DNA from: an uncultured Alphaproteobacteria bacterium
Lineage (GTDB): Bacteria > Pseudomonadota > Alphaproteobacteria > Rs-D84
Length of the DNA stretch: 64,000 bases
Direction of reading: 5' to 3'
Assembly (NCBI GenBank): GCA_947054455.1
Contig: CAMRWN010000002.1
Location: 19,976-83,975, forward strand
Shown here: one piece after another, positions 1-64,000 of the stretch
Numbering within the stretch: the stretch's first letter is position 1
How the letters are laid out: every line of letters begins with the position of its first letter
Program-made: the position numbers and the translations under genes
The notes under the pieces: model-generated
Seen by the model: the letters and a program-made list of their open reading frames with translations, nothing else
What the model was told of the DNA's origin: nothing
Databases searched by the model: none

Positions 1-55
1 CTGTCATGCAGAAAATGCAGTCCGGCGCGCCGGCTGGGAATAAATAATACGGCCT

Positions 56-727
56 TTGAAATCAGAAATGAAAATACTAAACAAGAAAATCGCCGCAAAG
101 AAATCGTCCGTCGCGTGGATACAGCGCCAGGCGGCGGACCCGTATGTGGCGCGTGCGCAAAAGGACGGGTATCGCGCGCGGGCGGCATACAAACTGATTG
201 AGATGAACGAGCGTTTTCATTTCCTGAAGAACGGCCAGGTGGTCGTTGATTTGGGCGCGGCGCCGGGGTCTTGGTCCCAGTATATTGCGCGTACATACCC
301 AAAATCCAAGATTTTTGCCATGGACCTGTTGGAGATTAAGCCGATTGTCGGCGTCGATTTCTATCAGGGGGATTTCACCACGGACGAGGCGCTGCGCTGG
401 CTGGAAGAAAAGCTGGGGATTGATGCGGACGCCCGCGGTCAGGGAACCGCCGATGTCATTGTGTCTGACATGGCGCCCAATACGGTCGGACACAAGAAAA
501 CCGATCATATCCGCCAGATGGTTCTGTTGGAATATGCGCTGGATTTTGCGCTGCGGGCGTTGAAACCCGGCGGGACGTTCGTCGCCAAATCCTTTACCGG
601 CGGCACCACGAACGAGCTGTTAAAACAAATCAAAGAAAATTTTGAATCCGTGCATCATATAAAACCCCCATCCTCGCGCAAGGACAGTGTTGAAATGTTC
701 ATTGTCGCGACGGGTTTTCGCGGTTGA
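56..727 (+). CDS. rlmE: 23S rRNA 2'-O-ribose methyltransferase RlmE/FtsJ
   Basis: 223-aa ORF with the SAM-binding motif DLGAAPGSWSQY and an FtsJ-type N-terminus (WIQRQAADPYV). Confidence 0.9.
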   Translation: MKSEMKILNKKIAAKKSSVAWIQRQAADPYVARAQKDGYRARAAYKLIEMNERFHFLKNGQVVVDLGAAPGSWSQYIARTYPKSKIFAMDLLEIKPIVGVDFYQGDFTTDEALRWLEEKLGIDADARGQGTADVIVSDMAPNTVGHKKTDHIRQMVLLEYALDFALRALKPGGTFVAKSFTGGTTNELLKQIKENFESVHHIKPPSSRKDSVEMFIVATGFRG

Positions 728-754
728 TGCGGATATGTTGACCAAATTGTGAAA

Positions 755-786
755 CATCCGCCGGTTTGGCGGATGCGTTTTTTTAT
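755..786 (+). terminator. Rho-independent terminator after rlmE
   Basis: catccgcc/ggcggatg 8-bp stem with a 5-nt loop, followed by a T-run. Confidence 0.7.
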
Positions 787-787
787 A

Positions 788-1747
788 TCAGAATACTTTT
801 TGCGTATTTTTTTTCAACAACATCAGCGAATCGTATTCAAGAAATCTGACGACCGATTCGATTATCTCCATCCTTAGTGCCGTGTCGGGTATTTGCTCCA
901 TTCTTTCTATCAGTTGGTGGAATAAAAAGACTGAATTTTTAGACAGGTTCCATGAATAATTCATAATGATGGTCCCGTTATCGTTCAGGTGGTTGCACAT
1001 CGGGGTAAATACGTTTTTACAAAAAGAGTCTATTGTTTGTATTGCCTGGGAAAACAGCACGGCTGCCCCCAGCACGTTCGACATATGTATTATGTCATAG
1101 TTTGTTTTCAGTCCTTTTGCTACTGTCGCCGCATCCGCCAGTTCAAAATCAATTTCATCCGGCAGGCGCTTTTTCAATTTGTTGAAATTTTCCTCTGATT
1201 GAATATATTCGATTTTATTTGGTTTGTATTTCAGGCTGGCTGTGCAAAAAAACGGCGCCGGCTGGAAAAAGTAATTTTGATTTTTCGATGTATAAAACTT
1301 TTCGGTAAATTCCCGGGCCAGCGGCGAAAGCCGGTCTTCGAACGGCGCCAGTATTTTTCGGCTGTCGTCAATTTCATCTTGCATCAATGCATAGAAAAAA
1401 TAAGTCGTGAACTGGCGGTATGACATATGGCGTATCAGGTCGAATTTCAACCGCATTACGCATTCCTGAAGTATGTTAAAGTCAAACAGGTCGACCCTGT
1501 GCGCCCCGTTTAGGTATGCGTCAAACGCATGGTCGCCGGAACCGCATACCGCCAGTATGTCTTTGCCGCGCGGCGGGATTGCATTATACGTGCCGGCCAG
1601 GTTTTCGGTGGAAAATAAAAATGCCGGCGTGTTGGTTGATATATGGTTATAACGCCAGCTTGTTGCCAGGTCTTCTATTGCTTGGTTCAGTTTTTCGGTT
1701 TTTTGTTTTATATTTTGTGCTGTCATGACAGCAATCATTTTGCACAA
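788..1747 (-). CDS. SAM-dependent methyltransferase-fold protein (DUF3419/BtaA-like, tentative)
   Basis: 319-aa ORF. The ILAVCGSGDHAFD...VDLFDFN core resembles DUF3419-type proteins, recognised from memory only. The gene is visibly more AT-rich than its neighbours. Confidence 0.4.
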   Translation of the reverse strand: MCKMIAVMTAQNIKQKTEKLNQAIEDLATSWRYNHISTNTPAFLFSTENLAGTYNAIPPRGKDILAVCGSGDHAFDAYLNGAHRVDLFDFNILQECVMRLKFDLIRHMSYRQFTTYFFYALMQDEIDDSRKILAPFEDRLSPLAREFTEKFYTSKNQNYFFQPAPFFCTASLKYKPNKIEYIQSEENFNKLKKRLPDEIDFELADAATVAKGLKTNYDIIHMSNVLGAAVLFSQAIQTIDSFCKNVFTPMCNHLNDNGTIIMNYSWNLSKNSVFLFHQLIERMEQIPDTALRMEIIESVVRFLEYDSLMLLKKNTQKVF

Positions 1748-1767
1748 AAATATAAAGTTGTCAATGT

Positions 1768-2229
1768 TTATTTAAGCTTTTCTGCTTCGCTGCGCGCCAA
1801 TGTGTCGCATATTTCGTTGAATTCTTCGCCGGCATGTCCCTTGACCCATACCCAGTGGATGTCCGTTTTTGCCGCCAGTTCATCCAACAGTACCCACAAG
1901 TCTTTGTTTTTTACCGGTTTTTTGTCCGCTGTGCGCCAATTGTTCCGTTTCCAGTTTTTCATCCACGACGTCATGCCGTTTTTTACATACTGGCTGTCGG
2001 TGTGGATTTCAACCGCATTGTGGCGTCGTGCGGCACTCAGCGCACGCAACACCGCCATCAGTTCCATGCGGTTGTTTGTGGTGTCGCATTCGCCGCCGGA
2101 ACGGCGCGCGGTATTTATTCCGTCTGTGGCCACAAATGCCCATCCGCCGGGGCCCGGGTTGCCCAGGCAACTGCCGTCTGTCCAAATTTTTAACATTTTT
2201 CTTAACCTGTTTTTGTGATATAATAACAT
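1768..2229 (-). CDS. rnhA: Ribonuclease HI
   Basis: Motifs DGSCLGNPGPGGW, TNNRMEL and HTDSQYV. The true start is probably the ATG at 2196 (MLKIWTDGS). Confidence 0.9.
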   Translation of the reverse strand: MLLYHKNRLRKMLKIWTDGSCLGNPGPGGWAFVATDGINTARRSGGECDTTNNRMELMAVLRALSAARRHNAVEIHTDSQYVKNGMTSWMKNWKRNNWRTADKKPVKNKDLWVLLDELAAKTDIHWVWVKGHAGEEFNEICDTLARSEAEKLK

Positions 2230-2232
2230 AAA

Positions 2233-4014
2233 ATGACCTACAATGCCAAAGATTTGAAAGAAATGTCAAACGCCGTGCGCACGGATGCGTTGCGTGCGAT
2301 ACTGTCCGCCCGCAGCGGGCATGTCGGAATCGTACTGGGTGCGGCGGATATTATAACAACCGTGTATGCAAATTTCCTGCGCCGCGGGGTGGACAAGTTT
2401 GTGCTGTCCGCCGGACACGGCAGCGCGCTGCTGTATGCCACGCTTAATCTGGCTGGATACGGGGCAGGCGATTTGAATGAGTTTCGCAAAATAGGCGGTT
2501 TGCCCGGGCATCCGGAATTCGGAATATCAGGTGTTGACGCGACGACCGGGCCGCTGGGCCAGGGTGTCGGAAACGCGGTGGGGCTGGCGCTGGCGGAAAA
2601 AATGAAGAAATCCGGCGGCCGTACATACTGTCTGTGTTCCGACGGCGACTTGATGGAGGGTGTAGCCCAAGAGGCGGTCGCATTTGCAGGCCGGTATCGT
2701 TTGGACAATCTGGTGCTGATGTGGGATGACAACGGAATCAGCATAGACGGCGTGGCGCAGACTGATTTTGATATTCCTGCGCGAATGCGTGCGGCGGACT
2801 GGCACGTTTTGTCGGTGGATGGAAACGATTCTTACGAGGTTAATCGTGCGCTGAAAGACGCGTCAAAATCCACGCGCCCCGTTTTTATTCAATGCAGGAC
2901 GAAAATCGGACTGGGGGCCAGCGTGGCCGGCACGCCGCGCGCGCACGGATACGGATTGGATGCGGATGAAATCGGCGAACTGATAAACAAACTGGCGTCT
3001 GCGCGCGGGGGTGAATTATGGCGCCAGGTACGCGAAGCATCACGCAATGTCGTTTTGTCGCGTCCGCGTTGCGATATGTCTGGTGTTCGCACGCCCGATG
3101 CGCCGGATATGATATCAACGCGTGAATTGTCCGGTCTGTTTATAAATGAAATGCTGCGCGCCGGCGTTCGGATTGTCGGGGGCAGTGCCGATTTGGGCGG
3201 CAGTACAAACGCCAAGGTTGCGTTGTCGCGGCCGATTGCGCCCGGCGATTTCAATGGCAATTATATTGACTATGGCGTGCGGGAACACGCGATGGGCGCA
3301 ATAATGAACGGATTGGCGGCGGCGGGGTTGCGGCCGTACGGTGCGACATTTTTGGTGTTCAGTGATTATATGCGTCCCGCGATGCGTATTTCCGCGTTGT
3401 CGGGGCTGCCGGTTGTGTATGTGTTCACGCACGACAGTGTCGCCGTCGGCGAAGACGGCCCCACGCATCAGCCGGTGGAACAGCTGCCCGGGCTGCGCAT
3501 GATTCCGGGAATGGATGTCTGGCGCCCCTGTAATATGGCAGAGGTTGCATTTGCCTGGCGCAGCGCGGTCGCGCTGGCGGGCGGGCCTTCGTGCATTGTT
3601 TTGTCGCGTCAAAAGGTCAGACAGATTCCAACGCCCGCGGATGCAGATATTGCCTGCGGCGGGTATGTTATACGTCCCGCCCGCGGCCGGCGCGTGCGCG
3701 CAACGATTGTCGCCACCGGGTCAGAGGTTTCTTTGGCTGCGGATATAGCGGACCGGCTGGGGGATGGCGTACAGGTTGTTTCAATGCCGTCTGTGGGCGC
3801 GTTTCGCGCACAGTCCGTGCAGTATAAACAGAAAATATTGCGCGGTACCGTCATTGCGATAGAGGCGGCCGCCACCGCGCCATGGTTTGAATTTGCAGAC
3901 GCGGTTGTCGGCATCGACAGATTTGGCCTGTCGGGGGCGGGTGATGCGGTTTATTCGGCGCTGGGGTTTGATGCTGATGCGATTGCGGCCGATTTGCGCA
4001 AAAAAATAAAATAG
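2233..4014 (+). CDS. tkt: Transketolase
   Basis: 593-aa ORF with a GH..G thiamine-diphosphate N-terminal region, the SDGDLMEGVAQEA motif, and pyrimidine-binding and C-terminal domains. Confidence 0.85.
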   Translation: MTYNAKDLKEMSNAVRTDALRAILSARSGHVGIVLGAADIITTVYANFLRRGVDKFVLSAGHGSALLYATLNLAGYGAGDLNEFRKIGGLPGHPEFGISGVDATTGPLGQGVGNAVGLALAEKMKKSGGRTYCLCSDGDLMEGVAQEAVAFAGRYRLDNLVLMWDDNGISIDGVAQTDFDIPARMRAADWHVLSVDGNDSYEVNRALKDASKSTRPVFIQCRTKIGLGASVAGTPRAHGYGLDADEIGELINKLASARGGELWRQVREASRNVVLSRPRCDMSGVRTPDAPDMISTRELSGLFINEMLRAGVRIVGGSADLGGSTNAKVALSRPIAPGDFNGNYIDYGVREHAMGAIMNGLAAAGLRPYGATFLVFSDYMRPAMRISALSGLPVVYVFTHDSVAVGEDGPTHQPVEQLPGLRMIPGMDVWRPCNMAEVAFAWRSAVALAGGPSCIVLSRQKVRQIPTPADADIACGGYVIRPARGRRVRATIVATGSEVSLAADIADRLGDGVQVVSMPSVGAFRAQSVQYKQKILRGTVIAIEAAATAPWFEFADAVVGIDRFGLSGAGDAVYSALGFDADAIAADLRKKIK

Positions 4015-4023
4015 TTTCGGAAT

Positions 4024-4731
4024 ATGTCTGAATATGTGTTTGTTTCATCTGTCGGCGAAGAGTTTCCCGTCATTATCACGACACGACGTGGGCTGCGCAA
4101 TATAACGCTGCGGCCGAAAACATCGCCTGTGCGTGAAATTCATATGTCAAAGCCGTGGCTGGTTCGGGATGCGGACGCACTGCGATTCCTGGAATCAAAA
4201 CGACGGTGGATAGAGCGAATATTTGCAAAAACGCCTGCAAAATCTGCGTTGGCGCCCGGCGATGAAATAGAATTTCTGGGGATGAATGTGGTTTTGCGTC
4301 ATGACGGGGCGCGGCGTTCTAATGAAATTATACGTCATGACGACGCGCATGCGACGCTGATAATCGGGGGCGGGGCTGATATGTTCGAACGGCGCGTCCG
4401 TGATTTTATCCGCACGGAATTCCTGTGCGCGGTAAAGCGGATTATAAAGACCGCGCCGCGTGAATTTCACCCGCAAAGAATTGCCATCCGCGACACGTCG
4501 TCGCGATGGGGCAGCTGCTCGTCCAGCGGCGCAATGTCTTTTTCGTGGCGGCTGGCGTTCGCGCCGACCGATGTCATGCGTTATGTCATTATGCATGAAT
4601 TGGCGCATGTGCGGCATATGAATCATTCCGCCGAATTTTGGGCAACAGTGTCTGAATTGTACGGTTTTGGTGTGGAACGCGCAAAACGCTGGTTGACGGT
4701 GCATGGCGGTGAATTGCATAGGTATTTTTAA
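4024..4731 (+). CDS. YgjP-like (DUF45/M48-related) zinc metallohydrolase
   Basis: 235-aa ORF with a C-terminal HELAHxxHxNHS motif (MHELAHVRHMNHSAEFW). Confidence 0.7.
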   Translation: MSEYVFVSSVGEEFPVIITTRRGLRNITLRPKTSPVREIHMSKPWLVRDADALRFLESKRRWIERIFAKTPAKSALAPGDEIEFLGMNVVLRHDGARRSNEIIRHDDAHATLIIGGGADMFERRVRDFIRTEFLCAVKRIIKTAPREFHPQRIAIRDTSSRWGSCSSSGAMSFSWRLAFAPTDVMRYVIMHELAHVRHMNHSAEFWATVSELYGFGVERAKRWLTVHGGELHRYF

Positions 4732-4909
4732 CGTAAAAAAGCTTGATTTTGCCTAAAAGACCGCTAAAATCAATACGTGTTTAATAATTTTGTTGTTTTT
4801 GCGGTTTTGCATCACGCCCATGCGGGCGAATGTTAGCGTTTACGATACACATATGATATAATATTGCATGAATATGCATAGGTTTTTGCGTAAAACATAG
4901 GAATAAAAA

Positions 4910-6211
4910 ATGGATTTGAAACCAACAAAACCGCTGTCCGGATTTATAGAACTGCTGCCCGCGCAGCAGCGCTGCTTCGATGAATGTGCTGGTCGCATGC
5001 TGGATGTGCTGCGTACGGCCGGATTCTCAAATTTGGATTTGCCCGCCATAGAACGGGCCGAGGTTCTGACCGACAAAGACAACTGGGACGAAATAGAAAC
5101 GCAGATGTTTTTGTTTAAAAAGGGCGATACAAAAATGGGGCTGCGCTATGACGGGACGGTCGGGTTGTCGCGTTATGTCGCGGGGCATTTGAATGATTTG
5201 ACATTCCCATTCCGCGCCAGCCAGTTTTCCAAACGTTATCGCGGCGAGCGCGCGCAGCGTGGCAGATATCGTGAATTTTATCAGATGGACATGGATATTA
5301 TGGGCATAAATTCGCTGTCTTCGAATTATGATGCCGAAATTATCTGTGTGATTCAACGTGCGCTGAATTCGGTTCGCGAATTTATTGGCGAAAACCGCGT
5401 TTTGGTCGGCAGTCGTCCGTTCTGGGATGCTCTTTTTGACTATTTGGAAATGTCTGACGCTCAGAAAAAATCTGTTTTTGTTTTAATTGATAAAAAAGAC
5501 AAAATGGGCGACGACGATTTTGCCGAAGGCCTGTCCGAGGCATTGTCTGACGCGGACAAGGAAAATAAAATTAAATCGGTCTTTACAGACGGTTATCAGA
5601 ATTTCTTAAACAAATCTGACAAGTTGGATTCCGCTGTTCGCGAATTGACTGATTTTATGAAAATATTGGATGAAATCGGTGTAAAAAACGCCGAAATCGA
5701 CCTGGCTATTACGCGCGGATTGGCATATTATACCGGTCTGGTGTTTGAATTTAAATTAATCGAACATCCCGAACTGGGGACGGCGGCTGGCGGCGGCCGT
5801 TATGCCGACCTGGCTGGCAAATTCAGCAAGACCAAGATAATAGGTGTTGGCGCGGCGATTGGTTTTTCGCGCATGTTTGTCGCATTGTTGGAAAGCGGGC
5901 AGATTGATTTGTCGCGTTTTGAAAATCCGATTGATGCAGCCGTTCTGGTCATGGGTGCGGCAAACACGGGGTATGCAATGCGTGTTTTGAATGCGCTGCG
6001 TGATGAAAATATCGTTGCTGTCGCGTACTTGGATGCCGACAAGAAATTCAAAAACCAAATTGAATACGCCGATAAAATCAAGGCAAAATACAGTATAATA
6101 ATTGGCGAAGATGAAGTAAAAAATCAGGCTTTGTCAGTTAAGAATATGACGACAGGACAGCAGTGTGCAATGTCTGTGGTCGATGCGGTAAAATTACTAA
6201 AGAACGTGTAA
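4910..6211 (+). CDS. hisS: Histidine--tRNA ligase
   Basis: 433-aa class II aaRS-like ORF (GLRYDGTV, RYREFYQ, GGGRYADL) with a C-terminal anticodon-binding-like domain. Confidence 0.8.
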   Translation: MDLKPTKPLSGFIELLPAQQRCFDECAGRMLDVLRTAGFSNLDLPAIERAEVLTDKDNWDEIETQMFLFKKGDTKMGLRYDGTVGLSRYVAGHLNDLTFPFRASQFSKRYRGERAQRGRYREFYQMDMDIMGINSLSSNYDAEIICVIQRALNSVREFIGENRVLVGSRPFWDALFDYLEMSDAQKKSVFVLIDKKDKMGDDDFAEGLSEALSDADKENKIKSVFTDGYQNFLNKSDKLDSAVRELTDFMKILDEIGVKNAEIDLAITRGLAYYTGLVFEFKLIEHPELGTAAGGGRYADLAGKFSKTKIIGVGAAIGFSRMFVALLESGQIDLSRFENPIDAAVLVMGAANTGYAMRVLNALRDENIVAVAYLDADKKFKNQIEYADKIKAKYSIIIGEDEVKNQALSVKNMTTGQQCAMSVVDAVKLLKNV

Positions 6212-6212
6212 A

Positions 6213-7277
6213 ATGATTATAGAACAGAAACTGAAAGATATTCAAAGCAGGGCCGCCGATATAGAGGCGCAGATGAATTCCGGTACAATTTCCGGCGAGG
6301 AGTTGACCAGACTGTCCAAGGAGTATTCAAGATTGTCGGAGATATTGCCACTGATATCGCAGTATTTTCAGATAGCACAGGGCATTGCCGACGCGACAGA
6401 GATGCAGCATGACCCAGAATTGCGCGCGCTGGCGTTGGAGCAGCTGAGCGAGTTGAATCACGCACTGCCGGATGTTGAACGCAGTTTGCAGATAGCGTTG
6501 CTGCCGCGCGATGATGCCGACGACAACAGTGTTATTATGGAAATCCGCGCAGGTGTCGGTGGCGAAGAATCCGCGCTGTTTGCCGGGGATTTGTTCAACC
6601 AGTATAAATCGTATGCCTTGCGCCAGGGCTGGAAGGTCGAGGTTATCGAAGAAAATGCAACGTCGTTGCGCGGCTACAAGGAAGTTGTCTTTAAAATAGA
6701 CGGCGCGGGTGCGTATGGCCGCATGAAGTTTGAATCCGGCATTCACCGTGTTCAGCGTGTTCCTGAAACCGAGGCGGGCGGCCGTATTCATACCAGTGCG
6801 GCATCGGTCGCAGTCATGCCCGAGGCCAAGGATATAGACGTTGTCATAGAAGACAAGGATATAAGAATCGACGTGTTTCGCGCGTCTGGTGCCGGCGGCC
6901 AGCACGTTAACAAAACCGACAGTGCAATCCGAATAACGCACTTTCCGTCGGGATTGGTCGTTACATGCCAGAATGAGCGCAGTCAGTTCCAGAACAAGGC
7001 GGCGGCAATGGCTGTTTTGCGTTCGAAACTGTATGAAAAGCAGCGTATGGAGCAGATGAATGCGTCAAATGCCTCGCGAAAGTCGATGGTTGGCTCCGGC
7101 GACCGCAGCGAAAAAATACGTACCTATAATTTCCCGGAGCAGCGCGTGACCGACCACAGAATAAAGCTGACACTGTACAAGTTGGATGATATTCTGGCCG
7201 GCGGCGGCGGGCTGGACGAAATGATTGACGCGCTGATTGCAGCCGATCAATTGGAAAGATTGACCAGTATGGAATAA
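6213..7277 (+). CDS. prfA: Peptide chain release factor 1
   Basis: GGQHVN motif and an RVQRVPETE (PxT-type) tripeptide region. Starts 2 nt after the hisS stop. Confidence 0.9.
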   Translation: MIIEQKLKDIQSRAADIEAQMNSGTISGEELTRLSKEYSRLSEILPLISQYFQIAQGIADATEMQHDPELRALALEQLSELNHALPDVERSLQIALLPRDDADDNSVIMEIRAGVGGEESALFAGDLFNQYKSYALRQGWKVEVIEENATSLRGYKEVVFKIDGAGAYGRMKFESGIHRVQRVPETEAGGRIHTSAASVAVMPEAKDIDVVIEDKDIRIDVFRASGAGGQHVNKTDSAIRITHFPSGLVVTCQNERSQFQNKAAAMAVLRSKLYEKQRMEQMNASNASRKSMVGSGDRSEKIRTYNFPEQRVTDHRIKLTLYKLDDILAGGGGLDEMIDALIAADQLERLTSME

Positions 7278-7284
7278 AAAATGC

Positions 7285-7314
7285 AACACCCGCGATTCTG
7301 GCGGGTGTTTTTAT
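7285..7314 (+). terminator. Rho-independent terminator after prfA
   Basis: aacacccgc/gcgggtgtt stem followed by a T-run. Confidence 0.7.
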
Positions 7315-7382
7315 TCTTAAAACAATATTTTTTTATGCTTTTCTATTGTATGACGGCATGTTTTTGATAATATATTGCCGAT

Positions 7383-7952
7383 ATGGATAAAGAATTAATG
7401 AATTTGTTGGATAGGCCGATTGTTATGGTCGGACTTATGGGGGCAGGTAAAACCAGCATAGGTCGTGCGTTGGCGCGGCGGCTGGGGGTGTCGTTTGTTG
7501 ACTCTGACAAGGAGATAGAAGCGGCGGCCGGATGCAGCGTGGTTGATATTTTTGCTATGTACGGCGAGGCGGAATTTCGCCGTGTGGAACAGCGTGTTAT
7601 TTCGCGGCTGCTGGATGCGCCCCCGGCGCGCAAAGTTGTATCTACGGGCGAGGGGGCTTTTATAACCCCGGCGGTGCGTGAAATGGCTATGTCGCGCGCG
7701 TTGACAATCTGGTTAAAGGCTGACTTGGAACTGCTTGTTAAAAGAACGAATTTTAGAAACACGCGTCCTCAGCTGCTAAATGCAGATAGTCGTCAGATTC
7801 TGGCCCAGCTGATACGTGAACGCTATGATATTTATGCGATGGCGGACATCACTGTCGAGACGCGTGATGAAAGCCTGCGTAAAACATTGGACAAGGTTGT
7901 GGGTGCAATTAAAAGCTATATAAAAAAAGGAGAAGAAAATGGCGAAAAGTAA
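7383..7952 (+). CDS. aroK: Shikimate kinase
   Basis: Walker A motif GLMGAGKTSIGRALA and the typical AroK length and architecture. Confidence 0.85.
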   Translation: MDKELMNLLDRPIVMVGLMGAGKTSIGRALARRLGVSFVDSDKEIEAAAGCSVVDIFAMYGEAEFRRVEQRVISRLLDAPPARKVVSTGEGAFITPAVREMAMSRALTIWLKADLELLVKRTNFRNTRPQLLNADSRQILAQLIRERYDIYAMADITVETRDESLRKTLDKVVGAIKSYIKKGEENGEK

Positions 7953-8496
7953 TCTGTTTAAAGAATTCCGCAGTTTTATTGAGCGCGGCAGCGCAATTGA
8001 TATGGCGGTCGGTATCATTGTCGGCAGTGTGATGACCAGTGTTGTTAATTCGCTGGTAAAGGATATCATTATGCCGCCGATAGGGTTGCTGATTGGCGGG
8101 GTAGATTTCTCGCAGTTGTTTATTGTTCTGGCCGGCGGCAAGGGGCAGCATTTCCCTACTGTCGAAGCGGCCCAGGCGGCCGGCGCGACAACGATGAATA
8201 TCGGCGTCTTTATGAATTCCGTGGTCAGTTTCTTGATTACTATGTTCGCCATATTCCTGTTTGTTCGCACTGTTAATAAAATGCGTTCGAAAAAGCCTGC
8301 GACAACACGCGCGTGCCCTTATTGTACCAGCGCTATTAATATTGCGGCAACAAAATGCCCGTATTGTTGTTCGGCGGTTAAACCCGTTGCACAGGAGGCT
8401 GTCGATACAGACAGTGATTTAAAGAAATCTTTGAAAGATTTAACGAAAAAGGCGACAGGGCAGATTTCGAAAATAAAAAAGATTTCAAAGCGTTAA
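7939..8496 (+). CDS. mscL: Large-conductance mechanosensitive channel MscL with a C-terminal CxxC..CxxC extension
   Basis: MscL N-terminus (FKEFRSFIERGSAIDMAVGIIVG..IIMPPIG) followed by an extra ~60 aa containing CPYC-x10-CPYCC. Overlaps the aroK end by 14 nt. Confidence 0.85.
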   Translation: MAKSNLFKEFRSFIERGSAIDMAVGIIVGSVMTSVVNSLVKDIIMPPIGLLIGGVDFSQLFIVLAGGKGQHFPTVEAAQAAGATTMNIGVFMNSVVSFLITMFAIFLFVRTVNKMRSKKPATTRACPYCTSAINIAATKCPYCCSAVKPVAQEAVDTDSDLKKSLKDLTKKATGQISKIKKISKR

Positions 8497-8526
8497 ATAC
8501 GATTAATAAGAATTTATTTTATGTTT

Positions 8527-8552
8527 AAACAGGTCGTATAGGCCTGTTTTTT
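8527..8552 (+). terminator. Rho-independent terminator after mscL
   Basis: aaacaggtc..ggcctgttt hairpin followed by a T-run. Confidence 0.6.
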
Positions 8553-8984
8553 AGTGGTGTGCAGGTGGGCGTGCGATATAGCCAGAAATCGGGCGCATTT
8601 GTATCGTATTTTTTTTTGTGTAAAGCGCGCAATAAAGGACGGGTATATATTCAGTATTTCCCGGATATTATTGTATTGTTTTTATAAAATAATTTATCAC
8701 TACGTTTGCGACGTTATGTATAGTTTTTTTGCGGGCGGGGGCTTGTTTAGATGATTTTATTGATGGGGTGTGAATGTGGTTTTTTGGGGTTTGGTTCGGG
8801 GTTAAATTGGTGCTGTAAATGATGTGTTGTGTAAATATTGGCTGGTTGGGTTGTTTTTGTTTGTTGTGGGGATGGGGGGGCTTTTTTTATACTTCTCGGG
8901 GCGGTGTTCCGGTTTGGGGTTGTGTGTTTGGATTTTTTTTGATGAAAAACTGGTGAAAAAATATCGTAAGGGTGGTATATCAAA

Positions 8985-9012
8985 AAGGCGCATAATTTAT
9001 ATTATGTATAGT
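8985..9012. other. dif-like XerC/D site (attL, host-type XerC arm)
   Basis: AAGGCGCATAA-TTTATA-TTATGTATAGT matches 21 of 28 positions of E. coli dif as I recall it (GGTGCGCATAATGTATATTATGTTAAAT). Confidence 0.8.
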
Positions 9013-9086
9013 TTACAAAGTGTGCCCTATCGGGTTAATATTTGATTTTACGATATAAATCGCAAAACCGACTTTATACAGATATA

Positions 9087-9221
9087 TTAAAGTCGTTTGT
9101 TAACTTTCCTATATCTAGTATCTTCTTTATACCATGCTCTTGCTCGAACACGAGAAAGAACGTACTCGAAAAACAAAGACAAAAACATAGCAAAAAAAAC
9201 AGAAAATAAAATCAACAACAT
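9087..9221 (-). CDS. 44-aa membrane peptide (N-terminal TM, basic tail), phage copy 1
   Basis: MLLILFSVFFAMFLSLFFEYVLSRVRARAWYKEDTRYRKVNKRL. The ATG directly follows the VP2 stop (GGAGGCAGTAAATG), with a GGAGG SD inside the VP2 end. Below the ORF-track cutoff. Confidence 0.6.
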   Translation of the reverse strand: MLLILFSVFFAMFLSLFFEYVLSRVRARAWYKEDTRYRKVNKRL

Positions 9222-10025
9222 TTACTGCCTCCATGCGCCAACAGCGGCAAGAGCCAATTCAGAAGGCGATATATAAAGCCTATCCAAATTCTGAATATCA
9301 CGACCAGTAGCACGCTTATAATCATCAGCTATCTTCATTCGTAACTGAGGACTTACAACATCACCATTAAGACCTATAGAACCATTCCTATAAGCATATT
9401 GCAAAGAAGACAAATAACCAGCATTATCAGAATCATTTTCTGTTACATCCTGATTAACCATCAATCGAGGGTCACCATTCAAGTCATATGCAATTCTAAA
9501 TAACTGAGAATCTGTACCAATAGGAGGCTGTTCGGTATTACCAGAAGGCATACCAGGCTGACGCATAATATTAAGTTCAGCCCTCATTGTATCGTTACGG
9601 ATACGCTTGGCCTCAAGGTCAAGATCCCTGCTCTCTTGCTCCTGACGATTAAAGATTTGCGAAATCCTATTAATAGCAGAAGATATCGCGCTACCTTTCT
9701 GATATCCAGCATCAGAATTGCCACCAGCACTCATGGTAGGACTAACATTTGAAGAAACACCCAAGGCGGCAAGAGGATTTATACCGGCCTTAAGGGCATC
9801 TCGAACTCGATACTGAGTCGCATTCTTCTGAAAGTCCATTTGCTCGTTAAATTGACGACGAGCCTCATGACGATTATGACGAGATTCTTTCTTACTAGAA
9901 GAAGAACCAAACAAACCACCAATTAAATCACCGACGGCACCAACACCGGCACCAATAAAAGAACCAAGTCCGGGGGAAATAGAAGTACCCAAAGTAGCAC
10001 CAGTTGCAGTTAGTTCACCTGCCAT
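9222..10025 (-). CDS. Microviridae minor capsid/DNA pilot protein (VP2/H-like), copy 1
   Basis: 267 aa with a Gly-rich N-terminus and QMDFQKNATQYRVRDALKAGINPLAALG, the conserved pilot-protein motif. Confidence 0.8.
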   Translation of the reverse strand: MAGELTATGATLGTSISPGLGSFIGAGVGAVGDLIGGLFGSSSSKKESRHNRHEARRQFNEQMDFQKNATQYRVRDALKAGINPLAALGVSSNVSPTMSAGGNSDAGYQKGSAISSAINRISQIFNRQEQESRDLDLEAKRIRNDTMRAELNIMRQPGMPSGNTEQPPIGTDSQLFRIAYDLNGDPRLMVNQDVTENDSDNAGYLSSLQYAYRNGSIGLNGDVVSPQLRMKIADDYKRATGRDIQNLDRLYISPSELALAAVGAWRQ

Positions 10026-10453
10026 TATTCACACCTTATTATTATTCCAGGGCGACGTGGTTTCTGTCCACCTTTTCCAGACTTTCCCTTAGCAAACAAC
10101 ACTTCACGACGCTCTCTACGCTGTACGCAAACTGGATGTTGCCTTGGTAAATCTACCTGAATTCTACCATACTGGCCAACAGAAATCAAGCCTATATTAT
10201 TTTGGTCCTGTACCGCCAAACGATTAGCGCGCTTTATATCCCGGCGGGACATATTAAGACGGCGCATCCTTTCGGATGGTACAGGGGGTACAAAGGGCCG
10301 TGTCGGTCGTATTTGTTCTCGACTAGACGGCCCTAATACAGACCGCAAGCCCCGTAGACGAGGGTCTACGAGAATGGACCTCGCCATTCGGGTTGCGGGA
10401 GTTGTTAATTTATCAACTCGATTTTGTCTTCTTATTCGTCTTCTCAAACTCAT
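10025..10453 (-). CDS. Arg-rich basic phage protein of unknown function, copy 1
   Basis: 142 aa starting MSLRRRIRRQNR. Its TAATG stop/start overlap with VP2 implies translational coupling. Confidence 0.6.
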   Translation of the reverse strand: MSLRRRIRRQNRVDKLTTPATRMARSILVDPRLRGLRSVLGPSSREQIRPTRPFVPPVPSERMRRLNMSRRDIKRANRLAVQDQNNIGLISVGQYGRIQVDLPRQHPVCVQRRERREVLFAKGKSGKGGQKPRRPGIIIRCE

Positions 10454-10492
10454 AACAAAATCCTGTCAATACGCACATACATAGACAAGCCA

Positions 10493-11023
10493 CTATGATG
10501 TATGTGCTCCGTCAGAAGCTTCTGGAGTATTGCTCGGCATGCCTGAGGGCTCTAAAGAGCCCGCAGGAACGGCCTCATCGGCCGATACTCCTGCTACAGG
10601 CATCAAAGGCTCTGCCGGCTTGCCGGCAGGCATTTTAGGCTCAGCAGCGGGGGATATCACTTCACCGAATTCATCTCGAACTTCGGTATTGTCCAACAGA
10701 CTATCATCATTCGGGTCCTCTTCGGGGTCATTCGTGAACATTTCGCCAAGAGCGAACTGCATCGAAGCACGGGAAGCAGACACCGCGGCGGCCAATCTAT
10801 CATAACGAGCGATACGCTCAGCAAGAGTTTCAGTCTTACGAATCCGGTCCACAAGCGGACCACGAACATGAACCTCATTACCATATTCATCCAGGTAAAT
10901 CTTGGCCTTTTCATTCCTAGACTTACTCAACGATTTTGACAAACGTTCAAATTCAGCATTTGCCAGGTCATGGCCAATATTACGAGCACGGGCCAAAATA
11001 AATGATTCTTTACTTATTTTCAT
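10493..11023 (-). CDS. Phage protein with acidic/Pro-rich C-terminus (candidate internal scaffolding protein), copy 1
   Basis: 176-aa ORF 11 nt downstream of the capsid gene. The scaffold call rests only on position and composition. Confidence 0.4.
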   Translation of the reverse strand: MKISKESFILARARNIGHDLANAEFERLSKSLSKSRNEKAKIYLDEYGNEVHVRGPLVDRIRKTETLAERIARYDRLAAAVSASRASMQFALGEMFTNDPEEDPNDDSLLDNTEVRDEFGEVISPAAEPKMPAGKPAEPLMPVAGVSADEAVPAGSLEPSGMPSNTPEASDGAHTS

Positions 11024-11034
11024 TTCATATTCCT

Positions 11035-12531
11035 TTATCTAAAACGAGGGTTACCATTCGGAGATACCATATTACGCTCGATAAACGTATTACGTATAGC
11101 CGCGGCCTCAACATGAGGCGAATTTTCCATATCATTAAAAATACGAGGTGATGGATTACACTCTAAAAAGTCAGAATTTAACTCAGGAGCAGTCGTAAAG
11201 ACTCGACCTTGATGATATACCAGGTTAGTACTTTTCATAGATCCAGACACGTCATTAAGAGAACTACGATACTCATCGTAACGGTTATAGTAACCCCAAC
11301 GCTGATTATCTTGCTCTTCATTACCAGTCGGGAACAAAATTCCTTTCTTCATTTCAGCCATACCAACATGGGCAAATTCCGGAGTATAAATATCCTCACG
11401 AACATCGAAAGCCCATTCCATAGGCTGAATATTAACATACAAGGGAGCCGGCCGGATACAAACCAAATGTATAACAGTCGATGGCTCTTCGAAGTATGTC
11501 TTATAAGAACATGAACCATAACCAGTAGCAGTTCCACCACGTTGTCCAACGTATGAACTGGTCCCGGGGGCTGTCTGCAAAACACCATTAACATCCATCA
11601 TAGAACGACCATGAGCCAAGGTTTCAGGTAACTGCAAACGACGGTCGGAATACTTAATACCTAAATATGCCAACCAATCACGAAACCTCGAACCATACAG
11701 ATTACGTTTTATCTTCCAGGCCTGTTGCGCCATCGCAAAATTAAAGTCAGAAGGCAATATGCCAGTCGATTGAGAAAGATCTGCAGTTAATCCTTCAATT
11801 ACACCAGAAGACTGAGCACTATATGAGGTTTGATTAGTAACATCACCACCAGGATTAACAAAAGAACCATTTGGTAAACCTGTAACTACTTTTAAAGAAC
11901 CTCTTGAAGTAGAAATCAAATTAGAATTACCAACAACAGGTGCAGAAGTTGCAAAAGGTATTACAACCTCATCACCAAGCTGTTCCTCGACCAAGGAAGT
12001 AGTAAAAATATCCTTGGGCCAATTCATATGCCACAACTGTGTATTAGTAACAGTATCAAGGCCAGAGGCAGTAGATACAGGCAATTTTTCCTGTATATTA
12101 GGATCTAATACATGCTCATTTATCCACATAGCATATAAACGGAACGGCAAAGCGTTACACTTAAGATTAGGAACACCAGTAGCAAAACCTAAATGGTCGG
12201 CCAAAGAACCAACAGGCCAACCGCCTTCAGCCGGGGCAAGTATATAAGGCGGAACCGGACGAGTATTACCGTCTTCACCACCTGTATAAAAATCCTCAGC
12301 ATCATCCCATAAAATACGGTCATAGCCTGATATAGCAAACGTATCAACACGCATCTGGGTCAATGATTGACGAGCCAGGGAAGCCATTTGAAAGCCACCA
12401 GCAACACCTCCTCGAACAGTAGTACCAGCTATACAATGCCTGGCCGCAGTAGGAACCAATTCGGCCATATTAAAGCTTGTAATACGAGTATTCGAACGAT
12501 TATGATTATATCTTTTTAATCGAACTACCAT
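11035..12531 (-). CDS. Microviridae major capsid protein (F/VP1), copy 1
   Basis: Motifs SFNMAELVP, LPFRLYAMWINEH, DIFTTS and GSRFRDWLAYLGIKYSDRRLQLPETL. Start set at ATG 12531 (GGAGAAAAAAAAGATG) rather than the ORF-track start at 12582. Confidence 0.95.
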   Translation of the reverse strand: MVVRLKRYNHNRSNTRITSFNMAELVPTAARHCIAGTTVRGGVAGGFQMASLARQSLTQMRVDTFAISGYDRILWDDAEDFYTGGEDGNTRPVPPYILAPAEGGWPVGSLADHLGFATGVPNLKCNALPFRLYAMWINEHVLDPNIQEKLPVSTASGLDTVTNTQLWHMNWPKDIFTTSLVEEQLGDEVVIPFATSAPVVGNSNLISTSRGSLKVVTGLPNGSFVNPGGDVTNQTSYSAQSSGVIEGLTADLSQSTGILPSDFNFAMAQQAWKIKRNLYGSRFRDWLAYLGIKYSDRRLQLPETLAHGRSMMDVNGVLQTAPGTSSYVGQRGGTATGYGSCSYKTYFEEPSTVIHLVCIRPAPLYVNIQPMEWAFDVREDIYTPEFAHVGMAEMKKGILFPTGNEEQDNQRWGYYNRYDEYRSSLNDVSGSMKSTNLVYHQGRVFTTAPELNSDFLECNPSPRIFNDMENSPHVEAAAIRNTFIERNMVSPNGNPRFR

Positions 12532-12615
12532 CTTTTTTTTCTCCAAAATTAAAAAACAATTGACGATAAACCATATAATCATATATGGTCATCTGCTTAT
12601 ATTCTCGATTTTTCA

Positions 12616-12702
12616 TCAATTAAAACCAAAAAAAGCACCAACGGCACCAACAATAGCACCAACAATTCCCCAGGCAAATTTTACCCATTTCATAGTATTC
12701 AT
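12616..12702 (-). CDS. 28-aa glycine-zipper hydrophobic peptide, copy 1
   Basis: MNTMKWVKFAWGIVGAIVGAVGAFFGFN. GGAGG lies 6 nt upstream and the ATG overlaps the Rep stop (TTATGA). Below the ORF-track cutoff. Confidence 0.6.
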   Translation of the reverse strand: MNTMKWVKFAWGIVGAIVGAVGAFFGFN

Positions 12703-13568
12703 AAATACCTCCTATGTCTTAATTTATCAGATTTTTTATCAAGTTTTTCGCGCTCTTGCCATTTCGGCCGAAGAATATCAGAAATTTCTTTCCAACTTAA
12801 CGGCACGCACGACACAGTTTCGCGAATCTTCTCTTTAACCAGAAAATCCTTGAACCTCTTCTGGTCGCTGAATTCTTGTTGTTCTTCCTCATTATATAAT
12901 TTCCAAATATTACGAAGCTTATCGCGAATATACCGAGGCAAACGAATCCATTTACCACCAATACGAACGCTAAACGGAGGATAAGCATAATTCAAAACAC
13001 GCTCACGAAATGACTCATCAGTAGCGAATTTCTCAAGTATATCATAAAGTAAACCATACCCTAAGGCAGGTTTCCTCGATGCCAAGAAAAATTCAGGTGT
13101 GCGACCGTCAAGACGAACATCACCTGATTTAGTCATTTTCTTTGTAACATAGCCAGATATATAATCACAACGACCATAAGTCATGTGGTCTATATCGACA
13201 TTACCAAAACGCCAAGCCTTACGTAATGCATCAAAGCAATCACTATCGGCAAAGACAGCAACATGATAATGTGCACGCTCTGTATCATCACCATATTCAC
13301 CAACTAAAAAAGTCCGGGGAGTATAGCCAAGAAAATATTCAAGACGTTTTTTGAACTTTTTAGCAGTTTCCTTGGACAAACAACCATCGGCCGGATAAAA
13401 CTCCGGGGAGTAAGTCAATCCAACGAAATAATTATAATTATGGTAACGCATTTCTATTTTAAGCCTATCGGCCCACTCTTTCTTCTTATTCTTCAAACAA
13501 CCTGGACACTTACCGCAAGAAGTGAAACCAAGTGAACTTGAATAATTTGGATTTGTACAATAAGCCAT
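12699..13568 (-). CDS. Microviridae replication initiator (HUH endonuclease, VP4/A-like), copy 1
   Basis: Motifs FVGLTYSP, HYHVAVF (HUH) and YISGYVTKK. The likely start is ATG 13568 (MAYCTNP). The ORF-track GTG start at 13691 lies inside the dif-like site. Confidence 0.9.
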   Translation of the reverse strand: MAYCTNPNYSSSLGFTSCGKCPGCLKNKKKEWADRLKIEMRYHNYNYFVGLTYSPEFYPADGCLSKETAKKFKKRLEYFLGYTPRTFLVGEYGDDTERAHYHVAVFADSDCFDALRKAWRFGNVDIDHMTYGRCDYISGYVTKKMTKSGDVRLDGRTPEFFLASRKPALGYGLLYDILEKFATDESFRERVLNYAYPPFSVRIGGKWIRLPRYIRDKLRNIWKLYNEEEQQEFSDQKRFKDFLVKEKIRETVSCVPLSWKEISDILRPKWQEREKLDKKSDKLRHRRYL

Positions 13569-13657
13569 TAATACGTACGCGCACGACGACGGTACAAGCG
13601 GCGTGCACCAGTACGCATACGCAAACGACGACGTAAACGATAACGACGAAATCTCAT
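13568..13657 (-). CDS. 29-aa Arg-rich DNA-binding protein (J/VP8-like), copy 1
   Basis: MRFRRYRLRRRLRMRTGARRLYRRRARTY has 15 Arg in 29 aa. An AGGAG lies upstream, and the stop overlaps the Rep ATG (TAATG). Below the ORF-track cutoff. Confidence 0.65.
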   Translation of the reverse strand: MRFRRYRLRRRLRMRTGARRLYRRRARTY

Positions 13658-13682
13658 GCCCTACTCCTATATATAGATGGAT

Positions 13683-13710
13683 AAGGCGCACTATTTATAT
13701 TATGTATAGT
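13683..13710. other. dif-like site between the two phage copies (phage-type attP)
   Basis: AAGGCGCACTA-TTTATA-TTATGTATAGT differs from the 8985 site only at positions 9-10 (TA to CT). Confidence 0.8.
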
Positions 13711-13784
13711 TTACAAAGTGTGCCCTATCGGGTTAATATTTGATTTTACGATATAAATCGCAAAACCGACTTTATACAGATATA

Positions 13785-13919
13785 TTAAAGTCGTTTGTTA
13801 ACTTTCCTATATCTAGTATCTTCTTTATACCATGCTCTTGCTCGAACACGAGAAAGAACGTACTCGAAAAACAAAGACAAAAACATAGCAAAAAAAACAG
13901 AAAATAAAATCAACAACAT
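13785..13919 (-). CDS. 44-aa membrane peptide, phage copy 2
   Basis: Matches 9087-9221 at +4698 (the tracked flanking ORFs are identical). Confidence 0.6.
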   Translation of the reverse strand: MLLILFSVFFAMFLSLFFEYVLSRVRARAWYKEDTRYRKVNKRL

Positions 13920-14723
13920 TTACTGCCTCCATGCGCCAACAGCGGCAAGAGCCAATTCAGAAGGCGATATATAAAGCCTATCCAAATTCTGAATATCACG
14001 ACCAGTAGCACGCTTATAATCATCAGCTATCTTCATTCGTAACTGAGGACTTACAACATCACCATTAAGACCTATAGAACCATTCCTATAAGCATATTGC
14101 AAAGAAGACAAATAACCAGCATTATCAGAATCATTTTCTGTTACATCCTGATTAACCATCAATCGAGGGTCACCATTCAAGTCATATGCAATTCTAAATA
14201 ACTGAGAATCTGTACCAATAGGAGGCTGTTCGGTATTACCAGAAGGCATACCAGGCTGACGCATAATATTAAGTTCAGCCCTCATTGTATCGTTACGGAT
14301 ACGCTTGGCCTCAAGGTCAAGATCCCTGCTCTCTTGCTCCTGACGATTAAAGATTTGCGAAATCCTATTAATAGCAGAAGATATCGCGCTACCTTTCTGA
14401 TATCCAGCATCAGAATTGCCACCAGCACTCATGGTAGGACTAACATTTGAAGAAACACCCAAGGCGGCAAGAGGATTTATACCGGCCTTAAGGGCATCTC
14501 GAACTCGATACTGAGTCGCATTCTTCTGAAAGTCCATTTGCTCGTTAAATTGACGACGAGCCTCATGACGATTATGACGAGATTCTTTCTTACTAGAAGA
14601 AGAACCAAACAAACCACCAATTAAATCACCGACGGCACCAACACCGGCACCAATAAAAGAACCAAGTCCGGGGGAAATAGAAGTACCCAAAGTAGCACCA
14701 GTTGCAGTTAGTTCACCTGCCAT
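13920..14723 (-). CDS. Microviridae pilot protein (VP2/H-like), copy 2
   Basis: Translation identical to 9222-10025. Confidence 0.8.
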   Translation of the reverse strand: MAGELTATGATLGTSISPGLGSFIGAGVGAVGDLIGGLFGSSSSKKESRHNRHEARRQFNEQMDFQKNATQYRVRDALKAGINPLAALGVSSNVSPTMSAGGNSDAGYQKGSAISSAINRISQIFNRQEQESRDLDLEAKRIRNDTMRAELNIMRQPGMPSGNTEQPPIGTDSQLFRIAYDLNGDPRLMVNQDVTENDSDNAGYLSSLQYAYRNGSIGLNGDVVSPQLRMKIADDYKRATGRDIQNLDRLYISPSELALAAVGAWRQ

Positions 14724-15151
14724 TATTCACACCTTATTATTATTCCAGGGCGACGTGGTTTCTGTCCACCTTTTCCAGACTTTCCCTTAGCAAACAACAC
14801 TTCACGACGCTCTCTACGCTGTACGCAAACTGGATGTTGCCTTGGTAAATCTACCTGAATTCTACCATACTGGCCAACAGAAATCAAGCCTATATTATTT
14901 TGGTCCTGTACCGCCAAACGATTAGCGCGCTTTATATCCCGGCGGGACATATTAAGACGGCGCATCCTTTCGGATGGTACAGGGGGTACAAAGGGCCGTG
15001 TCGGTCGTATTTGTTCTCGACTAGACGGCCCTAATACAGACCGCAAGCCCCGTAGACGAGGGTCTACGAGAATGGACCTCGCCATTCGGGTTGCGGGAGT
15101 TGTTAATTTATCAACTCGATTTTGTCTTCTTATTCGTCTTCTCAAACTCAT
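14723..15151 (-). CDS. Arg-rich basic phage protein, copy 2
   Basis: Translation identical to 10025-10453. Confidence 0.6.
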   Translation of the reverse strand: MSLRRRIRRQNRVDKLTTPATRMARSILVDPRLRGLRSVLGPSSREQIRPTRPFVPPVPSERMRRLNMSRRDIKRANRLAVQDQNNIGLISVGQYGRIQVDLPRQHPVCVQRRERREVLFAKGKSGKGGQKPRRPGIIIRCE

Positions 15152-15190
15152 AACAAAATCCTGTCAATACGCACATACATAGACAAGCCA

Positions 15191-15721
15191 CTATGATGTA
15201 TGTGCTCCGTCAGAAGCTTCTGGAGTATTGCTCGGCATGCCTGAGGGCTCTAAAGAGCCCGCAGGAACGGCCTCATCGGCCGATACTCCTGCTACAGGCA
15301 TCAAAGGCTCTGCCGGCTTGCCGGCAGGCATTTTAGGCTCAGCAGCGGGGGATATCACTTCACCGAATTCATCTCGAACTTCGGTATTGTCCAACAGACT
15401 ATCATCATTCGGGTCCTCTTCGGGGTCATTCGTGAACATTTCGCCAAGAGCGAACTGCATCGAAGCACGGGAAGCAGACACCGCGGCGGCCAATCTATCA
15501 TAACGAGCGATACGCTCAGCAAGAGTTTCAGTCTTACGAATCCGGTCCACAAGCGGACCACGAACATGAACCTCATTACCATATTCATCCAGGTAAATCT
15601 TGGCCTTTTCATTCCTAGACTTACTCAACGATTTTGACAAACGTTCAAATTCAGCATTTGCCAGGTCATGGCCAATATTACGAGCACGGGCCAAAATAAA
15701 TGATTCTTTACTTATTTTCAT
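15191..15721 (-). CDS. Candidate internal scaffolding protein, copy 2
   Basis: Translation identical to 10493-11023. Confidence 0.4.
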   Translation of the reverse strand: MKISKESFILARARNIGHDLANAEFERLSKSLSKSRNEKAKIYLDEYGNEVHVRGPLVDRIRKTETLAERIARYDRLAAAVSASRASMQFALGEMFTNDPEEDPNDDSLLDNTEVRDEFGEVISPAAEPKMPAGKPAEPLMPVAGVSADEAVPAGSLEPSGMPSNTPEASDGAHTS

Positions 15722-15732
15722 TTCATATTCCT

Positions 15733-17229
15733 TTATCTAAAACGAGGGTTACCATTCGGAGATACCATATTACGCTCGATAAACGTATTACGTATAGCCG
15801 CGGCCTCAACATGAGGCGAATTTTCCATATCATTAAAAATACGAGGTGATGGATTACACTCTAAAAAGTCAGAATTTAACTCAGGAGCAGTCGTAAAGAC
15901 TCGACCTTGATGATATACCAGGTTAGTACTTTTCATAGATCCAGACACGTCATTAAGAGAACTACGATACTCATCGTAACGGTTATAGTAACCCCAACGC
16001 TGATTATCTTGCTCTTCATTACCAGTCGGGAACAAAATTCCTTTCTTCATTTCAGCCATACCAACATGGGCAAATTCCGGAGTATAAATATCCTCACGAA
16101 CATCGAAAGCCCATTCCATAGGCTGAATATTAACATACAAGGGAGCCGGCCGGATACAAACCAAATGTATAACAGTCGATGGCTCTTCGAAGTATGTCTT
16201 ATAAGAACATGAACCATAACCAGTAGCAGTTCCACCACGTTGTCCAACGTATGAACTGGTCCCGGGGGCTGTCTGCAAAACACCATTAACATCCATCATA
16301 GAACGACCATGAGCCAAGGTTTCAGGTAACTGCAAACGACGGTCGGAATACTTAATACCTAAATATGCCAACCAATCACGAAACCTCGAACCATACAGAT
16401 TACGTTTTATCTTCCAGGCCTGTTGCGCCATCGCAAAATTAAAGTCAGAAGGCAATATGCCAGTCGATTGAGAAAGATCTGCAGTTAATCCTTCAATTAC
16501 ACCAGAAGACTGAGCACTATATGAGGTTTGATTAGTAACATCACCACCAGGATTAACAAAAGAACCATTTGGTAAACCTGTAACTACTTTTAAAGAACCT
16601 CTTGAAGTAGAAATCAAATTAGAATTACCAACAACAGGTGCAGAAGTTGCAAAAGGTATTACAACCTCATCACCAAGCTGTTCCTCGACCAAGGAAGTAG
16701 TAAAAATATCCTTGGGCCAATTCATATGCCACAACTGTGTATTAGTAACAGTATCAAGGCCAGAGGCAGTAGATACAGGCAATTTTTCCTGTATATTAGG
16801 ATCTAATACATGCTCATTTATCCACATAGCATATAAACGGAACGGCAAAGCGTTACACTTAAGATTAGGAACACCAGTAGCAAAACCTAAATGGTCGGCC
16901 AAAGAACCAACAGGCCAACCGCCTTCAGCCGGGGCAAGTATATAAGGCGGAACCGGACGAGTATTACCGTCTTCACCACCTGTATAAAAATCCTCAGCAT
17001 CATCCCATAAAATACGGTCATAGCCTGATATAGCAAACGTATCAACACGCATCTGGGTCAATGATTGACGAGCCAGGGAAGCCATTTGAAAGCCACCAGC
17101 AACACCTCCTCGAACAGTAGTACCAGCTATACAATGCCTGGCCGCAGTAGGAACCAATTCGGCCATATTAAAGCTTGTAATACGAGTATTCGAACGATTA
17201 TGATTATATCTTTTTAATCGAACTACCAT
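15733..17229 (-). CDS. Microviridae major capsid protein (F/VP1), copy 2
   Basis: Translation identical to 11035-12531. Confidence 0.95.
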   Translation of the reverse strand: MVVRLKRYNHNRSNTRITSFNMAELVPTAARHCIAGTTVRGGVAGGFQMASLARQSLTQMRVDTFAISGYDRILWDDAEDFYTGGEDGNTRPVPPYILAPAEGGWPVGSLADHLGFATGVPNLKCNALPFRLYAMWINEHVLDPNIQEKLPVSTASGLDTVTNTQLWHMNWPKDIFTTSLVEEQLGDEVVIPFATSAPVVGNSNLISTSRGSLKVVTGLPNGSFVNPGGDVTNQTSYSAQSSGVIEGLTADLSQSTGILPSDFNFAMAQQAWKIKRNLYGSRFRDWLAYLGIKYSDRRLQLPETLAHGRSMMDVNGVLQTAPGTSSYVGQRGGTATGYGSCSYKTYFEEPSTVIHLVCIRPAPLYVNIQPMEWAFDVREDIYTPEFAHVGMAEMKKGILFPTGNEEQDNQRWGYYNRYDEYRSSLNDVSGSMKSTNLVYHQGRVFTTAPELNSDFLECNPSPRIFNDMENSPHVEAAAIRNTFIERNMVSPNGNPRFR

Positions 17230-17313
17230 CTTTTTTTTCTCCAAAATTAAAAAACAATTGACGATAAACCATATAATCATATATGGTCATCTGCTTATAT
17301 TCTCGATTTTTCA

Positions 17314-17400
17314 TCAATTAAAACCAAAAAAAGCACCAACGGCACCAACAATAGCACCAACAATTCCCCAGGCAAATTTTACCCATTTCATAGTATTCAT
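17314..17400 (-). CDS. 28-aa glycine-zipper hydrophobic peptide, copy 2
   Basis: Matches 12616-12702 at +4698. Confidence 0.6.
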   Translation of the reverse strand: MNTMKWVKFAWGIVGAIVGAVGAFFGFN

Positions 17401-18266
17401 AAATACCTCCTATGTCTTAATTTATCAGATTTTTTATCAAGTTTTTCGCGCTCTTGCCATTTCGGCCGAAGAATATCAGAAATTTCTTTCCAACTTAACG
17501 GCACGCACGACACAGTTTCGCGAATCTTCTCTTTAACCAGAAAATCCTTGAACCTCTTCTGGTCGCTGAATTCTTGTTGTTCTTCCTCATTATATAATTT
17601 CCAAATATTACGAAGCTTATCGCGAATATACCGAGGCAAACGAATCCATTTACCACCAATACGAACGCTAAACGGAGGATAAGCATAATTCAAAACACGC
17701 TCACGAAATGACTCATCAGTAGCGAATTTCTCAAGTATATCATAAAGTAAACCATACCCTAAGGCAGGTTTCCTCGATGCCAAGAAAAATTCAGGTGTGC
17801 GACCGTCAAGACGAACATCACCTGATTTAGTCATTTTCTTTGTAACATAGCCAGATATATAATCACAACGACCATAAGTCATGTGGTCTATATCGACATT
17901 ACCAAAACGCCAAGCCTTACGTAATGCATCAAAGCAATCACTATCGGCAAAGACAGCAACATGATAATGTGCACGCTCTGTATCATCACCATATTCACCA
18001 ACTAAAAAAGTCCGGGGAGTATAGCCAAGAAAATATTCAAGACGTTTTTTGAACTTTTTAGCAGTTTCCTTGGACAAACAACCATCGGCCGGATAAAACT
18101 CCGGGGAGTAAGTCAATCCAACGAAATAATTATAATTATGGTAACGCATTTCTATTTTAAGCCTATCGGCCCACTCTTTCTTCTTATTCTTCAAACAACC
18201 TGGACACTTACCGCAAGAAGTGAAACCAAGTGAACTTGAATAATTTGGATTTGTACAATAAGCCAT
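17397..18266 (-). CDS. Microviridae replication initiator (VP4/A-like), copy 2
   Basis: Translation identical to 12699-13568. Confidence 0.9.
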   Translation of the reverse strand: MAYCTNPNYSSSLGFTSCGKCPGCLKNKKKEWADRLKIEMRYHNYNYFVGLTYSPEFYPADGCLSKETAKKFKKRLEYFLGYTPRTFLVGEYGDDTERAHYHVAVFADSDCFDALRKAWRFGNVDIDHMTYGRCDYISGYVTKKMTKSGDVRLDGRTPEFFLASRKPALGYGLLYDILEKFATDESFRERVLNYAYPPFSVRIGGKWIRLPRYIRDKLRNIWKLYNEEEQQEFSDQKRFKDFLVKEKIRETVSCVPLSWKEISDILRPKWQEREKLDKKSDKLRHRRYL

Positions 18267-18355
18267 TAATACGTACGCGCACGACGACGGTACAAGCGGC
18301 GTGCACCAGTACGCATACGCAAACGACGACGTAAACGATAACGACGAAATCTCAT
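18266..18355 (-). CDS. 29-aa Arg-rich J/VP8-like protein, copy 2
   Basis: Matches 13568-13657 at +4698. Confidence 0.65.
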   Translation of the reverse strand: MRFRRYRLRRRLRMRTGARRLYRRRARTY

Positions 18356-18380
18356 GCCCTACTCCTATATATAGATGGAT

Positions 18381-18408
18381 AAGGCGCACTATTTATATTA
18401 TGTATAGT
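18381..18408. other. dif-like site (attR, phage-type XerC arm)
   Basis: Same 28-mer as 13683-13710. Identity to the phage ends at 18410, after which host flank begins (tgtgttctgg). Confidence 0.8.
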
Positions 18409-18978
18409 TTTGTGTTCTGGTGGGCGCGAAAATGGCTATTTGTGTATATTTGTATGACTTTAATAAATCGTGTGCGTGGGACTAATTGATTGCTATCTTT
18501 TTATGAGAGTTTATAACGATAAAATGTGTATAAAAATATCTGTTAGTTTTATTATGAAAAAAGTTAATAAATTATTTTTAATAATTAAAATAATTTGTTG
18601 AATATATGAATATAATTTAATTTATCTGTTCGTGTTAAACATACTCATGGTTTATGCTGTTTTTATTATATTTGATGCATATTTGGCATCTGTTATACGT
18701 TTTTGTGTTTTATCATGATTATTTTGTTGCGTGATTATGTGAAAATATGTGGATATCGTCTTGATTTTGGCGGATTTTAATGGATTTTTCGTAAAATAAG
18801 CCGTAAAAACCGTGAAAAACCGCAGAAATCCGGGATTTTTTGCGTTTTTTAATATGTTTTTTACAAATTTTGTGCTTAATTTACCTGATTTGCTGCGGTT
18901 TGCCCTATAAAATACTTGAATTTGATTGGTGCAACGGCTAAAATTTTAACTGTTTAAATTAAAATTTTACCATAGGCG

Positions 18979-21381
18979 ATGAAAATGGCAGACAACATCA
19001 AAAAAATTCACGAGCGCGAAGCAAAATGGCAGCAGCGCTGGGCCCAGTCGGGCGTGTTTACGCCAAAAAACGACGGCAGCAAGCCGAAATACTATAATTT
19101 GATAGAATTCCCCTTCCCCAGCGGTTCCGGATTGCATGTTGGTCATATGCTGCCGTATACGGGGATGGACGTGCTGGCTCGTTTTCGTCGTATGCAGGGT
19201 TATGATGTTCTGTTTCCAATCGGATACGATTCCATGGGCATTTCATCAGAAAAGTACGCCACCAAGATTGGCAAGCATCCCAGCGAGTCGGTCGCGGAAC
19301 TGATAAAGATTTTTGAACGCGACATATCAATTATGGGGCTGTCGTTCGACGAGAATTCAAAGTTGGCGACATCCGACCCGGATTTTATAAAGTGGACACA
19401 ATGGATGTTTATACAGTTTTTCAAGGCGGGACTGGCGTATAAATCCGAACTGCCGATGAACTGGTGTCCGAACTGCCGCACCAATCTTACAAACGAAGAA
19501 CTGGAAGATGGCAAATGCGAACGCTGCCATGGGCCGGTTGAAAAGAGGATGAAGCTGCAGTGGAATTTGGCGATTACCAAGTACGCCGACCGTCTGATTG
19601 ATGATTTGTCGCTGGTGGATTATCCGTCGCGCGTCAAAACCGAACAGATAAACTGGATTGGGCGTTCGCATGGCGCGGACATCGACTTTATGGTTGGTGA
19701 TGACAAGATGACGATTTATACGACGCGTCCGGACACGATATTTGGTGCGACATTCTGTGTTATCGCGCCCGAGCATGCGCTTGTTAAAAAATGGCTGGAT
19801 GAGGGGCGTATTGAAAATGCCGACCATGTGCGTGAATACATTGCGGCCGCGCGCGCCAAAACAGAAATAGAACGTACCGACGCAACCAAGGAAAAAACGG
19901 GTGTGGAACTGCGCGGGATTCGTGCGACAAACCCGTTCAGCGGTGCGCAGATTCCTGTTTTTGTGGCGGATTATGTATTGGCGGATTACGGATTTGGCGC
20001 GATTATGGCGGTGCCGGCGCATGACGGCCGCGACTGGGATTTTGCGAAAAAATTTGGTCTGGATATAATTCCGGTTTTGGCCGGCGGGCGCCCGGACCAG
20101 GTGTGGGAAGGCGACGGCACGCACATAAATTCAGGATTTCTGGACGGCATGGACAAGGCCGATGCAATAGATGCCGCGATAAAGTTTGGCGCACAGCACG
20201 GTTTCGCACGCGGCACCACGAAGTATAAGTTAAAAGATTGGGGGTTTTCGCGTCAGATGTACTGGGGCGAACCGATCCCGCTGGTCTATTGCGAAAAATG
20301 CGGATGGGTTCCGGTTCCTGACGACCAGCTGCCGCTGATGCAGCCGTATATGTCTGACTACAGACCGACGGATGACGGGGAAAGCCCGCTGGCACGTGCG
20401 ACGGAATGGGTAAATACAACCTGCCCCCATTGCGGCGGTGCGGCCCGTCGCGAGACGGATACAATGCCGCAGTGGGCCGGTTCTTCGTGGTATTTTATGC
20501 GCTATCTGGATTCTAAAAATGATAATGAATTCTGCAATCGCGCCCAGTTGGAAAAATGGATGCCTGTCGACCATTACAACGGCGGGATGGAACATACCAC
20601 GCGCCATCTGCTGTATTCACGTTTTTGGTACAAGGCACTGTACGATTTGGGGTATGTCCCCGGTGTTGAACCGTATGTCAAGCGCACCAGCAGCGGCCTG
20701 CTGATGGCGGCGGACGGTACAAAGATGTCAAAATCGCGCGGAAACACCGTCCCCAGTTCCGATGTTGTTGAACGCAGCGGCGCAGACGCATGCCGTCTGA
20801 CGATTTTGTATCTGGGGCCGTGGGAGCAAAATGTAAACTGGTCCGAGGACACGCTGCGCGGTGTTGAACGCTTTTTGCGCCGGATTGAGAACATGGCGGA
20901 CAATTTGACCGATGATGCGATGACGACCGAACAGGAACGTTTGGTGCATCAGTTGATTGCGGACATGACCGAGCGTATTGCGGAAATGCGTCTGAATACC
21001 GCGATTTCTGCGATGATGGAATATCTGAACGCGTTTTCGGGCAAAATGCCCCGCCCCGCATATGAAACATTGCTGCAGATGTTGAACCCGTTCGCGCCCC
21101 ATTTGACCGAAGAAATCTGGGAAAAATTGGGGCATTCGGAAATGCTGGTGTTTCATCCGTGGCCCGCGTATGACGCGTCCAAGCTTTCCCGTGCGGAAAT
21201 GACGATTGTTGCATCCGTAAACGGCAAGCGCGCAGCTGATTTCAGCATGCCGGTTGGCGCCGCAGAGGCTGATATTATCGCTGCGGCCCGCACGGCGGCA
21301 GCGGCCAAGTTGGCCGGGGCCGAGATAATTAAAACAATTGTCGTTCCCAATAAATTGGTGAACTTTGTGGTGAAAAAGTAA
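18979..21381 (+). CDS. leuS: Leucine--tRNA ligase
   Basis: 800 aa with HVGH (HIGH-type) and KMSKS motifs and a CP1 editing-domain-sized insertion. Confidence 0.93.
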   Translation: MKMADNIKKIHEREAKWQQRWAQSGVFTPKNDGSKPKYYNLIEFPFPSGSGLHVGHMLPYTGMDVLARFRRMQGYDVLFPIGYDSMGISSEKYATKIGKHPSESVAELIKIFERDISIMGLSFDENSKLATSDPDFIKWTQWMFIQFFKAGLAYKSELPMNWCPNCRTNLTNEELEDGKCERCHGPVEKRMKLQWNLAITKYADRLIDDLSLVDYPSRVKTEQINWIGRSHGADIDFMVGDDKMTIYTTRPDTIFGATFCVIAPEHALVKKWLDEGRIENADHVREYIAAARAKTEIERTDATKEKTGVELRGIRATNPFSGAQIPVFVADYVLADYGFGAIMAVPAHDGRDWDFAKKFGLDIIPVLAGGRPDQVWEGDGTHINSGFLDGMDKADAIDAAIKFGAQHGFARGTTKYKLKDWGFSRQMYWGEPIPLVYCEKCGWVPVPDDQLPLMQPYMSDYRPTDDGESPLARATEWVNTTCPHCGGAARRETDTMPQWAGSSWYFMRYLDSKNDNEFCNRAQLEKWMPVDHYNGGMEHTTRHLLYSRFWYKALYDLGYVPGVEPYVKRTSSGLLMAADGTKMSKSRGNTVPSSDVVERSGADACRLTILYLGPWEQNVNWSEDTLRGVERFLRRIENMADNLTDDAMTTEQERLVHQLIADMTERIAEMRLNTAISAMMEYLNAFSGKMPRPAYETLLQMLNPFAPHLTEEIWEKLGHSEMLVFHPWPAYDASKLSRAEMTIVASVNGKRAADFSMPVGAAEADIIAAARTAAAAKLAGAEIIKTIVVPNKLVNFVVKK

Positions 21382-21383
21382 AA

Positions 21384-21415
21384 TAATCCCGCCATTTGGC
21401 GGGATTATTTTTTTA
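21384..21415. terminator. Bidirectional terminator between leuS and the convergent Cys-rich gene
   Basis: ataatcccgcc/ggcgggattat stem flanked by A- and T-runs. Confidence 0.7.
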
Positions 21416-22057
21416 TTCGGTATAATAGCATTTAGATGTGTATGTGAAATCACCTGTGTTATCGGAACTGTCGTTCGTCATATAACAGTCGGTTATTTCT
21501 GAATTTCTTCCCACGTCGGACAGTCCATATATTCCACCCGATGATGGACAGCGCGTGCAGCCCTTTAAATTGCCAATCATTTGTAGTTTGGGTGGCGTGC
21601 CGTAATACCCGGACGCACAGCGGTATTCTGTACTTTTTGTGCACAAGCATGTCTTGGTATTGCATGTTGCGTTGGTTCTTTGTTGATACCCGGTGCCGGC
21701 GGCTGTCCAAGTTGAAGAATCGCAGTCGCTGCATGTTCCGTTGCATATTATTGGGTCGATGTCGCCGCCAATATCGGCTTTGCAATAATAATATGTGATA
21801 TTTCCGGTGCATGTGGTTAATGTTGTAGTTGTTTCGGTCAGGGTATATCCGCTGTCGCAGGTGTTGCATGTGCGAATTTTTGCGCCGGAATAGCAAGTGT
21901 CAGAATAACTGCTGCAATTGCGTATGTTATTTATCGGCCCTGAAGTATCCAAACCCGAACACGCGGCTGGCCGACATACCGGATTAATTGCTGTGGCAGC
22001 ATTGAGTGGCAGTAATGGCGCCATCATGGCGCCGATTAAAATACTTTTTGATTTCAT
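21413..22057 (-). CDS. Secreted cysteine-rich protein (paralog family)
   Basis: 214 aa with signal peptide MKSKSILIGAMMAPLLPLNAATA, many Cys, and C-terminal CASGYYG..CTRCP..ITDCY..TSKCYY. Confidence 0.7.
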   Translation of the reverse strand: MKSKSILIGAMMAPLLPLNAATAINPVCRPAACSGLDTSGPINNIRNCSSYSDTCYSGAKIRTCNTCDSGYTLTETTTTLTTCTGNITYYYCKADIGGDIDPIICNGTCSDCDSSTWTAAGTGYQQRTNATCNTKTCLCTKSTEYRCASGYYGTPPKLQMIGNLKGCTRCPSSGGIYGLSDVGRNSEITDCYMTNDSSDNTGDFTYTSKCYYTE

Positions 22058-22330
22058 TGTTCAATCTCCTGATTTTTTTGAATAAAAAACCACCAAGATT
22101 TTGGTGGTCAGGAGGTTGAGAACAATCTAAAGAATTGCGCTGTGTATTTTTTATTTCACAGCCCTCCTGACCGAACAGCCAGGAGTTTAATTTTCGTCGT
22201 AATATTAAAACAGCGCAATTTACGCGCCATAAGTATATATTCCGACGCTTTAGAAGAGGTTCTCACGCCTCATCATTGGAATCCCCAATGACAAATAAAA
22301 TTATATAACAGTTTGTGTAAAAACACAAGA
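22058..22330 (-). promoter_or_regulatory. Structured ~235-nt 5' leader with intrinsic terminator upstream of the Cys-rich gene
   Basis: On the minus strand: TTGTGT-17 nt-TATAAT (22328-22300); a 10-bp helix 22106-22115/22163-22172 (GGTCAGGAGG/CCTCCTGACC) enclosing a hairpin; an ACCACCAA/TTGGTGGT terminator with U-run (22083-22108); then an AGGAG SD. Confidence 0.5.
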
Positions 22331-22365
22331 CATATAGTTATATTATACTGTATAATGGCTTATAT

Positions 22366-22393
22366 AAAAAATCCCCCGAAACGGGGGATTTTT
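22366..22393 (-). terminator. Terminator after rpiB
   Basis: atcccccg/cgggggat hairpin flanked by A- and T-runs. Confidence 0.7.
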
Positions 22394-22838
22394 ACGAGAT
22401 TTTTTCAATTCTGCGAACGCGTCGCTCAATATTGTCAAACGGGCTTTCCAGAAATGTCTGGGCGCACATGAACGCCATTTCTATGTCGATGTCATCCGCC
22501 GCCAGCGCCAGCACGTTGATGTCATCGTGAAAACGGTCTTCGCGTGCCTGGGTCGGGTTGTCGCATCTTGATGCACGTATATGGCGATAGCGGTTGGCCG
22601 CAATCATCACCCCTGCCCCTGTGCCACAAATCAATATCCCGCGCGAATTGCGGTCGGCGGCCATGGCGTCGGCCATTGTCGCCGCAACATCCGGGTAATC
22701 CGCAGATACATTCGGGTCGTCTACGCCCAGATTAACCACGATGTATCCGGCCGCGGTCAGCATTTCTATCATGTATAATTTCAGGCCAACCCCGCGGTGG
22801 TCTGATGCGATGTATACCTTGGATACGGTTTTGTTCAT
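22392..22838 (-). CDS. rpiB: Ribose-5-phosphate isomerase B
   Basis: RpiB/LacAB family (IASDHRGVGLK, ILICGTGAGV). Start set at ATG 22838, which overlaps the bactofilin stop (ATGA). Confidence 0.85.
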   Translation of the reverse strand: MNKTVSKVYIASDHRGVGLKLYMIEMLTAAGYIVVNLGVDDPNVSADYPDVAATMADAMAADRNSRGILICGTGAGVMIAANRYRHIRASRCDNPTQAREDRFHDDINVLALAADDIDIEMAFMCAQTFLESPFDNIERRVRRIEKIS

Positions 22839-23185
22839 TTTTCCTTGTCCTTTCGTTTTGTCAGCTTGCATTCCAGCGCGGTGTTGCCCGTGATGTTCAG
22901 CGTATTATAAGACAGCGTGCCGGTCATTTGCGCCGCGCTGTACATGTTTGCAATGTTTACCGTTGCAGGCCCGTCCAGCGTTCCGTGCAGGAACAGATTG
23001 GATGCGGTTATTTTCCCTGCAACCCGGCCGCCGCGGCCGATTACAACCGTTTCCGCGGTTATGTTTCCTACAACATGGCCGTGGATTTGAACGGTGTCAT
23101 CGGTTTTTATATCCCCGGTCAGCTTGCAGCCCGCCCCGATAATTGTCGGGGATTGTTTTTCTTTCGCGTTTGTAAATGCCAGCAT
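22835..23185 (-). CDS. Bactofilin (CcmA/BacA-like polymer-forming protein)
   Basis: 116 aa made of beta-helical bactofilin-type repeats (IIGAGCKLTGDIKTDDTVQIHGHVVGNITAETVVIGRGGRVAG). Confidence 0.8.
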   Translation of the reverse strand: MLAFTNAKEKQSPTIIGAGCKLTGDIKTDDTVQIHGHVVGNITAETVVIGRGGRVAGKITASNLFLHGTLDGPATVNIANMYSAAQMTGTLSYNTLNITGNTALECKLTKRKDKEK

Positions 23186-23189
23186 TTCT

Positions 23190-24467
23190 TTATTCCTTTA
23201 CAAATTTTGTCGGGTCGAACGGCGCGCCCTTGTATCTGATTTCGTAATGCAGGTGCGGGCCGGTTGAACGGCCAGACGACCCGCCCAGACCAACCACGGT
23301 CCCGGGCCGCACCCAGTCGCCGCGTGAAACGGTTATCTGGGACAGATGCGCGTACAGCGTTGAAAAGCCCAGCCCGTGGTCAATTTCAACGGTTGTCCCG
23401 TATCCGACGCGTTCGCCCGCCGATACGACGCGCCCCGGTGCGACAGCCATCAGTTCGGTTCCTATCTTGCCGGCAAAATCAATGCCGCGATGTTTCTTGG
23501 GCTTGCCTGTAAAGGGGTCATTTCGCATGCCGAAATTTGATGTTATGCGAACACGGGACACAGGCGCCCCCAGCGGTAAAATATGGTTCAGTTTTGCCAG
23601 GCCGTTCCATAATTCCAGATTGTCGGCCAATTTTTGGTATTTGGGATCCAGCTCGCGCTCGATTTCTAGGGGGCTGAATGCGGCGCCGACCAGCGGATTT
23701 GAATATTTGTTCGCCTTGGCCACCAGATTCTTTTCAGACAGTCCCAAAACAGCAATTGTGCCGTTTATTTTCTTTATGTTTTTCCGCAGTTCTTCAATGT
23801 TTTCGGTGGTTATGCGCGACACGGTGTCCACAATCTGCATGTCGGCGTCGGCCACGGACTGCATTGTTTCGACGATTTGGCCGTTGCGTTTTTTCAGTTC
23901 TTCGTTCTCGGCGCGGGTCAATTCGTATTCAACGGACAGTTCGGCCAGTTTTGAATATTCCGGCGCATAGTCTTCGTTGGTGAACATTTCCGTCAGGCGC
24001 GTGCGCAGAAAATCCAGTTCACCCCATGTCTTGACGCGGCGGTTCATCAGTTCTTCTTTCTGGGCGTCGGTCAGTTTCTGGTCGTTTAATATTTTGTCGT
24101 CTATGACGTTCAGGTTGCGCGTCAATTCATTGTATTTGGCCAGATATGTCTGCAAATCCGTCATATGTCGCGCGTGCGCGGCGCGCGTTTCTTCCAATTG
24201 CTGGGTGCGTTTTTGCAGCATCGGGCGGTGATACACGAAAACATATGTCGACCATGCGGCCCAAACCAACAGCCCTATTTTTCCGCAAAATTTTGTAAAG
24301 CGCCAAAAACTGCTTTGCCGAAATGTGTAAACATTGCCGCGTGGCGTGTCCATAACGGTGAATTCGCGCGGCGGAAACATGCGCACTATGGCGCGCCAGA
24401 CGGCCCGGAACGGCGACGTAATCAGCGACCACAGCGATGAAAAATATCTTGTTATAAAATTAATCAT
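23190..24467 (-). CDS. Membrane-anchored coiled-coil M23 peptidase (LmdC/Csd-like)
   Basis: 425 aa with an N-terminal TM, a coiled coil, and M23 motifs HRGIDFAG and GPHLHYEI. Confidence 0.85.
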   Translation of the reverse strand: MINFITRYFSSLWSLITSPFRAVWRAIVRMFPPREFTVMDTPRGNVYTFRQSSFWRFTKFCGKIGLLVWAAWSTYVFVYHRPMLQKRTQQLEETRAAHARHMTDLQTYLAKYNELTRNLNVIDDKILNDQKLTDAQKEELMNRRVKTWGELDFLRTRLTEMFTNEDYAPEYSKLAELSVEYELTRAENEELKKRNGQIVETMQSVADADMQIVDTVSRITTENIEELRKNIKKINGTIAVLGLSEKNLVAKANKYSNPLVGAAFSPLEIERELDPKYQKLADNLELWNGLAKLNHILPLGAPVSRVRITSNFGMRNDPFTGKPKKHRGIDFAGKIGTELMAVAPGRVVSAGERVGYGTTVEIDHGLGFSTLYAHLSQITVSRGDWVRPGTVVGLGGSSGRSTGPHLHYEIRYKGAPFDPTKFVKE

Positions 24468-25150
24468 TATGCGTCCAGTCTAGCCAATGCGTCGGAAATA
24501 GTCAAGCCGCCTCTCAAAACATCCTCGCAGTTCATGGACAGGCCGCCGTGCAGAACGGTCGGGCCGCGGGTTCCGGCGCGTGCGCCTATCAGTACGCGTT
24601 CCGCGGTGCGTTTGGCCCCGAACAGTGGTATTATTGTTATGTCGCCGCATGTTTCGTTAATCGCCGATATCGCGTCGGCCGCGCATGCCGCGTCCACAAT
24701 CATACAGAAATGCCCGCGCGGTTTCACGCGCCGCAGCGCGCAGCGCGTCCATCCGCGTATGTCCGCATTGTGATGGGCGTTGTGTGCGGCGGGCGTTCCC
24801 TTGAAATATGGCGGATTGGTCATGACCAAATCAAATGTCCTTTCCGTGCGCCATGACATTATGTCGCCCGGTATCAATTCTATTTCGCGGTTGTTCAGTG
24901 CGGCATTTTTGCGGCATTCGTCCATCATGTCGGGCGATATGTCCAGCCCGAAAACGCGCGCGTCCGGGTTGTGGTGCATCAGACACAATGCCGCCCCGCC
25001 CGTTCCGATGCCCGCGTCCAGAACGGTTTTTGCCTGCCGGGCGCCGGCAAACGCGGCCAGCCATACCGCATCCGACGTAGGATTATATATGCCCCGCCGT
25101 ATCATGACGCGTTCGCCCATAAGTCCAAAAATAGCTTGTTTTTGAGTCAT
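24467..25150 (-). CDS. N6-adenine-type SAM methyltransferase (TrmN6/YfiC-like)
   Basis: Motifs DAGIGTGGAAL and NPPYF. The stop overlaps the M23 start (TAATG). The ORF-track start at 25177 is also possible. Confidence 0.7.
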   Translation of the reverse strand: MTQKQAIFGLMGERVMIRRGIYNPTSDAVWLAAFAGARQAKTVLDAGIGTGGAALCLMHHNPDARVFGLDISPDMMDECRKNAALNNREIELIPGDIMSWRTERTFDLVMTNPPYFKGTPAAHNAHHNADIRGWTRCALRRVKPRGHFCMIVDAACAADAISAINETCGDITIIPLFGAKRTAERVLIGARAGTRGPTVLHGGLSMNCEDVLRGGLTISDALARLDA

Positions 25151-25188
25151 GCATATATAATAATTCAACAAAATCAAAAGGCAAGTTT

Positions 25189-26196
25189 ATGTTTGATGAT
25201 GCGGTTATAGTTCAAAGCGCGATGAGTGCGTTCAATAATGCGGCCCTGGCGGCGCCGGCATTTTTGTGGTGGGCGATTTTGGCGACGCCTTTGTTTGTAA
25301 TGGTTTACTGGTGCGGCAATTCGTTCCGGGAAAAAATCGGATGGGCGCGTGATGTGCTGTTGAAAAAGGTGTCTGTGTGGACGGTTTTTCTGACGCTGGC
25401 CTGGATTGTGCTGTTTGGTGGAAATTATGGTGTTTTGCGTGATACGGCATCGACCCTGCCCTTTATGGTTGCTGCAATTGTGTTTGTCGCCGTGTTGTTT
25501 TTGTCGTCAAATACGCGGGACGTTAAATTGCCATCGTGGCGTGGCGGTTCCGTGCGCGGTCGCATAAAGATTGCTGCTGTGGTGCTTTTGGGTGTTGCGG
25601 CGCTGGGGCTGTCCGACATGCATGCATGGTGGGGGCCGTTGTTGCAGATAGGCGCGGCGGCGGCCGGCGCGGTGCTGGGGCGCATCGGACGCGGTGAAAT
25701 GCGGTTGGTGCCGGGGGGCGTGCTGGTAATGCTGGCCGCGACAACTGCAATTTTGATGCAGCCGGAATTTTTCCGCTTTGGCCAATTGGGAACGCTGACG
25801 CTGGCGCATCTGGTTGGATTGATGTCAGTCGGTGTTGCCGCCGCCGCGGCAATCGCGCTGCGCAATGTGCGCCCGTGCGGACGGATTCACCGGTCCGCAT
25901 ATATAAAGCTTAAATGGATGATGCGGTTTGTGGCGCTGCTGGGGCTGGCGCTGTTCGGGCTGACGGAATCCGTTCCGGTGTTTTTGGGAACGACGGTTGT
26001 GTTTTTTGTGATGTTCGCAATGTCGGTATGGCATGCCAAGATTATTCCGGCCGCACTGGGCGACAAGATGTTTGCCGTCATGATGTGTGCGTTCGGTGTT
26101 ATAACGACCATGCCGGCGATAACGGCGCTGGGGATATTGTATTGGATGTCCGTGCCGTCCGGCAACACATGGCGCGATGCCAAGTTCTTGTTATAA
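25189..26196 (+). CDS. Polytopic inner-membrane protein, unknown function
   Basis: 335 aa with multiple hydrophobic helices. No motif recognised. Confidence 0.55.
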   Translation: MFDDAVIVQSAMSAFNNAALAAPAFLWWAILATPLFVMVYWCGNSFREKIGWARDVLLKKVSVWTVFLTLAWIVLFGGNYGVLRDTASTLPFMVAAIVFVAVLFLSSNTRDVKLPSWRGGSVRGRIKIAAVVLLGVAALGLSDMHAWWGPLLQIGAAAAGAVLGRIGRGEMRLVPGGVLVMLAATTAILMQPEFFRFGQLGTLTLAHLVGLMSVGVAAAAAIALRNVRPCGRIHRSAYIKLKWMMRFVALLGLALFGLTESVPVFLGTTVVFFVMFAMSVWHAKIIPAALGDKMFAVMMCAFGVITTMPAITALGILYWMSVPSGNTWRDAKFLL

Positions 26197-26274
26197 TTGG
26201 TTATATTTATTTAATACCAATCATATGCTTTATAATGTATCCTGTACGCGATATTAACCAAAGCGAGATATATT

Positions 26275-27072
26275 ATGAGCATACATCCAACTGCTATTAT
26301 TCACGACGGTGCCGTTATTGGTGCCGATTGCAAAATCGGGCCGTACTGCATTATCGGGCCGAACGTTGTATTGGGCGAACGTGTGGAATTGATTTCCAAT
26401 GTGGTTATTGACGGCAAGACATCCATCGGCGACGATTCAATCGTTTACCCGTTTGCGGTGCTGGGCGTGATGAGCCAGGATTTGAAATGGCAGGACGAGG
26501 CTGCAATGACCGGCCTGCGCATCGGAAAAAGATGCCGCATCCGCGAATATGCGACAATTCATTCGGGTACGCCGGCGTCGGATGGAACGGTTATTGGCGA
26601 CGACTGCCAGATTATGGTAAACGCGCACGTCGGACACGACTGCAAGGTTGGAAACAGTGTCGTCATGTCCAACTTGGTTCAGGTTGCGGGGCACGTTGAA
26701 ATCGAAGATTTTGCGATTTTGTCGGGCGGTGTCATGGTGCTGCAGTTTGCGCGCATCGGCCGAAATGCCTTTATTGGCGGAATGTCCGGGGTTGGCAATG
26801 ACGTTTTGCCGTACGCAATTTATGACGGCGCGCGCGCGGTTTACCGTACAATCAACCGCGTTGGACTGATGCGCCACGGTTTTACAAACGAAGACATGCA
26901 TGCCATTCATTCGGTATATTCGGCCGTATTCCGCGGCGGGGAAGGAACTGTTTCCGAACGCCTGGCCAAGGTTCGCAAGGAAGTGAAAAACAATAAATAC
27001 GCGATGGATGCAATCGACTTTATCGAAAATCGTTCAAAGCGTGGAATCGGCACGTCCAAAGATGCGGAATAA
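26275..27072 (+). CDS. lpxA: Acyl-ACP--UDP-N-acetylglucosamine O-acyltransferase
   Basis: Left-handed beta-helix hexapeptide repeats with the typical LpxA N-terminus (IHPTAIIHDGAVIG) and length. Confidence 0.88.
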   Translation: MSIHPTAIIHDGAVIGADCKIGPYCIIGPNVVLGERVELISNVVIDGKTSIGDDSIVYPFAVLGVMSQDLKWQDEAAMTGLRIGKRCRIREYATIHSGTPASDGTVIGDDCQIMVNAHVGHDCKVGNSVVMSNLVQVAGHVEIEDFAILSGGVMVLQFARIGRNAFIGGMSGVGNDVLPYAIYDGARAVYRTINRVGLMRHGFTNEDMHAIHSVYSAVFRGGEGTVSERLAKVRKEVKNNKYAMDAIDFIENRSKRGIGTSKDAE

Positions 27073-28201
27073 GCGGTTAAAAATCTTTGTTATTGCGGGC
27101 GAGGTTTCAGGCGATGTTCTGGGCGCGCGCATAATGAATGAAATGCCTGACGCGGAATTTGTCGGCGTCGGTGGTGAAAATATGACGGCCGCCGGGTTGC
27201 GGCCGTTGTTTCCAATGTCTGATTTGGCAGTTATGGGCGTGATAGAGGTTCTGGCCCATGCAAGGACGCTGACGCGCAGGATACGCGAAACAGCGGCCGC
27301 CATTATTGACGCCCGGCCCGATATGGTTTTGACCATTGATGCGCCTGGGTTTGCAAAAAATGTTATCAAGACCGTTAAAAAATCCCCCGCCGGGCAAAAG
27401 CTGATTGCGGACGGATTGCGTTTTCATCATGTGGTCGCCCCCCAGGTGTGGGCGTGGCGTCCGGGGCGTGCAAAAAAATATGCGCGCACATTTGACAGGT
27501 TGTATGCCTTTTTTGATTTTGAAATACCGTATTTCACAAAATATGGACTGGATACGGTTGCCGTCGGCCATCCGATTGCGGACGGTTTGGTTGGTCGCGC
27601 GCGCGCGGCCGGGGGGGCGGAAAAAATAATAACTTTTGTTCCCGGCAGCCGCATGTCAGAGGTTAAAAGACTGCTGCCGGTTTTTCGCGATGTTGCGGAT
27701 ATGATGCACCGCTGCGGATACAGGGACTATAAATTCGCCATTCCAACGGTAGAGACCACAGCACAATACGTTGCAGAAAACACAGCTGACTGGGCTGTGC
27801 GGCCGGAACTGGTGCCGTCTGATGCGCGTTATGATCTGTATTCCAGAACATATGTTGCAATTGTGGCCAGTGGCACCGTATCGGCCGAATTGGCCATGCT
27901 GCATGTGCCGGCGATTGTTGTATACAAGATGAACCCGATAACCACTTGGCTGGTTCGACAGGTTATAAATGTTAAATGGGTTTCGTTGGTAAATATTTTG
28001 TTGAACCGGTGTGTTTATCCTGAATTTTTGGGCGGCGCGGCGCGTGCGGAATGCATAATGGATGCGTTTGGCCAGCTGACGATACCGTCGGTGCGGGAAA
28101 AAATGATTGCGAATCTGGCCACGGCCGACACTCTGTGGCGACGCGCCGGTGGTGCGCCGGCCGCATTGATTGCCGATGATATTCGACGTGCCGTGAAATA
28201 A
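27062..28201 (+). CDS. lpxB: Lipid-A-disaccharide synthase
   Basis: IFVIAGEVSGDVLGA N-terminal motif. Start set at ATG 27062, overlapping the lpxA end by 11 nt. Confidence 0.85.
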   Translation: MRNKRLKIFVIAGEVSGDVLGARIMNEMPDAEFVGVGGENMTAAGLRPLFPMSDLAVMGVIEVLAHARTLTRRIRETAAAIIDARPDMVLTIDAPGFAKNVIKTVKKSPAGQKLIADGLRFHHVVAPQVWAWRPGRAKKYARTFDRLYAFFDFEIPYFTKYGLDTVAVGHPIADGLVGRARAAGGAEKIITFVPGSRMSEVKRLLPVFRDVADMMHRCGYRDYKFAIPTVETTAQYVAENTADWAVRPELVPSDARYDLYSRTYVAIVASGTVSAELAMLHVPAIVVYKMNPITTWLVRQVINVKWVSLVNILLNRCVYPEFLGGAARAECIMDAFGQLTIPSVREKMIANLATADTLWRRAGGAPAALIADDIRRAVK

Positions 28202-28220
28202 ATACGTTTATAAAAATTTG

Positions 28221-28251
28221 TGCCGCCATTGATTGGCGGCATGTTTTTTTT
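28221..28251. terminator. Terminator between lpxB and the convergent 881-aa gene
   Basis: tgccgcc/ggcggca stem followed by an 8-nt T-run. Confidence 0.65.
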
Positions 28252-28274
28252 CGAATGGGCCGGATTTTCGATGC

Positions 28275-30920
28275 CTATAATCCATCCGGCAATGTGTCCA
28301 GAACAGTCGTTCCGGATTTGCAGAATCCCGTGTTCTTGTCGACACTGCCGCCCAGCGGGCAGACCTGGTTTTTATCTGACCACAGGTTCTGGGGCTGTGT
28401 ACACCAGTCATCCGTTTGCGGGGCCGTATCCTGTGTGTCGTACGGCCATACGGTGTATCCCGACTGGCATTGTGCGTCTTTGGGCTTTACATCTTTGACC
28501 GGTATGGCCGGCGTGCATTTCGGACTTTTTCCGTCCTTGCTGCGGCGGGCGCCGTTTTCCCAGCACAGGCATGCGCCCCACGACTGTGTGTCGACCCCCA
28601 GACCGTAATCGCGCGGGCACATGTTTTCGCCCTGCTTTATTCCGTACAGCTGCATGAAATTGCCAGTTCCGGACATGGTGCTGTTGTATTCCTTGGAATT
28701 TTTGAACGTTGATTCGCAGAAATTATTCTGGTTATAGAGGCCCTCTTTTATGAACTGGGTTTCGACAAAACGGCCCTGCAGGTTGGTACACTGCGTCGAC
28801 AGTATGTCGATGATTTGGTTGTATATTTCGGTGGCGACACCTGTGGGGCGCAGATTTCTGTCGGCCAATGTGTATTCTTCGGCGGTGTTGCCGTTGGCGT
28901 CGGTTATTGTTTGCTTTGTTTTGTTAAGCAGACCGTACTTTATATATTTTGTATTGTCGGTATTTGCATTCGAAGGCCAGTAGTAAATGGTTCCGCTGAT
29001 GCTGGATTTGCCCTTGTTTGCGGTTATGGTATCGAATCCGCCGAATGCTTCCTCTATCATTTTTTCATCGCTGCACGACGGTATTTCAGACAGTTGCTTG
29101 GCGCATTCAGACTTGTATTTTTTTGTCGGGTTGGCCGGGTCGCCGCTCAGCTCGTACAGAGAGAACCAGTTTGCCGCCTGTTCCGTGGTAATCAGACCGC
29201 TATAGGGATAATAAAAGTTTTCGTATCCGCTGCCGCCGAACTTGTCAAAGCATTGTTTCGCGACTGCGCGGCATGCCGCCAACGTGTCCGTGTTTTCACG
29301 TTTTTCAATGTACTGCGATATAATGTCGCCGTCAAACATGTTGTTGCACGACTGTACGTAATCTTTGCACAACTGACCGTTCAATGCCACGCGGTCTGGC
29401 TGCAGTACGACGCTGCTGTCGCCAATAAGCTCCTTCATTGCTGCGGTCAGGGCCGCATCGCCGTTCATGTAGCATGTGGATACAAAATCAAAACATCCCT
29501 GCTTGATTTCCGAAACCTTGGCTTTTTGGGCATAGTATATGTCCAGCATAGCCTTGTCCAGGTATTCGTCCCACACGACATCCGCCTGCTCGCGGCATTT
29601 GTCCAGCGCCGGTTCTGCAAACTTTTTTACGCGCTTTTCAAAATTTTGAACAAATGTCCTGTTGTTTTTGATTTTTGACAGCTTTTGCGTGGCTATGTCC
29701 GTCCCGTCATTAAAGGTCAGCAATTCTTCCAATTCATAAAAACGTACCACGCCGGCGATTGGCGCGCCGGTCGACACGTCTATGAATTCGCCGTTGTCCA
29801 GACATTTGCGGTATCCTGGGCCGCAAACCTCGCTGCTCAGAACGGCCGCCTCGACATTGTTCAGGCATGTCGTGATGTCGTCAGAATTATGTTTCTGGCG
29901 ATTTTCCACGCGTGCCAAATCCAACATTGCGCTGCCTTCGCGGACGGCGGATTTTATCTGTTTCTGCTTTTCTTCTATGGCGGTCTGGACTGTGTTGCAG
30001 TCCTGTTCAATCGCCATCAGATATGCGGTGATTGCACGCTGCAGCGATGCGTCGTTGCAGTCTGCCTTGACCGCCTGGCGGCACTGGGGATAGACAGCGC
30101 TGTACAAATTTTGCCCGTTATATGACGCCACCGCCTGCCCCGCGTCCAATGTGCCAAATGCGTTTGTCGTATCAAATGACAGATTTATGCTGTTCAAATC
30201 CGAATACTTGCCGCCGACGCTGGTGTCGCCGCCGCGTATGGAATTCATTATAGCCTGCAACAGCGCCTTGGATGCGGACGTGTCCGTGGTCAGGGCATTT
30301 TCCCCTTCGGACGCGTTGCGCATTGCCGTCGCCTGTGCGGCGGTCATTCCGACAACGTCCAGATTTTCTGTAAAAACGGTCAGCTGATTGCCGGCCTGTT
30401 GCATGACCGTGCGGATTTCCGACAGTTCGTTGACGCGGTTGCTGCAGGAACAACGTCTATAATCGTCGTTTTTGAATTGACAGAACTGGTCCATACATGT
30501 GAAATATGCGGTTTTACAGCGTTCGTATTCCGCGCCGGTCCGTGTTTCAGATGCGGCTGCAGTATTTGCTGTCGCCGCCGCGCGTGATGTCTGGACCCCC
30601 GACGGGCGTGATGACACGGTCTGGCGCGCAGTTGCGGTCGCCTGGGGCGTGGCGGCGCGTGAAGACACGCTTTGCACGGTGTTTGATGCAGCCCTTGTGG
30701 TTGTGGGGCTTACCGCGCGTCCAGCGGTTGCGCGTACGGACGCGCGCGACGCCGTGGCCGGTGCCAGCACGGTTTGACGTGCGGATCCGCGGTCAGACTT
30801 TGCCGTTGTGGAAATCCGGGTTTGCGTGTTTGTCCGCGATGTGGCATTACCATCACGCACGGCGGCATTGGCAACGCCCCCGGCCAGCATGATTGCGGCA
30901 AAAATCAGAATTTTCTTCAT
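28275..30920 (-). CDS. Large secreted Cys-containing protein, paralog A
   Basis: 881 aa with signal peptide MKKILIFAAIMLAGGVANA, an S/T/A/R-rich linker, then YERCKTAYFTCMDQFC..RCSCS and a further conserved Cys pattern shared with 32404-34527. Confidence 0.75.
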   Translation of the reverse strand: MKKILIFAAIMLAGGVANAAVRDGNATSRTNTQTRISTTAKSDRGSARQTVLAPATASRASVRATAGRAVSPTTTRAASNTVQSVSSRAATPQATATARQTVSSRPSGVQTSRAAATANTAAASETRTGAEYERCKTAYFTCMDQFCQFKNDDYRRCSCSNRVNELSEIRTVMQQAGNQLTVFTENLDVVGMTAAQATAMRNASEGENALTTDTSASKALLQAIMNSIRGGDTSVGGKYSDLNSINLSFDTTNAFGTLDAGQAVASYNGQNLYSAVYPQCRQAVKADCNDASLQRAITAYLMAIEQDCNTVQTAIEEKQKQIKSAVREGSAMLDLARVENRQKHNSDDITTCLNNVEAAVLSSEVCGPGYRKCLDNGEFIDVSTGAPIAGVVRFYELEELLTFNDGTDIATQKLSKIKNNRTFVQNFEKRVKKFAEPALDKCREQADVVWDEYLDKAMLDIYYAQKAKVSEIKQGCFDFVSTCYMNGDAALTAAMKELIGDSSVVLQPDRVALNGQLCKDYVQSCNNMFDGDIISQYIEKRENTDTLAACRAVAKQCFDKFGGSGYENFYYPYSGLITTEQAANWFSLYELSGDPANPTKKYKSECAKQLSEIPSCSDEKMIEEAFGGFDTITANKGKSSISGTIYYWPSNANTDNTKYIKYGLLNKTKQTITDANGNTAEEYTLADRNLRPTGVATEIYNQIIDILSTQCTNLQGRFVETQFIKEGLYNQNNFCESTFKNSKEYNSTMSGTGNFMQLYGIKQGENMCPRDYGLGVDTQSWGACLCWENGARRSKDGKSPKCTPAIPVKDVKPKDAQCQSGYTVWPYDTQDTAPQTDDWCTQPQNLWSDKNQVCPLGGSVDKNTGFCKSGTTVLDTLPDGL

Positions 30921-31062
30921 CTCTGTTGAAATCTTAGCAAAATTCGGAATTTCAGGGCAAGCAAAATATGATGCTTTGTTGCGGCGTTGACGGTGATTAA
31001 TCCCTTGTTATTTTGTGCGTATTTATTCATAATAAATCATATATATACCAAGGGAATGGAAA

Positions 31063-31986
31063 ATGGCGATAACATACGACAAGGGACGCAAGGATATAAC
31101 TTTTTGCACAATGTTGTTCAAAATGCCGGCGCAGCAGGATTTGAACGCGCTGAAACATATGGAACGAAAGTTTGAAAACTTTTATTTGCCGTCCTTGCGA
31201 AAACTGGTGGAAACGTTTGGGCGTGTCGCACTGTGGTGCGATTGCCAGACGGCGCAATATCTGCGTGATGCGGGACTGGATTCCCAGATTCAGATGCGCG
31301 TCATGGATTTTTCAGATTTGCCCCACTATGCGGAACGGGACCAGTGGCTGCAGATTTTGGAATCCATGCGCGGGAAAACGGGATATCTGTTGCATCACAA
31401 GACGCCGGCCCAATGGGTTGACTATCTGATATTGATTGCAGCAAAGCCCGCGGTCATGAATTGGGCGGCGGAAAACAATCAGTTTAATTCGGAATATTTC
31501 ATGTGGATTGATGCGGGTTCATTTCATCCGATGTATGCGCATTTTTGGAACAACTGGACCGGGCGTGTTGATGCAACACCGACGCGCGTGCGTATAACTG
31601 CGGCGCCCACACTGGGCAAAACGCGTCCGCGGTTTGTGCCGAAATTTATCCATAACATATACCGGCGCTGGCGCGGGCCGATTGGACCCGCCACCGCCCA
31701 GACCATGGCACGCCAGAATTTGACTGACATCGCAATGATAAACGCGGATTATGACATCCCGGCCAGTTCGTTTATGATGCCGCGTTCGTGGGTCGGCGAA
31801 TTTTACAATACGTTTGAACGTACGCGTCGCATAATGAAGAAACACGGACTGGTTTCAACAGAACAGGCCGTTTTTCAGGCGATGATGAAATATGACGTTG
31901 ACGGCATGTTCGAGGTTTCTTATATCCATGGATACGACGGAGTGTATGCGGCGGTTGCGGCCAAAAACGCCGATCATTTGATGTAG
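31063..31986 (+). CDS. HtrL/WlaTC-like putative glycosyltransferase (tentative)
   Basis: 307 aa. FMWIDAGSF and the overall layout resemble the HtrL_YibB/WlaTC family, from memory only. Confidence 0.45.
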   Translation: MAITYDKGRKDITFCTMLFKMPAQQDLNALKHMERKFENFYLPSLRKLVETFGRVALWCDCQTAQYLRDAGLDSQIQMRVMDFSDLPHYAERDQWLQILESMRGKTGYLLHHKTPAQWVDYLILIAAKPAVMNWAAENNQFNSEYFMWIDAGSFHPMYAHFWNNWTGRVDATPTRVRITAAPTLGKTRPRFVPKFIHNIYRRWRGPIGPATAQTMARQNLTDIAMINADYDIPASSFMMPRSWVGEFYNTFERTRRIMKKHGLVSTEQAVFQAMMKYDVDGMFEVSYIHGYDGVYAAVAAKNADHLM

Positions 31987-31995
31987 TTGATTGTA

Positions 31996-32018
31996 AACCG
32001 CCCAACCGGCGGTTTTTT
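31996..32018 (+). terminator. Rho-independent terminator
   Basis: aaccgcc/ggcggtt stem followed by a T-run. Confidence 0.6.
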
Positions 32019-32108
32019 GTTGAATTGAAAATAATTGATTTTTCTTGTTGCAAAACACAAACATTTGCGTTATTATTCACATCGCTTTGATAACAGAAGC
32101 GTTTTGAT

Positions 32109-32195
32109 GGGCATATGGCGGAATTGGTAGACGCGCTAGTTTCAGGTACTAGTGGTAGCAATACCTTGGAAGTTCGAGTCTTCTTATGCCCACCA
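32109..32195 (+). tRNA. tRNA-Leu (anticodon CAG)
   Basis: Acceptor gggcata/tatgccc, GGCGGAATTGGTAGAC D-arm, anticodon loop ttCAGgt, long variable arm, encoded CCA. Confidence 0.9.
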
Positions 32196-32200
32196 GTTTT

Positions 32201-32276
32201 GGGGTTGTAGCTCAGTTGATAGAGCGCTACGTTCGCATCGTAGAGGTCGTGGGTTTGAGTCCCATCAGCTCCACCA
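32201..32276 (+). tRNA. tRNA-Ala (anticodon CGC)
   Basis: G3:U70 pair in the acceptor stem, anticodon loop ttCGCat, T-arm gggtttgagtccc, encoded CCA. Confidence 0.9.
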
Positions 32277-32282
32277 ATATAA

Positions 32283-32306
32283 CCGGCGGATTTCCGCCGG
32301 TTTTTG
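32283..32306 (+). terminator. Terminator after the tRNA pair
   Basis: ccggcgga/tccgccgg stem followed by a T-run. Confidence 0.6.
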
Positions 32307-32403
32307 TTTACACCAATTGATATTTCTGATATAATTCCGTTTGAGTCCGATGGGAATTGGGTTCGGGTTTTCAAGCCCCATATTTCTTGTGGTGCACGGT
32401 GCG

Positions 32404-34527
32404 ATGTATAAACGGATATTAGTTGTATTTTCAGTAATTTTGTTAAGCTGGCCGTTTAATTGTCGTGCGCGCATCAATTCGGGGCGCGCATTGACAGGAC
32501 GGCAAAATGTTGTTCGCCAGCGTGAAACAGCATCGCGCGCCGTTGTTGCGCGCACGGCCGTGGGCGGCGTTGCAACGACCCGCGACGATATGGAACAGTT
32601 GGCGAATTTTACGGAGTATTGTCGCACGCAATATACGTCTTGTATGGATAATTTCTGCAATGTTCTGGATGAAGCCCAGGGCCGGTGCAGCTGCAGCGCA
32701 AATCTGAAAAACTATGCCAAAACCGAAGGCGCGCTGAAAAATGCAGCCGAAACTTTGCGGGATATTACGCAACAGATTCAGTATATTGGTCTGACGGCCG
32801 GCGAAATTGATGCCCTGTTTAAGCAGACCGAAGCCGAACAGGCCATTCAACAGAAGTCGGATAACACACAGTTAAAAAACAGTCTGGATAGTATCAGGAA
32901 CATGATTGTTGATGTAAAATCTGGTACGGCCGCATCTGTCGAAACCGGGATTGGTGCTGATTTGTCCGGATTGTTGGACGTCGGTATCGGGGGCGTTTTT
33001 ACCCCTGCCCCTGTCTTTGATTTCAGCGCCCCTGCCGCCGGCATCGGGAATCGGCGCGGCGCAGACTTGTACAAAACAGCGGCCGCACGATGCAAGGCCT
33101 CTGTCTTGAACAATTGCACGGCCCGTGGTGTTGATGCCGGTGTGTTAATTAATGCGTATGATTTGGAAATAGACAGACAATGCATCGCCTATGAACGCAG
33201 TTTGAAGGACAGGAACACGGAAATGGGCCAGATGGTGCGAAATGCGCAAAGCGTGCTGCAAAAGGCGCGTTTGTCGGTTGCGCGCCAAAAGAATGTATAC
33301 GACCTGCGCGGGTGCATAAATGCACTGGATTCGTGCATGCAGGATGATTTTGTATGCGGGGCTGATTATAAAAACTGCCTGGATCCAACCGGCAAATACA
33401 TTGTTTCCGGCCAGATAGTCGCAGGGGCTGATTTAGGACGCGCCCCGGTGCCGACAGAGGCCGAAATATCTAATTATCTGCGTTCAAAAATCGGTACACC
33501 CGATAGCGGGGGAATGTGCGCATCAGTAATGTTGAAATGTCAAAATTCTGTGATAAAGGATGGCAGGTATACCCCCGATAATCCGCTGATGACGCAATAT
33601 CTGACGCGTACGGTGCCGCGGATAAAGATGTTTCGCGCAGACGTGGTGAACAATTATGCGGCATCGTGTGTTGCGGATGTTTCGGCATGTATCAATCAGA
33701 ACGGATACAGCGGCCGCCCGGACATCGCAATCGGGGCGTGTATGGCGCCTATCCGTACCTGCAGAAGCCTGACTGATGAAAATGGCGGAAACGATATTGC
33801 CGCCATTCGTGAATGGCTGACGACAGTTTTAGGGAACAAGTTCACGGCGGACAATGAATCTGACAAGTGGCCGGGGGTGGCCGCATTTCCGGATGCAAAT
33901 GTTGAAATTTCGGTCGGCGAAGACGAGCTGAATATAATGCGCCGGCAGGATATGGATGCCTGTCTGTCAATCGGTAATACCAAGGTTTCACAATCCGGCG
34001 CGATGTGTATCGTATACGGTAAAAACGGCCAGGAATCCGAAGCGTCCGTCCTGGCGCGTGCCAAACAGGCCGTATCCATGTATGGGGGCGTTGTAGCGTA
34101 CAAGGTGTCCAAGGGTCAAGGCCAGTCGGAAGGTGTCGCCAAGATTTCAGATGTTCATGTGTATATGTATATGATGCGTTTTGCATATTATCAGGCAAAA
34201 AAGGAATGTGAATATTTGGGCGGTACTTTGCGAGCCGTGTTGGGGTCTCTGACAGAATGGCCCGCCTGCCAGAAAATTCCGGCGGATGATTTGGCGCAAT
34301 GCAAAAAGTATGAACATTCGCGTTATCCCGCCAACGTGCCGGAACGTATCGGGCCGCTGGCCGTGGGTTCTCAATCTTTTTATGACGATGCGAACAAACT
34401 TTGCACCATTTCGGCACATGGCGCCTATTTCCTGGGCAAGGATATTATTGGCAAATGCCAGGAAAATATCGGCGCAATTGCAAATCCAAATGACCCGGGC
34501 GAGTGCATTGTGCCAAATCGTAAATAA
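32404..34527 (+). CDS. Large secreted Cys-containing protein, paralog B
   Basis: Signal peptide MYKRILVVFSVILLSWPFNCRA, with start set at ATG 32404. FTEYCRTQYTSCMDNFC..RCSCS is colinear with the 881-aa protein. Confidence 0.75.
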   Translation: MYKRILVVFSVILLSWPFNCRARINSGRALTGRQNVVRQRETASRAVVARTAVGGVATTRDDMEQLANFTEYCRTQYTSCMDNFCNVLDEAQGRCSCSANLKNYAKTEGALKNAAETLRDITQQIQYIGLTAGEIDALFKQTEAEQAIQQKSDNTQLKNSLDSIRNMIVDVKSGTAASVETGIGADLSGLLDVGIGGVFTPAPVFDFSAPAAGIGNRRGADLYKTAAARCKASVLNNCTARGVDAGVLINAYDLEIDRQCIAYERSLKDRNTEMGQMVRNAQSVLQKARLSVARQKNVYDLRGCINALDSCMQDDFVCGADYKNCLDPTGKYIVSGQIVAGADLGRAPVPTEAEISNYLRSKIGTPDSGGMCASVMLKCQNSVIKDGRYTPDNPLMTQYLTRTVPRIKMFRADVVNNYAASCVADVSACINQNGYSGRPDIAIGACMAPIRTCRSLTDENGGNDIAAIREWLTTVLGNKFTADNESDKWPGVAAFPDANVEISVGEDELNIMRRQDMDACLSIGNTKVSQSGAMCIVYGKNGQESEASVLARAKQAVSMYGGVVAYKVSKGQGQSEGVAKISDVHVYMYMMRFAYYQAKKECEYLGGTLRAVLGSLTEWPACQKIPADDLAQCKKYEHSRYPANVPERIGPLAVGSQSFYDDANKLCTISAHGAYFLGKDIIGKCQENIGAIANPNDPGECIVPNRK

Positions 34528-34554
34528 AAACACCCCGGCTGGGGCGTATTCTTC

Positions 34555-34641
34555 TGGTGGGGATAGTGGGACTCGAACCCACACGGTTGCAATAACCAAA
34601 GGATTTTAAGTCCTCAGCGTCTACCATTCCGCCATATCCCC
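34555..34641 (-). tRNA. tRNA-Leu (anticodon UAA)
   Basis: Reverse complement gives ggggatatggcggaatggtagac.., anticodon loop ctTAAaa, long variable arm, encoded CCA. Confidence 0.88.
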
Positions 34642-34757
34642 TAAAATTCATTGCATGTGCGGATAAAATCTTATCAGCATCATAAATGCCGCGCAACAAA
34701 AAAATACCCACGTGGCCGATGGCCGCGTGGCCATGTGAGATATAGAGGAATATAAAT

Positions 34758-35573
34758 ATGGTAAAATATGTGAATACTTATATGGGACTACAATTATCTG
34801 CATCAGAAAATAGTGTCGAATATATTTACAATGCTATTGTTGCTCCCCTTTTTGAATTTAAATTTGACATTCCCCGTCAAGATGTGCCGCTTTCTTTTGT
34901 TGGAAAGATAAGGGATGTGGGTATTGACAGCTTAGATTTTGTTGAATTTCAGATGGAGATCGATAAGGCGCTGTTTTCAGTAGGAGTCTATAGTAAAGTT
35001 ATGGCCGACAAGATTAATGATATGGCTGCAGAAGGCAAATTTAGTATGCGTCGTCTATGTGAAATAATTTGCGATGTTCGTGCAAACCCGGGAAATTATG
35101 GATTAACAGAATCTGATTTTCGCGTTCCCTATATTAATGCGTCTTATACGCCGACCCAGAATTTACAGCAAAAGCCCTTGCATGTTGCGGCCCCGGTTGT
35201 CCATGCGGCCGCTTCAAAAGTCCCGGTTGTTGCGCCATCTAAACCCGCTGCTGCCCTTGCCGGAAAAGTGGCCGGTCGCAGTGTTGCAGATATAGAAAAC
35301 GATATCAACATCACACACCAAGATATAAATATATTGCTGCAGAAATTAATAGTTTTGCAAAACGAATTGGTTGATGCCAGGGTTGCGCAGGCTGTTGCGG
35401 CGCACAGCGCGGCGGCCGCACCTGCACCTGTGGAAAAGACAATGGCCGCACCGGTAAAAAAGATATCCAAGGCCAAGGGTAAAGTTGTCGCAGATAATGC
35501 GGCGGCCGCACTGGAACAGGCAAAAACTGTATCCAAAGCACGCCTTGCTGCCAATAATGGCAAACAGCGCTAG
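34758..35573 (+). CDS. ACP-like domain protein with Ala/Lys-rich C-terminal region
   Basis: 271 aa. VGIDSLDFVEFQMEIDKAL matches the phosphopantetheine-attachment (DSL) motif of acyl carrier proteins. The C-terminal ~140 aa are low-complexity A/P/K/V with a coiled-coil-like stretch. Confidence 0.6.
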   Translation: MVKYVNTYMGLQLSASENSVEYIYNAIVAPLFEFKFDIPRQDVPLSFVGKIRDVGIDSLDFVEFQMEIDKALFSVGVYSKVMADKINDMAAEGKFSMRRLCEIICDVRANPGNYGLTESDFRVPYINASYTPTQNLQQKPLHVAAPVVHAAASKVPVVAPSKPAAALAGKVAGRSVADIENDINITHQDINILLQKLIVLQNELVDARVAQAVAAHSAAAAPAPVEKTMAAPVKKISKAKGKVVADNAAAALEQAKTVSKARLAANNGKQR

Positions 35574-35580
35574 ATTTATA

Positions 35581-35614
35581 CGGCATTTGAGAATTTGTCA
35601 AATGCCGTTTTTTA
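35581..35614 (+). terminator. Rho-independent terminator
   Basis: cggcatttga/tcaaatgccg 10-bp stem followed by a T-run. Confidence 0.7.
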
Positions 35615-35690
35615 TTGGTTTAAGTGGCATTTTTTAACAAAAATAATTGACATAATTTCAACCCGATGATAGCATATCTTCCTGATATAT

Positions 35691-35767
35691 GGATGAGTAG
35701 CTCAGTTGGTTAGAGCACCACGTTCACATCGTGGGGGTCGCTGGTTCGAGTCCAGTCTCATCCACCA
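35691..35767 (+). tRNA. tRNA-Val (anticodon CAC)
   Basis: ggatgagtagctcagttggttagagc.., anticodon loop ttCACat, encoded CCA. Followed by terminator 35777-35806. Confidence 0.9.
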
Positions 35768-35827
35768 GAATTAAAAAATCGTCCATTCGGACGATTTTTA
35801 TTTTTCATACCTATATACCGTGGTGTT

Positions 35828-36145
35828 TTAACGCAATCCCTTGGCACGGCAGCATGCGGCGGCCGCCGCCTTCCAGTCGGAATATTGTTTCGAAGGATTG
35901 CGCAGGTCTTTCCACGCCTGCCATCCGGCGCATTTCTTGTTGGTGCCCGTACCCGTGCATTTTGCATAGCGGCGCAGCGAGCATGTCTGATTTGAAACCT
36001 TACCTGTGTCGGTTGTGCATTTTACAACGACATTTTGGTTTTTGGCGTCGCCCTTGCCCAGTTCTTTGGACGACAAAACCTGGTATGCGTTCGCACCACC
36101 AATGCACATTGCAAAAACCAGTAATCCTGATAATAGTTTTTTCAT
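35828..36145 (-). CDS. Small secreted Cys-rich protein
   Basis: 105 aa with signal peptide MKKLLSGLLVFAMCIGGANA and 7 Cys in the mature part. Confidence 0.6.
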   Translation of the reverse strand: MKKLLSGLLVFAMCIGGANAYQVLSSKELGKGDAKNQNVVVKCTTDTGKVSNQTCSLRRYAKCTGTGTNKKCAGWQAWKDLRNPSKQYSDWKAAAAACCRAKGLR

Positions 36146-36219
36146 GCCGTTCCCCCTTTGGTATATTTTGGTTTACATATTGATTATAAACGACGCGGAC
36201 TGTAAAAACAATGGGTATT

Positions 36220-37791
36220 TTAACTGCGCGTCAGTGGGCGTTGCGGTTCTACATGACAACCGTTTTCGCGAAATAACTGGACTGAACGCATCCACCCTTT
36301 CAGAAATACCTTGTATTCAGGTTTTTTATCGGCCAGATTTACATAATATTGCTGCATGGTGTCCCAATATGCGTTATGCAAATCTTCTTGATAATTTTCC
36401 GCGGCGGCAATCAGTGTCTGGTCAACGGTGCCTGTTTCCGCCAGCCCCAGCGTTTTTTGCAGTTTTTTGACCCCATTGCCCGGACCCATGTTGAAATCAC
36501 CGCGCAGAACATCCCCGCGCACCGAATCCGGCAGACGGTCTATGTCGCGGGCGGTGTAAAATTTCGTGTATGTAAGGTCTTCTGCACCGGCGGGTGTCAA
36601 TTTTTTTACATCAATGTCGGGGTTATAGTTCTGTGCGAATCCATAGCATGTATATCCGCCACTGTCGGCCGGGTGGTCGCCGCATTCGCCTTCGACGCGG
36701 AATATTTGAATCATTGCTTTTTCAAATGCCGGATCCACGTTGGCATAGTCGCCGGTCGTCAAAATCTTGTTTGAAAACCAGTCGCTGGTTTCAGACGGCG
36801 TGCAGTTCCCGCCACGAGCCGTGTTGTCAAACGACTTTTTGGCTGTGGCGGCGACATCTGTTTTCTGGGTGGTGGGGGCGGCCTGTGTCCGTGTGGCAGG
36901 TTTTCTGTCGCCTATTGCAATAATTTGATTTTCCAATCCTTTGGATTGTGGGCAACGCTGCGCATCCAACGGATAGCGGTCGCAATATTGTTGCTGTGTC
37001 AATGTGGTGCTGTCTTCTGCCTGCCGGCTGCGCAGACGATTAATCTGCCTATCCAAATACTCTTCCTGTTTTTCTATATTGATAGTTTGGTAAACTTTTG
37101 CGTCTTTGAATGGTTCGTATCCCTGCGCCTTGTTCTGTGCGCGCTGTGTAAATGTATAGTCCGCCGCCGTTTCCGGAAAGTCCGCCAATGTAAGCGTCGG
37201 TTTTGACGCAGATGCATTTTCCATATCACGCAGCTGCTGCTGACGCGCTTTGATGTCGCGCTTCCAGTCTTCTTCCGCCGGCTGATACGGGTTTTGTATT
37301 TTAAACTGGGATCCACCCGCGTTTGTGTTCGGTGTTGTCGCATCAGGGAATGCCGCCCAGGCACTGGGGCCGGCGTTTGCATACTTGGATACAAAGGACG
37401 CGAATTCCGAATCGATAAATCCCGCACACGAAGATGCATAATTATGCCCCGGCATTCTGGACAGCTGGGTCATAATGGTCGGTCTGACATCCTTTAGATC
37501 CATCCCGATGCAGTTATTTTGAGCAGCGCAGAAGTTTGCGACCAATACAGATACCACCTGTATACAGTCGGCGGTGTTTAAATCCGCGCCCTGCAGATAA
37601 ACAGGCTGCGGCATTCTTTGGTTGTACGGACTGCCAGGATTCCAAAAGGGGTTCGATGAATAGTTCTGTACGTTTTGTATCTGACCATAATTAGATACTA
37701 CCCCGCCCTGGCCAACGGATGCCCCCCCGGCCCCACTGGACCAGGCCGCCATGACCGCAACAAAGATTATGCGCGCATTGTGTTTCATCAT
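36220..37791 (-). CDS. Secreted protein: unknown N-terminal module fused to a GH108-like muramidase plus PG_binding_3-like domain
   Basis: The C-terminus has VEGECGDHPADSGGYTCYG..LT..A..Y..GDFNMGPGNGVKKLQKTLG..TGTVDQTL, matching the GH108/PG_binding_3 pattern from memory. The ATG at 37791 overlaps the upstream stop (ATGA). Confidence 0.7.
   Translation of the reverse strand: MMKHNARIIFVAVMAAWSSGAGGASVGQGGVVSNYGQIQNVQNYSSNPFWNPGSPYNQRMPQPVYLQGADLNTADCIQVVSVLVANFCAAQNNCIGMDLKDVRPTIMTQLSRMPGHNYASSCAGFIDSEFASFVSKYANAGPSAWAAFPDATTPNTNAGGSQFKIQNPYQPAEEDWKRDIKARQQQLRDMENASASKPTLTLADFPETAADYTFTQRAQNKAQGYEPFKDAKVYQTINIEKQEEYLDRQINRLRSRQAEDSTTLTQQQYCDRYPLDAQRCPQSKGLENQIIAIGDRKPATRTQAAPTTQKTDVAATAKKSFDNTARGGNCTPSETSDWFSNKILTTGDYANVDPAFEKAMIQIFRVEGECGDHPADSGGYTCYGFAQNYNPDIDVKKLTPAGAEDLTYTKFYTARDIDRLPDSVRGDVLRGDFNMGPGNGVKKLQKTLGLAETGTVDQTLIAAAENYQEDLHNAYWDTMQQYYVNLADKKPEYKVFLKGWMRSVQLFRENGCHVEPQRPLTRS
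37061..37716. repeat. 656-bp direct repeat, copy 1 (inside the muramidase gene)
   Basis: Same sequence as 40640-41295 (offset 3579). ORF-track translations are identical in three frames. Confidence 0.85.
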
Positions 37792-39545
37792 TGCGCCCCC
37801 CGTCCCGTGGACCACGGCTCGTCATTCATTATCAGATAGTACAGTTCCGCGTTCGATGTCCCAGGCTCGCGGATAACGGGACGCACCACGTATATGTCCA
37901 CGTCGCACGGATATGAATTTTCCGCCGCCTGGGTTTCGGTCAGCATCATGTGGAATTTTGATGCGGTGTCCATTGCCTGCAGATACGCGGCATCGTCGTC
38001 GGCCGCACTGATTGTGTCGCCCTGCCACAGCAGCCACATTCCATAATTTACAACATTGTCCTGGCCGTCGGGCAAATCGTCCGCCGACAACAGCAGCAGC
38101 GGCTTGAATTCAATGCCGCTGGTGAATTCGCCCGTACTGGTTTCGGTATAGTCGTACATGTCGCCGGCAAATTTCAGCGCGCCGTACAACAGGCCGCCGG
38201 TCTGTTCCATACGGGCCAGTCGTGATATGTTGCGCATTGTCCAATGAAACAGCCGGTCCCGGATTTTACCGGATTTCATGCTGCTGCGTGCAATGCGGGC
38301 GCCGCGGTTCAGTGTTTTGCCACCGGTGTTTGCCGCCTTTATCGCGCGCAGGGACCGCGCCACGATATTGCCGCGCTGGGCCGCGTGTGCGGTGCGCATG
38401 CCGCGCAGCGCATGGCGGTATTCGTTTAGCTCGCGATATGTTTTTGACAGCTCGTTGTACTTTTTTATATCGTCTGTTTTCTCTAGCGTTCGCATTGCAC
38501 TGGCGGCGTTTTCCAATTCCTGCGATTTCTTTGTATATGTGGCCATATCCTTTGCTTTGTCGATTTTTTTCAGGTCTTTGGCAATGGTTTCATAGCGCTG
38601 GGTTGCACGGACATAATCACGCACGGAATCAAGACGGCTTAGCTCGCGCAGCGGGCCGGATATATTTTTCAAAGACCGCGCCGCGCGTGCGGATTTTGCC
38701 GTACCCATGACTGCGGTTCCGGCACCCATTGTCGCAACCGTTAATACAACGTCCAGCGCGATTTCAGTGTATGAAATCCAACGCAGGTCGGCGTCGCCCG
38801 CAACATAATAGTCGTTGGTGTCCCCTTCTATGTCCACGACCTGGTGCATTACACGGTTAATCATGTCGCTGTCGTTTGCAATGGCCGTTTTGCTGGTGCA
38901 TGTGAATCCCGACGGATACAGCGCGTCGATATTGTCTTCGATATATGCGGTGGAAATGGTGTTGTTTTTCCCCGGACCGACAAATTGCGACAGCGCGCCC
39001 GCCTGGGTTACCATTATCGCATACCATGCCGGGTCCGTGTTTGTCCATATGGATTGGTCATCCGGGCCACCGATGCGCGGACTGGGGGTGCCAGGCGCGG
39101 TTGGTTTATTCGCCAGCATCAAGCGCTGCTTTAGTATTTTGGGCTGCGTTTCATAATTTATTACAATCTGGCGGCCGGCCGGAAACGTGTATTCTATCGG
39201 CAGAAACTTTATGGATTCATCGTCGGCAACACCGGAAATTTCGGGACATGCCAGAACGTCGCGCAAAACGTCGCCGCGCGCAAACGTTTGGTATATCCAT
39301 TGTTGAACCTCGGTCTCGTGCGCGGATTCGTCGGGTCTGGTGTCTGTGGATTGGGCCAATGCGCGCGCAAACACGGCCGTTGCGCACTGCGTGTCGTCCG
39401 CATCGCGGTACAGCAGTTCATCCACCGATACAAAACCCGGCGTGTCAATAATCGGATCGGCAATCATGTCCAGCCCGGAATCCGCCGCCCCCACCGTCGG
39501 AATAGCCACAAACAATGATAGCAAAATGACGCATATATGCCGCAT
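37788..39545 (-). CDS. Secreted protein, unknown function
   Basis: 585 aa with signal peptide MRHICVILLSLFVAIPTVGAA and a central K/R-rich helical region. Confidence 0.65.
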   Translation of the reverse strand: MRHICVILLSLFVAIPTVGAADSGLDMIADPIIDTPGFVSVDELLYRDADDTQCATAVFARALAQSTDTRPDESAHETEVQQWIYQTFARGDVLRDVLACPEISGVADDESIKFLPIEYTFPAGRQIVINYETQPKILKQRLMLANKPTAPGTPSPRIGGPDDQSIWTNTDPAWYAIMVTQAGALSQFVGPGKNNTISTAYIEDNIDALYPSGFTCTSKTAIANDSDMINRVMHQVVDIEGDTNDYYVAGDADLRWISYTEIALDVVLTVATMGAGTAVMGTAKSARAARSLKNISGPLRELSRLDSVRDYVRATQRYETIAKDLKKIDKAKDMATYTKKSQELENAASAMRTLEKTDDIKKYNELSKTYRELNEYRHALRGMRTAHAAQRGNIVARSLRAIKAANTGGKTLNRGARIARSSMKSGKIRDRLFHWTMRNISRLARMEQTGGLLYGALKFAGDMYDYTETSTGEFTSGIEFKPLLLLSADDLPDGQDNVVNYGMWLLWQGDTISAADDDAAYLQAMDTASKFHMMLTETQAAENSYPCDVDIYVVRPVIREPGTSNAELYYLIMNDEPWSTGRGAQ

Positions 39546-39561
39546 GTCCCGTTTACAACCG

Positions 39562-40461
39562 TCAGTTTATATTATAAGGCCCCGCCATGATTTTTACCTG
39601 TTGAATGTCTTCAATTTGTGTCGGTATCATTGTGAGGAATCCCAGTGCGCCTGCGACTGCGTAGGAAAATGTCGCGACTTTGTCTTTATTTTCTGAATAC
39701 CAGCTGCGCGCCGATGCAGGCCCCAGTTCAACCAGGTACACGGCCAGCGATTGGTTTGCGCAATATGAATTTTGCAGTGCCTCGGCAAACTGTTCCGCCA
39801 CTTGCTTGCCGGTAATGAAATTTGTATATGATACGATATATTCATTAGAGGATCTGGTTTTGTCCATCAAAACCAAACCAGGAAACGCGCGGCGATTGTT
39901 TCCTTCTTCAAAATCCAGAAAAAATTCGTTGTCGCCGCCGCCGTATTGTGAAAACACACGCTGACCGGCGACATTTATGGCCGCATTGTTATTAAGGCCG
40001 TCCCATATTGCGTGATCAGAGCATTCGTTCGACCAATACAGTTTTGGAATATCCGATAATTTGATGACGTCAGGATAGCTTTTTGTGCGTTTGTTATATA
40101 CCATTATACCCAGTCGCATATCAAGGTATTCAAACATTTCAGGGATGGAAAAATTAAACGCATAGTTTTGTCCGTCGTGAACAAACAGCAGGTTGGCCCG
40201 TTGTGTTTCTGCTATCTCTGGCAGTTCGGCTTGGCAGCTTTGCAGTACGTTTTTTGCAATCAGCGCCAATATTTTGGATTTGTTTTTTTGGGCGATTTCT
40301 TCGTTCAGCTGGGTCGACGAATTAAATATTTCTGAATACAGCGTGTTCTCGACCGACTGCGAAATTTTTTCCATACATTCGTCCAGTGGGGTGCATGTGG
40401 CCGCGCGTGTGAAAATTGACAGGGCCATAACCAGCAAAGATGTTTTTTTTGCGATTTTCAT
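39562..40461 (-). CDS. Secreted protein/lipoprotein candidate, unknown function
   Basis: 299 aa with an N-terminal signal sequence (MKIAKKTSLLVMALSIFTRAATC). Lies 16 nt upstream of the next gene. Confidence 0.65.
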   Translation of the reverse strand: MKIAKKTSLLVMALSIFTRAATCTPLDECMEKISQSVENTLYSEIFNSSTQLNEEIAQKNKSKILALIAKNVLQSCQAELPEIAETQRANLLFVHDGQNYAFNFSIPEMFEYLDMRLGIMVYNKRTKSYPDVIKLSDIPKLYWSNECSDHAIWDGLNNNAAINVAGQRVFSQYGGGDNEFFLDFEEGNNRRAFPGLVLMDKTRSSNEYIVSYTNFITGKQVAEQFAEALQNSYCANQSLAVYLVELGPASARSWYSENKDKVATFSYAVAGALGFLTMIPTQIEDIQQVKIMAGPYNIN

Positions 40462-40473
40462 TCCCCACTCCGT

Positions 40474-41415
40474 TTATAATGTTATTATGATTGTATCTGC
40501 GGGCAGTTCCGTTGTCGTATCTGTGTCCGTTTTCGTTGGATTGGTCGCGTCGTATTTTCCTTCTTTCTTTTGGACGCTCTTTTTTGTATTCCCCACCGAC
40601 GTGCTTTTTCTTTCCCTGTCATCGCGACGTGCGTCGTAGTCTTCCTGTTTTTCTATATTGATAGTTTGGTAAACTTTTGCGTCTTTGAATGGTTCGTATC
40701 CCTGCGCCTTGTTCTGTGCGCGCTGTGTAAATGTATAGTCCGCCGCCGTTTCCGGAAAGTCCGCCAATGTAAGCGTCGGTTTTGACGCAGATGCATTTTC
40801 CATATCACGCAGCTGCTGCTGACGCGCTTTGATGTCGCGCTTCCAGTCTTCTTCCGCCGGCTGATACGGGTTTTGTATTTTAAACTGGGATCCACCCGCG
40901 TTTGTGTTCGGTGTTGTCGCATCAGGGAATGCCGCCCAGGCACTGGGGCCGGCGTTTGCATACTTGGATACAAAGGACGCGAATTCCGAATCGATAAATC
41001 CCGCACACGAAGATGCATAATTATGCCCCGGCATTCTGGACAGCTGGGTCATAATGGTCGGTCTGACATCCTTTAGATCCATCCCGATGCAGTTATTTTG
41101 AGCAGCGCAGAAGTTTGCGACCAATACAGATACCACCTGTATACAGTCGGCGGTGTTTAAATCCGCGCCCTGCAGATAAACAGGCTGCGGCATTCTTTGG
41201 TTGTACGGACTGCCAGGATTCCAAAAGGGGTTCGATGAATAGTTCTGTACGTTTTGTATCTGACCATAATTAGATACTACCCCGCCCTGGCCAACACTGG
41301 CGGAATATGCAGCATCGGGCGCCTGCGCCAATAAAAAAATTCCAGCGAAAATAAAGCGAATTTTCACCCTCTGCTTCCCTTTGTTATATAGATTATAACA
41401 AAAAGGACATTGCAA
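40474..41415 (-). CDS. Secreted protein sharing the N-terminal module of the muramidase gene, with a K/T/D-rich tail
   Basis: Residues SVGQGGVV..INIEKQE are identical to the 36220-37791 product. The start is uncertain; a GTG at 41367 would give signal peptide VKIRFIFAGIFLLAQA. Confidence 0.65.
   Translation of the reverse strand: MQCPFCYNLYNKGKQRVKIRFIFAGIFLLAQAPDAAYSASVGQGGVVSNYGQIQNVQNYSSNPFWNPGSPYNQRMPQPVYLQGADLNTADCIQVVSVLVANFCAAQNNCIGMDLKDVRPTIMTQLSRMPGHNYASSCAGFIDSEFASFVSKYANAGPSAWAAFPDATTPNTNAGGSQFKIQNPYQPAEEDWKRDIKARQQQLRDMENASASKPTLTLADFPETAADYTFTQRAQNKAQGYEPFKDAKVYQTINIEKQEDYDARRDDRERKSTSVGNTKKSVQKKEGKYDATNPTKTDTDTTTELPADTIIITL
40640..41295. repeat. 656-bp direct repeat, copy 2
   Basis: Same sequence as 37061-37716. 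Confidence 0.85.
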
Positions 41416-41866
41416 GCAAAGTCAAAAGTGCGCCACCCAGAAAGAACGGTGCGAACGGTATGAAATTCTGTTTTTTGACCCGCGCCCATATCGCACCTGA
41501 TATGCACGCCATGACCAGTGCCGCCGCCAGACCCGTCGGCCCCATCCATACGCCGCCCACCCCCAGCAGCTTTATGTCGCCCATGCCGATTGGTGTCGGT
41601 GCGTTCGGATTTTTACGCCGCATTGAATAGTCGAATGCAAATCCAGTTATCGCGCCAATGGCATACCCGAACGCTGCGCCAATCGCCGCACCGCGCGCGT
41701 CGCACACCCAGTTCGGAACGAATGCCGCCGCCAGCATTCCCGCCAGCATCAGCGGAAACAAATATGCGTCTGGAATTATGCGGCGTCGAAAATCAGCGAC
41801 GGAAATACGCCACGCACACCACAATGACCCCGCCAACAGAGCAATAAAAAAGATGTAATCAATCAT
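41393..41866 (-). CDS. A24-family prepilin peptidase (CpaA-like)
   Basis: 157-aa polytopic protein with the two Asp motifs (SVADFRRRIIPD and GMGDIKLL). Confidence 0.75.
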   Translation of the reverse strand: MIDYIFFIALLAGSLWCAWRISVADFRRRIIPDAYLFPLMLAGMLAAAFVPNWVCDARGAAIGAAFGYAIGAITGFAFDYSMRRKNPNAPTPIGMGDIKLLGVGGVWMGPTGLAAALVMACISGAIWARVKKQNFIPFAPFFLGGALLTLLAMSFLL

Positions 41867-41942
41867 ATTTTTCTCCCTTGCCTTTCGAATCGGAACTATG
41901 ATACACTTATAGCATCATAAAGTGTAATAAGGATTTTGTAAA

Positions 41943-42542
41943 ATGAGCAAGGGTTGGGACAACGCCACACTGAAAAAACTGAAGGCTCTGACGGGCAAGG
42001 GATTATCAACATCTGAAATTGGAAAGCGTCTTGGGATGTCCAAGAACGCTGTGGTAGGCAAATTAAACCGGCTGGGCTGGAATCTAAAGGCCGGCGGTGG
42101 TGCGGCCGCCGCGGAAAAGCCGGCGGCGCCGGCCAAAAAGGCCAAGACGACCGCTGTTAAAAAGGCGCCGGTTGCGGAAAAAGCAAAAGCCGCGGTGAAA
42201 AAGCCTGCCGCTGAGAAAAGCGTGCCAGCCAAAAAGGCGCCGGCCGCCAAGACGGTCGCAAAAAAGAAGGCCGAGACACCCAAAGCCGCGGCGCCGGCCG
42301 CGCCCAAGGCGGCAGCAACGCGGGGGGGCAAATCCCTGAACAAGAGTCTGGCGATGCATCAGCGTATAATCCAGCACTCTTTGGAGATGGCCAATCTGAA
42401 GCCTAATCAGTGCCGCTGGCCGATTGGCGACCCGGATTCGGAAAATTTCCATTTCTGCGGCGATACCGTTTTCGTCGGCAAGCCGTATTGTTATGAACAC
42501 TGCAAACAGGCATATCAGTTCGCGCCGCCGAAAAAGAAATAA
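41943..42542 (+). CDS. gcrA: Cell-cycle regulator GcrA
   Basis: MSKGWDNATLKKLKALTGKGLSTSEIGKRLGMSKNAVVGKLNRLGW N-terminus, and C-terminal CRWPIGDP..FCG..PYC. Confidence 0.88.
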   Translation: MSKGWDNATLKKLKALTGKGLSTSEIGKRLGMSKNAVVGKLNRLGWNLKAGGGAAAAEKPAAPAKKAKTTAVKKAPVAEKAKAAVKKPAAEKSVPAKKAPAAKTVAKKKAETPKAAAPAAPKAAATRGGKSLNKSLAMHQRIIQHSLEMANLKPNQCRWPIGDPDSENFHFCGDTVFVGKPYCYEHCKQAYQFAPPKKK

Positions 42543-42567
42543 GACCGGTGCGCGGGGGGATAAAACA

Positions 42568-44649
42568 ATGACACAGAGAGAGAATGATTTGTCGGTACTG
42601 ACGGCGGCGGAATATGACATCGCCGGCAATAAAATACGCGCATATTATGATGCACGTCGTAAATTGGTTTTCGTCATTGATGAAACAATCAGCGATATAA
42701 AGCCAAACGTGTTGCTGGTTATTAATTCCGTTGGCGACCGCAAGTGGGATGACGTGCTGGCGAACGACTATGGCATTGATTTGGAGACGGTGCGCCCCAA
42801 AAAAGACAACAAATATCAAAAGCTGGATATCGAATACGATGGTCTGGATGTTTATGCAGACTTGATTGGTGCATTTGATGCGGGCGCGTCCATGACGGAT
42901 GTGTTGCGCCGTCTGGACGTGTTTCGCGACACGTCGTCGCGCCGCGCCGCAACCGAAAGATTTTCCGCGGCTGAAATCACCGCCGCCAATGCGCGTGATA
43001 CGATTTCAAAGACAAACGAAACAATTGGCGAACTGCAGACGCGTCTGCGCCAACTGCGTTCCAAACTTGGCGCGCAGAAAAAGGAAATCGGCCGCGAACC
43101 CACCAAGCAGTCCGCGTCAAAAATCCTGCGAACCGAAGCGCACATTGATACGACAAATGAAAAGCTGGCACGGGCAAAAAAACGTCTGGCCAGTGCGCAA
43201 AAGCGCCTGGTCGCCGCCGAAGAGGATGCAGAAATCGCACGTGAAATTTTGGCGCGCGCGCCGTTGCAGTCATCTGCTGCTGCGCAGCCCATGGCGGCCC
43301 TGCCCGCGGCACCTGCATTTAGGGAAATAACTTTTGCGGGCCCATCGTCCGATGATTTGCCGGCGGTTGTTCCAAACGATATTGATGTCGGCATCCCCGC
43401 GGACGCAAATAATAATTCAACAACACAAACCGAAGAAACAAAGGCGGAAATTATGGCCGATGAAGAAGTAAAACCATTATTTGACAAAGACCCGGAAATT
43501 TTGGACGAAGAAATTGCGTTCAAACCGATTGATTTCGGCAATATACCGGCGCCTGCCCCGCGTCAGCCACTGCAGGAAACCGCAATGGATATCAGTTCCG
43601 ATACGATTGCGCCGGCCCCGTTGTCTTTTGTGCCACCGGTTCAGGAATATGATGCCGTCAATGAATCCGCGCCGCGTGATGCGTCGCCGGTTCTGGATGC
43701 CATTACATCAGTTAATGTTCCGTCAGAATCCGAAACGATAATCACCGAACGCATTATCCCCCAGCCCGTGGTTGAGCCGCAACCCGAACCGGTCAGCAAT
43801 CCTGCGCCTGCGCCGATGAAAGACATTGTGCCGGCGCCCGCGCATTCTGAAATGCGCCCTGTTTCGCCGATTGCCGGACGTGCCGGGGATTCGAACGGCG
43901 GCGCGCAGAAAAAGCCGGCGTTGCTGTATTATATAATGTTGATAGCGTTGATTTTGATGTCCATCTTTACACTGTGGATTTATCAGAAATCAACAGGCGA
44001 CACGGTTCCGGAATTGTCCGCACCGACGGCAGTTGCCGATTTGACGCAGACCGCCCCGACCGCGCCCCGCGACGTCGATGCAAATCCTTTTATCATTACG
44101 GAAACAGTTTCTGAAGCATCTGCGCCCGTACCGACTGATGATGCCGAACCCGTTGCGGAACCGGTTGTTGAACAAGTTGTTCCGATTGCCCCTGTCCAGG
44201 ATACGGCGCCCGTCGCGGATGTGCCTGTCGATATCCCACAGCCGCAGCCCATGATGCCGGCGCCGGTTGATATCCCCGAACCTGCCGAGGTTGTACCGCA
44301 ACCGATACCGGTGGTCGAAGCACAGCCTGAACCTGTTATCCAGCCGGTGCCGGTATCGACGCCCCAACCTGTGTCGCAGCCGGAAAAAACGATTCCCACC
44401 GAAGAGGAAATTATCGCCAGCAAGCCCGGCTATAACGTGTCGCAGCAAGAAAAGATGTTTGTTGCCGACAACGGGTATGAAACGGATGTGAAATATGTTG
44501 ATGATACTTTGGTTGAAAACAATGTGGAAACATGTTCGGACGGCAAGGCGCCCGATATGTACGGATGTTGTTCCGGCGAAGAATATACCGACATCGGGGA
44601 CGGATATGCCTGTTGCGCAGGTGATGAATGTTTCCCGCCGTTGTTTTGA
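42568..44649 (+). CDS. Bitopic membrane protein: coiled-coil N-terminus, TM, Pro-rich region, Cys-rich C-terminus
   Basis: Start set at ATG 42568 (GGGGGGA SD). TM is ALLYYIMLIALILMSIFTLWIY. The C-terminus is CSDGKAPDMYGCCSGEEYTDIGDGYACCAGDEC. Confidence 0.65.
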   Translation: MTQRENDLSVLTAAEYDIAGNKIRAYYDARRKLVFVIDETISDIKPNVLLVINSVGDRKWDDVLANDYGIDLETVRPKKDNKYQKLDIEYDGLDVYADLIGAFDAGASMTDVLRRLDVFRDTSSRRAATERFSAAEITAANARDTISKTNETIGELQTRLRQLRSKLGAQKKEIGREPTKQSASKILRTEAHIDTTNEKLARAKKRLASAQKRLVAAEEDAEIAREILARAPLQSSAAAQPMAALPAAPAFREITFAGPSSDDLPAVVPNDIDVGIPADANNNSTTQTEETKAEIMADEEVKPLFDKDPEILDEEIAFKPIDFGNIPAPAPRQPLQETAMDISSDTIAPAPLSFVPPVQEYDAVNESAPRDASPVLDAITSVNVPSESETIITERIIPQPVVEPQPEPVSNPAPAPMKDIVPAPAHSEMRPVSPIAGRAGDSNGGAQKKPALLYYIMLIALILMSIFTLWIYQKSTGDTVPELSAPTAVADLTQTAPTAPRDVDANPFIITETVSEASAPVPTDDAEPVAEPVVEQVVPIAPVQDTAPVADVPVDIPQPQPMMPAPVDIPEPAEVVPQPIPVVEAQPEPVIQPVPVSTPQPVSQPEKTIPTEEEIIASKPGYNVSQQEKMFVADNGYETDVKYVDDTLVENNVETCSDGKAPDMYGCCSGEEYTDIGDGYACCAGDECFPPLF

Positions 44650-44654
44650 AAATG

Positions 44655-44686
44655 AAAAAATCCCCCGATGCGGGGGATTTTTTTTA
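44655..44686. terminator. Bidirectional terminator
   Basis: aaaaaatcccccg-atg-cgggggattttttt. Confidence 0.75.
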
Positions 44687-44699
44687 TTCGTTTTTGGTT

Positions 44700-45077
44700 T
44701 TATATTTTTTCAATAACCACGATTGCAGCCGAATAATCGTCTTGGTCCGTGATGGACAGATGAACGCGCGCATCTTCCCCTGCCAGTTCTTTCAGTGCCG
44801 CACGTGCGCCGCCCGCAATCAGTAATTCGGGGCGACCGACCTCGTTATGAATGACCGACACGTCGGAAAACGCGATATCTTCGCCGAATCCGGTCCCCAG
44901 CGCCTTCAGGCACGCCTCGCGCGCGGCCCAGAAATTTGCCAGATGCTTTTCAACATTCGCATTGTCGTTGTCGGCATGCTCCAGCTCTTTTTTTGTAAAT
45001 ATACGCTGTTTTTTAAACGCGGACCAGTCCAAAAAGCGCCCGCATTCAACCAAATCAATTCCAATACCAACTATCAT
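44700..45077 (-). CDS. acpS: Holo-[acyl-carrier-protein] synthase
   Basis: 125 aa starting MIVGIGIDLVE, with FWAAREACLKALG. Confidence 0.88.
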   Translation of the reverse strand: MIVGIGIDLVECGRFLDWSAFKKQRIFTKKELEHADNDNANVEKHLANFWAAREACLKALGTGFGEDIAFSDVSVIHNEVGRPELLIAGGARAALKELAGEDARVHLSITDQDDYSAAIVVIEKI

Positions 45078-45171
45078 GGATAGACTCCCCTGCTTGGTTT
45101 AACATGATATGCGAATACTATTAACTTTTTCCCGATTCGTGCAAGCGGAAAATATGGTGGGATTTGGATAA

Positions 45172-45197
45172 TAAAAAACACCGGACGCATCCGGTGT
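45172..45197 (-). terminator. Terminator after the small Cys-rich peptide gene
   Basis: acaccgga/tccggtgt stem with a U-run on the minus strand. Confidence 0.7.
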
Positions 45198-45206
45198 TCA
45201 GCGCGA

Positions 45207-45314
45207 TTATTTGTCGCATGTTTTTTTATCGCAGCCCGGTTTTTTGTCGCATTTTTTTTCCGACAGGTTGTTGCAGTTTTTGCAGTTGCATTCTTTCTGG
45301 TTTGTTTTGGTCAT
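45207..45314 (-). CDS. 35-aa Cys/Lys-rich peptide (metallothionein-like composition)
   Basis: MTKTNQKECNCKNCNNLSEKKCDKKPGCDKKTCDK has 7 Cys. The ORF ends 10 nt before a strong terminator. Below the ORF-track cutoff, with only a weak SD. Confidence 0.5.
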   Translation of the reverse strand: MTKTNQKECNCKNCNNLSEKKCDKKPGCDKKTCDK

Positions 45315-45467
45315 TTTTTTAGCCTTTTGAGTTTGATTGTTTTACTTGGTCCGGACGTTTTGTATTGTACCGCACGGGCAGTTTTCAAACAATATGCATC
45401 TTTGCCTGTGGACATGATAAAAAAAGATTGAGTTTTATATATTTTTCAGTTATATTATGTCGGTTGT

Positions 45468-45544
45468 CGGGGCGTAGCTCAGCCTGGTAGAGTACTTGCA
45501 TGGGGTGCAAGGGGTCGCAGGTTCGATTCCTGTCGCCCCGACCA
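45468..45544 (+). tRNA. tRNA-Pro (anticodon GGG)
   Basis: Acceptor cggggcg/cgccccg, anticodon loop atGGGgt, T-loop ttcgatt, encoded CCA. Confidence 0.9.
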
Positions 45545-45599
45545 GAAATAAATAAAAATGCCCAAATGGGCATTTTTATTTATTTGTAGTGGGTATAAT

Positions 45600-45785
45600 G
45601 GATCGAGCATTGCATTATTGCAAAATAATGCCAGGTTCGTCTGCGGAGTTGGCGGGAACAAGCGTGTCGGCACGGTTCCCGCCTTACGAGCGGAAAGGGG
45701 CCCGCCACGCGCCTCGTGGCGGGAATTACATTCCTGTCGCCCCGACCATAAATTCAATCGGCCCGGGGCCGGTTTAATTTTTTTG
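45600..45785 (+). ncRNA. Candidate structured small RNA downstream of tRNA-Pro
   Basis: TATAAT at 45594-45599. Hairpins at 45612-45631, 45651-45683 and 45701-45723. Terminator hairpin 45759-45771 followed by a T-run. Confidence 0.3.
45730..45748 (+). repeat. 19-bp direct repeat of the tRNA-Pro 3' end
   Basis: attcctgtcgccccgacca is identical to 45526-45544, 204 bp upstream. Confidence 0.85.
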
Positions 45786-46205
45786 ACCGCAATTTTTTTC
45801 AATAGTATCGGCGATTTGTTGTTCTATGGCGTACTGGCGCGCCGATGCGGCCGCACACGGGTCGCACTCGCGGCGCCGCTGGCCCGGGCGGCATGTGAAA
45901 GACGTACCACCGCAGTCGCCCTGAATCCGTGTGGCGATAACCTCGTCCGTGTATTGCGTGGCCAGTGCGCGGTATTCCTGTGGAACTGCGCCGGGGTTGT
46001 ATTCCCACATTTGTGTTATGCTTTCACGGGCGTGGCGTACACACGGGTCGGAATTGGTGATATGCATGACTGGTTCAATGTTGTTTTGCGGGTTCGGGTT
46101 TCCCGAATGTATAACTGTCCACGATATTATTCCAATCGACAGCACCACAACCGCAAACAGCAAAATATAGTGTGCAATTGTAAAAGAATTCGTCTGATAC
46201 GCCAT
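45774..46205 (-). CDS. Membrane-anchored protein, unknown function
   Basis: Start set at ATG 46205 (AGGTGA SD). TM is FTIAHYILLFAVVVLSIGIISW, followed by a Cys-containing domain. Confidence 0.55.
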   Translation of the reverse strand: MAYQTNSFTIAHYILLFAVVVLSIGIISWTVIHSGNPNPQNNIEPVMHITNSDPCVRHARESITQMWEYNPGAVPQEYRALATQYTDEVIATRIQGDCGGTSFTCRPGQRRRECDPCAAASARQYAIEQQIADTIEKNCGQKN

Positions 46206-46353
46206 GTTATTCACCTGTTTTTAGACATTCATATGATACCACAGGCGCGCGTCGCGAAATACGGATTTTTATTCCTGTTTGCGTTGATTTTTCGTGCGTT
46301 CTGGGGTAAAATGATACGATATCGTAAATTGCTGTAAAATATGGGGGAATGAA

Positions 46354-47238
46354 ATGTTTACAACAGAAAAATTAAAAACATTCTCTTGGGTCAACGTTGG
46401 GAACCCGGACCATGCTGATTTTGAAAAACTGCAGACTGAATATAAAATCGACGAAGACACAATATCCGACATTTTGGACCCGGATGAACAGCCGCGCTTG
46501 GAAATCGAAGACGATTACAAGGTTATTATTGTCCGTTTCCCCATTATAAACCGTGAAACCGACACATTATGGCATACCGAACCCCTGTCGATTATTTTCA
46601 TGCCAAACCGTGTTATAACCGTCTGCAGAAAGCGGTGTGATTTGCTGGATAAATTGAAAAAGGACGAAAAAACCTCTCGCGAGGAGTTTATTCTAAACAT
46701 TCTGTATTATATCGCGGAATCATACCTGCGGTTTTTAAAAGAATTGAACAAGCGTGTCTTGGAATCCAAAAAGGCGCTGCAGGAACGCATCCGCAAAAAG
46801 GAACTGATGGATTTGCTGGAGGTTGAAAACAGCTATACCCTTTATATGGCGGGAATCAAGGGGAATGTCGCGGTGCTGGACAAGTTGGAAAAGGTACGCG
46901 GCTTTGTCAAAACGGACGAGGCGCGCGAACTGGCCGAGGATGCCCGTATCGAGCTGTCCCAGGCGACCGAGGTTGTCGCCAGTTATAGCAAGATGCTGAA
47001 ATCCATCAAGGAAACATTCGAAAGCGTCATCAACATGGATTCAAACACATATATTAACCGTTTGACGATGTGGAACATTGTTCTGATGGCGCCGACGGTG
47101 ATTGTCGGATACTATGGGATGAACATGCGCCTGCCGTTTGCGCAGTACGACCAGGCCGCAATAACCATATTTGCATTGATAATGGCATTGCTGGTGGGGT
47201 ATGCAATGTTTGTATCGCTGCGCCGGCGCGTTGTGTAA
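46354..47238 (+). CDS. corA: CorA-family magnesium/cobalt transporter
   Basis: 294 aa with YGMNMRLPF (GMN motif) before the last TM. Confidence 0.85.
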   Translation: MFTTEKLKTFSWVNVGNPDHADFEKLQTEYKIDEDTISDILDPDEQPRLEIEDDYKVIIVRFPIINRETDTLWHTEPLSIIFMPNRVITVCRKRCDLLDKLKKDEKTSREEFILNILYYIAESYLRFLKELNKRVLESKKALQERIRKKELMDLLEVENSYTLYMAGIKGNVAVLDKLEKVRGFVKTDEARELAEDARIELSQATEVVASYSKMLKSIKETFESVINMDSNTYINRLTMWNIVLMAPTVIVGYYGMNMRLPFAQYDQAAITIFALIMALLVGYAMFVSLRRRVV

Positions 47239-47256
47239 ATTTGATTGTGAATTATA

Positions 47257-47286
47257 ATCGCCTCATTACGGGGCGATGTTTTTTAT
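47257..47286 (+). terminator. Terminator after corA
   Basis: atcgcc/ggcgat stem followed by a T-run. Confidence 0.55.
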
Positions 47287-47312
47287 TTGCGCAGTGCCTG
47301 TTCCGCTTCGTC

Positions 47313-47606
47313 TTAGGATACGTGCCAGTATATTCCATCCGACCAGAAATCCAGACCGAACATGAATATTTTAAGCAGCATGCTGGTCGGCATGCGCAGT
47401 TCGCCGGATTCAAATTTATGCAGAATCGATTGCGGCACGCCCATTTCTGCGGCCATCATTTGGCGCGATACGCCCAACAGGCGACGCGCCCGCGACAACA
47501 GCAACGACGGCGGCAACCCGTGCGAGAATTTTCGCCCTGCGAATTTTGAAACGTGTGGTTTTTGTACCGTTGTGCGTTCGGTTCGTTTGTTTAACTGCGT
47601 GTTCAT
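47313..47606 (-). CDS. XRE-family helix-turn-helix protein
   Basis: 97 aa. LLSRARRLLGVSRQMMAAEMGVPQSILHKFESG is an HTH_3-like segment. AGGAG SD present. Confidence 0.7.
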   Translation of the reverse strand: MNTQLNKRTERTTVQKPHVSKFAGRKFSHGLPPSLLLSRARRLLGVSRQMMAAEMGVPQSILHKFESGELRMPTSMLLKIFMFGLDFWSDGIYWHVS

Positions 47607-47625
47607 GTTTTACTCCTTGCGTTTG

Positions 47626-47722
47626 TTATAAAAACAACGCCGTCTGGAATAACCAGACGGCTGGAGGTTAACAACTACCTACGATAGTCTCGCTTATTCA
47701 TATATATCACGAGCCTCCAGCC
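47626..47722 (-). promoter_or_regulatory. Structured leader element plus terminator-like hairpin upstream of the HTH gene
   Basis: On the minus strand: GGCTGGAGG (47722-47714) pairs with CCTCCAGCC (47667-47659) and encloses a CTCG..CGAG hairpin. It is followed by a GCCGTCTGG/CCAGACGGC hairpin and GTTGTTTTT. Confidence 0.5.
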
Positions 47723-47856
47723 ATAGTGGAGTAAATGTTTATAGTCATTTCTGACTTCGTAGGAAGGGTTGTTATACCCTTGCTCCGGTTTCCCTTTGCA
47801 TTAATTATTATATCATGAAAATTGTGATATGCAAATTTATTTTACATTAATCAGGC

Positions 47857-47923
47857 GGCCGGCGGGTAAGAACTTTCAACGAGTATCGTCTCGTTTATTT
47901 ATATATATCACGAGCCACCGGCC
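47857..47923 (-). promoter_or_regulatory. Second copy of the structured element (no terminator)
   Basis: GGCCGGTGG..CCGCCGGCC outer helix. The inner CTCGTGATATATAT.AATAA.CGAGAC is nearly identical to the first copy. Confidence 0.45.
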
Positions 47924-47967
47924 ATATACCATGTATATTATAACATGAATATTTGTGTTGTGCATTA

Positions 47968-47996
47968 TAAAAATCCCCCAATCGGGGGGGATTTTT
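47968..47996 (-). terminator. Terminator after adk
   Basis: aaaaatccccc-aatc-ggggggattttt overlaps the adk stop. Confidence 0.7.
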
Positions 47997-48564
47997 ATTC
48001 GGCCAGTGCCGCCAGTATTCTGTCGAAATTATCGTTCAGTTCGCCCCTGACGTCGACGTCGGAAAACTGTATGCCATCCGCCGTGCGCAGCCATTCAATC
48101 GCCGGCATTGTCGTGTGCCAGAACGTATCCAGGCGGCGCCGAACCGCGGCGGCATCCGCATCGTCGGCGCGACCGCCGCCTTCGCTGATGCGCTTGTTAA
48201 TGCGCGCAATCATGATTTCTTCGGGAACATCCAGATACAGTATGCGTACGTTGAACCGGTCTGCAAAATTTTCAACCAGCCATTGCGCCTGGGGCAATGT
48301 GCGCGGAAAACCGTCAACCAACAGGTCTTTGTCATCCGTTATTTTTGACGCAACCAGTTTGAACAGTTCGCTGTCCGGAACCAATTCGCCGCGCGCGATG
48401 ATTTTTGCAATCTCGCTGTCCGCCGGCAGGCTGCGAAACATTGCGCCGGTTTCAATATAATTATAGTCATGGCGTTCGCGCAGCATTTTTGAAAATGTGC
48501 CCTTGCCTACGCCCTGGCCGCCCATTAAAACGATTATATCTTTTTTCATTTTTTTTATTCCCAT
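47995..48564 (-). CDS. adk: Adenylate kinase
   Basis: P-loop GGQGVGKGT, with DGFPRT and the short-LID form. Confidence 0.88.
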   Translation of the reverse strand: MGIKKMKKDIIVLMGGQGVGKGTFSKMLRERHDYNYIETGAMFRSLPADSEIAKIIARGELVPDSELFKLVASKITDDKDLLVDGFPRTLPQAQWLVENFADRFNVRILYLDVPEEIMIARINKRISEGGGRADDADAAAVRRRLDTFWHTTMPAIEWLRTADGIQFSDVDVRGELNDNFDRILAALAE

Positions 48565-48591
48565 GTTTTATTCACGGAATATTATAGAATA

Positions 48592-48629
48592 TTTAAAAAA
48601 AAATTAAAAGGGGCGATGACGCCCCTTTT
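48592..48629 (-). terminator. Terminator after rpsA
   Basis: aaaaggggcg/cgcccctttt 10-bp stem with a U-run on the minus strand. Confidence 0.75.
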
Positions 48630-48630
48630 A

Positions 48631-50319
48631 TTATTTTTTGCTGTTTTCAATCGCAGCGCCCAAGATGTCGCCCAAGACAGAGCCGCTGTCGGCCTGGTTG
48701 GCGTATTCTTTGACTGCCTGCTTTTCCAGCGTCACCTGCAGTGCGCGGATGGACAGTTTGACAGTGTTGTCTTCAACAGATACAACAGATGCTTCTACTG
48801 TGTCGCCCACTTTGAACTTGGATGTGTCCTGTTCCGCTTTTTCACGGGACAGGTCCGTGCGGCGGATAACGCCACGCGCATCGCCCGGCAGCGCCACGAT
48901 CAGTTCATCCGGTGTGATTTCGGAAACTGTTCCGGAAACAACCGCGCCCTTCTTTACAGAAACGGTGTTGCTGTCCGCACTTTCCGTCAGCTGTTTGATG
49001 CCCAGGGTTATGCGTTCTTTTTCCGGATTGATGTCCAGAATCTTGGCTGTCACTTCCTGGCCGCGGACGAACTTTTTCAGTTCTTCTTCGTCCAGTTTGT
49101 TCCATGACAGGTCGGATATGTGAACCATTCCGTCCAGTTCCGGCGTCAATGCGACGAACAGACCGAATTCGGTTGTGTTCTTAATCGGGCCGCTGACAAT
49201 GTCGCCGACGTTGTGTGTTTCCGCGAACTGTTTCCACGGATTCGGCTGCAGCTGTTTATAGCCCAGCGAAATGCGGCGTTTGTCCTGGTCGATACCCAGT
49301 ACAACTACGTTTACATCCTGGCCGCCCTGCAGAACTTTGGACGGATGTATGTTCTTGTTTGTCCAAGACAGTTCGGACATGTGAACCAGGCCTTCGATAT
49401 TGTTGCCCAGGTCGATGAACGCGCCGTAATCTGTCAGGGATGAAACCTTGCCCGATACGGTGTCGCCAACGTTGAATGCGCGCGACGCGGTATCCCACGG
49501 GTCGGCTTCCAACTGCTTTGCGCCCAGCGAAATGCGGTGCGATTCCGGATCAAACTGGATGACTTTGACTTTGATTTTTTCACCAACGTGAACCAGTTCG
49601 CGCGGGTGGTTTACGCGCTTCCATGACAAGTCCGTCACGTGCAGCAGACCGTCAATGCCGCCCAAATCAACAAACACGCCGTAATCGGTGATGTTCTTGA
49701 CCGTACCTTCGATAACTGCGCCCAGTGTGATGTTCTTCATCGCTTCCTTTTGCGCGGCCGCGATGGAATCAGACTGAATCGCGCGGCGGGATACGATTGC
49801 GTTTGTACGCAGCGCATCCATCTTCAAAATACGGAATTTGTCTTTCAGACCAATCAGCGATTTTGCATCGCGAACCGGCTTGTGGTCAACCTGGGACGAC
49901 GGCATGAATGCGAATACGCCGTTGATGTCAACGGTAAAGCCGCCGCGTACGACGTCGATAATTGTTCCTTCGGGGTCAATGCCTTCGGCCACTGTCTTTT
50001 CCAAATCTTTCCATGCCTTTTCAGCGCGGGCCTTGGTATATGACAGAATCGCCGTACCTTCGCGGGATTCATAGCGTTCAACGAAAACGTCGATGATGTC
50101 GCCGATTGCCGGAACGGACGCGCCGAATTCTTTCAGCGGAACGCGACCTTCGGATTTCAGGCCCACGTCAACCATCGCGAAATCACCGCGAATGTCTTTG
50201 ACAGTACCCTTGGTTGCATAGCCCTGCAGTGTTTCCTGATTGCCATAGTTCGCATCGAACATCTGGACGAAATCTTCGCCTGACAGGGGGTTGAATAAAT
50301 CTTTGGATAAATCTTTCAT
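48631..50319 (-). CDS. rpsA: 30S ribosomal protein S1
   Basis: 562 aa with six S1 (OB-fold) repeats (G.V..I..FGAFVDLG-type). Confidence 0.93.
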   Translation of the reverse strand: MKDLSKDLFNPLSGEDFVQMFDANYGNQETLQGYATKGTVKDIRGDFAMVDVGLKSEGRVPLKEFGASVPAIGDIIDVFVERYESREGTAILSYTKARAEKAWKDLEKTVAEGIDPEGTIIDVVRGGFTVDINGVFAFMPSSQVDHKPVRDAKSLIGLKDKFRILKMDALRTNAIVSRRAIQSDSIAAAQKEAMKNITLGAVIEGTVKNITDYGVFVDLGGIDGLLHVTDLSWKRVNHPRELVHVGEKIKVKVIQFDPESHRISLGAKQLEADPWDTASRAFNVGDTVSGKVSSLTDYGAFIDLGNNIEGLVHMSELSWTNKNIHPSKVLQGGQDVNVVVLGIDQDKRRISLGYKQLQPNPWKQFAETHNVGDIVSGPIKNTTEFGLFVALTPELDGMVHISDLSWNKLDEEELKKFVRGQEVTAKILDINPEKERITLGIKQLTESADSNTVSVKKGAVVSGTVSEITPDELIVALPGDARGVIRRTDLSREKAEQDTSKFKVGDTVEASVVSVEDNTVKLSIRALQVTLEKQAVKEYANQADSGSVLGDILGAAIENSKK

Positions 50320-50495
50320 AAGAAATGTTATACAAAGCTTGCCGTCGCCAATCTTAGCATAAATAAAGCGAGGACTTGTGGGGTTAATCGGACTGATTTT
50401 GCGCCCACCCGCAAAATCATCTGAATTATATGGAAAAGTATTTGAAAAATCAAGGATTTTTAATAAAACATCCGCGCATTGCGCGGATGTTTAAA

Positions 50496-50951
50496 TCAAC
50501 GTGCGATTATTCGCGCGCGTTCGCCATAGTCGGCATCCAGAACATAGACTTTTTGCCCGACGGAAAAGCGGACATCGTCGCCCTGGGTCAGTGTTATTGC
50601 CTTGCCGGAATCCAGTTTTACAATGTATTCCATTCCGTTTTGCGCCGACAGGCCTTCTTGTGCCTTGGAACCCAAAAATCCGCCCAATACCGCACCGCCA
50701 ACCGCGCCTATGACGTTTACCGCGGTGTTGCCGCCAATCATGGAACCGGCCGCGCCGCCGGCAACACCGCCGGCCAGACTGCCCACACCGCCGTTTTCAG
50801 TTGCAATACGAACCGGGCGCGCATTGATAATCACGCCCTCCTGGACAGAGTTAATCTGTCCTGCGGCCGATGTCTGATATCTGTCGTTGTTAAGGTTTGC
50901 CGCGCATGCGGTCAAAACCGCCGCCATGGCCAACGCAATCAATTTTTTCAT
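50496..50951 (-). CDS. Glycine-zipper outer-membrane lipoprotein (SlyB/17-kDa antigen family)
   Basis: Start set at MKKLIALAMAAVLTAC (lipobox). Contains Gly-zipper GGVAGGAAGSMIGG..GAVGGAVLGGFLG. Confidence 0.75.
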   Translation of the reverse strand: MKKLIALAMAAVLTACAANLNNDRYQTSAAGQINSVQEGVIINARPVRIATENGGVGSLAGGVAGGAAGSMIGGNTAVNVIGAVGGAVLGGFLGSKAQEGLSAQNGMEYIVKLDSGKAITLTQGDDVRFSVGQKVYVLDADYGERARIIAR

Positions 50952-51023
50952 GTTTGAATCTCCTTTGTCCTGTGATGTCAGTATACCGCCCGGCGCGCGG
51001 CATTGCAAGCGGGACAATATTCC

Positions 51024-51052
51024 ACAAAAAATCCCGCCGTCGGGCGGGATTG
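51024..51052 (-). terminator. Terminator after tig
   Basis: aatcccgcc/ggcgggatt stem with a U-run on the minus strand. Confidence 0.7.
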
Positions 51053-51056
51053 AGTT

Positions 51057-52364
51057 TTAACGGACCTCGGCCTGTTTGAACAAATCTTCGGCCTTGACTT
51101 CTTTTTCCTTTTGCTTGACGTGTGTCAGCATTGCGTCCAAGGCTTTGCGTTCGAAAATCATCCCGCGCAGCATCGCCAAGGCGTTCTGATTTTTGTTATA
51201 GAACTCGAACACCTGTTTCGGGTCCGGATAGCGCGCCGCTTCGGCCCATACGGCTTGCTGCAGGTCGTCGCGCGATACTTCAACCTTGTTCGCGGTACCC
51301 CATTCCGCCAGAATCAGGCCCAGTTTAACGCGGCGTTCGGCATCCTTGCGTTCCTTTTTGTCGTCCCATTTGTGGTCATCGCATTTGGCGTCGCAATGGG
51401 CGTGGTGTGCATCGTGTTCGCGCTTTGCCATTTCCAATTCCTGGTCGACCAGCACATCCGGCAGTTCCAGTTTCACCTTGTCCGCCAGAATGTCCAGCAG
51501 TTCGTTGCGCATGTCGCGCTGGGCCGCTTCGGCGTATTGTTCGGTCAGAATTTTGCGGATGTGTTCGCGCAATGCGTCGACGCTTTCCTGACCGACTGTT
51601 TTTGCCAGCTCGTCTGTCATTTCGGGCAGAACATGCTTGCGGATTTCATGAACTTCCACTTCGAAACGGGCGTCTTTCCCGGCCAGGTTTTCCGCATGAT
51701 ATTCTTTCGGGAATTTTACGTTTACGTCAAACTTGTCGCCGGCTTTGTGTCCGATAATCTGGTCTTCGAAACCGGGGATGAACGCACCAGAACCCAAAAT
51801 CAGATGATGTTTTTTAGCTTCGCCGCCTTCAAATGCCTCATCGCCGACAAAGCCCTTGAAATCAATGACCGCGGTGTCGCCGTTGGCAGCCTTGTATTCA
51901 GCGCCCTGCTTTTCCGCGACGCTGCGGCTTTTGCGGATGTTTTCCATGGATTTTTCAACTTCGGCTTCGTCCAGTTTGGCGACTTTTTTAACGACTGTGA
52001 ATTTTTCCAGGTCAATTGCCGGCAATGTCGGCAAGATATCAAATTCCAAGCTGTATTCGACGTCCTGGCCTACTTCCCATTTGGACAGGTCCGCCTTTGG
52101 CGCGCCGGCCAGACGGATTTTCTTTTCCGCGACAAAGTCGTTCAAATCTTTGTTCATCAATTTATCAATTGCTTCGCTGAGTGCGGACGGGTTGAATTTC
52201 TGGCGCAGCACGGACATCGGGATATGGCCCGGACGAAATCCCGGCATTTTGGCCTTTTTGCCGTATTCGGTCAGTATTTCATCGGCAGCCGCCTGCAAAT
52301 CAGCGGCGGAAATAAAACCGTTTACGGAGTAATGTAAATCTTTGATTTTTTCTTTTTTGAACAT
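51057..52364 (-). CDS. tig: Trigger factor
   Basis: 435 aa with a GFRPGHIP ribosome-binding motif region and a central FKBP-type PPIase segment. Confidence 0.9.
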   Translation of the reverse strand: MFKKEKIKDLHYSVNGFISAADLQAAADEILTEYGKKAKMPGFRPGHIPMSVLRQKFNPSALSEAIDKLMNKDLNDFVAEKKIRLAGAPKADLSKWEVGQDVEYSLEFDILPTLPAIDLEKFTVVKKVAKLDEAEVEKSMENIRKSRSVAEKQGAEYKAANGDTAVIDFKGFVGDEAFEGGEAKKHHLILGSGAFIPGFEDQIIGHKAGDKFDVNVKFPKEYHAENLAGKDARFEVEVHEIRKHVLPEMTDELAKTVGQESVDALREHIRKILTEQYAEAAQRDMRNELLDILADKVKLELPDVLVDQELEMAKREHDAHHAHCDAKCDDHKWDDKKERKDAERRVKLGLILAEWGTANKVEVSRDDLQQAVWAEAARYPDPKQVFEFYNKNQNALAMLRGMIFERKALDAMLTHVKQKEKEVKAEDLFKQAEVR

Positions 52365-52471
52365 CAGATTCCCCTATGAAATGTGTATTGCGCAGTGATT
52401 ATACACACTTTTTTACCAAACGCAATATAAAGTTGCCGCGGTTATGCGGCAATCATACATTAATTTATTTT

Positions 52472-53260
52472 TTATAAGTACAGGTTGAAATTTTTGGAAC
52501 GCTGTTTCGCCGCCCTTTCACGCAGGTCTCGCAGTATCCCACACCGGCGTGCCATTCTAAACGCCATTGTTTCTGCCGTGATTGGCTGCATGAAATTTCC
52601 AGCATAGGATGCTTTGCGATTATGGGTCAGTCGCGCCAGAAAGGTTTCGATGAAATCTGGGGCCATTTTATCGCGTCGGATTTTTTTATACATTTTCTGT
52701 ATTTTACGAAATTTGACACGCGCATCGCGTCGTATCTGTCGTACTTCATCCGGCTTCAACAATTCGGGTCGTCTAATCCATTCGTCGCGAGCCAAGGAAT
52801 ACGCGCTGCCAACTTTGTATATGTTTTCGCCGTATCGAGGACTTGAAACATCTGCTACTTCTATATCAACGCCGCGGCCGCAAATTTTTATTCTATAATT
52901 TCGCAACCAAGCACCTAATGCCGATTTCAGCAATGGATATATCTCTACGCCTGGGAAAGTTTCGCTCATCTTGCTTAAGTCCGCAACAATACAGATATCG
53001 ATGTCGCTGGTGTCATCATAATAATAATTTGATGTTGAACCGTGTATAAAAATGTCATTAATCATGCTGTCCGGCAATGGGAAACCAACATGCTGAAGAT
53101 ATCTGATGTAATTCCATGCCACTAGTTGCAATGCGTTTGACGTCAATGTATTCATATTCCCGTCAGTATTCCAAATGCGCGGGTCCAATTTGGTGTTATA
53201 AATAAATTTTGCACGATGTTTAAATTTAAGCTTCTGTAGAACTGCTGCTAGATTCGTCAT
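52472..53260 (-). CDS. Pol-beta-superfamily nucleotidyltransferase-fold protein
   Basis: HGSTSNYYYDDTSDIDICIV is a GS-x(n)-DxD NTase signature. The C-terminal half is basic and helical. Start set at ATG 53260 (AAGGAA SD); the ORF-track start is 53323. Confidence 0.55.
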   Translation of the reverse strand: MTNLAAVLQKLKFKHRAKFIYNTKLDPRIWNTDGNMNTLTSNALQLVAWNYIRYLQHVGFPLPDSMINDIFIHGSTSNYYYDDTSDIDICIVADLSKMSETFPGVEIYPLLKSALGAWLRNYRIKICGRGVDIEVADVSSPRYGENIYKVGSAYSLARDEWIRRPELLKPDEVRQIRRDARVKFRKIQKMYKKIRRDKMAPDFIETFLARLTHNRKASYAGNFMQPITAETMAFRMARRCGILRDLRERAAKQRSKNFNLYL

Positions 53261-53795
53261 AGATGTTCCTTTTATATCCATTGCCGTTGTCAATATTGCA
53301 GCTGGCATAACATGTGTTGCCAACCATAATGTATCCGTTGGAACAGCCGCTTATAGAACATCCCAGTTCCCATTCCCCATACTTTTCATTGCATTTTTGT
53401 GTGCCCACAGCGCCGCCCGATGTGCATGTTCGTGTTTGGCCCTTGGTGCATTGAACCGTGCATGTCCCCTTTTTTGTTACCCAAGCGGGATATAAATCCC
53501 AGTCGCTTTTTATTTGGTTCCATATTCTGTCGACTTCGCATTCTATGTCATAATATATAGATGAATTGTTATCGCACATACATGTTATTCTGTCGCCTTC
53601 GAGATAGTCTACTTGGTCTCCTCCGTTTCGGCAATACGTCGATACCTTACCTACGCATTTCACAGTTGATGCCATTGCGATGCCGGAATTTTTCAAGCCA
53701 AGTGCAGAGCGTATAAAGTTTGAGAATGGCATGAAATACAGTGTTAAAAACATTGTTGCGATACGCATCCAAAAACATTTGATTTTCTTTGCCAT
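53226..53795 (-). CDS. Secreted cysteine-rich protein (paralog family)
   Basis: 189 aa with a hydrophobic N-terminus and many Cys (..CSNGYIMVGNTCYASC..). Confidence 0.6.
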   Translation of the reverse strand: MAKKIKCFWMRIATMFLTLYFMPFSNFIRSALGLKNSGIAMASTVKCVGKVSTYCRNGGDQVDYLEGDRITCMCDNNSSIYYDIECEVDRIWNQIKSDWDLYPAWVTKKGTCTVQCTKGQTRTCTSGGAVGTQKCNEKYGEWELGCSISGCSNGYIMVGNTCYASCNIDNGNGYKRNIYDESSSSSTEA

Positions 53796-53812
53796 TTTTG
53801 TTTGCTCCTTAC

Positions 53813-54157
53813 TTATTGTTTATAATTGCAATTGCTTGTAAAGACATATTCGCCGCTGGCGTCAGAAAAAATTATATCTTTTGGTATATAACATCCGGTT
53901 ATTTTAACGAGTGGTGTGTCCGGGTTTGTTTTACCGTTTTGGACACTGCCATCTGCTTTCAGCATTCCGGGACATTTGAGACATTTTGTAGAATAACTGC
54001 GGCTAGTTGCTGCGTCATAAACATCACTATCCCCATAATAGCCGATATCACACGATAGTGCGACGCATTTTGTTATATATGAGGCGGCGACATTGGATTG
54101 TGCAAATACAGATATTGATAATAATACAAGACAGAATATGAAATATTTGTTTCGCAT
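53813..54157 (-). CDS. Small secreted cysteine-rich protein (paralog family)
   Basis: Start set at MRNKYFIFCLVLLSISVFAQS. CDIGYYG..CLKCP..ITGCY..TSNCNY is colinear with the C-terminus of 21413-22057. Confidence 0.7.
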   Translation of the reverse strand: MRNKYFIFCLVLLSISVFAQSNVAASYITKCVALSCDIGYYGDSDVYDAATSRSYSTKCLKCPGMLKADGSVQNGKTNPDTPLVKITGCYIPKDIIFSDASGEYVFTSNCNYKQ

Positions 54158-54300
54158 TTTATAAAACTCCACCCTATTGCCTAATCCAAACCACCGTTTG
54201 GATTAGGCAGAATCAGGCGGATAAAAATCCCGGGGAACCGGGAAAACAAACAAATAAAAAAACACCACCACAAACGGTGGTTTGGATTAGGCAGGTCAAA
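54158..54300 (-). promoter_or_regulatory. Structured leader with two terminator-like hairpins and alternative pairings
   Basis: On the minus strand CCTAATCCAAAC occurs twice (54291 and 54207) and competes for GGTGGTTTGGATTAGG (54195-54180). CCACC/GGTGG plus U-run at 54252-54280; TCCCGG/CCGGGA plus U-run at 54221-54243. Confidence 0.5.
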
Positions 54301-54360
54301 AATGACCACAGGTTTGCAATTATATATTTTTGATAATCTTATGTCAAACGGTATAAATAA

Positions 54361-54388
54361 AAAATCCGCCCGTGGGGGGGCGGATTTT
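54361..54388 (-). terminator. Terminator after rpsI
   Basis: aaaatccgccc-gtgg-ggggcggatttt. Confidence 0.7.
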
Positions 54389-54408
54389 GGTTCCATATTC
54401 GAAACGGA

Positions 54409-54888
54409 TTAACGTTTGCTGAACTGTGTGGAACGACGCGCCTTGCGAACACCATAGTGTTTGCGTTCGACAACGCGGCTGTCGCGTGTCAGGAATCCGG
54501 CGTCCTTCAGTGCCTTGCGCAATTCCGGTTCCGCCTTTTCCAGCGCTTTGGAAATACCGTGCTTTACCGCACCGGCCTGGCCGGACAGACCGCCGCCCAT
54601 AACCATTACGATTGCGTCGTATGCGCCTTCGCGTTTCGCGACACCAAAAGGCTGGGCGATAATCATCTGCAATACCGGACGACGGAAATATTCGGCCATT
54701 GGTGTTTCATTTACGATGATGTTGCCCTTGCCCGGCATCAGGTATACGCGTGCAACGGAATCCTTGCGCTTGCCGGTCGCGTATGTCGCACCCGTCAGCT
54801 TTACAGATGTCGCCGGCGCTTTTTTCGCCGCGGCTTTCTTTGCGGGGGCCGCCTTTTTGGCGGTTGCTGTTTTCTTTGCTTCTGTCAT
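54409..54888 (-). CDS. rpsI: 30S ribosomal protein S9
   Basis: C-terminus [19 protein letters not shown]...[11 protein letters not shown], with an Ala/Lys-rich N-terminal extension. Confidence 0.92.
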
Positions 54889-55361
54889 TATTCACCCCTT
54901 TTATTTTTACGGTTCAAGCCCGCGAAATCAATAACAACCGGCTGCTGCGCGGCGTGCTTGTGTTCTGCACCCGCATAAACGTGCAGCTTGGTCAGGCGCT
55001 GGTTCGCCAATGCAACAGACGTGCGGCGACCCATCATGCGCTTTACCGCGTTGAAAACCAGTTTTTCGGGTTTTTCGCTGCGCATCTGGCCCAGTGTGCG
55101 TTCTTTCAAAGAACCTGTCCACAGCGAGTGCCAAAAGAATTTGGTCTTTTCCGCCTTGCGACCGGACAGTGCAACCTTGTCCGCATTGATGATGATTACA
55201 TGGTCGCCGCAATCCATATTCGGTGTCCATGTCGGCTTGTTCTTGCCGCGCAGAATGTTTGCGGTGTATGCCGCCAAACGCCCCAGCGTGCAATCAGTCG
55301 CGTCAATCAGATACCATTTGGCATCCAATTCACACTTTTTTAACGATTTTGTCGCTGCCAT
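54888..55361 (-). CDS. rplM: 50S ribosomal protein L13
   Basis: [17 protein letters not shown]-terminus. Start set at ATG 55361. Confidence 0.92.
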
Positions 55362-55508
55362 TGTTGTTTTACCCTTGGTTTTAAATTTAAACGTGGTTAT
55401 TATTGCGCAACCCCGCGGAAAAGTCAAGAAAAATCAGTACGGTATTATGATACCATATGTCTGCGGCGGCTGTGCATAAAAACACCGCCCCTGCGGGCGG
55501 TTTGGTTT

Positions 55509-57218
55509 TTACATTTCTTCGGGGATTCGCAGTCCCATCAAATCAATCGCCCGGGCCAGCGTGTCGCGCGCGGCGCGTGCGATATATAAACGCTGGGCGC
55601 GGTCTTGGGGAGAAACGTCGTCGCGCAAAATCGGGCAGTTATGGTAAAACGTGTTTATCAGCTGGCACAAATCATATGCATAGTTCGCGACCATGTCCGT
55701 CGCCCGGTTTTCAAAAGCGCTGTGGACGGTGCGTTCAAAATCCAGAATGCCAATCAACAAATTGCGCTCATCCGGGGACAGTATGCTCATTTGTGCCGTG
55801 CCGGCGTCGGGCGCGCGCTTTAAAACGGAATTCAGACGCACCGCCGTGTACAGGATATATGGCCCGGTGCGACCTTCGAAACTGGTGACGGCGGTTGGGT
55901 CAAATACATAATCCGAACGCACGTCGTGCAGCAGGTCGTTGAATTTCAGCGCCGCCAGCGCAATCATGTCCACCGTGGCCTGGTCCAATGATTTTTCCGC
56001 GTCGCGTACGCGCGCGGCAACCGCTGCATTTACGGCGTCAATGATATCGTCCAGTCCGGCGGCATTGCCGTCGCGGGTTTTGAATGGTCGGCCATCGGCA
56101 CCGTTTATCGTGCCGTATCCGATATGTTCAAAATTTGCGTAGTCAAATATTCCGGAAATGTCGGCTGCACGGAACAGCTGCTCGAAATGCAGGCTTTGGC
56201 GCATGTCGGTAAAGTAAATTATCTTGTCCGGGTTGTCTGTCAGTTTACGGCAGTAAACCGCCGCCAAATCGGTTGAATCGTACGTGTCCGCGCCGCGTGA
56301 ATCCGTCCACATGTATGGGGGCATCGGGGCGTTATCGCTGTCTTTGCGGACAACGATTATCTGGGCGCCGTCGCTTTCTTGTATCAGATTTTGCTTTCGC
56401 AGAATTTCTTCGACCGCCGGCAGGTATTTTGCCGCGTTGCGTTCGCCCAAATCATAATCAAACGGCAGGATGTTCAGGCGGTTTACCGTATCGCGCATCA
56501 TGTCCAACGATATCGCCAAAAACTTTTCATACAGTGCGAAGTATCCCGTGTGTCCGTCTTGGAAACGGGCCTTGATTTCCTGGGCGTGGGATTGAAATTC
56601 GGGATTTTCCTTGGCGTATTTACTGGCCGCGGGGTAATAAGTGTTTAATTCCGCAGGGTCAATTTCAAAGTCGACCGGTGTTTTCGGGTCAAAATCATCC
56701 CGGAAATAAGGCAGTTCCGGATGCATCCGTTCAATCCATGCAATAATAAGCGCCATCGGTTTTCCCCAGTCGCCCATATGGTTCCATGAATATGTCCGAT
56801 GCCCCAGTAATTTGGCAATGCGGTTGAACGTATCGCCGACAATTGATGTGCGCAGATGTCCGATGTGCAGCGATTTTGCGACATTGTATGCGCCATAGTC
56901 CAAATCAATGGTCTGAGGTTTGCTGGACGGTTCGACTTGCGCCGCGTTTTCGGCCGCATTCCAAATGAATTCATCTTTTATTTTAATGTTGATAAATCCC
57001 GGGCCGGCGATTGATGTGTCGGATACAAACGGCAGCTCGGCCAGTTTTGACGCGATTTCCGTCGCCAGTTCCCGCGGGTTTTTGCCGGCAGACTTTGCCA
57101 TTACCATCGCGGCGTTTGTTGAAAAATCGCCGAAATCACGGTTGCGCGGAACCTCCAGCTTCGCCGCGAAGCCCAGTTTGTCGTTTATCGCCTCTGATAC
57201 ATGTTTATACAAATTCAT
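55509..57218 (-). CDS. argS: Arginine--tRNA ligase
   Basis: SLHIGHLR (HIGH) motif and DALR-type C-terminus. Start set at ATG 57218 (MNLYKHV), which avoids overlap with the kinase gene. Confidence 0.9.
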   Translation of the reverse strand: MNLYKHVSEAINDKLGFAAKLEVPRNRDFGDFSTNAAMVMAKSAGKNPRELATEIASKLAELPFVSDTSIAGPGFINIKIKDEFIWNAAENAAQVEPSSKPQTIDLDYGAYNVAKSLHIGHLRTSIVGDTFNRIAKLLGHRTYSWNHMGDWGKPMALIIAWIERMHPELPYFRDDFDPKTPVDFEIDPAELNTYYPAASKYAKENPEFQSHAQEIKARFQDGHTGYFALYEKFLAISLDMMRDTVNRLNILPFDYDLGERNAAKYLPAVEEILRKQNLIQESDGAQIIVVRKDSDNAPMPPYMWTDSRGADTYDSTDLAAVYCRKLTDNPDKIIYFTDMRQSLHFEQLFRAADISGIFDYANFEHIGYGTINGADGRPFKTRDGNAAGLDDIIDAVNAAVAARVRDAEKSLDQATVDMIALAALKFNDLLHDVRSDYVFDPTAVTSFEGRTGPYILYTAVRLNSVLKRAPDAGTAQMSILSPDERNLLIGILDFERTVHSAFENRATDMVANYAYDLCQLINTFYHNCPILRDDVSPQDRAQRLYIARAARDTLARAIDLMGLRIPEEM

Positions 57219-57246
57219 TTCTTGATGCCCGTATGGTTTTATAATT

Positions 57247-58527
57247 TTATATAGGTAGAACGACCCGCACGCGCAGCCCGCCCAAATCGCTGTTTTCCAG
57301 GAATATCTGGCCGCCGTGGTTTTCAATCGCCGTCTGCGCAATGGACAGCCCCAGGCCGGTTCCGCCGGTTTTGCTGCCGCGCGCTTCGTCCAGTCGAACA
57401 AACGGACGCATCGCATCACGCTTTTTGTCATCCGGAATCCCCGGGCCGTCGTCTTCGATTATAACCTCTACATGGTCTTCGTTGTCATGTTCGGTTATCC
57501 GTATCTTTTTGTCGGAATATCTGGCCGCGTTTTCAATGATGTTGCCGAACGCGCGCGCCAGCGCCATTGGACGCGCATAGAACTGCATGGGCGCGTCGGG
57601 AAAATCTGTTTCTATTTTTTTCGCGGGCGCCGCGTCGCGCGCAATGCGCACCAGCATCGCCGGCAGTTCGGTTGCCTGCTCTATCTCTGGCATTTCGCCG
57701 CGGGCGAACGCCAGGTATCCGTTCACCATTTCAGACATGCGGTCGATGTCGCGCAGCAGTTCTTCGCGGCTGGCGTCGCCTGTTTCCACCGACAGGCGCA
57801 TGCGGGTCAGCGGTGCCTTTAAATCATGGCTGACGGCGTTAAGCATGTCCGTACGCGTACGGTTGTATCTGTTCAGACGCTCTTTCATTGTAATCATGGC
57901 TGTTGCCGCCTCGCGGATTTCCTTGGAACCGGTGGGTTCAAAGCCCGGCGCGTCCAGCCCGCGACCAAACCGGCCCGCGGCCTTGGCGATGCGGCGGATA
58001 CTGCGCGAGTGCAGTATGATAAACGGTGCAATCAGTATTGATACGATTAATATTGAACCAACCAGCCATATAATGAAAACTTCGGTACTGGTGGAATAAA
58101 TGCGGTACAGCGATGTTCCGAATGTTGCAATTCTGCCGTCGTTGGTCGGTACGTCTATGAACACCAGACGCTTTGACCTGTCCATGTATATGCTTGCAGG
58201 CCGTTGCAGCTTTTTTGACAGTTCGTGTGCCAGCGGGCCGGTTTCGTGCGCGTGGTTGTCATTATCCTTTGGACGGTTCAATTTGTCGTTTAGCGAAACG
58301 TTTATCCCGATTGCGCGCGCCATTGTCTGATATGCGTCGTCGTCACCGTTGTCAATAAAGCGCATCATTGTTGTTATTTCGCCCGACAGGCTGCGCGCCA
58401 AGGTCGCATGGACGCGTTCCCAATGGTTGCCAAAGAAAACGTTTGCGATAATGACCTGGGCCACAATCAGCGGAACCAGAACCATTAATATTGTTCGCCA
58501 TAAAAATCTGCGTGGAATCAGTCTCAT
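57247..58527 (-). CDS. EnvZ-type sensor histidine kinase
   Basis: Two TM segments, a HAMP-like region, H-box SHDLKAPLTRM, and G-box GGTGLGLSIA. Confidence 0.85.
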   Translation of the reverse strand: MRLIPRRFLWRTILMVLVPLIVAQVIIANVFFGNHWERVHATLARSLSGEITTMMRFIDNGDDDAYQTMARAIGINVSLNDKLNRPKDNDNHAHETGPLAHELSKKLQRPASIYMDRSKRLVFIDVPTNDGRIATFGTSLYRIYSTSTEVFIIWLVGSILIVSILIAPFIILHSRSIRRIAKAAGRFGRGLDAPGFEPTGSKEIREAATAMITMKERLNRYNRTRTDMLNAVSHDLKAPLTRMRLSVETGDASREELLRDIDRMSEMVNGYLAFARGEMPEIEQATELPAMLVRIARDAAPAKKIETDFPDAPMQFYARPMALARAFGNIIENAARYSDKKIRITEHDNEDHVEVIIEDDGPGIPDDKKRDAMRPFVRLDEARGSKTGGTGLGLSIAQTAIENHGGQIFLENSDLGGLRVRVVLPI

Positions 58528-58535
58528 TGTTTGTC

Positions 58536-59186
58536 CTATGCGTTTTGTTTCGGTGCGGCGTTCAAATTGACCAATTTGTATCCGCGGCCGCGTATCGTCA
58601 TGATATCTATGTTTGATAATACACTATTTAATTTCCCGCGCAAGCGTTTTGCGACCATGGGGGCGGCATGCACTATGTTGCCGACGGGCGATATAAGACG
58701 CAGCAGCAGTTTTTTTTCTTCCCCCGACAGCATTAACGCCCGCGGCGCGTCGGTATCAGATTTTACAAAGAACTCGTTGTCAATGAACATCAGACCGTGC
58801 GGTGTCTGGGGCGACGGGACGCCGCGGGTGCGTATGATATTGTTCAGACGCAGAACCAGTTCGCGCAGTTGGAACGGTTTGGCCAGATAATCGTCGGCGC
58901 CGCCCGCCAGTCCGTCGATTGCGTTTTCCGGCCCCGTCATTGCGGTCAGCATTATTACCGGTGTCGAATCTCCCGCATCGCGGATTCCGCGCAGGAACGT
59001 CAGGCCGTCCATTCCCTCCATCATACGGTCCAGAACAATTGCGTCGACACGCATTCGCTGCAGTATTTGGGTGGCCATTTCGGCGGATTGTGCGGTTAAG
59101 ACATTGAATTCCTGTGCGCGCAGCCCCCGCCCCAGCGCCCTGCGCAACACTTCGTCATCATCAATAATCAGAATGGTTTTGTTCAT
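58536..59186 (-). CDS. OmpR-family response regulator
   Basis: Receiver domain (IIDDD..VLDRMMEGMDG..KPF) with a winged-helix C-terminus (IRGRGYKL). Confidence 0.88.
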   Translation of the reverse strand: MNKTILIIDDDEVLRRALGRGLRAQEFNVLTAQSAEMATQILQRMRVDAIVLDRMMEGMDGLTFLRGIRDAGDSTPVIMLTAMTGPENAIDGLAGGADDYLAKPFQLRELVLRLNNIIRTRGVPSPQTPHGLMFIDNEFFVKSDTDAPRALMLSGEEKKLLLRLISPVGNIVHAAPMVAKRLRGKLNSVLSNIDIMTIRGRGYKLVNLNAAPKQNA

Positions 59187-59238
59187 TTGCCTGTTGGATG
59201 CGGGCGCGCCGCCGGCGCAAACGTGGCCGTGCGTGCCT

Positions 59239-60165
59239 TTATTTCTTTAACGGTTCCACGGCGTATTCACCCGGCTGTATCGTGCGCATGGCATTGTTGG
59301 CGCCGCGGGCGTCCGCTTCGATGTCAACGGTGGCGCGAAACTGCATTCCGCCGGTTGTAAATTCCGTCTTGAACAATGCGTACCCGGTTCCGCCGCCGGT
59401 TGTCGGTCCCTGCATCCCCAGCGAATAATATCCGCCCAGAATGCCGTAGTCCAAATCGATGTAGTCTATGCTGACCAGCAGCGAAACGTTGCTGAACCCG
59501 TCGCTGGTCATATTGCATGCGAATTCACGGTTCGACAGCGTGGCCTGGGAATTAATCGGAACCATGATGTCCATGACTGTCGGTTCGCACTTGCGGTCGA
59601 TTCCATTTACCAAGAATTCATAGGTCATGCCAACCGTCGCCTTGGACAGGCCGGTTGATACATTGACCTGCGAAATTGTGGCCTTTGGTATTTTTACCAT
59701 TGCGTTTGCAATGCCGCTGCGTACCGGGAATGATATGCCCGACTGCAGACAGTCGCGTGAAAACGGATCCGCCTCGCATATATACAGGCGCGAGTGCGCG
59801 TTCATCATGAACATGTTAGCCAGACTGTTGAACAGGAATGTGCGCGTTATCTTGTCGTTCAGCCGTGTGCATCCGAAATTACGGCATATAATCATCGGAC
59901 GGTCGGCAAATATTACGCCGGGATGGCGTTGAACCTCGGCCTCGCGGGCGTTGACAATGTTCTGGTCATAATCCAGACTGTCCGCGCGTTCCATGAATTC
60001 CGTTTCCGGAATGAAATTCGGGTCGTCGGGATATGCATAGTACGACTGAACCGGCGTTTCTGTGTAAACGGTCTGAAAACTGTCGTAAAAAATTTCCTGG
60101 TCGGCGGCGTGCGCGTTTACGGCAATCAATGCGGTAAAAGCAGCCAATAAAACTAGTCTAGCCAT
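59239..60165 (-). CDS. Secreted protein, unknown function
   Basis: Start set at MARLVLLAAFTALIAVNAHA (signal peptide). No motif recognised. Confidence 0.55.
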   Translation of the reverse strand: MARLVLLAAFTALIAVNAHAADQEIFYDSFQTVYTETPVQSYYAYPDDPNFIPETEFMERADSLDYDQNIVNAREAEVQRHPGVIFADRPMIICRNFGCTRLNDKITRTFLFNSLANMFMMNAHSRLYICEADPFSRDCLQSGISFPVRSGIANAMVKIPKATISQVNVSTGLSKATVGMTYEFLVNGIDRKCEPTVMDIMVPINSQATLSNREFACNMTSDGFSNVSLLVSIDYIDLDYGILGGYYSLGMQGPTTGGGTGYALFKTEFTTGGMQFRATVDIEADARGANNAMRTIQPGEYAVEPLKK

Positions 60166-60309
60166 GTCAAAGCCCTTTGTCTCTCTGGACAAATCTTAGA
60201 ACAATCGCGTGCGTCGTGTCAAAGCAAAAATTTTCTATTGAAAATCGCCGCGTGTTTGTTCTATAAATGAATGCAAACAAACGCATAATATTTAAGTGAG
60301 GTGGATAAA

Positions 60310-60969
60310 ATGGTCGATATCATAATAACCGGTGAATCCGGAAAGCTGCATGCCGTGTACCACAAATCCGCGACGGCGTCCGCGCCGTTGGCGGTGGTTT
60401 TGTCCGGAAATCCACGTCAAAAGTATCATATGAACGACCGCGTGTCGTATGCCATGTTTCGCGCGTTTATGGATGCCGGCTTTTCTGTGCTGCGTTTCAA
60501 TTATCGCGGTGTAAACGATTCCGACGGTGCAATCGGGACGACATCTGAAAACATGCTGGACATTGCAACGGTAATCGACTGGATTCAAAATCACAACGAA
60601 GACAGCGACAAGATATGGCTGGCCGGCCATGGTCTGGGGGCGTGGTACGTTCTGCAGGCGATGATGCGCCGTCCCGAGGTTTCCGGCTTTGCCCTGGTTT
60701 CACCGGACCCGTCGGTTTCTGATTTTGCGTTTTTGTCGCCGCGGCCGAACCGCGGATTGCTGCTGCAGGGGGCGGCGGAAACGGATGACGCGAAAAGTTT
60801 TTCATCTTATCTGACCCAGGTTTTGAAAAAGCAGGCCCAGATTGATTTAGAGACAATACGTGTGAAAAACGCCGACGCGGCTTACAGCCAGCCGGCCGAC
60901 CTGCGCCAGATGTATAATGATTTAAAGGCCTATATCGGTCGTGAAAATGCCGAAGACAAGTTGCTGTAA
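60310..60969 (+). CDS. Alpha/beta-hydrolase-fold protein (COG2945-like), nucleophile motif altered
   Basis: Start set at ATG 60310 (GAGGTGG SD). The expected G-x-S-x-G elbow reads G-H-G-L-G. Confidence 0.55.
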   Translation: MVDIIITGESGKLHAVYHKSATASAPLAVVLSGNPRQKYHMNDRVSYAMFRAFMDAGFSVLRFNYRGVNDSDGAIGTTSENMLDIATVIDWIQNHNEDSDKIWLAGHGLGAWYVLQAMMRRPEVSGFALVSPDPSVSDFAFLSPRPNRGLLLQGAAETDDAKSFSSYLTQVLKKQAQIDLETIRVKNADAAYSQPADLRQMYNDLKAYIGRENAEDKLL

Positions 60970-60972
60970 AAT

Positions 60973-61962
60973 ATGAATACAAACGAAAGATTTTTAGACG
61001 CGAACATACCGGATGAAATGGCCGCATCAATACGGCCAAAGTCTTTGTGTGATTTTATCGGCCACGAGGGTTTGAAACAAAACCTGTCCGTTTTTGTGTC
61101 CGGCGCCCGCGCCCGTGGCGAAGCGATGGATCACGTGCTGTTGTACGGGCCCCCGGGGCTGGGTAAGACAACACTGGCCCATATTGTTGCGAACGAACTG
61201 GGTACCAATTTCCGGGCGACTGCCGCACCAATGCTGACCAAACAGGGTGATTTGGCGGCGATACTGACATCACTGGAACCAATGGACGTTTTGTTTATCG
61301 ACGAAATACACCGCCTGCCCACCGCGATAGAAGAGGTTTTGTATTCCGCGATGGAGGATTTTAAGCTGGATATAATGCTGGGCGAAGGCCCCAGCGCAAA
61401 AAGCGTGCGCATCGACCTGCCCCCGTTTACGCTGGTGGGTGCGACCACGCGCACGGGGCTGTTGTCAAATCCGTTGCGCGACCGTTTTGGAATTGATTTG
61501 CGTTTGTCGTTTTATTCACCCGAAGATTTGGCGAAAATCATCGCGCGCAGTGCGAACATCCTGGGGACGCCGATTGACGCGGATGCGGCATTGGCGCTGG
61601 CGCGCAGCGCGCGCGGAACGCCGCGTATTGCAAACCGTCTGTTGAAGCGGGCGCGTGATTTTGCGGGCGCGACCGGCGCGGGGCGCATAACGGCCAACAC
61701 GATACGCACCACGCTGTTTCAGTTGCACATAGATGGGTGCGGTCTGGATGAAATCGACCGTGAATATATGTCGACGATTGTCCGTCATTATGCGGGCGGG
61801 CCTGTAGGAATCGACAATCTGGCGGCCGCGTTGTCCGAACCCGCCGACACCATAGAAGATGTTATCGAACCTTATCTGATGCAGTTGGGTTTTGTCCAGC
61901 GTACGCCCCGCGGCCGCGTTATAACGGATGCCGGATATGCGCATTTGGGTTTGGAAAAATAA
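60973..61962 (+). CDS. ruvB: Holliday junction branch migration ATPase RuvB
   Basis: Walker [10 protein letters not shown], Walker [20 protein letters not shown]. Confidence 0.93.
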
Positions 61963-62003
61963 TTGTTCTATTCAAACCGAAGATATAAATTTTGGACAGA
62001 AAG

Positions 62004-62381
62004 ATGAAGACATTTAAATTTCCATTTTCAATCGCATATGCGGACACCGACGCCGGCGGCATAGCGTATCACGGACGTTATATTGAAATCGCAGAGCGCG
62101 CGCGTATGGCAATGCTGCGCGGGGTTGTGTTCCCCGAAGGCGATTTGGGTTTTGTTGTGCGCGAGCTGCGGGCCAAATATATGCGGCCGCTGCGTCTGGG
62201 GGACGAATTTGTGGTTGAAACATCTTTGGCAAAGTCGGGCGGCGCATCGCTGACGCTGGAACAAAAGTTCGTGAAAGACGGCGATGTTTATGCTATACTG
62301 ACGGTTGCCGCCGCGTATATCGGCGCGGGCATGCGGCCGCGGCCAATACCGGAAAATGTTTTCGCAATAATGACAGATTAA
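62004..62381 (+). CDS. ybgC: Tol-Pal-associated acyl-CoA thioesterase YbgC (4HBT family)
   Basis: YADTDAGGIAYHGRY hotdog-fold motif, positioned directly upstream of tolQ. Confidence 0.8.
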   Translation: MKTFKFPFSIAYADTDAGGIAYHGRYIEIAERARMAMLRGVVFPEGDLGFVVRELRAKYMRPLRLGDEFVVETSLAKSGGASLTLEQKFVKDGDVYAILTVAAAYIGAGMRPRPIPENVFAIMTD

Positions 62382-62403
62382 AAAAACAAGAAAAGGAAGG
62401 AAC

Positions 62404-62895
62404 ATGACGAATAATTTTTCGCTGCTTAATTTGTTTACGGGCGACATAATGACGGCGTTTATTTCACTGGCACTGGTTCTGGCCAGTGTGGTTTCGTGGT
62501 CTATAATAATTGAAAAAATCAGATTGTGGCGAATGAACCGCAAAAATCCGGCAAAGATAAAGCCGTCGGACAATTTGGATGTTGCGGTTGATCGTATACT
62601 GCGTCCGTTTGACCGGAATTTGTGGTTTCTGTCGATGGTATCGTACGTCGCGCCGTTTGTCGGCTTGTTCGGAACGATATGGGGCGTTATGGATGCGTTT
62701 GCCGCAATCGGTGTGAACCAGTCTGTTTCAATCGGCGTAATTGCCCCCGGGTTGGCGACCGCACTGGGGACGACGGCGCTGGGGTTGATTGCGGCGGTTC
62801 CTGCGGCGATTGCGTATCAGTACTTTACCAAAAAGGCGGATGATTTGTACGACCGGCTGGACGATGCGCGCAAAGAAATTAAATCAAAGAAATAA
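62404..62895 (+). CDS. tolQ: Tol-Pal system protein TolQ (MotA/TolQ/ExbB family, short form)
   Basis: GLFGTIWGVMDAF..APGLATALGTTALGLIAAVPA. Confidence 0.8.
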   Translation: MTNNFSLLNLFTGDIMTAFISLALVLASVVSWSIIIEKIRLWRMNRKNPAKIKPSDNLDVAVDRILRPFDRNLWFLSMVSYVAPFVGLFGTIWGVMDAFAAIGVNQSVSIGVIAPGLATALGTTALGLIAAVPAAIAYQYFTKKADDLYDRLDDARKEIKSKK

Positions 62896-62906
62896 CGGGG
62901 GATAAA

Positions 62907-63311
62907 ATGTCGCGCAGCAGACGCAGAAATTCCGATGCCAGCATATCGTTGACGCCCATGATTGACATCATGACGGTTCTGTTGGCGGTTTTTATGGTTA
63001 CGACCCCGATGATGACGAACGGCATCGATTTGGATTTGCCGAATGCTGGCCATTCCGTCCTGACGGGAAATGAGCATGCAATTCAGGTCAGTGTTGACGC
63101 CGCCGGCCGGTATTATCTGGGCGAAATGCAGATGTCCGCGGAAGATGTCGTACGTCGCGCGATTGCGATGCGTGGTGAAAATCCGCAGTTGATGATTATG
63201 ATAAACGGCGACCGCAGCGCGGATTACGGCGCGGTCATGAATGTCATGGGCCGGCTAAAGGATGCTGGGTTCCAGCGCGTCGGCCTGCGCACGCAAATGG
63301 GTGGAAAATGA
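62907..63311 (+). CDS. tolR: Tol-Pal system protein TolR (ExbD/TolR family)
   Basis: ISLTPMIDIMTVLLAVFMV TM segment and an ExbD-like periplasmic domain. Confidence 0.85.
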   Translation: MSRSRRRNSDASISLTPMIDIMTVLLAVFMVTTPMMTNGIDLDLPNAGHSVLTGNEHAIQVSVDAAGRYYLGEMQMSAEDVVRRAIAMRGENPQLMIMINGDRSADYGAVMNVMGRLKDAGFQRVGLRTQMGGK

Positions 63312-64000
63312 ATCTGCGCACCAGATTTTCATCGGAAAACATGCTGATGTCGGTCGGCGGGCATTTGGCGCTGGTCGCCATCATGATAACTTCTTTTGCC
63401 ATTGTGGTGGATCGTGCGCGCCTGGTTGCGCCGGACCGTGTCCAGATAACAGAAATTGATTTGAGCGCGGTAAACGTTTCCGGGGACGAAACGAAATTAT
63501 ACAACACAAATGCGCCCGCACCCCTGTCCGTGCCGGAAAAATCATCGCCACCGGTTCCGGCAAAGGCCCCGGCGCCCGTCGCCGATGTTGCCCCTGATAC
63601 GGCAATAGACGCCCCGGCCCTGGTCGAAGAGAAAACAAATCCCGCGCCCGAAGACGCTGCGGATTCCGCACCGTCCGTTCCCGATGTGGCAAAGCCCGCG
63701 CCCGATGAAATCCCTGCGGCGCCGCGGAAAAAGACGGTCGTGCGCGTAAACCGAAATTCGGTTTCGTTGGACCGGACGCTGACAATATCCGTGGTGGACG
63801 CGTTGCGCGTTGCAATGACACGTTGCTGGGCGGTGGATACCACGCGCCCGGACATTGGGGACATTCGCGCGGTTGCGCATCTGGCCATGCGCAGAAACGG
63901 CACCGTTCGCGACGTTTGGTTTGAATCCGCGGCCCGTGCGGAAACCGACCCGGCGTTTGCATATGTTTTGGATACTATACGCGATGCCATAAACGCGTGC
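63308..64000 (+). CDS. tolA: TolA-like protein (partial, runs off the window end)
   Basis: The ATG overlaps the tolR stop (ATGA). N-terminal TM, Pro/Ala-rich linker and a TonB_C-like end. The frame stays open to 64000 and is absent from the ORF track. Confidence 0.65.
   Translation, partial: MNLRTRFSSENMLMSVGGHLALVAIMITSFAIVVDRARLVAPDRVQITEIDLSAVNVSGDETKLYNTNAPAPLSVPEKSSPPVPAKAPAPVADVAPDTAIDAPALVEEKTNPAPEDAADSAPSVPDVAKPAPDEIPAAPRKKTVVRVNRNSVSLDRTLTISVVDALRVAMTRCWAVDTTRPDIGDIRAVAHLAMRRNGTVRDVWFESAARAETDPAFAYVLDTIRDAINAC

Follow-up and report, generated by a model that had tools for sequence, protein, structure and literature searches.

A conserved family of minimal hydrophobic peptides encoded behind rep in temperate microviruses of small-genome gut Alphaproteobacteria

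Introduction

Microviruses are among the most abundant phages of the gut and of the environment. For most of their families no lysis gene is known, and outside the phiX174 group and the families that have acquired peptidases the mode of lysis or host manipulation is unknown (PMC9239249). The window analysed here, a stretch of 64,000 nucleotides from an uncultured alphaproteobacterium, carries a microvirus prophage in which a 28-codon hydrophobic frame is squeezed in behind the replication gene. Does so short a frame encode a protein and, if so, what might that protein do? The initial annotation had guessed at a lysis, holin-like or superinfection-exclusion function. We addressed the question by comparing the frame across related phages, by measuring selection on it, and by weighing the possible functions against the other small genes of these genomes.

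Results

A 28-codon gene within a tandem microvirus prophage

The frame belongs to a microvirus prophage that occurs twice; the units follow each other head to tail and show 0 mismatches across 4659 nt. In window coordinates, the features of the locus are:

8976..18410, minus strand: tandem dimer of a 4698-bp microvirus prophage; three dif-like motifs bound and separate the units
8976-9014, 13674-13712 and 18372-18410: dif-like motifs, the limits of the tandem microvirus units
9087..9221, minus strand: post-pilot small ORF, probably membrane, 44 aa (MLLILFSVFFAMFLSLFFEYVLSRVRARAWYKEDTRYRKVNKRL); predicted TM helix and basic tail, GGAGG, TAAATG after the pilot gene
11035..12531, minus strand: major capsid protein (Phage_F; PF02305, E = 2.6e-57; alignment with relatives)
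12506..12619, minus strand: 36/37-aa non-membrane ORF (MKNREYKQMTIYDY..., MKNREYKQMTIYDYMVYRQLFFNFGEKKDGSSIKKI) between the peptide and the capsid start
12616..12702, minus strand: gene of the predicted 28-aa membrane peptide, copy 1 (translation; homologues in 20 other phage genomes; frame-specific pN/pS of 0.34)
12708..12713, minus strand: Shine-Dalgarno sequence AGGAGG of copy 1, with a 5-nt spacer (TATTT) to the peptide ATG
12699..13568, minus strand: Rep, HUH replication initiator, with a likely ATG at 13568 (PF23343, E = 8.5e-14)
13785-13919, minus strand: post-pilot ORF of the second unit, as at 9087-9221
17314..17400, minus strand: identical copy 2 of the peptide gene, within the second unit of the tandem
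17406..17411, minus strand: Shine-Dalgarno sequence of copy 2 (copy 1 plus 4698 bp; identity checked)

On the minus strand the genes run in the order Rep, 28-aa peptide, 37-aa ORF, capsid, 176-aa ORF, 142-aa ORF, pilot protein (267 aa; PHROG 'pilot protein') and 44-aa ORF. The identical second copy of the peptide gene exists because the whole 4698-bp phage unit was duplicated in tandem. The open frame of Rep reaches 13691 (330 codons). As judged from a GGAG motif and from alignment with relatives, the capsid protein probably starts with MVVRLKRYNHNRSNTR at 12531, behind GGAGAAAAAAAAG; the listed capsid ORF begins at 12582 (MIIWFIVNC...), and the same two observations favour 12531 instead.

The peptide gene consists of 28 codons and a TGA, is initiated by an ATG, and translates exactly into the hydrophobic product that had been annotated, MNTMKWVKFAWGIVGAIVGAVGAFFGFN. 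Its glycines follow the pattern G12-xx-G15-xxx-G19-xx-G22-xxx-G26, with alanines at positions 10, 16, 20 and 23. The DNA on the 5' side of the gene reads ...CAT AGG AGG TAT TTA TGA AT..., in which the peptide ATG (12702-12700) and the Rep TGA share ATGA, inside TTATGA; the overlap of start and stop codon was thus correctly called. The penultimate Arg-Arg codons of Rep constitute the AGGAGG; the annotated 'GGAGG 6 nt upstream' was essentially right as well.

Behind the peptide gene, the 36/37-aa ORF overlaps the peptide stop as TTGATGA. An ORF start resembling it is found in L008 (MKKKYKQMTIFDF), while the slot holds unrelated soluble ORFs of 40-76 aa, or none, in other relatives. These differing occupants mark the stretch between the peptide and the capsid gene as a variable cassette site.

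The host assembly amounts to 728 kb in 4 contigs (86% completeness). Genomes from the same order measure 0.6-1.1 Mb, and 20 of 328 of them carry some microvirus capsid gene. The presence of MraY and LpxC identifies the host as a diderm that makes both peptidoglycan and LPS, and its earlier description as Gram-negative is right.

Conservation of the peptide among related phages

The nearest phages in GenBank, at 47-66% capsid identity, are Microvirus mar6, bajarodmic viruses 910, 786 and 626, and Dipodfec virus Rod_962. All five have an unannotated hydrophobic ORF of 26-27 aa between Rep and capsid, and the peptide is also carried by prophages of the sister genomes G231, G126 and G145, which belong to the host genus. 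A search of 5.8 billion proteins showed the capsid clade to be large: more than 120 members share 45-78% identity, and most of them lie on Logan contigs of 4.7 kb. When 12 of these were sampled across the range of capsid identity, 11 matched the peptide profile in the slot after Rep. In total, a homologue of 26-28 aa is the first ORF after Rep in 21 of the 23 genomes examined, which yield 19 distinct sequences; in the two exceptions the slot holds an amphipathic 30-mer (L041) or a non-hydrophobic 41-mer (L076). The initial annotation had named as its refutation the lack of a phenotype on expression combined with a frame not conserved in related phages; as the frame is kept among related microviruses, that combination fails.

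The clade consists of temperate, dif-integrating microviruses whose hosts belong to a single genus of gut Alphaproteobacteria with small genomes (0.7-1.1 Mb). GenBank holds five genomes of it only, and the more than 120 capsid relatives come from Logan/ENA assemblies, where several lie on contigs of 100-685 kb and are prophages.

A profile search of the 328 genomes of the host order gave strong matches only within prophages of the clade and in a microvirus of G245, whose capsid is just 24% identical to the window's and whose peptide is MNSKQWWTLIITCLSSLIGTVGGFFGIF. No host-encoded homologue was found in these 328 genomes, and the peptide family is confined to phages of one host genus. On the circular map of the G245 phage the peptide is again the first gene after Rep, with a dif-like attachment site lying between the two instead of between the post-pilot ORF and Rep. 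The G245 prophage (L069, G245:C4:18500-29000; phage strand about 2636-7137) is ~4.5 kb long, has dif-like flanks, resides in the same host genus, and has, ahead of Rep, a J-like ORF of 27 aa that is rich in Arg.

The translation signals are kept along with the frame. All 21 copies have a Shine-Dalgarno sequence (GGAG in 16, AGGA or AAGG in all 21), and 19 overlap the Rep stop, 13 as ATGA and 6 as TAATG. The Arg-Arg codons of Rep that form the Shine-Dalgarno sequence are AGG-AGA or AGG-AGG, although AGG is rare, making up only 9% of Arg codons in these phages. The two uncoupled copies, in G245 and in bajarodmic virus 626 (L006), where an ORF is inserted, have kept a Shine-Dalgarno sequence of their own. 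L006 (PQ006836) and L005 (PQ007023) are close relatives with an identical peptide. In PQ006836 a 47-aa ORF stands between Rep and peptide, and the peptide gene, which has acquired its own AAGGAG, adjoins the capsid start (TAAaATG). More generally, the peptide stop often lies 1 nt from the next ORF start (TAAaATG).

Three subtypes share one helix face

A first MAFFT alignment, of two subtypes, opened a 7-residue gap and was dropped once the intermediates G245 and L073 fitted ungapped. The alignment used here is ungapped and is supported by these intermediate forms. It comprises three subtypes: subtype 1 has the Gly zipper (window, mar6 and others), subtype 2 is Thr/Cys-rich (MNSKAWTIAICTALTTFITQILQFLGV), and subtype 3 is represented by MNRKNWFELIKAVVMAALGYLTGIYL, with G245, L073 and L078 as intermediates between them. 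M1, W6 and G26 are invariant in an alignment of nine sequences. In the table of columns for 17 sequences M1 and W6 remain invariant and column 26 is Leu in subtype 3, and L078, which is outside both sets, has Ser6-Trp7.

The layout is a short positive N-terminus (M-N/T-x-x-x-W) followed by ~20 hydrophobic residues. The start M-N/T/K is partly explained by the ATGA overlap, which requires codon 2 to begin with A, and the N-terminal position of the positive charges suggests an N-in orientation. The hydrophobic stretch ends 1-2 residues before the C-terminus, and the peptide has no soluble domain and no Pro. In subtype 3 the presumed helix contains Glu8 and Lys11, and the unbroken hydrophobic run is only ~15 residues long.

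Columns 12, 15, 16, 19, 23 and 26 hold a small residue (G/A/S/T/C) in 71-100% of sequences, and column 22 does so in 65%; columns 14, 18, 21, 24 and 25 are bulky. On a helical wheel the small-residue vector points to 94-129 degrees in every sequence of all three subtypes. This common direction implies that the packing face is conserved and not the glycines as such. The Gly pattern noted in the initial annotation is present in the window peptide and in subtype 1 at large (G15xxxG19, G22xxxG26), but it is not the conserved feature, since subtypes 2 and 3 swap most Gly for Thr, Ser, Ala or Gln. The Pfam Gly-zipper models gave no match to the window peptide.

The peptide contains neither a lipobox (L-[ASTVI]-[GAS]-C) nor a signal peptide. 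Subtypes 1 and 3 are without Cys, and Cys11 of subtype 2 stands in the context I-A-I-C with only ~6 hydrophobic residues before it.

Selection acts on the peptide frame

To measure constraint we applied the Nei-Gojobori method to eight phylogenetically independent pairs. This gave pS = 0.50, pN = 0.17 and pN/pS = 0.34 (Fisher p = 2.4e-14), as against pN/pS of 1.06 and 1.50 when the same DNA was read in the +1 and +2 frames. Nucleotide differences at codon positions 1, 2 and 3 numbered 44, 25 and 82, and the length holds at 26-28 aa though synonymous sites are half saturated. The amino-acid sequence of the peptide is under frame-specific purifying selection. With synonymous sites so diverged, an element at the level of DNA or RNA is excluded as the cause of conservation.

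These values bear directly on the possibility that the frame has no function as a protein, being either a chance ORF or a regulatory uORF that couples termination of Rep to expression of the capsid gene. The frame is indeed very short, it is unannotated everywhere, and the proximity of its stop to the next start would suit a coupling device. However, neither version accounts for a pN/pS so far below that of the other frames, for the upkeep of length, W6 and the small-residue stripe across three subtypes, or for the retention of the gene with its own Shine-Dalgarno sequence where it has been relocated (L006) or split from Rep (G245). We consider this explanation highly improbable; the gene is almost certainly real and encodes a membrane peptide.

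A family outside the curated collections

Permissive searches of Pfam, NCBIfam and PHROGs with the peptide returned only noise at the level of composition, such as TM segments of holins and haemolysins. In Pfam-A at E <= 10 the sole match was XhlA (E = 1.1), and holin-type matches were far below threshold (phrog_126, E = 0.035; TIGR01594, 13.9 bits against a cut-off of 55). Homology to phiX174 E (Microvir_lysis) did not rise above noise in Pfam-A, PHROG or NCBIfam, and a sequence search of the PDB produced only a chance match to the N-terminus of haemoglobin alpha. Against GenBank phages, tblastn with the Gly-zipper peptide found nothing, probably because of low-complexity masking, and with the Thr/Cys-type peptide it found four known relatives only. 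Scans of IMG/VR with back-translated motifs gave 0 matches, and scans of IMG/VR and metagenome contigs with capsid patterns gave few relatives. Ten exact peptide sequences were all absent from ~15 billion predicted proteins. The gene is uncalled in all five GenBank records and all 12 Logan contigs, and we found no mention of it in the literature searched. Common gene callers omit ORFs under about 30 codons, and its length below this limit makes the gene invisible to such pipelines.

The peptides thus form a new small-protein family, of a known kind, the small phage membrane peptides. By sequence they fall outside E, the holins, the lipoproteins and all curated families, and at most would work like them.

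The pilot protein and expression from the prophage

Superinfection exclusion, one of the functions suggested initially, would require the peptide to protect the lysogen: made from the prophage and acting at the inner membrane, it would keep incoming related microviruses from delivering their DNA, one possible means being interference with the N-terminal, Gly-rich helix of their pilot protein. The phage is temperate and its prophages are in tandem. The N-terminus of the pilot protein is Gly/Ala-rich and peptide-like (GAGVGAVG vs GAIVGAVG), and in G245 the peptide is the first prophage gene behind host genes on the same strand, where read-through expression is possible. However, 19 of the 21 peptide genes are coupled to rep and should be silent in a stable lysogen, a promoter and terminator scan gave no signal above shuffled expectation, and the host gene upstream of the prophage in the window is on the opposite strand. 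Furthermore, no co-variation is seen between peptide subtype and pilot N-terminus, as illustrated by L012, which combines a long Gly-zipper pilot with a Thr/Cys-type peptide. Together these observations make exclusion improbable.

The failure of the subtype to track a Gly-rich pilot N-terminus also led us to reject co-variation as a sign of an interaction between peptide and pilot. It weighs against a role in assembly or DNA delivery, in which the peptide would be a chaperone or partner of the pilot, or of membrane-associated replication or packaging, and would have no host target. Such a helper would fit a pilot N-terminus that is generically Gly/Ala-rich in all relatives, and a gene placed between rep and capsid and often stop/start-adjacent to the next ORF. 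On the other hand it has no known precedent in microviruses, and the peptide is kept in a phage, G245, whose pilot and capsid are very divergent. This role seems to us quite improbable.

Other small ORFs of the phages

The initial annotation stated that the phage has neither a peptidase nor a phiX E-like ORF. The first statement is borne out, in that no lysin or peptidase domain is detectable in the ORFs of the window phage. The second is wrong: the 44-aa ORF at 9087-9221 has a predicted N-terminal TM helix and a basic tail, is preceded by GGAGG, and follows the pilot gene. Its start lies next to or overlaps the pilot stop (TAA-ATG in the window). A post-pilot ORF of this kind, led by a Shine-Dalgarno sequence, is found in the window and in 16 of 19 other genomes checked, with lengths of 23-54 aa and fast divergence, and close relatives of the window phage have an RxRAxAW-like motif in its tail. 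By its architecture this ORF is at least as E-like as the peptide and is a rival or partner candidate for lysis. Both ORFs occur in most genomes; G245 and L073 have the peptide alone and L041 the post-pilot ORF alone, while neither is clearly present in L076.

Another E-like candidate, a 63-aa ORF with a putative TM segment and basic tail overprinted in Rep (12797-12988), was rejected, as its TM extension is not conserved. The overprinted Rep frame extends upstream as a non-conserved hydrophobic stretch in the window and in Rod_962. What remains of it is an Arg/Lys-rich ORF of ~31 aa in the Rep +1 frame (12797-12892, minus strand; MRKNNKNSATRRGSRIFWLKRRFAKLCRACR) that ends in CxxC and is also present in L003-L008. 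In relatives it reads ...RLRFLxRLRRICKxC and appears better conserved than the Rep frame that it overlaps. A basic protein that binds DNA or RNA may be hidden here.

A different microvirus clade within this host order has an unrelated family of hydrophobic ORFs of 46-66 aa, led by Shine-Dalgarno sequences, directly upstream of the capsid gene (MN[KR]F[LI]KAVLCILKNATIIIPLIEGVVYS...; L025, L036/L037, L038 and L017, prophages of G305, G113, G172, G264 and G157). Further unrelated ORFs, of 43-55 aa, are found in L016 and L033.

A candidate for lysis or lysis timing

The reading we prefer, tentatively and at less than even confidence, is that the peptide is a lysis or lysis-timing factor, perhaps acting jointly or redundantly with the post-pilot ORF. 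[quoted passage not shown] 2020; PMC7693330). The peptide gene has all three, with 28 codons, AGGAGG and a hydrophobic stretch of ~20 residues. The G245 phage resembles the window phage in having no lysin or peptidase domain in any ORF, and in the G245 and L073 phages the peptide is the sole small TM ORF led by a Shine-Dalgarno sequence. Limitation of the family to one host genus, with no copy in the host, fits a host-specific target.

Several observations speak against lysis. In the screen of that study 178 of 293 candidates with Shine-Dalgarno sequence and TMD were without effect (PMC7693330), and since most were inactive the prior for a lysis role is modest. Validated Sgls are usually fast-evolving and mostly embedded in other genes, with few BLAST matches (PMC7693330). 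Conservation of the peptide, by contrast, equals or exceeds that of the capsid, and it is the post-pilot ORF that shows the typical Sgl pattern of kept position and diverged sequence. The charged residues of subtype 3 shorten the hydrophobic run, and the holin and haemolysin HMM matches are, as described above, far below threshold. Finally, the replacement of the slot in L041 and L076 and the lack of a post-pilot ORF in L076 mean that neither ORF is universal, unlike what is expected of an essential lysis gene. In our estimate it is unlikely that the peptide by itself is the lysis effector of this large clade, with the Rep-to-capsid junction serving as a general 'lysis slot' that unrelated genes for small membrane proteins would occupy in the many microvirus families lacking a known lysis gene.

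The main rival reading is a dispensable accessory membrane modulator that, like phiX174 K, would tune burst size or host physiology by binding a host membrane protein without being the lysis effector; lysis would be carried out by the post-pilot ORF or by an unrecognised overprinted gene. The peptide gene lies at the end of rep, a position matching that of K, and most relatives have a second ORF that is more E-like. The replaced slots of L041 and L076 suggest dispensability, and the strong constraint on the peptide sets it apart from fast-evolving Sgls. Moreover, small regulators that act by binding to a larger membrane protein, such as KdpF, MgtS and AcrZ, typically have this form of a bare helix and a packing face. 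Yet the G245 and L073 phages would be left with no other small TM ORF behind a Shine-Dalgarno sequence to carry out lysis, the peptide has no homology to K or to any family, and purifying selection across a capsid identity of 24% is strong for a dispensable gene. We regard a modulator of this kind as somewhat unlikely.

Discussion

As the first gene after rep on the single phage transcript, the peptide gene is predicted to be translated from the Shine-Dalgarno sequence within the last Arg-Arg codons of Rep, usually through the start/stop overlap (ATGA or TAATG). The product would enter the inner membrane, the N-terminus remaining on the cytoplasmic side, and would work by packing of helices along the conserved stripe of small residues (columns 12, 15/16, 19, 22/23 and 26). 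From there two routes are conceivable: self-assembly into a small pore that dissipates the membrane potential, in the manner of a pinholin or of TisB, or plugging of a host membrane enzyme of envelope synthesis, of the MraY or MurJ type, as with phiX174 E and LysM of phage M.

The likeness to E is that of a small membrane protein in a microvirus without endolysin, and MraY, the target of E, is encoded by the host here. The lytic activity of E resides in its single N-terminal TM helix. E is, however, a protein of 91 aa, overprinted in gene D; its TMD contains a Pro that matters for function, and its C-terminal domain is basic, whereas the peptides have 26-28 aa, a non-overlapping slot of their own after rep, no Pro and no soluble domain. 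Architecturally, with TMD and basic tail, the post-pilot 44-aa ORF is closer to E than the peptide is. With K the peptide shares small size, hydrophobicity, a gene placed at the 3' end of that for Rep (gene A in phiX174) and the lack of an enzymatic domain; K has 56 aa and is overprinted across the A/C junction, while the peptide is half that size and under clear purifying selection. K is membrane-associated, is reported to modulate burst size, and is dispensable in tested conditions (bioRxiv 10.64898/2026.07.25.740675). phiX174, too, encodes a pair of small membrane proteins, of which E brings about lysis and K is encoded where gene A ends; by its position the peptide is K-like.

Sgls of ssRNA phages, such as MS2 L and LysM of phage M, resemble the peptide in the operational criteria, in the translational link to an upstream gene, and in being missed by gene callers. 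They are mostly embedded and very fast-evolving, whereas the peptide family is conserved over deep phage divergence and is a lysis candidate only. Pinholins (S21 of phage 21) and TisB also have a short helix, and a Gly/Ala/Thr face is suited to homo-oligomeric bundles; pinholins, however, have an endolysin partner, which was found in neither the window phage nor the G245 phage, and type I toxins have an antisense-RNA context, which is absent around the peptide gene. Lipobox-dependent lipoproteins differ in having the signal peptide and lipobox that the peptide lacks. Finally, the small ORFs with Shine-Dalgarno sequences upstream of the capsid gene in other microviruses of the host order, among them a family of 46-48 aa, are not homologous to the peptide, which is shorter than any of them, and the shared theme is a small membrane gene in the same neighbourhood.

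Altogether, about seven genes had been recognised in this 4.7-kb genome, to which one more real gene is now added, and its discovery shows that comparative codon analysis of 'intergenic' gaps can recover genes missing from tiny phage genomes. What sets the family apart is how small its members are, how deeply they are conserved, and that three sequence solutions are interchangeable for a single helix face. It also offers a minimal model for the packing of TM helices. It is also a cheaply testable candidate, as a synthetic gene of 27 residues, for a membrane-acting phage function. If the peptide by itself were the lysis effector, no smaller phage lysis protein would be known, for it amounts in essence to a naked TM helix that kills a diderm cell.

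Follow-up and report, generated by a model that had tools for sequence, protein, structure and literature searches.

Positions 8985-18410 of the window (the whole 64,000-nucleotide stretch of DNA that was analysed) are taken up by a small microvirus in two copies of 4,698 bp each, 100% identical and arranged head to tail. When the window is compared with itself at an offset of 4698 bp, identity extends over 8985-13712 with two mismatches only, at 8993/8994; the units span 8985-13682 and 13683-18380 and are followed by a third copy of the 30-nt core at 18381-18410. The coding features of the array, with the evidence for each in brackets, are:

9087-13657, minus strand: coding part of the left copy (ORF list, Pfam, PHROGs)
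9087-9221, minus strand: 44-aa hydrophobic ORF, left copy (ORF list)
9222-10025, minus strand: pilot protein (phrog_11693, 1.6e-14)
10025-10453, minus strand: 142-aa basic ORF without assignment
10493-11023, minus strand: 176-aa ORF without assignment
11035-12582, minus strand: major capsid protein VP1, F-type single jelly-roll (PF02305, 2.6e-57, 195 bits against a cut-off of 25; phrog_514, 8.7e-91)
12616-12702, minus strand: 28-aa hydrophobic ORF
12699-13568, minus strand: HUH Rep, 289 aa, superfamily I (VP4 / gpA type; PF23343, 6.8e-14; phrog_942, 1.4e-56)
13568-13657, minus strand: J-like ORF, 29 aa including 13 Arg (ORF list)
13785-18355, minus strand: coding part of the right copy (gene set of the left copy, shifted by 4698 bp)
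13785-13919, minus strand: 44-aa hydrophobic ORF, right copy (ORF list)

The HUH Rep that the first-pass annotation had assigned to the phage is borne out by the PF23343 and phrog_942 matches and by the motifs read in its sequence, HYHVAVF and the two-tyrosine YISGYVTKK; its ATG overlaps the stop codon of the J-like gene as TAATG. Reading Rep instead as a 330-aa, GTG-started ORF that reaches attP was rejected, as the homologues begin at the same MAxCTNPNY as the 289-aa ATG start. With an F-type capsid protein, an HUH Rep, a pilot protein and a unit of 4698 bp (within the 4-6.5 kb of the Microviridae), the phage is by its gene content a microvirus, and its predicted single-stranded circular nature follows from these genes and from circular relatives of 4.6-4.9 kb. 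Searches of all eight ORFs against Pfam and PHROGs gave no match to a recombinase or integrase and no repressor-like gene.

The E. coli dif site consists of 11 + 6 + 11 nt, and this layout was used to lay out three dif-like sites in the array:

8985-9012, plus strand: attL, host-type dif 28-mer (AAGGCGCATAA TTTATA TTATGTATAGT), with XerC arm and left flank those of the host
13683-13710, plus strand: junction site, phage attP type (AAGGCGCACTA TTTATA TTATGTATAGT), with two inner XerC-arm bases unlike those of attL
18381-18408, plus strand: attR, with phage-type XerC arm and host DNA on its right

The order across the array is thus host-type (left), phage-type (junction), phage-type (right). Spacer TTTATA and XerD arm are common to all three sites; their sole sequence difference is a TA-to-CT change of the XerC-arm dinucleotide, which sets attL apart from the other two, and the cores of the junction site and attR are identical at 30/30 positions. 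Accordingly, the 25-mer GGCGCATAATTTATATTATGTATAG stands at 8987-9011 and its variant GGCGCACTATTTATATTATGTATAG at 13685-13709 and 18383-18407. The expectation for the 25-mer is 0 in shuffled sequence, which excludes chance, and at up to five mismatches the 728-kb assembly holds no dif-like site beyond the three in the array. With at most one mismatch, the pattern GGCGCATAA-N6-TTATGTATAG occurs once only in each of 110 out of 121 genomes from the genus, against 0 matches for the reversed control, and in one relative, G227, the left and right flanks of the window lie on either side of one empty dif, the right flank of attR (TGTGTTCTGGTGG) matching the flank of that site. Because the 25-mer is single-copy in most genomes of the genus and an empty site exists in G227, the left site is recognizable as the host's own dif. 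At odds with this, the contig has its GC-skew switch ∼85-90 kb away from the site; the strand bias of the genes on the contig was uninformative about the terminus. Each phage unit carries one dif-like site, with no second, inverted one at up to five mismatches. Another candidate, at 11088 within VP1, was rejected: it is a XerD-arm-like 12-mer in direct orientation that has no XerC arm.

Having no recombinase gene, and inserted in the host dif between direct dif-like repeats, the element shares these two features with IMEXs. As for the machinery on which such an element would draw, two XerD/XerC-like genes (∼290 and ∼230 bits) were found in 15 of 15 relatives of the same genus, and FtsK with its gamma domain in all 15 relatives tested for it, 9 of them from the same genus. 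The genes xerC, xerD and ftsK are absent from the window's own assembly, which is 86% complete at 728 kb (relatives, 0.9-1.0 Mb); xerD and ftsK lie ∼11 kb apart in relatives, so that one missing piece of the assembly would explain their absence. The window's own genome does contain recA (536.7 bits), and RecA-mediated pop-out between the 4.7-kb repeats is a route that the first-pass annotation had not listed.

Between the two coding parts lies the non-coding region 13658-13784, 127 nt long, in which the 28-nt site is preceded by 25 nt next to the J-like gene and followed by 74 nt next to the 44-aa gene; the earlier description of this region had its coordinates right but gave its flanks as 26 and 73 nt, an immaterial off-by-one. 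Its elements, and the counterparts of its two halves at the outer ends of the array, are:

13658-13682, minus strand: proximal 25-nt half, leader of the J-like gene with invariant CTATATATAGGAGT (Shine-Dalgarno GGAG; invariant alignment columns)
13711-13784, minus strand: distal 74-nt half, contiguous with attP (hairpin, box, mini-hairpin)
13723-13732, minus strand: GC mini-hairpin, CCCGATAGGG in the window and CCCGGTAGGG in most relatives
13733-13741, minus strand: box AAATATTAA (viral-strand reading TCAAATATTAAC)
13742-13767, viral strand: AT-rich hairpin of 10-12 bp (alignment/fold)
9013-9086, minus strand: distal 74-nt half at the left end, joined to host DNA via attL (identical to 13711-13784)
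18356-18380, minus strand: leader of the right copy's J-like gene, with only attR and host DNA upstream

Read on the viral strand from the 44-aa gene to J, the order is hairpin, box, mini-hairpin, a variable spacer of 10-20 nt, attP and leader. The two intergenic halves are contiguous at the junction only, attL and attR each having host DNA on one side. That the junction alone holds the complete intergenic and att region of the phage, as the first-pass annotation proposed, is upheld by the self-match and by colinear free circular relatives, and its companion claim, that integration at att splits this region, is illustrated by G229, where a lone prophage from this lineage has hairpin and box adjoining attL, and leader and J-like gene adjoining attR.

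The nearest relatives are Microvirus mar6 (MZ089752) and the bajarodmic viruses 910, 786 and 626 (PQ007160, PQ007023 and PQ006836), with VP1 proteins 55-66% identical to that of the window and one gene order common to all. They have the same intergenic hairpin, box, dif-like site and leader as the window phage; unlike it, they are free, unintegrated circular genomes, from rodent faeces and with no host assigned. Each of the four can be aligned over the full length of the junction, dif-like site included (blastn of the junction against free relatives: 81.8% identity over 130 nt, E 6e-25), which shows that the contiguous arrangement at the junction is that of the circular genome. Restoration of the attP region at the junction is an automatic property of tandem insertion, and what the junction contains is no more than an undivided phage attP plus the entire intergenic region around it.

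Within that region, alignments with the relatives show much stronger conservation in the 74-nt segment than in the adjoining sequence. The two-hairpin fold is kept in six relatives, and the stem of mar6 is completely exchanged yet fully paired, that is, the changes are compensatory; a G-T pair in four sequences makes the viral-strand fold more stable than that of the complement. The whole 133-nt junction folds no more stably than its shuffles (z -1.19), the support being for the hairpin alone, by covariation, and Rfam gave no match at E up to 1 over 8400-19000. These alignments mark the two hairpins as an element that is structural and strand-specific, and we consider it a candidate for the complementary-strand origin, the Rep origin or a packaging signal. 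The 7-mer ATATTAA in the box is also the sequence just after the nick of the phiX174 origin; PQ007160 and G229 lack it, and it serves as a lead only.

The conservation of the 74-nt segment bears also on the possibility that the region acts as an expression switch. If a promoter or read-through for the J-Rep-capsid genes came from upstream of attP, integration would silence a single prophage with no need of a repressor, and in a tandem the left copy only would regain native expression. Apart from the conserved segment, this idea finds support in the lack of a repressor-like gene and in the surroundings of the right copy, whose J-Rep genes have only attR and host DNA upstream, with leuS diverging from that end. 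Against it, a scan for sigma-70-type promoters and terminators found no viral-strand site of at least 9/12 in the junction and regional counts equal to those expected from shuffles; the distance from box to attP is not constant, with a variation of 10 nt from relative to relative; the conserved part is a compensated hairpin, which points to structure over promoter; and internal promoters may lie elsewhere in the phage. We give the switch only a slight chance of being correct. The related suggestion of the first-pass annotation, that transcription into the right copy starts from the host flank or from within the att site, stands as a logical deduction only, and the -10-like hexamers that it saw in the XerD arm had to be dropped as a promoter: they amount to an AT-rich palindrome, and the scan counts are at chance level.

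It should be noted that the tandem is read from a metagenome-type assembly, incomplete and in 4 contigs. One integrated copy accompanied by free circles or concatemers could have been unrolled into two by an assembler that walked a loop in the graph twice, and the junction being identical to the attP of a circle, junction reads cannot tell the two cases apart. The 100% identity of the copies and the several contigs of relatives that break at prophage ends fit such an event as well. Assemblers, however, usually emit a separate circular contig, and the assembly of the window has no separate circular phage contig; moreover, the array is embedded in a contig of 184 kb and displays the biologically expected pattern of host-type, phage-type and phage-type sites. 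Unrolling is very improbable in our view, and the locus is probably the point at which two copies of a temperate microvirus meet, integrated head to tail as a dimer in the host's single chromosomal dif site. Two identical copies were seen in 1 of 201 genomes sampled from the host family, the window's own, a count that includes short-read assemblies, which would collapse such repeats.

How the array arose, its dependence on Xer and every route of release are matters that we infer. For its origin, three routes can be envisaged. The second circle may have entered the host-type dif regenerated to the left of the first prophage; a dimeric replicative form may have been integrated as such; or sister chromosomes with one prophage each may have undergone an unequal Xer exchange. 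For the first of these there is precedent in CTXphi, whose insertion regenerates a dif that permits multiple tandem insertions (PMC4439123), and replicative IMEX forms in general commonly give multiple tandem insertions, a functional dif being regenerated (PMC4439123).

For release, a parallel is provided by EC6098 and the other Escherichia gokushovirus prophages, likewise integrase-less microviruses (∼4.3-4.7 kb) with a dif-like attP in a non-coding region and with one host-type and one phage-type dif motif as bounds (PMC7062461). In EC6098 the dependence of integration on XerC/XerD is experimental and integration is reversible: single prophages excise spontaneously and reintegrate continuously, and circles are detectable in lysogens, by PCR in four natural ones (PMC7062461). 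EC6098 belongs to another microvirus lineage and differs in gene order and host, that of the window being a tiny-genome gut alphaproteobacterium; in its sites the spacer and XerD arm are variable, whereas in the window phage only the XerC arm deviates from the host (PMC7062461). Similarly, the Vibrio IMEXs VGJphi and TLCphi use a single 28-29-bp, double-stranded dif-like attP, integrate reversibly and produce phage via excision and episomal replication (PMC4246890), although they are filamentous or satellite elements and depart from dif in the spacer or on the XerD side (PMC4246890).

On this basis we lean towards excision by Xer or RecA, followed by normal replication of the replicative form. 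The three sites are direct and complete, with the same spacer and XerD arm, and are separated by 4.7 kb of homology, so release by Xer and release by RecA are both possible. XerC/XerD acting between any adjacent pair of sites would set free a unit-length double-stranded circle containing the junction, and RecA recombination anywhere between the 4.7-kb perfect repeats would yield exactly the same circle. Once free, this circle would behave as a normal replicative form and be copied by Rep-driven rolling-circle replication; copying straight out of the array in the same manner would be possible but not required. A point against excision is that, with two inner bases of the XerC arm substituted, the phage-type sites could be poor recombination substrates.

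The first-pass annotation had offered rolling-circle release, by analogy with CTXphi, next to Xer excision of one unit, and the geometry of the locus would allow either. In Vibrio, CTXphi forms arrays by Xer-mediated integration of an ssDNA phage with an HUH Rep at dif, as appears to be the case here (PMC4439123, PMC4246890); dif is regenerated beside the prophage, tandems accumulate and free genomes are made by a rolling-circle-like process (PMC4439123, PMC4246890). Transferred to the window, Rep would nick the minus (viral) strand at the origin of one copy, host polymerase would displace the strand leftwards, and Rep would cleave and ligate on reaching the corresponding origin of the adjacent copy, releasing a unit-length ssDNA circle with the junction, without excision, so that the tandem would be the productive state of the prophage. 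Minus-strand synthesis that started at the right origin, crossed the junction and ended at the left origin would yield a genuine genome. Identical units in direct tandem, a Rep with both motifs, two direct origins in the array wherever the origin lies, a conserved strand-specific two-hairpin element with its box 13-57 nt from attP as candidate origin and the CTXphi precedent itself (PMC4439123, PMC4246890) all speak for this route.

The two systems differ, however, in what makes the tandem necessary. CTXphi is filamentous, whereas the window phage is an icosahedral-type microvirus, known here from its genes; CTXphi integrates as folded ssDNA with two inverted dif-like sites, irreversibly, whereas the window phage has one ordinary double-stranded attP per unit. 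Tandems are essential for CTXphi because its integration is irreversible (PMC4439123, PMC4246890), and this forcing feature, with attP masked in dsDNA, is absent here: the locus has the direct tandem and the HUH Rep of a CTXphi-type array, but neither irreversibility nor a two-inverted-site attP, all its sites being complete double-stranded dif-like sequences. Furthermore, EC6098 makes circles from single prophages (PMC7062461), and single prophages exist in related lineages, in G166, G073 and G229. The CTXphi analogy therefore holds for the tandem and the HUH Rep but not for the need of a tandem, the sites being complete and excision available, and we consider replicative release unlikely, if worth keeping in mind. 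Quite improbable, finally, is a joint scheme of copy-number-gated lysogeny, in which integration at dif would separate the J-Rep-capsid operon of this repressor-less phage from its upstream control and origin region, leaving a single prophage silent and unable to terminate a rolling circle until a second insertion rebuilt that region, the junction then switching on the left copy and allowing virion DNA to be made by rolling circle, free of excision. If true, a CTXphi-like array mechanism would for the first time be seen in an icosahedral ssDNA phage.

Prophages of microviruses at dif are known from Bacteroidetes (PMC3091885), Enterobacteriaceae (PMC7062461) and Alphaproteobacteria (PMC9753089). 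The Alpavirinae proviruses BMV1-7 of Bacteroidetes are, like the present one, integrase-less and flanked by dif-like repeats, their use of Xer being inferred; they are larger (∼6.3 kb), come from another host phylum and have sites that are only partially dif-like (PMC3091885). No tandem copies are described for BMV1-7, the word 'tandem' occurs neither in that paper (PMC3091885) nor in the one on EC6098 (PMC7062461), and among the papers in the library searched none joins 'microvirus' with 'tandem prophage'. With tandem arrays of Xer elements known from Vibrio and microviruses known at dif, it is the combination, a tandem microvirus prophage, that appears to be unreported. Nor was an identical or near-identical phage found in IMG/VR, the JGI metagenomes or the protein-position index: the exact junction 34-mer and a degenerate attP-plus-leader pattern had no match in IMG/VR and the JGI metagenomes, exact-protein look-ups of pilot protein, Rep and VP1 in the protein-position index led to no other contigs, a VP1 peptide scan of genome contigs gave no match, and a scan of IMG/VR with a VP1 alignment returned only relatives at 23-26% identity.

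The sites also tie phage to host. The rare spacer TTTATA is common to the window phage and its host, and the attP of PQ007023 and PQ006836 equals a dif variant, GGCGTATAATGTATATTATGTATAG, that is present in ∼15 genomes of the genus. Such tracking of host dif by attP suggests that full spacer homology matters, and because the attP of these rodent-faeces microviruses equals a dif of the genus, the host genus of the window is also their probable host.

In the gut, microviruses rank with the most abundant viruses, and what is known about the exit of temperate ones from the chromosome comes from a single laboratory system. The locus described here, from an uncultured gut alphaproteobacterium with a tiny genome, is a clean natural case of a microvirus prophage in tandem at dif, and it shows an attP that co-varies with the spacer of the host dif. 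The two-hairpin element beside attP is the best place to seek an origin or other cis-acting signal, and the tandem offers a simple experimental handle on Xer excision versus homologous pop-out versus rolling-circle copying.

The host genes for dif recombination, xerC and xerD, are all missing together with ftsK from the whole assembly that contains the window (G000), and all three are found in every relative tested. Because xerD and ftsK lie only ∼11 kb apart in the relatives, their absence here suggests one unassembled segment rather than gene loss. In the contig that carries the window (contig positions 19,976–83,975), the GC skew changes sign near 120 kb and dif lies at ∼29 kb, so that 85–90 kb separate dif from the apparent terminus of this genome, whose size is roughly 0.9 Mb.

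An isolated 13-nt exact match to the XerD arm and its flank (TTATGTATAGTTT) is found at window 8713–8725, ∼260 nt to the left of attL, the left dif-like site; the chance expectation for such a copy is ∼0.002 per 64 kb, no XerC arm is recognizable beside it, and it could be a relic half-site from an earlier element. On the other side of the tandem prophage pair, the region's top promoter-like match (window 18609–18638, minus strand, TTAACA-18-TATATT, 10/12) sits within host DNA ∼200 nt upstream of attR, the right dif-like site, and is directed into the right-hand copy, a match that may be due to chance.

Each prophage copy also contains two small hydrophobic ORFs, which are candidate lysis peptides:

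12616–12702 (and +4698), 28-aa hydrophobic ORF
9087–9221 (and +4698), 44-aa hydrophobic ORF

Hydrophobic ORFs occupy the equivalent position in relatives, 3′ of the pilot gene, with little conservation of sequence.

Hetero-arrays are seen in two relatives, G073 and G002. In G073 (contig C4, locus L040, 10700–10830), a second Arg-rich J-like ORF begins on the opposite strand just past the attR of a prophage with a VP1 (major capsid protein) identity of 67%, and this is where the contig stops. In G002 (contig C24, locus L064, 3394–12416), two different microvirus prophages form a head-to-head pair, arranged around inverted XerD-arm-like 12-mers at 8311–8366. An array of another kind is present in a third relative, G229 (contig C32, locus L062, 5433–5863). 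Here a related prophage in single copy is followed, immediately to the right of its attR, by 6.7 tandem copies of a 64–67-nt unit, every one of them holding an inverted XerD-arm/spacer-like motif (CGTATACATAATATA).

The dif-like site of the phage itself, attP, extends the comparison to free circular microviruses from rodent faeces. In bajarodmic viruses 786 (PQ007023, locus L005) and 626 (PQ006836, locus L006), the attP in the intergenic region reads GGCGTATAATGTATATTATGTATAG, identical to a chromosomal dif variant in ∼15 genomes of the window's host genus. This attP/dif identity provides a probable host assignment for PQ007023 and PQ006836, viruses that were deposited without a host.

Follow-up and report, generated by a model that had tools for sequence, protein, structure and literature searches.

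Introduction

Type IVb pilus operons contain a cell-wall hydrolase together with several system-specific proteins, the gene order in R64 being pilS-pilT-pilU-pilV. SagA of Brucella abortus and the TtsA-type enzyme of Salmonella are specialised autolysins, composed of a GH108 and a peptidoglycan-binding domain, which open the wall for a secretion process, and in SagA the catalytic residues are Glu17, Asp26 and Thr31 (PMC8334348). Here we analysed a window of 64,000 nucleotides (the whole stretch of DNA under study) in which a prepilin peptidase and a GH108 muramidase are encoded side by side with exported proteins. The host belongs to Candidatus Enterousia, in the order Rs-D84, gut Alphaproteobacteria with genomes of ~0.9 Mb. 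Members of Enterousia and related groups occur widely in the guts of humans and animals; they are uncultured, and most of their metabolism has been lost. The sequence of the locus suggests an undescribed cell-envelope module.

Organization and conservation of the operon

Six co-directional genes on the minus strand, named g1 to g6, encode an A24 prepilin peptidase (g1), the proteins g2, g3 and g4, a muramidase (g5) and the protein g6. The original prediction comprised five genes, and each of these ORFs was found on that strand at the coordinates it had given, with the junctions it had described; the total is nevertheless six, g6 being added downstream of g5. Between g1 and g2 there is a 25-nt gap if translation of g2 starts at a GTG codon, or a 23-nt overlap if it starts at a TTG, the spacings between g2 and g3 and between g3 and g4 are 12 and 16 nt, g4 and g5 overlap by an ATGA, and g6 follows g5 after 74 nt. 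Shine-Dalgarno sequences precede every start. A promoter-like site, TTTACA-17-TATGAT (41914..41942, minus strand), recognised by a 10/12 consensus match only, is located in the 76-nt spacer that separates g1 from the divergently oriented gcrA, and the sole terminator-like hairpin of the unit, with T-runs at both sides (35774..35799), is found 3' of g6, between this gene and a tRNA-Val. Given the tiny or overlapping junctions, the Shine-Dalgarno sequences, the one promoter-like site and the one terminator, g1 to g6 is a single predicted operon.

In 80 Enterousia loci the arrangement is gcrA, divergent from the A24 gene, followed by g2, one gene in a hypervariable slot, g4, a GH108 gene in 17 of the 80, and g6; this order is kept in 18 + 80 species-level loci and in the sister genus L112. 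The genes, on whose co-occurrence the original prediction had been made to depend, form a tight unit conserved in Candidatus Enterousia and sister genera, with the slot variable and the muramidase as an optional member. The flanking genes gcrA, g9, acpS and g8 are syntenic too, and since they are equally so, synteny within the family is weak evidence of function.

Exported proteins and the hypervariable slot

The gene g2 (40474..41367, minus strand) encodes a Sec-exported protein of 297 aa, or of 313 aa when the longest ORF (40474-41415) is read from the TTG at 41415. Translation more likely begins at the GTG (position 41367), because this codon results in a standard signal peptide and the 297-aa form is present in a public collection. 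The protein displays a conserved YGQIQNVQNYSSNPFWNP motif, a small three-helix domain with four cysteines, an FPxT...IExEE motif and a charged tail, and its AF2 model is confident only at residues ~88-152. The signal is of the Sec type, no prepilin leader being present, and neither a match in Pfam, NCBIfam, PHROG or PDB nor a similar fold was obtained.

In this genome the slot is occupied by g3 (39562..40461, minus strand), which combines a Sec signal and a globular part with a C-terminal helix that is hydrophobic and rich in Gly (261-280) and a tail of the form ...IEDIQQV.I..GPYNI. Genes of this type fill the slot in only 13 loci and unrelated families do so elsewhere, at least four unrelated families being found across Enterousia. 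The alternative that g3 is a lipoprotein, raised in the original prediction, was ruled out, as the cysteine beside the signal peptide is not conserved among relatives. No family match was found for g3 in Pfam, NCBIfam or PDB, a Pfam scan of the g3-type slot proteins returned no matches and no toxin domain, and no relationship between g3 and g4 was detected. In 12 of the 80 loci g2 and the slot gene are fused in frame, and the partners of the g2 N-terminal module include GH108 (in this species), g3-type proteins, g4 paralogues and other slot proteins.

The product of g4 (37788..39545, minus strand) is a conserved exported protein of 585 aa. Its Sec signal is followed by an N-terminal globular part (~40-250) and by one strongly hydrophobic internal helix of the Gly-zipper type (261-281); a long stretch of helices then leads to a C-terminal beta/alpha part (~480-580). 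Its AF2 model has a mean pLDDT of 74.5, and a fold search against PDB and BFVD gave no match; the AF2 models being only partly confident counts against our main reading. The family has just 141 members among 1.84 billion representatives, and is present in 23 of the 24 other genomes of the genus that were searched and in two of the three sister genera of the same family, while none of 16 genomes from the other families of the order has it. A secretin, of similar size, was considered and rejected for g4, which has no match to PF00263, the true secretin being encoded on contig C4. Two species have g4 and GH108 joined in one ORF (982 and 986 aa), and further cases are P0013 and P0175; were the hydrophobic helix of g4 to span the membrane, the C-terminus of g4, together with a GH108 fused to it, would lie in the cytoplasm.

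The last gene, g6 (35828..36145, minus strand), encodes a secreted basic protein of 105 aa with six cysteines and is the most conserved of the unit, with a mean column identity of 82%. By sequence, the protein matched no family, the lysozyme inhibitors of Pfam included, and no solved structure. Four families (g2, g3-type, g4 and g6) are therefore without known relatives, and for g2 and g4 there is no matching fold either, in line with the earlier view of the unknowns as exported proteins outside all known families.

One explanation for such a set is that these proteins act at the cell surface or after secretion in interactions with other cells, be it the host or prey of a dependent bacterium or its competitors, the slot being engaged in an arms race, the muramidase attacking and g6 possibly being an inhibitor. 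The diversity of the slot, whose occupants are sometimes fused to the constant g2 module, recalls polymorphic effectors, the muramidase is not always present and moves from partner to partner, and g6 is a small periplasmic protein encoded directly after it. In addition, the absence of respiration, of the TCA cycle and of standard transporters in Enterousia points to a reliance on other organisms (PMC12306168). However, none of the domains known from toxins, adhesins or delivery systems was found, the scan of the g3-type proteins included, and no gene varies with the slot in the manner of an immunity gene, g4 and g6 being constant downstream of it. Moreover, the 61 loci without GH108 also contain g6, which is just as conserved there, its sequence matches no inhibitor, and a Sec signal alone reaches only the cell's own periplasm. 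We consider this explanation unlikely, albeit deserving of attention, and the antibacterial function proposed as a possibility in the original prediction lost ground for the same lack of a toxin domain, a co-varying immunity gene or a delivery system.

The prepilin peptidase and a type IVb pilus encoded elsewhere

The peptidase g1 (41393..41866, minus strand) is short (157 aa), CpaA/TadV-like and matches PF01478 (E = 2.4e-13; 50.9 bits, cut-off 26.5); it has several hydrophobic helices and lacks a methyltransferase domain. Residues D33 (IIPD) and D97 (GMGD), which we take to be the catalytic aspartates of the A24 family, are at least 97% conserved among 61 orthologues, and the CpaA-like identity assigned beforehand is well founded in these residues and in the PF01478 match. 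It is the only prepilin peptidase copy in the genome, and a single copy is found in 31 of 31 genomes of the genus.

Pilin, secretin and ATPase genes had been reported as missing, which is correct for the locus, and this is indeed not a standard Tad, T2SS or T4P locus, but pilus genes are found elsewhere in the genome. In fact, an R64-like type IVb pilus gene set is dispersed over at least four loci, with a cluster of PilO (PF06864), T2SSE ATPase and T2SSF platform genes at C1:280-285 kb, a lipoprotein secretin on C4, three minor-pilin-like ORFs (~400-470 aa) and two prepilins, MRSEYG↓RSLIE and MRQESG↓RSMIE, which match the N_methyl motif below threshold (E = 0.0015-0.0033, 17-18 bits, cut-off 21.2). 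A genome search with the class III leader pattern G/A-x4-E/Y, which would catch Flp-type leaders as well, returned only these two type IV prepilins plus three larger candidates. No class III leader was found in the operon, the candidate prepilin substrates being encoded outside it, and g2, g3 and g4, proposed earlier as proteins to be searched for prepilin-type cleavage, carry Sec signals and no G↓xxxxE. Because of the dispersed pilus, g1 is not an orphan and the idea of a peptidase in need of a new kind of substrate was abandoned; its partner system resembles type IVb (PilO) more closely than Tad.

The proteins g2 to g6 could, then, be lineage-specific accessory parts of this type IVb pilus, with roles in the basal body, the tip or alignment, and the muramidase akin to PilT of R64 or to BfpH. 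They are predicted to share a transcript with the only prepilin peptidase, missing parts could sit anywhere given that the other pilus genes are dispersed, a wall hydrolase and system-specific proteins are as expected of type IVb operons, and the peptidase gene of the other Rs-D84 families likewise precedes genes for two to four exported proteins. HMM comparison of the latter with g2 and g4, however, revealed no similarity, and in Pfam, NCBIfam and PDB neither Pil/Bfp/Tcp homology nor a class III leader was found for g2, g3, g4 or g6. The block does not co-occur with the pilus across lineages either: the PilO marker is present in all six families of the order and g4 in family f1 only, hence the pilus does not need g2 to g6. 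The link between the peptidase and the unknown proteins is weaker than it looks, the adjacency of the A24 gene and gcrA being ancestral to the whole order and the g2-g6 block restricted to one family. In the sister genus L113 this block is inverted and converges on the A24 gene, so that there it is not co-transcribed with it. Accessory pilus parts are, in our estimate, slightly more doubtful than the surface factors discussed above.

A muramidase that captured the g2 module

The gene g5 (36220..37791, minus strand) probably starts at the ATG at 37791, giving a chimeric secreted muramidase of 523 aa whose exact form is present in a public collection; residues are numbered here on the 531 aa of the ORF 36220-37815. 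Reading from the N-terminus, its own signal peptide precedes the g2 N-module, a Cys/Pro-Thr linker, a GH108 catalytic domain (36484..36708, minus strand; PF05838, E = 1.6e-9, 38.6 bits, cut-off 21.2) and a PG_binding_3 domain (36286..36474, minus strand; PF09374, E = 3.4e-6, 27.6 bits, cut-off 24.6), the fusion being as the original prediction had it. The protein matches the PHROG 315 endolysin (E = 6.8e-28), and the best solved-structure matches of its C-terminal 192 aa are Brucella SagA (7DNP, E = 7.7e-9) and 6V3Z (E = 1.7e-4). Glu375, Asp384 and Thr389 align with the catalytic Glu, Asp and Thr of SagA, and all 17 muramidase sequences aligned have their own signal peptide. Since both features are kept, the muramidase is probably active and periplasmic. 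Secretion of the holin/muramidase kind (type 10), in which a holin adjoins a signal-less muramidase, was rejected for the unit, in which the muramidase has a Sec signal and no small multi-TM ORF is found.

The muramidase is not a constant part of the unit: 61 of the 80 species-level loci have no GH108 in the operon and one more has only a remnant; these genomes carry further GH108 paralogues outside the operon. A ~40-aa motif, FPxT...GYxP(F/Y)...IExEE, is common to g2 and the free muramidases in all species. In the present species the similarity extends to a 656-bp repeat, 100% identical and with only two copies in the genome, located in g2 (40640..41295, minus strand; residues 41-259 in the 313-aa numbering) and in g5 (37061..37716, minus strand; residues 34-252). 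The 3' end of the g5 copy coincides with the end of the motif (37063-37179), and the chimera of the g2 N-module and GH108 is found in this species only, relatives carrying just the motif. Within a strain, both copies share strain-distinguishing substitutions in the last ~60 nt of the repeat, and they appear to evolve in concert.

It could be argued that there is no functional unit at all, that the genes are neighbours through the synteny of a young family and that the chimera is a neutral by-product of recombination at a short common motif. Flanking genes are as syntenic, the neighbourhood of the A24 gene and gcrA is older than the block, and the chimera occurs in one species; yet start and stop codons overlap or lie close together, the reading frame is open in both copies of the repeat, whose 3' ends co-evolve across strains 2-4% apart, and recurrent in-frame fusions (g2 to the slot protein, g4 to GH108, the g2 N-module to GH108) are hard to explain without a shared function, which makes this account improbable. 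Mis-assembly, suspected because a perfect repeat longer than a short read lies in a metagenome-assembled genome, deserves practically no credence: Logan contigs from at least four other, unrelated samples, 96-98% identical to the window, cross the three unique/repeat junctions, of four, that were checked (repeat to GH108, repeat to g2 tail, and g4/g5 signal peptide to repeat) and stop inside the repeat as a true repeat predicts, and 55-aa N-terminal g5 fragments ending at the repeat are found on at least 66 contigs. The repeat is not an assembly artefact.

Discussion

The reading that we prefer, and to which we assign about an even chance, is that g2, the slot protein, g4 and g6, with an optional muramidase, constitute a lineage-specific extracytoplasmic module beside an ordinary pilus peptidase. 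As the sole prepilin peptidase, g1 would process the ordinary prepilins of the scattered R64-like pilus, and the five other products, exported by Sec, would include g2, one interchangeable slot protein, g4 and g6 as one module. A SagA/TtsA-type muramidase, when attached, may open the peptidoglycan locally at the site of the module; this attachment would be achieved through the ~40-aa motif common with g2 in most species, through fusion to the C-terminus of g4 in some, and in this species by carrying the whole mature g2 N-terminal module. The third form may have arisen when 656 bp were duplicated or transferred by gene conversion, with the common motif as anchor, and ongoing conversion would keep the copies alike. 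Where the operon has no GH108, in 61 of 80 loci, the module must work without a muramidase. The sequences themselves establish which genes are present, how conserved they are, the fusions, the repeat, the preserved catalytic residues and the pilus genes at other sites of the genome. We infer both a physical complex of the products and an action of the muramidase on the cell's own wall, as well as the purpose of the module. The original prediction thus survives in part: the unit, the export and the fusion were upheld, a new kind of peptidase substrate and the antibacterial role were not supported, and the muramidase turned out to be optional.

A bolder hypothesis, which we regard as more speculative than either the surface-factor or the pilus-part explanation, is that a novel wall-crossing surface structure of a dependent bacterium with a tiny genome is made up of g2, the slot protein, g4 and g6. 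In this structure the slot would set partner specificity, the tethered muramidase would cut the cell's own wall for assembly or that of a contacted cell, and the pilus, matured by the peptidase of this operon, would join the cells. If the preferred module is an envelope-spanning or cell-contact device of this kind, it bears on how gut bacteria with reduced genomes attach to or feed on partners; if not, it is a clear example of specialised autolysins recruited to new partners by domain capture. The operon is among the most conserved lineage-specific features of Enterousia and its relatives, and its fusions provide what may be a concrete wiring diagram, with the g2 module, g4 and the muramidase acting together. 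In the present genome this wiring is apparently changing in real time, with a duplication kept uniform by gene conversion.

Comparison with known systems

As in polymorphic exported proteins, a constant N-terminal module, that of g2, is joined to exchangeable C-terminal modules, but here the variable part is usually a separate gene, and neither a recognised toxin/immunity pair nor a delivery domain accompanies it. The peptidase resembles CpaA/TadV (MEROPS A24, PF01478) in its short length, hydrophobic helices, two conserved aspartates and absence of a methyltransferase domain, and differs in a partner system that looks type IVb instead of Tad. With the R64 thin pilus (pilL-pilV), whose gene set includes the PilU peptidase and the PilT lytic transglycosylase, the genome shares PilO, the ATPase, the platform, the lipoprotein secretin, prepilins and the A24 peptidase, and a wall hydrolase is likewise encoded in the operon of the peptidase. 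In contrast to R64, the pilus genes are scattered, the hydrolase is a GH108 muramidase and not a lytic transglycosylase such as PilT, g2, g3, g4 and g6 have no Pil counterparts or prepilin leaders, and the pilus marker is found in Rs-D84 families without g2 to g6.

By sequence g5 is closest to SagA of B. abortus (7DNP) and to the TtsA type of Salmonella (6V3Z). The role in secretion is that of those enzymes, and near g5 there is no holin, T4SS or toxin islet. It has the same two-domain layout, the same Glu/Asp/Thr residues and a similar chromosomal, non-phage setting beside envelope genes; unlike them, it possesses its own Sec signal and a long N-terminal extension, and belongs to a type of muramidase that is optional within the genus and tethered to orphan proteins by fusion or by motif.

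Organization of the operon

In the window, ORF calling revealed six ORFs arranged head to tail from 41866 down to 35828 on the minus strand: the A24 prepilin peptidase (g1, 41393-41866, 157 aa; PF01478, 50.9 bits, E = 2.4e-13), the orphan exported proteins g2 (40474-41415), g3 (39562-40461) and g4 (37788-39545), the muramidase g5, which starts at the ATG at 37791, and a cysteine-rich secreted protein, g6 (35828-36145, 105 aa), located 74 nt after g5 and preceded by a good Shine-Dalgarno sequence. The original prediction of a tight five-gene unit stands except that it left out g6, and the 12-nt gap, the 16-nt gap and the ATGA overlap between the g4 stop and the g5 start were all found on the minus strand; in operon order the first junction is a 25-nt gap (or a 23-nt overlap), the next two are gaps of 12 and 16 nt, g4 and g5 overlap by 4 nt, and 74 nt separate g5 from g6. 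For the first of these, either a 23-nt overlap or a GTG restart had been proposed, and the GTG at 41367 is most likely the start of g2, since it yields a signal peptide (MKIRFIFAGIFLLAQAPDAAYSA), has a Shine-Dalgarno sequence ahead and matches the 297-aa form present in a public protein collection; g2 is exported, as predicted, but its length is more likely 297 than 313 aa. The collection form of g5 is the 523-aa protein. The 76-nt spacer between g1 and the divergent gcrA contains a promoter-like site (41942-41914, minus strand), and the sole terminator-like hairpin along the operon path (35774-35799) is found 3' of g6.

The surroundings of the operon vary among strains. A related strain (L122, approximately 97.5% identical) harbors beside tRNA-Val an island of about 8 kb (L122:1586-9500) with tyrosine integrase, HTH, Toprim and AAA_25 genes, which is absent from the window, where the matching site is at about 35723-35729 (tRNA-Val, 35691-35767). 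In strains L123, L124 and L126 a stretch of about 900 bp (34708-35614) is replaced by approximately 88 nt, and thus the ACP-like Ala/Pro/Lys-rich gene that it contains (34758-35573) is strain-variable.

The muramidase and its duplicated N-terminal module

The description of the last gene as a modular GH108-like muramidase with a peptidoglycan-binding domain is confirmed by matches of the g5 C-terminus to both GH108 (PF05838, E = 1.6e-9) and PG_binding_3 (PF09374, E = 3.4e-6). The protein also matches the endolysin family PHROG 315 (E = 6.8e-28), and its closest solved structure by sequence is SagA of Brucella abortus (7DNP, E = 7.7e-9), the other best solved-structure matches being NMB1012 of Neisseria and the TtsA-like Sen1395 (6V3Z). 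The catalytic residues of SagA are Glu17, Asp26 and Thr31 (PMC8334348), and Glu375, Asp384 and Thr389 of g5 align with them. Judged from its sequence, g5 is an active-looking, Sec-exported muramidase of the SagA/TtsA type; a prophage endolysin is rejected because of the signal peptide and of the conserved chromosomal operon without adjacent phage genes. A second GH108-domain gene is found elsewhere in the genome (contig C1, C1:49795-50052, a 403-aa open frame), and about half of the Rs-D84 genomes carry GH108 genes outside the A24 operon.

The proposed fusion of the g2 N-terminal module to GH108 proved to be a perfect repeat: 656 bp of g5 (37061-37716) are 100% identical to g2 (40640-41295), and no third copy is found in the genome. 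The repeat comprises the entire mature N-terminal module, starting immediately downstream of the respective signal peptide and ending at ...INIEKQE, the N-terminal part of g5 being a DNA-level copy of g2. Its reality was assessed in independent assemblies (Logan contigs), with the repeat/GH108, repeat/g2 tail and g5 signal peptide/repeat junctions covered. Contigs from four samples (SRR34281141, SRR27143788, SRR15067456 and SRR22526876), approximately 97.5% identical to the window, begin 45-66 nt within the repeat, cross the repeat/GH108 junction and extend through g5 past g6. Two of these samples also yielded contigs of about 3.0 kb that begin in the g2-side repeat, span everything from the g2 tail to g4 and stop 32-44 nt into the g5-side repeat; the same g5-side repeat end is reached, across g4, by two shorter contigs, of which one comes from a fifth sample (SRR29547584). 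In addition, g5 occurs on more than 66 contigs as an N-terminal fragment of 55 aa that breaks off at the repeat. Breaks inside the repeat together with crossed junctions are the pattern of a true repeat, and we conclude that the repeat is real.

Over the last approximately 60 nt of the repeat, both copies in SRR34281141 carry AATGT and AACCTC where both window copies carry AAAGT and AAAAAC, and the two SRR34281141 copies are distinguished from one another by just two bases close to the end. In this one strain and over this short stretch the copies appear to evolve in concert, and consequently the duplication would predate the split of these strains; they also appear to be homogenized by gene conversion. 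In an alignment of g5 with free muramidases from 16 other species, each of the latter has a signal peptide of its own and, immediately behind it, a motif of approximately 40 aa, FPxTxxDxxFxxRxxNxxxGYxP(F/Y)...SAYxxxxIExEE, and none shows the initial approximately 180 residues of the g2 module. The identical motif (FPxT...IExEE) is found in g2 at residues 220-258; in g5 it ends at 37063, and the 656-bp repeat has its 3' end at 37061. The simplest reading of the chimera is an ectopic conversion from g2 to g5, which would start in the ancient shared motif and extend 5' up to the signal-peptide boundary. Since the 16 other species lack the start of the g2 module and the repeat ends at the shared motif, the alignment indicates that the g2-N::GH108 chimera is particular to this species and rests on a genus-wide link between g2 and the muramidase.

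Conservation of the operon and fusions between its members

Candidatus Enterousia comprises uncultured gut bacteria of the alphaproteobacterial order Rs-D84, with genomes of approximately 0.75-1.0 Mb, devoid of a TCA cycle, a respiratory chain and standard transporters (PMC12306168). A search for g4 found it in 23 of 24 further genomes of the genus and in none of 16 genomes that represent other families of the order. A synteny survey of 18 genomes and 80 loci from the genome collection displayed a constant order, g9<-gcrA <-> A24-g2-[slot]-g4-[GH108]-g6, in which the slot is a hypervariable position occupied by g3 in the window. Co-occurrence of the five families, proposed as a check, holds in this order for A24, g2 and g4, but not for the g3-type slot gene or for GH108, which lies between g4 and g6 in only 17 of the 80 loci, plus one further remnant; where it is absent, the g4-g6 gap is only about 60-300 nt. 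Relatives show signs of decay: in one species GH108 is reduced to 84 nt between g4 and g6 (L069:7898-7981), in another it is split (L091:7814-8923), and an internal stop in g4 is found at loci L051 and L077.

The slot always holds one gene, encoding 300-575 aa, of unrelated families: g3-type (13 loci), g4 paralogues (8 loci), a family of approximately 500 aa with ...CDWNEDDIDMY... (12 loci), a large NWNDPGV...CWNW.C family, and further others. Fusions between members of the operon point to joint action of its products, g2 being joined in frame to the slot gene at 12 of the 80 loci, with g3-type genes, g4 paralogues and others as partners. Two species encode a single uninterrupted g4::GH108+PG_binding_3 ORF (982 and 986 aa), and comparable g4::GH108 proteins occur in collections (P0013, 803 aa, PF05838; P0175, 987 aa), the muramidase being joined to either constant partner, g2 in the chimera found here or g4. 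Since a peptidoglycan hydrolase must be periplasmic, the g4::GH108 fusions argue for a putative extracytoplasmic C-terminus of g4, despite a strong internal hydrophobic helix (261-281).

The orphan exported proteins

Scans of g2, g3, g4 and g6 against Pfam, NCBIfam and PHROGs gave no credible match, and no PDB sequence was matched below E = 0.07 by the profiles of g2, g4 or g6. The AF2 models of g4 and g2 (pLDDT of 74.5 and 66.5, respectively) found no Foldseek match at E <= 0.001 in the PDB, nor did g4 in BFVD, and TM-scores were at most 0.17. Among 1.84 billion representative proteins the g4 profile had 141 matches, apparently family members or slot paralogues, and hhalign detected no relation between g3 and g4.

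The g2 model is confident only at residues 88-152, a three-helix unit with four invariant cysteines, the rest being modelled as extended, including a highly conserved YGQIQNVQNYSSNPFWNP..SPYNQRMP stretch. In g4 the confident parts are a globular N-terminal one (about 40-250) and a beta/alpha C-terminal one (about 480-580), with a long helical region between them. The most conserved member is g6, in which columns are on average 82% identical and six cysteines are invariant. Among g3, g4 and the slot proteins of L058, L069, L084 and L102, Gly-zipper-like hydrophobic helices recur in g4 (261-281) and in g3-type slot proteins (261-280 in g3), and several slot families end, as does g4, in a similar C...(I/L)xVYxV...beta-strand element; these recurrent elements may represent a shared anchoring or assembly feature.

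Several candidate identities were rejected. A secretin is excluded for g4, which has no PF00263 match, the real secretin being encoded elsewhere in the genome. The lipoprotein alternative offered for g3 fails because the candidate cysteine is not conserved, and g6 is unlikely to be a spanin or a lysozyme inhibitor, as it has no lipobox and no family match and occurs without GH108. Prepilin-type cleavage motifs had been suggested as a feature to look for in the unknown proteins; no G|xxxxE motif was found in g2-g4, nor in g5, and ordinary Sec signal peptides are found instead.

The peptidase and the dispersed pilus

The A24 peptidase is single-copy in all 31 genus genomes (31/31), and conservation of its two aspartates, D33 and D97, is 97% or higher. 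The reported lack of pilin, secretin and ATPase genes holds within the operon but not for the genome, which has prepilins, a PF00263 secretin and a T2SSE ATPase elsewhere. On contig C1, PilO (PF06864, the family of the R64 thin pilus) is clustered with a small PilM-like lipoprotein, a PilP-like coiled-coil protein, a T2SSE ATPase and a T2SSF platform protein. Contig C4 encodes a 542-aa lipoprotein secretin (PF00263) downstream of a 307-aa exported protein. Two pilins of approximately 150 aa have the leaders MRSEYG|RSLIE and MRQESG|RSMIE, with N_methyl matches below the family cut-off, and three adjacent ORFs of approximately 400-470 aa with class III-like N-termini are minor-pilin-like. The pilus genes occupy at least five loci outside the window (C1:280291-284925, C1:168939-172850, C1:174876-175331, C4:30432-33014 and C4:46920-47384). 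By gene content, the genome encodes a dispersed type IVb-like (R64-like) pilus; the A24 peptidase is thus no orphan, and an ordinary pilus-maturation role is available to it.

Discussion

We hypothesize that g2, the slot protein, g4 and g6 would form one extracytoplasmic module, to which the muramidase would be brought in order to open the wall locally, and that in this species the muramidase would have taken over the complete g2 targeting module. Based on gene order and on the fusions, which join the muramidase to g2 or g4 in three alternative ways, we consider the chances of this module about even. The operon proteins might instead be cell-cell interaction or attack factors, which seems unlikely; no recognizable toxin-immunity system was found in the operon. 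Still less likely, the g2-g6 proteins could be pilus accessory proteins encoded behind the peptidase: the PilO marker is found in all six families of the order and g4 in one only, which points to a pilus independent of g2-g6.

It is improbable that the genes are mere neighbors, brought together without a common role. The divergent adjacency of A24 and gcrA-g9 (window 41867-44649; L112-L121), g9 being a large bitopic protein, occurs in four of the six Rs-D84 families and thus predates the g2-g6 block. Of three sister genera, the first (L112) has an operon of identical layout, in the second (L113) the g2-X-g4-g6 block is inverted and convergent on A24, and in the third (L114) the region is rearranged. 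In two other families (f2 and f3) A24 precedes 2-4 genes for exported proteins of about 380-520 aa, and g2 and g4 HMMs displayed no similarity to the exported proteins encoded downstream of A24 in other Rs-D84 families; such arrays (L119:3594-8899, L120:1-2857 and L121:9413-14683) carry a basic low-complexity stretch after each signal peptide. Co-transcription with A24 may reflect shared regulation of envelope functions, not a shared mechanism. Mis-assembly is extremely improbable, as Logan contigs cross the three repeat junctions covered and break within the repeat.

The peptidase and the muramidase belong to known families by all sequence-level membership tests, and no description of the operon was found in the literature searched, the Enterousia papers dealing with metabolism only. 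The original view that this is not a standard Tad/T2SS/T4P locus is sustained, a Tad, T2SS or R64 pil operon being rejected on gene content. Unlike the type 10 secretion cassette, which has a holin, the g5 operon has none and its muramidase carries its own Sec signal peptide, and this cassette is likewise rejected. Specific to the window are the g2-N::GH108 chimera and the evidence that it is real, apparently older than the split of the strains and kept uniform by conversion. SagA opens the wall locally for the Brucella T4SS (PMC8334348), and TtsA opens it for toxin export (PMC6996933); here, likewise, a specialized autolysin would be recruited to an envelope module, the other parts of which are orphan families.
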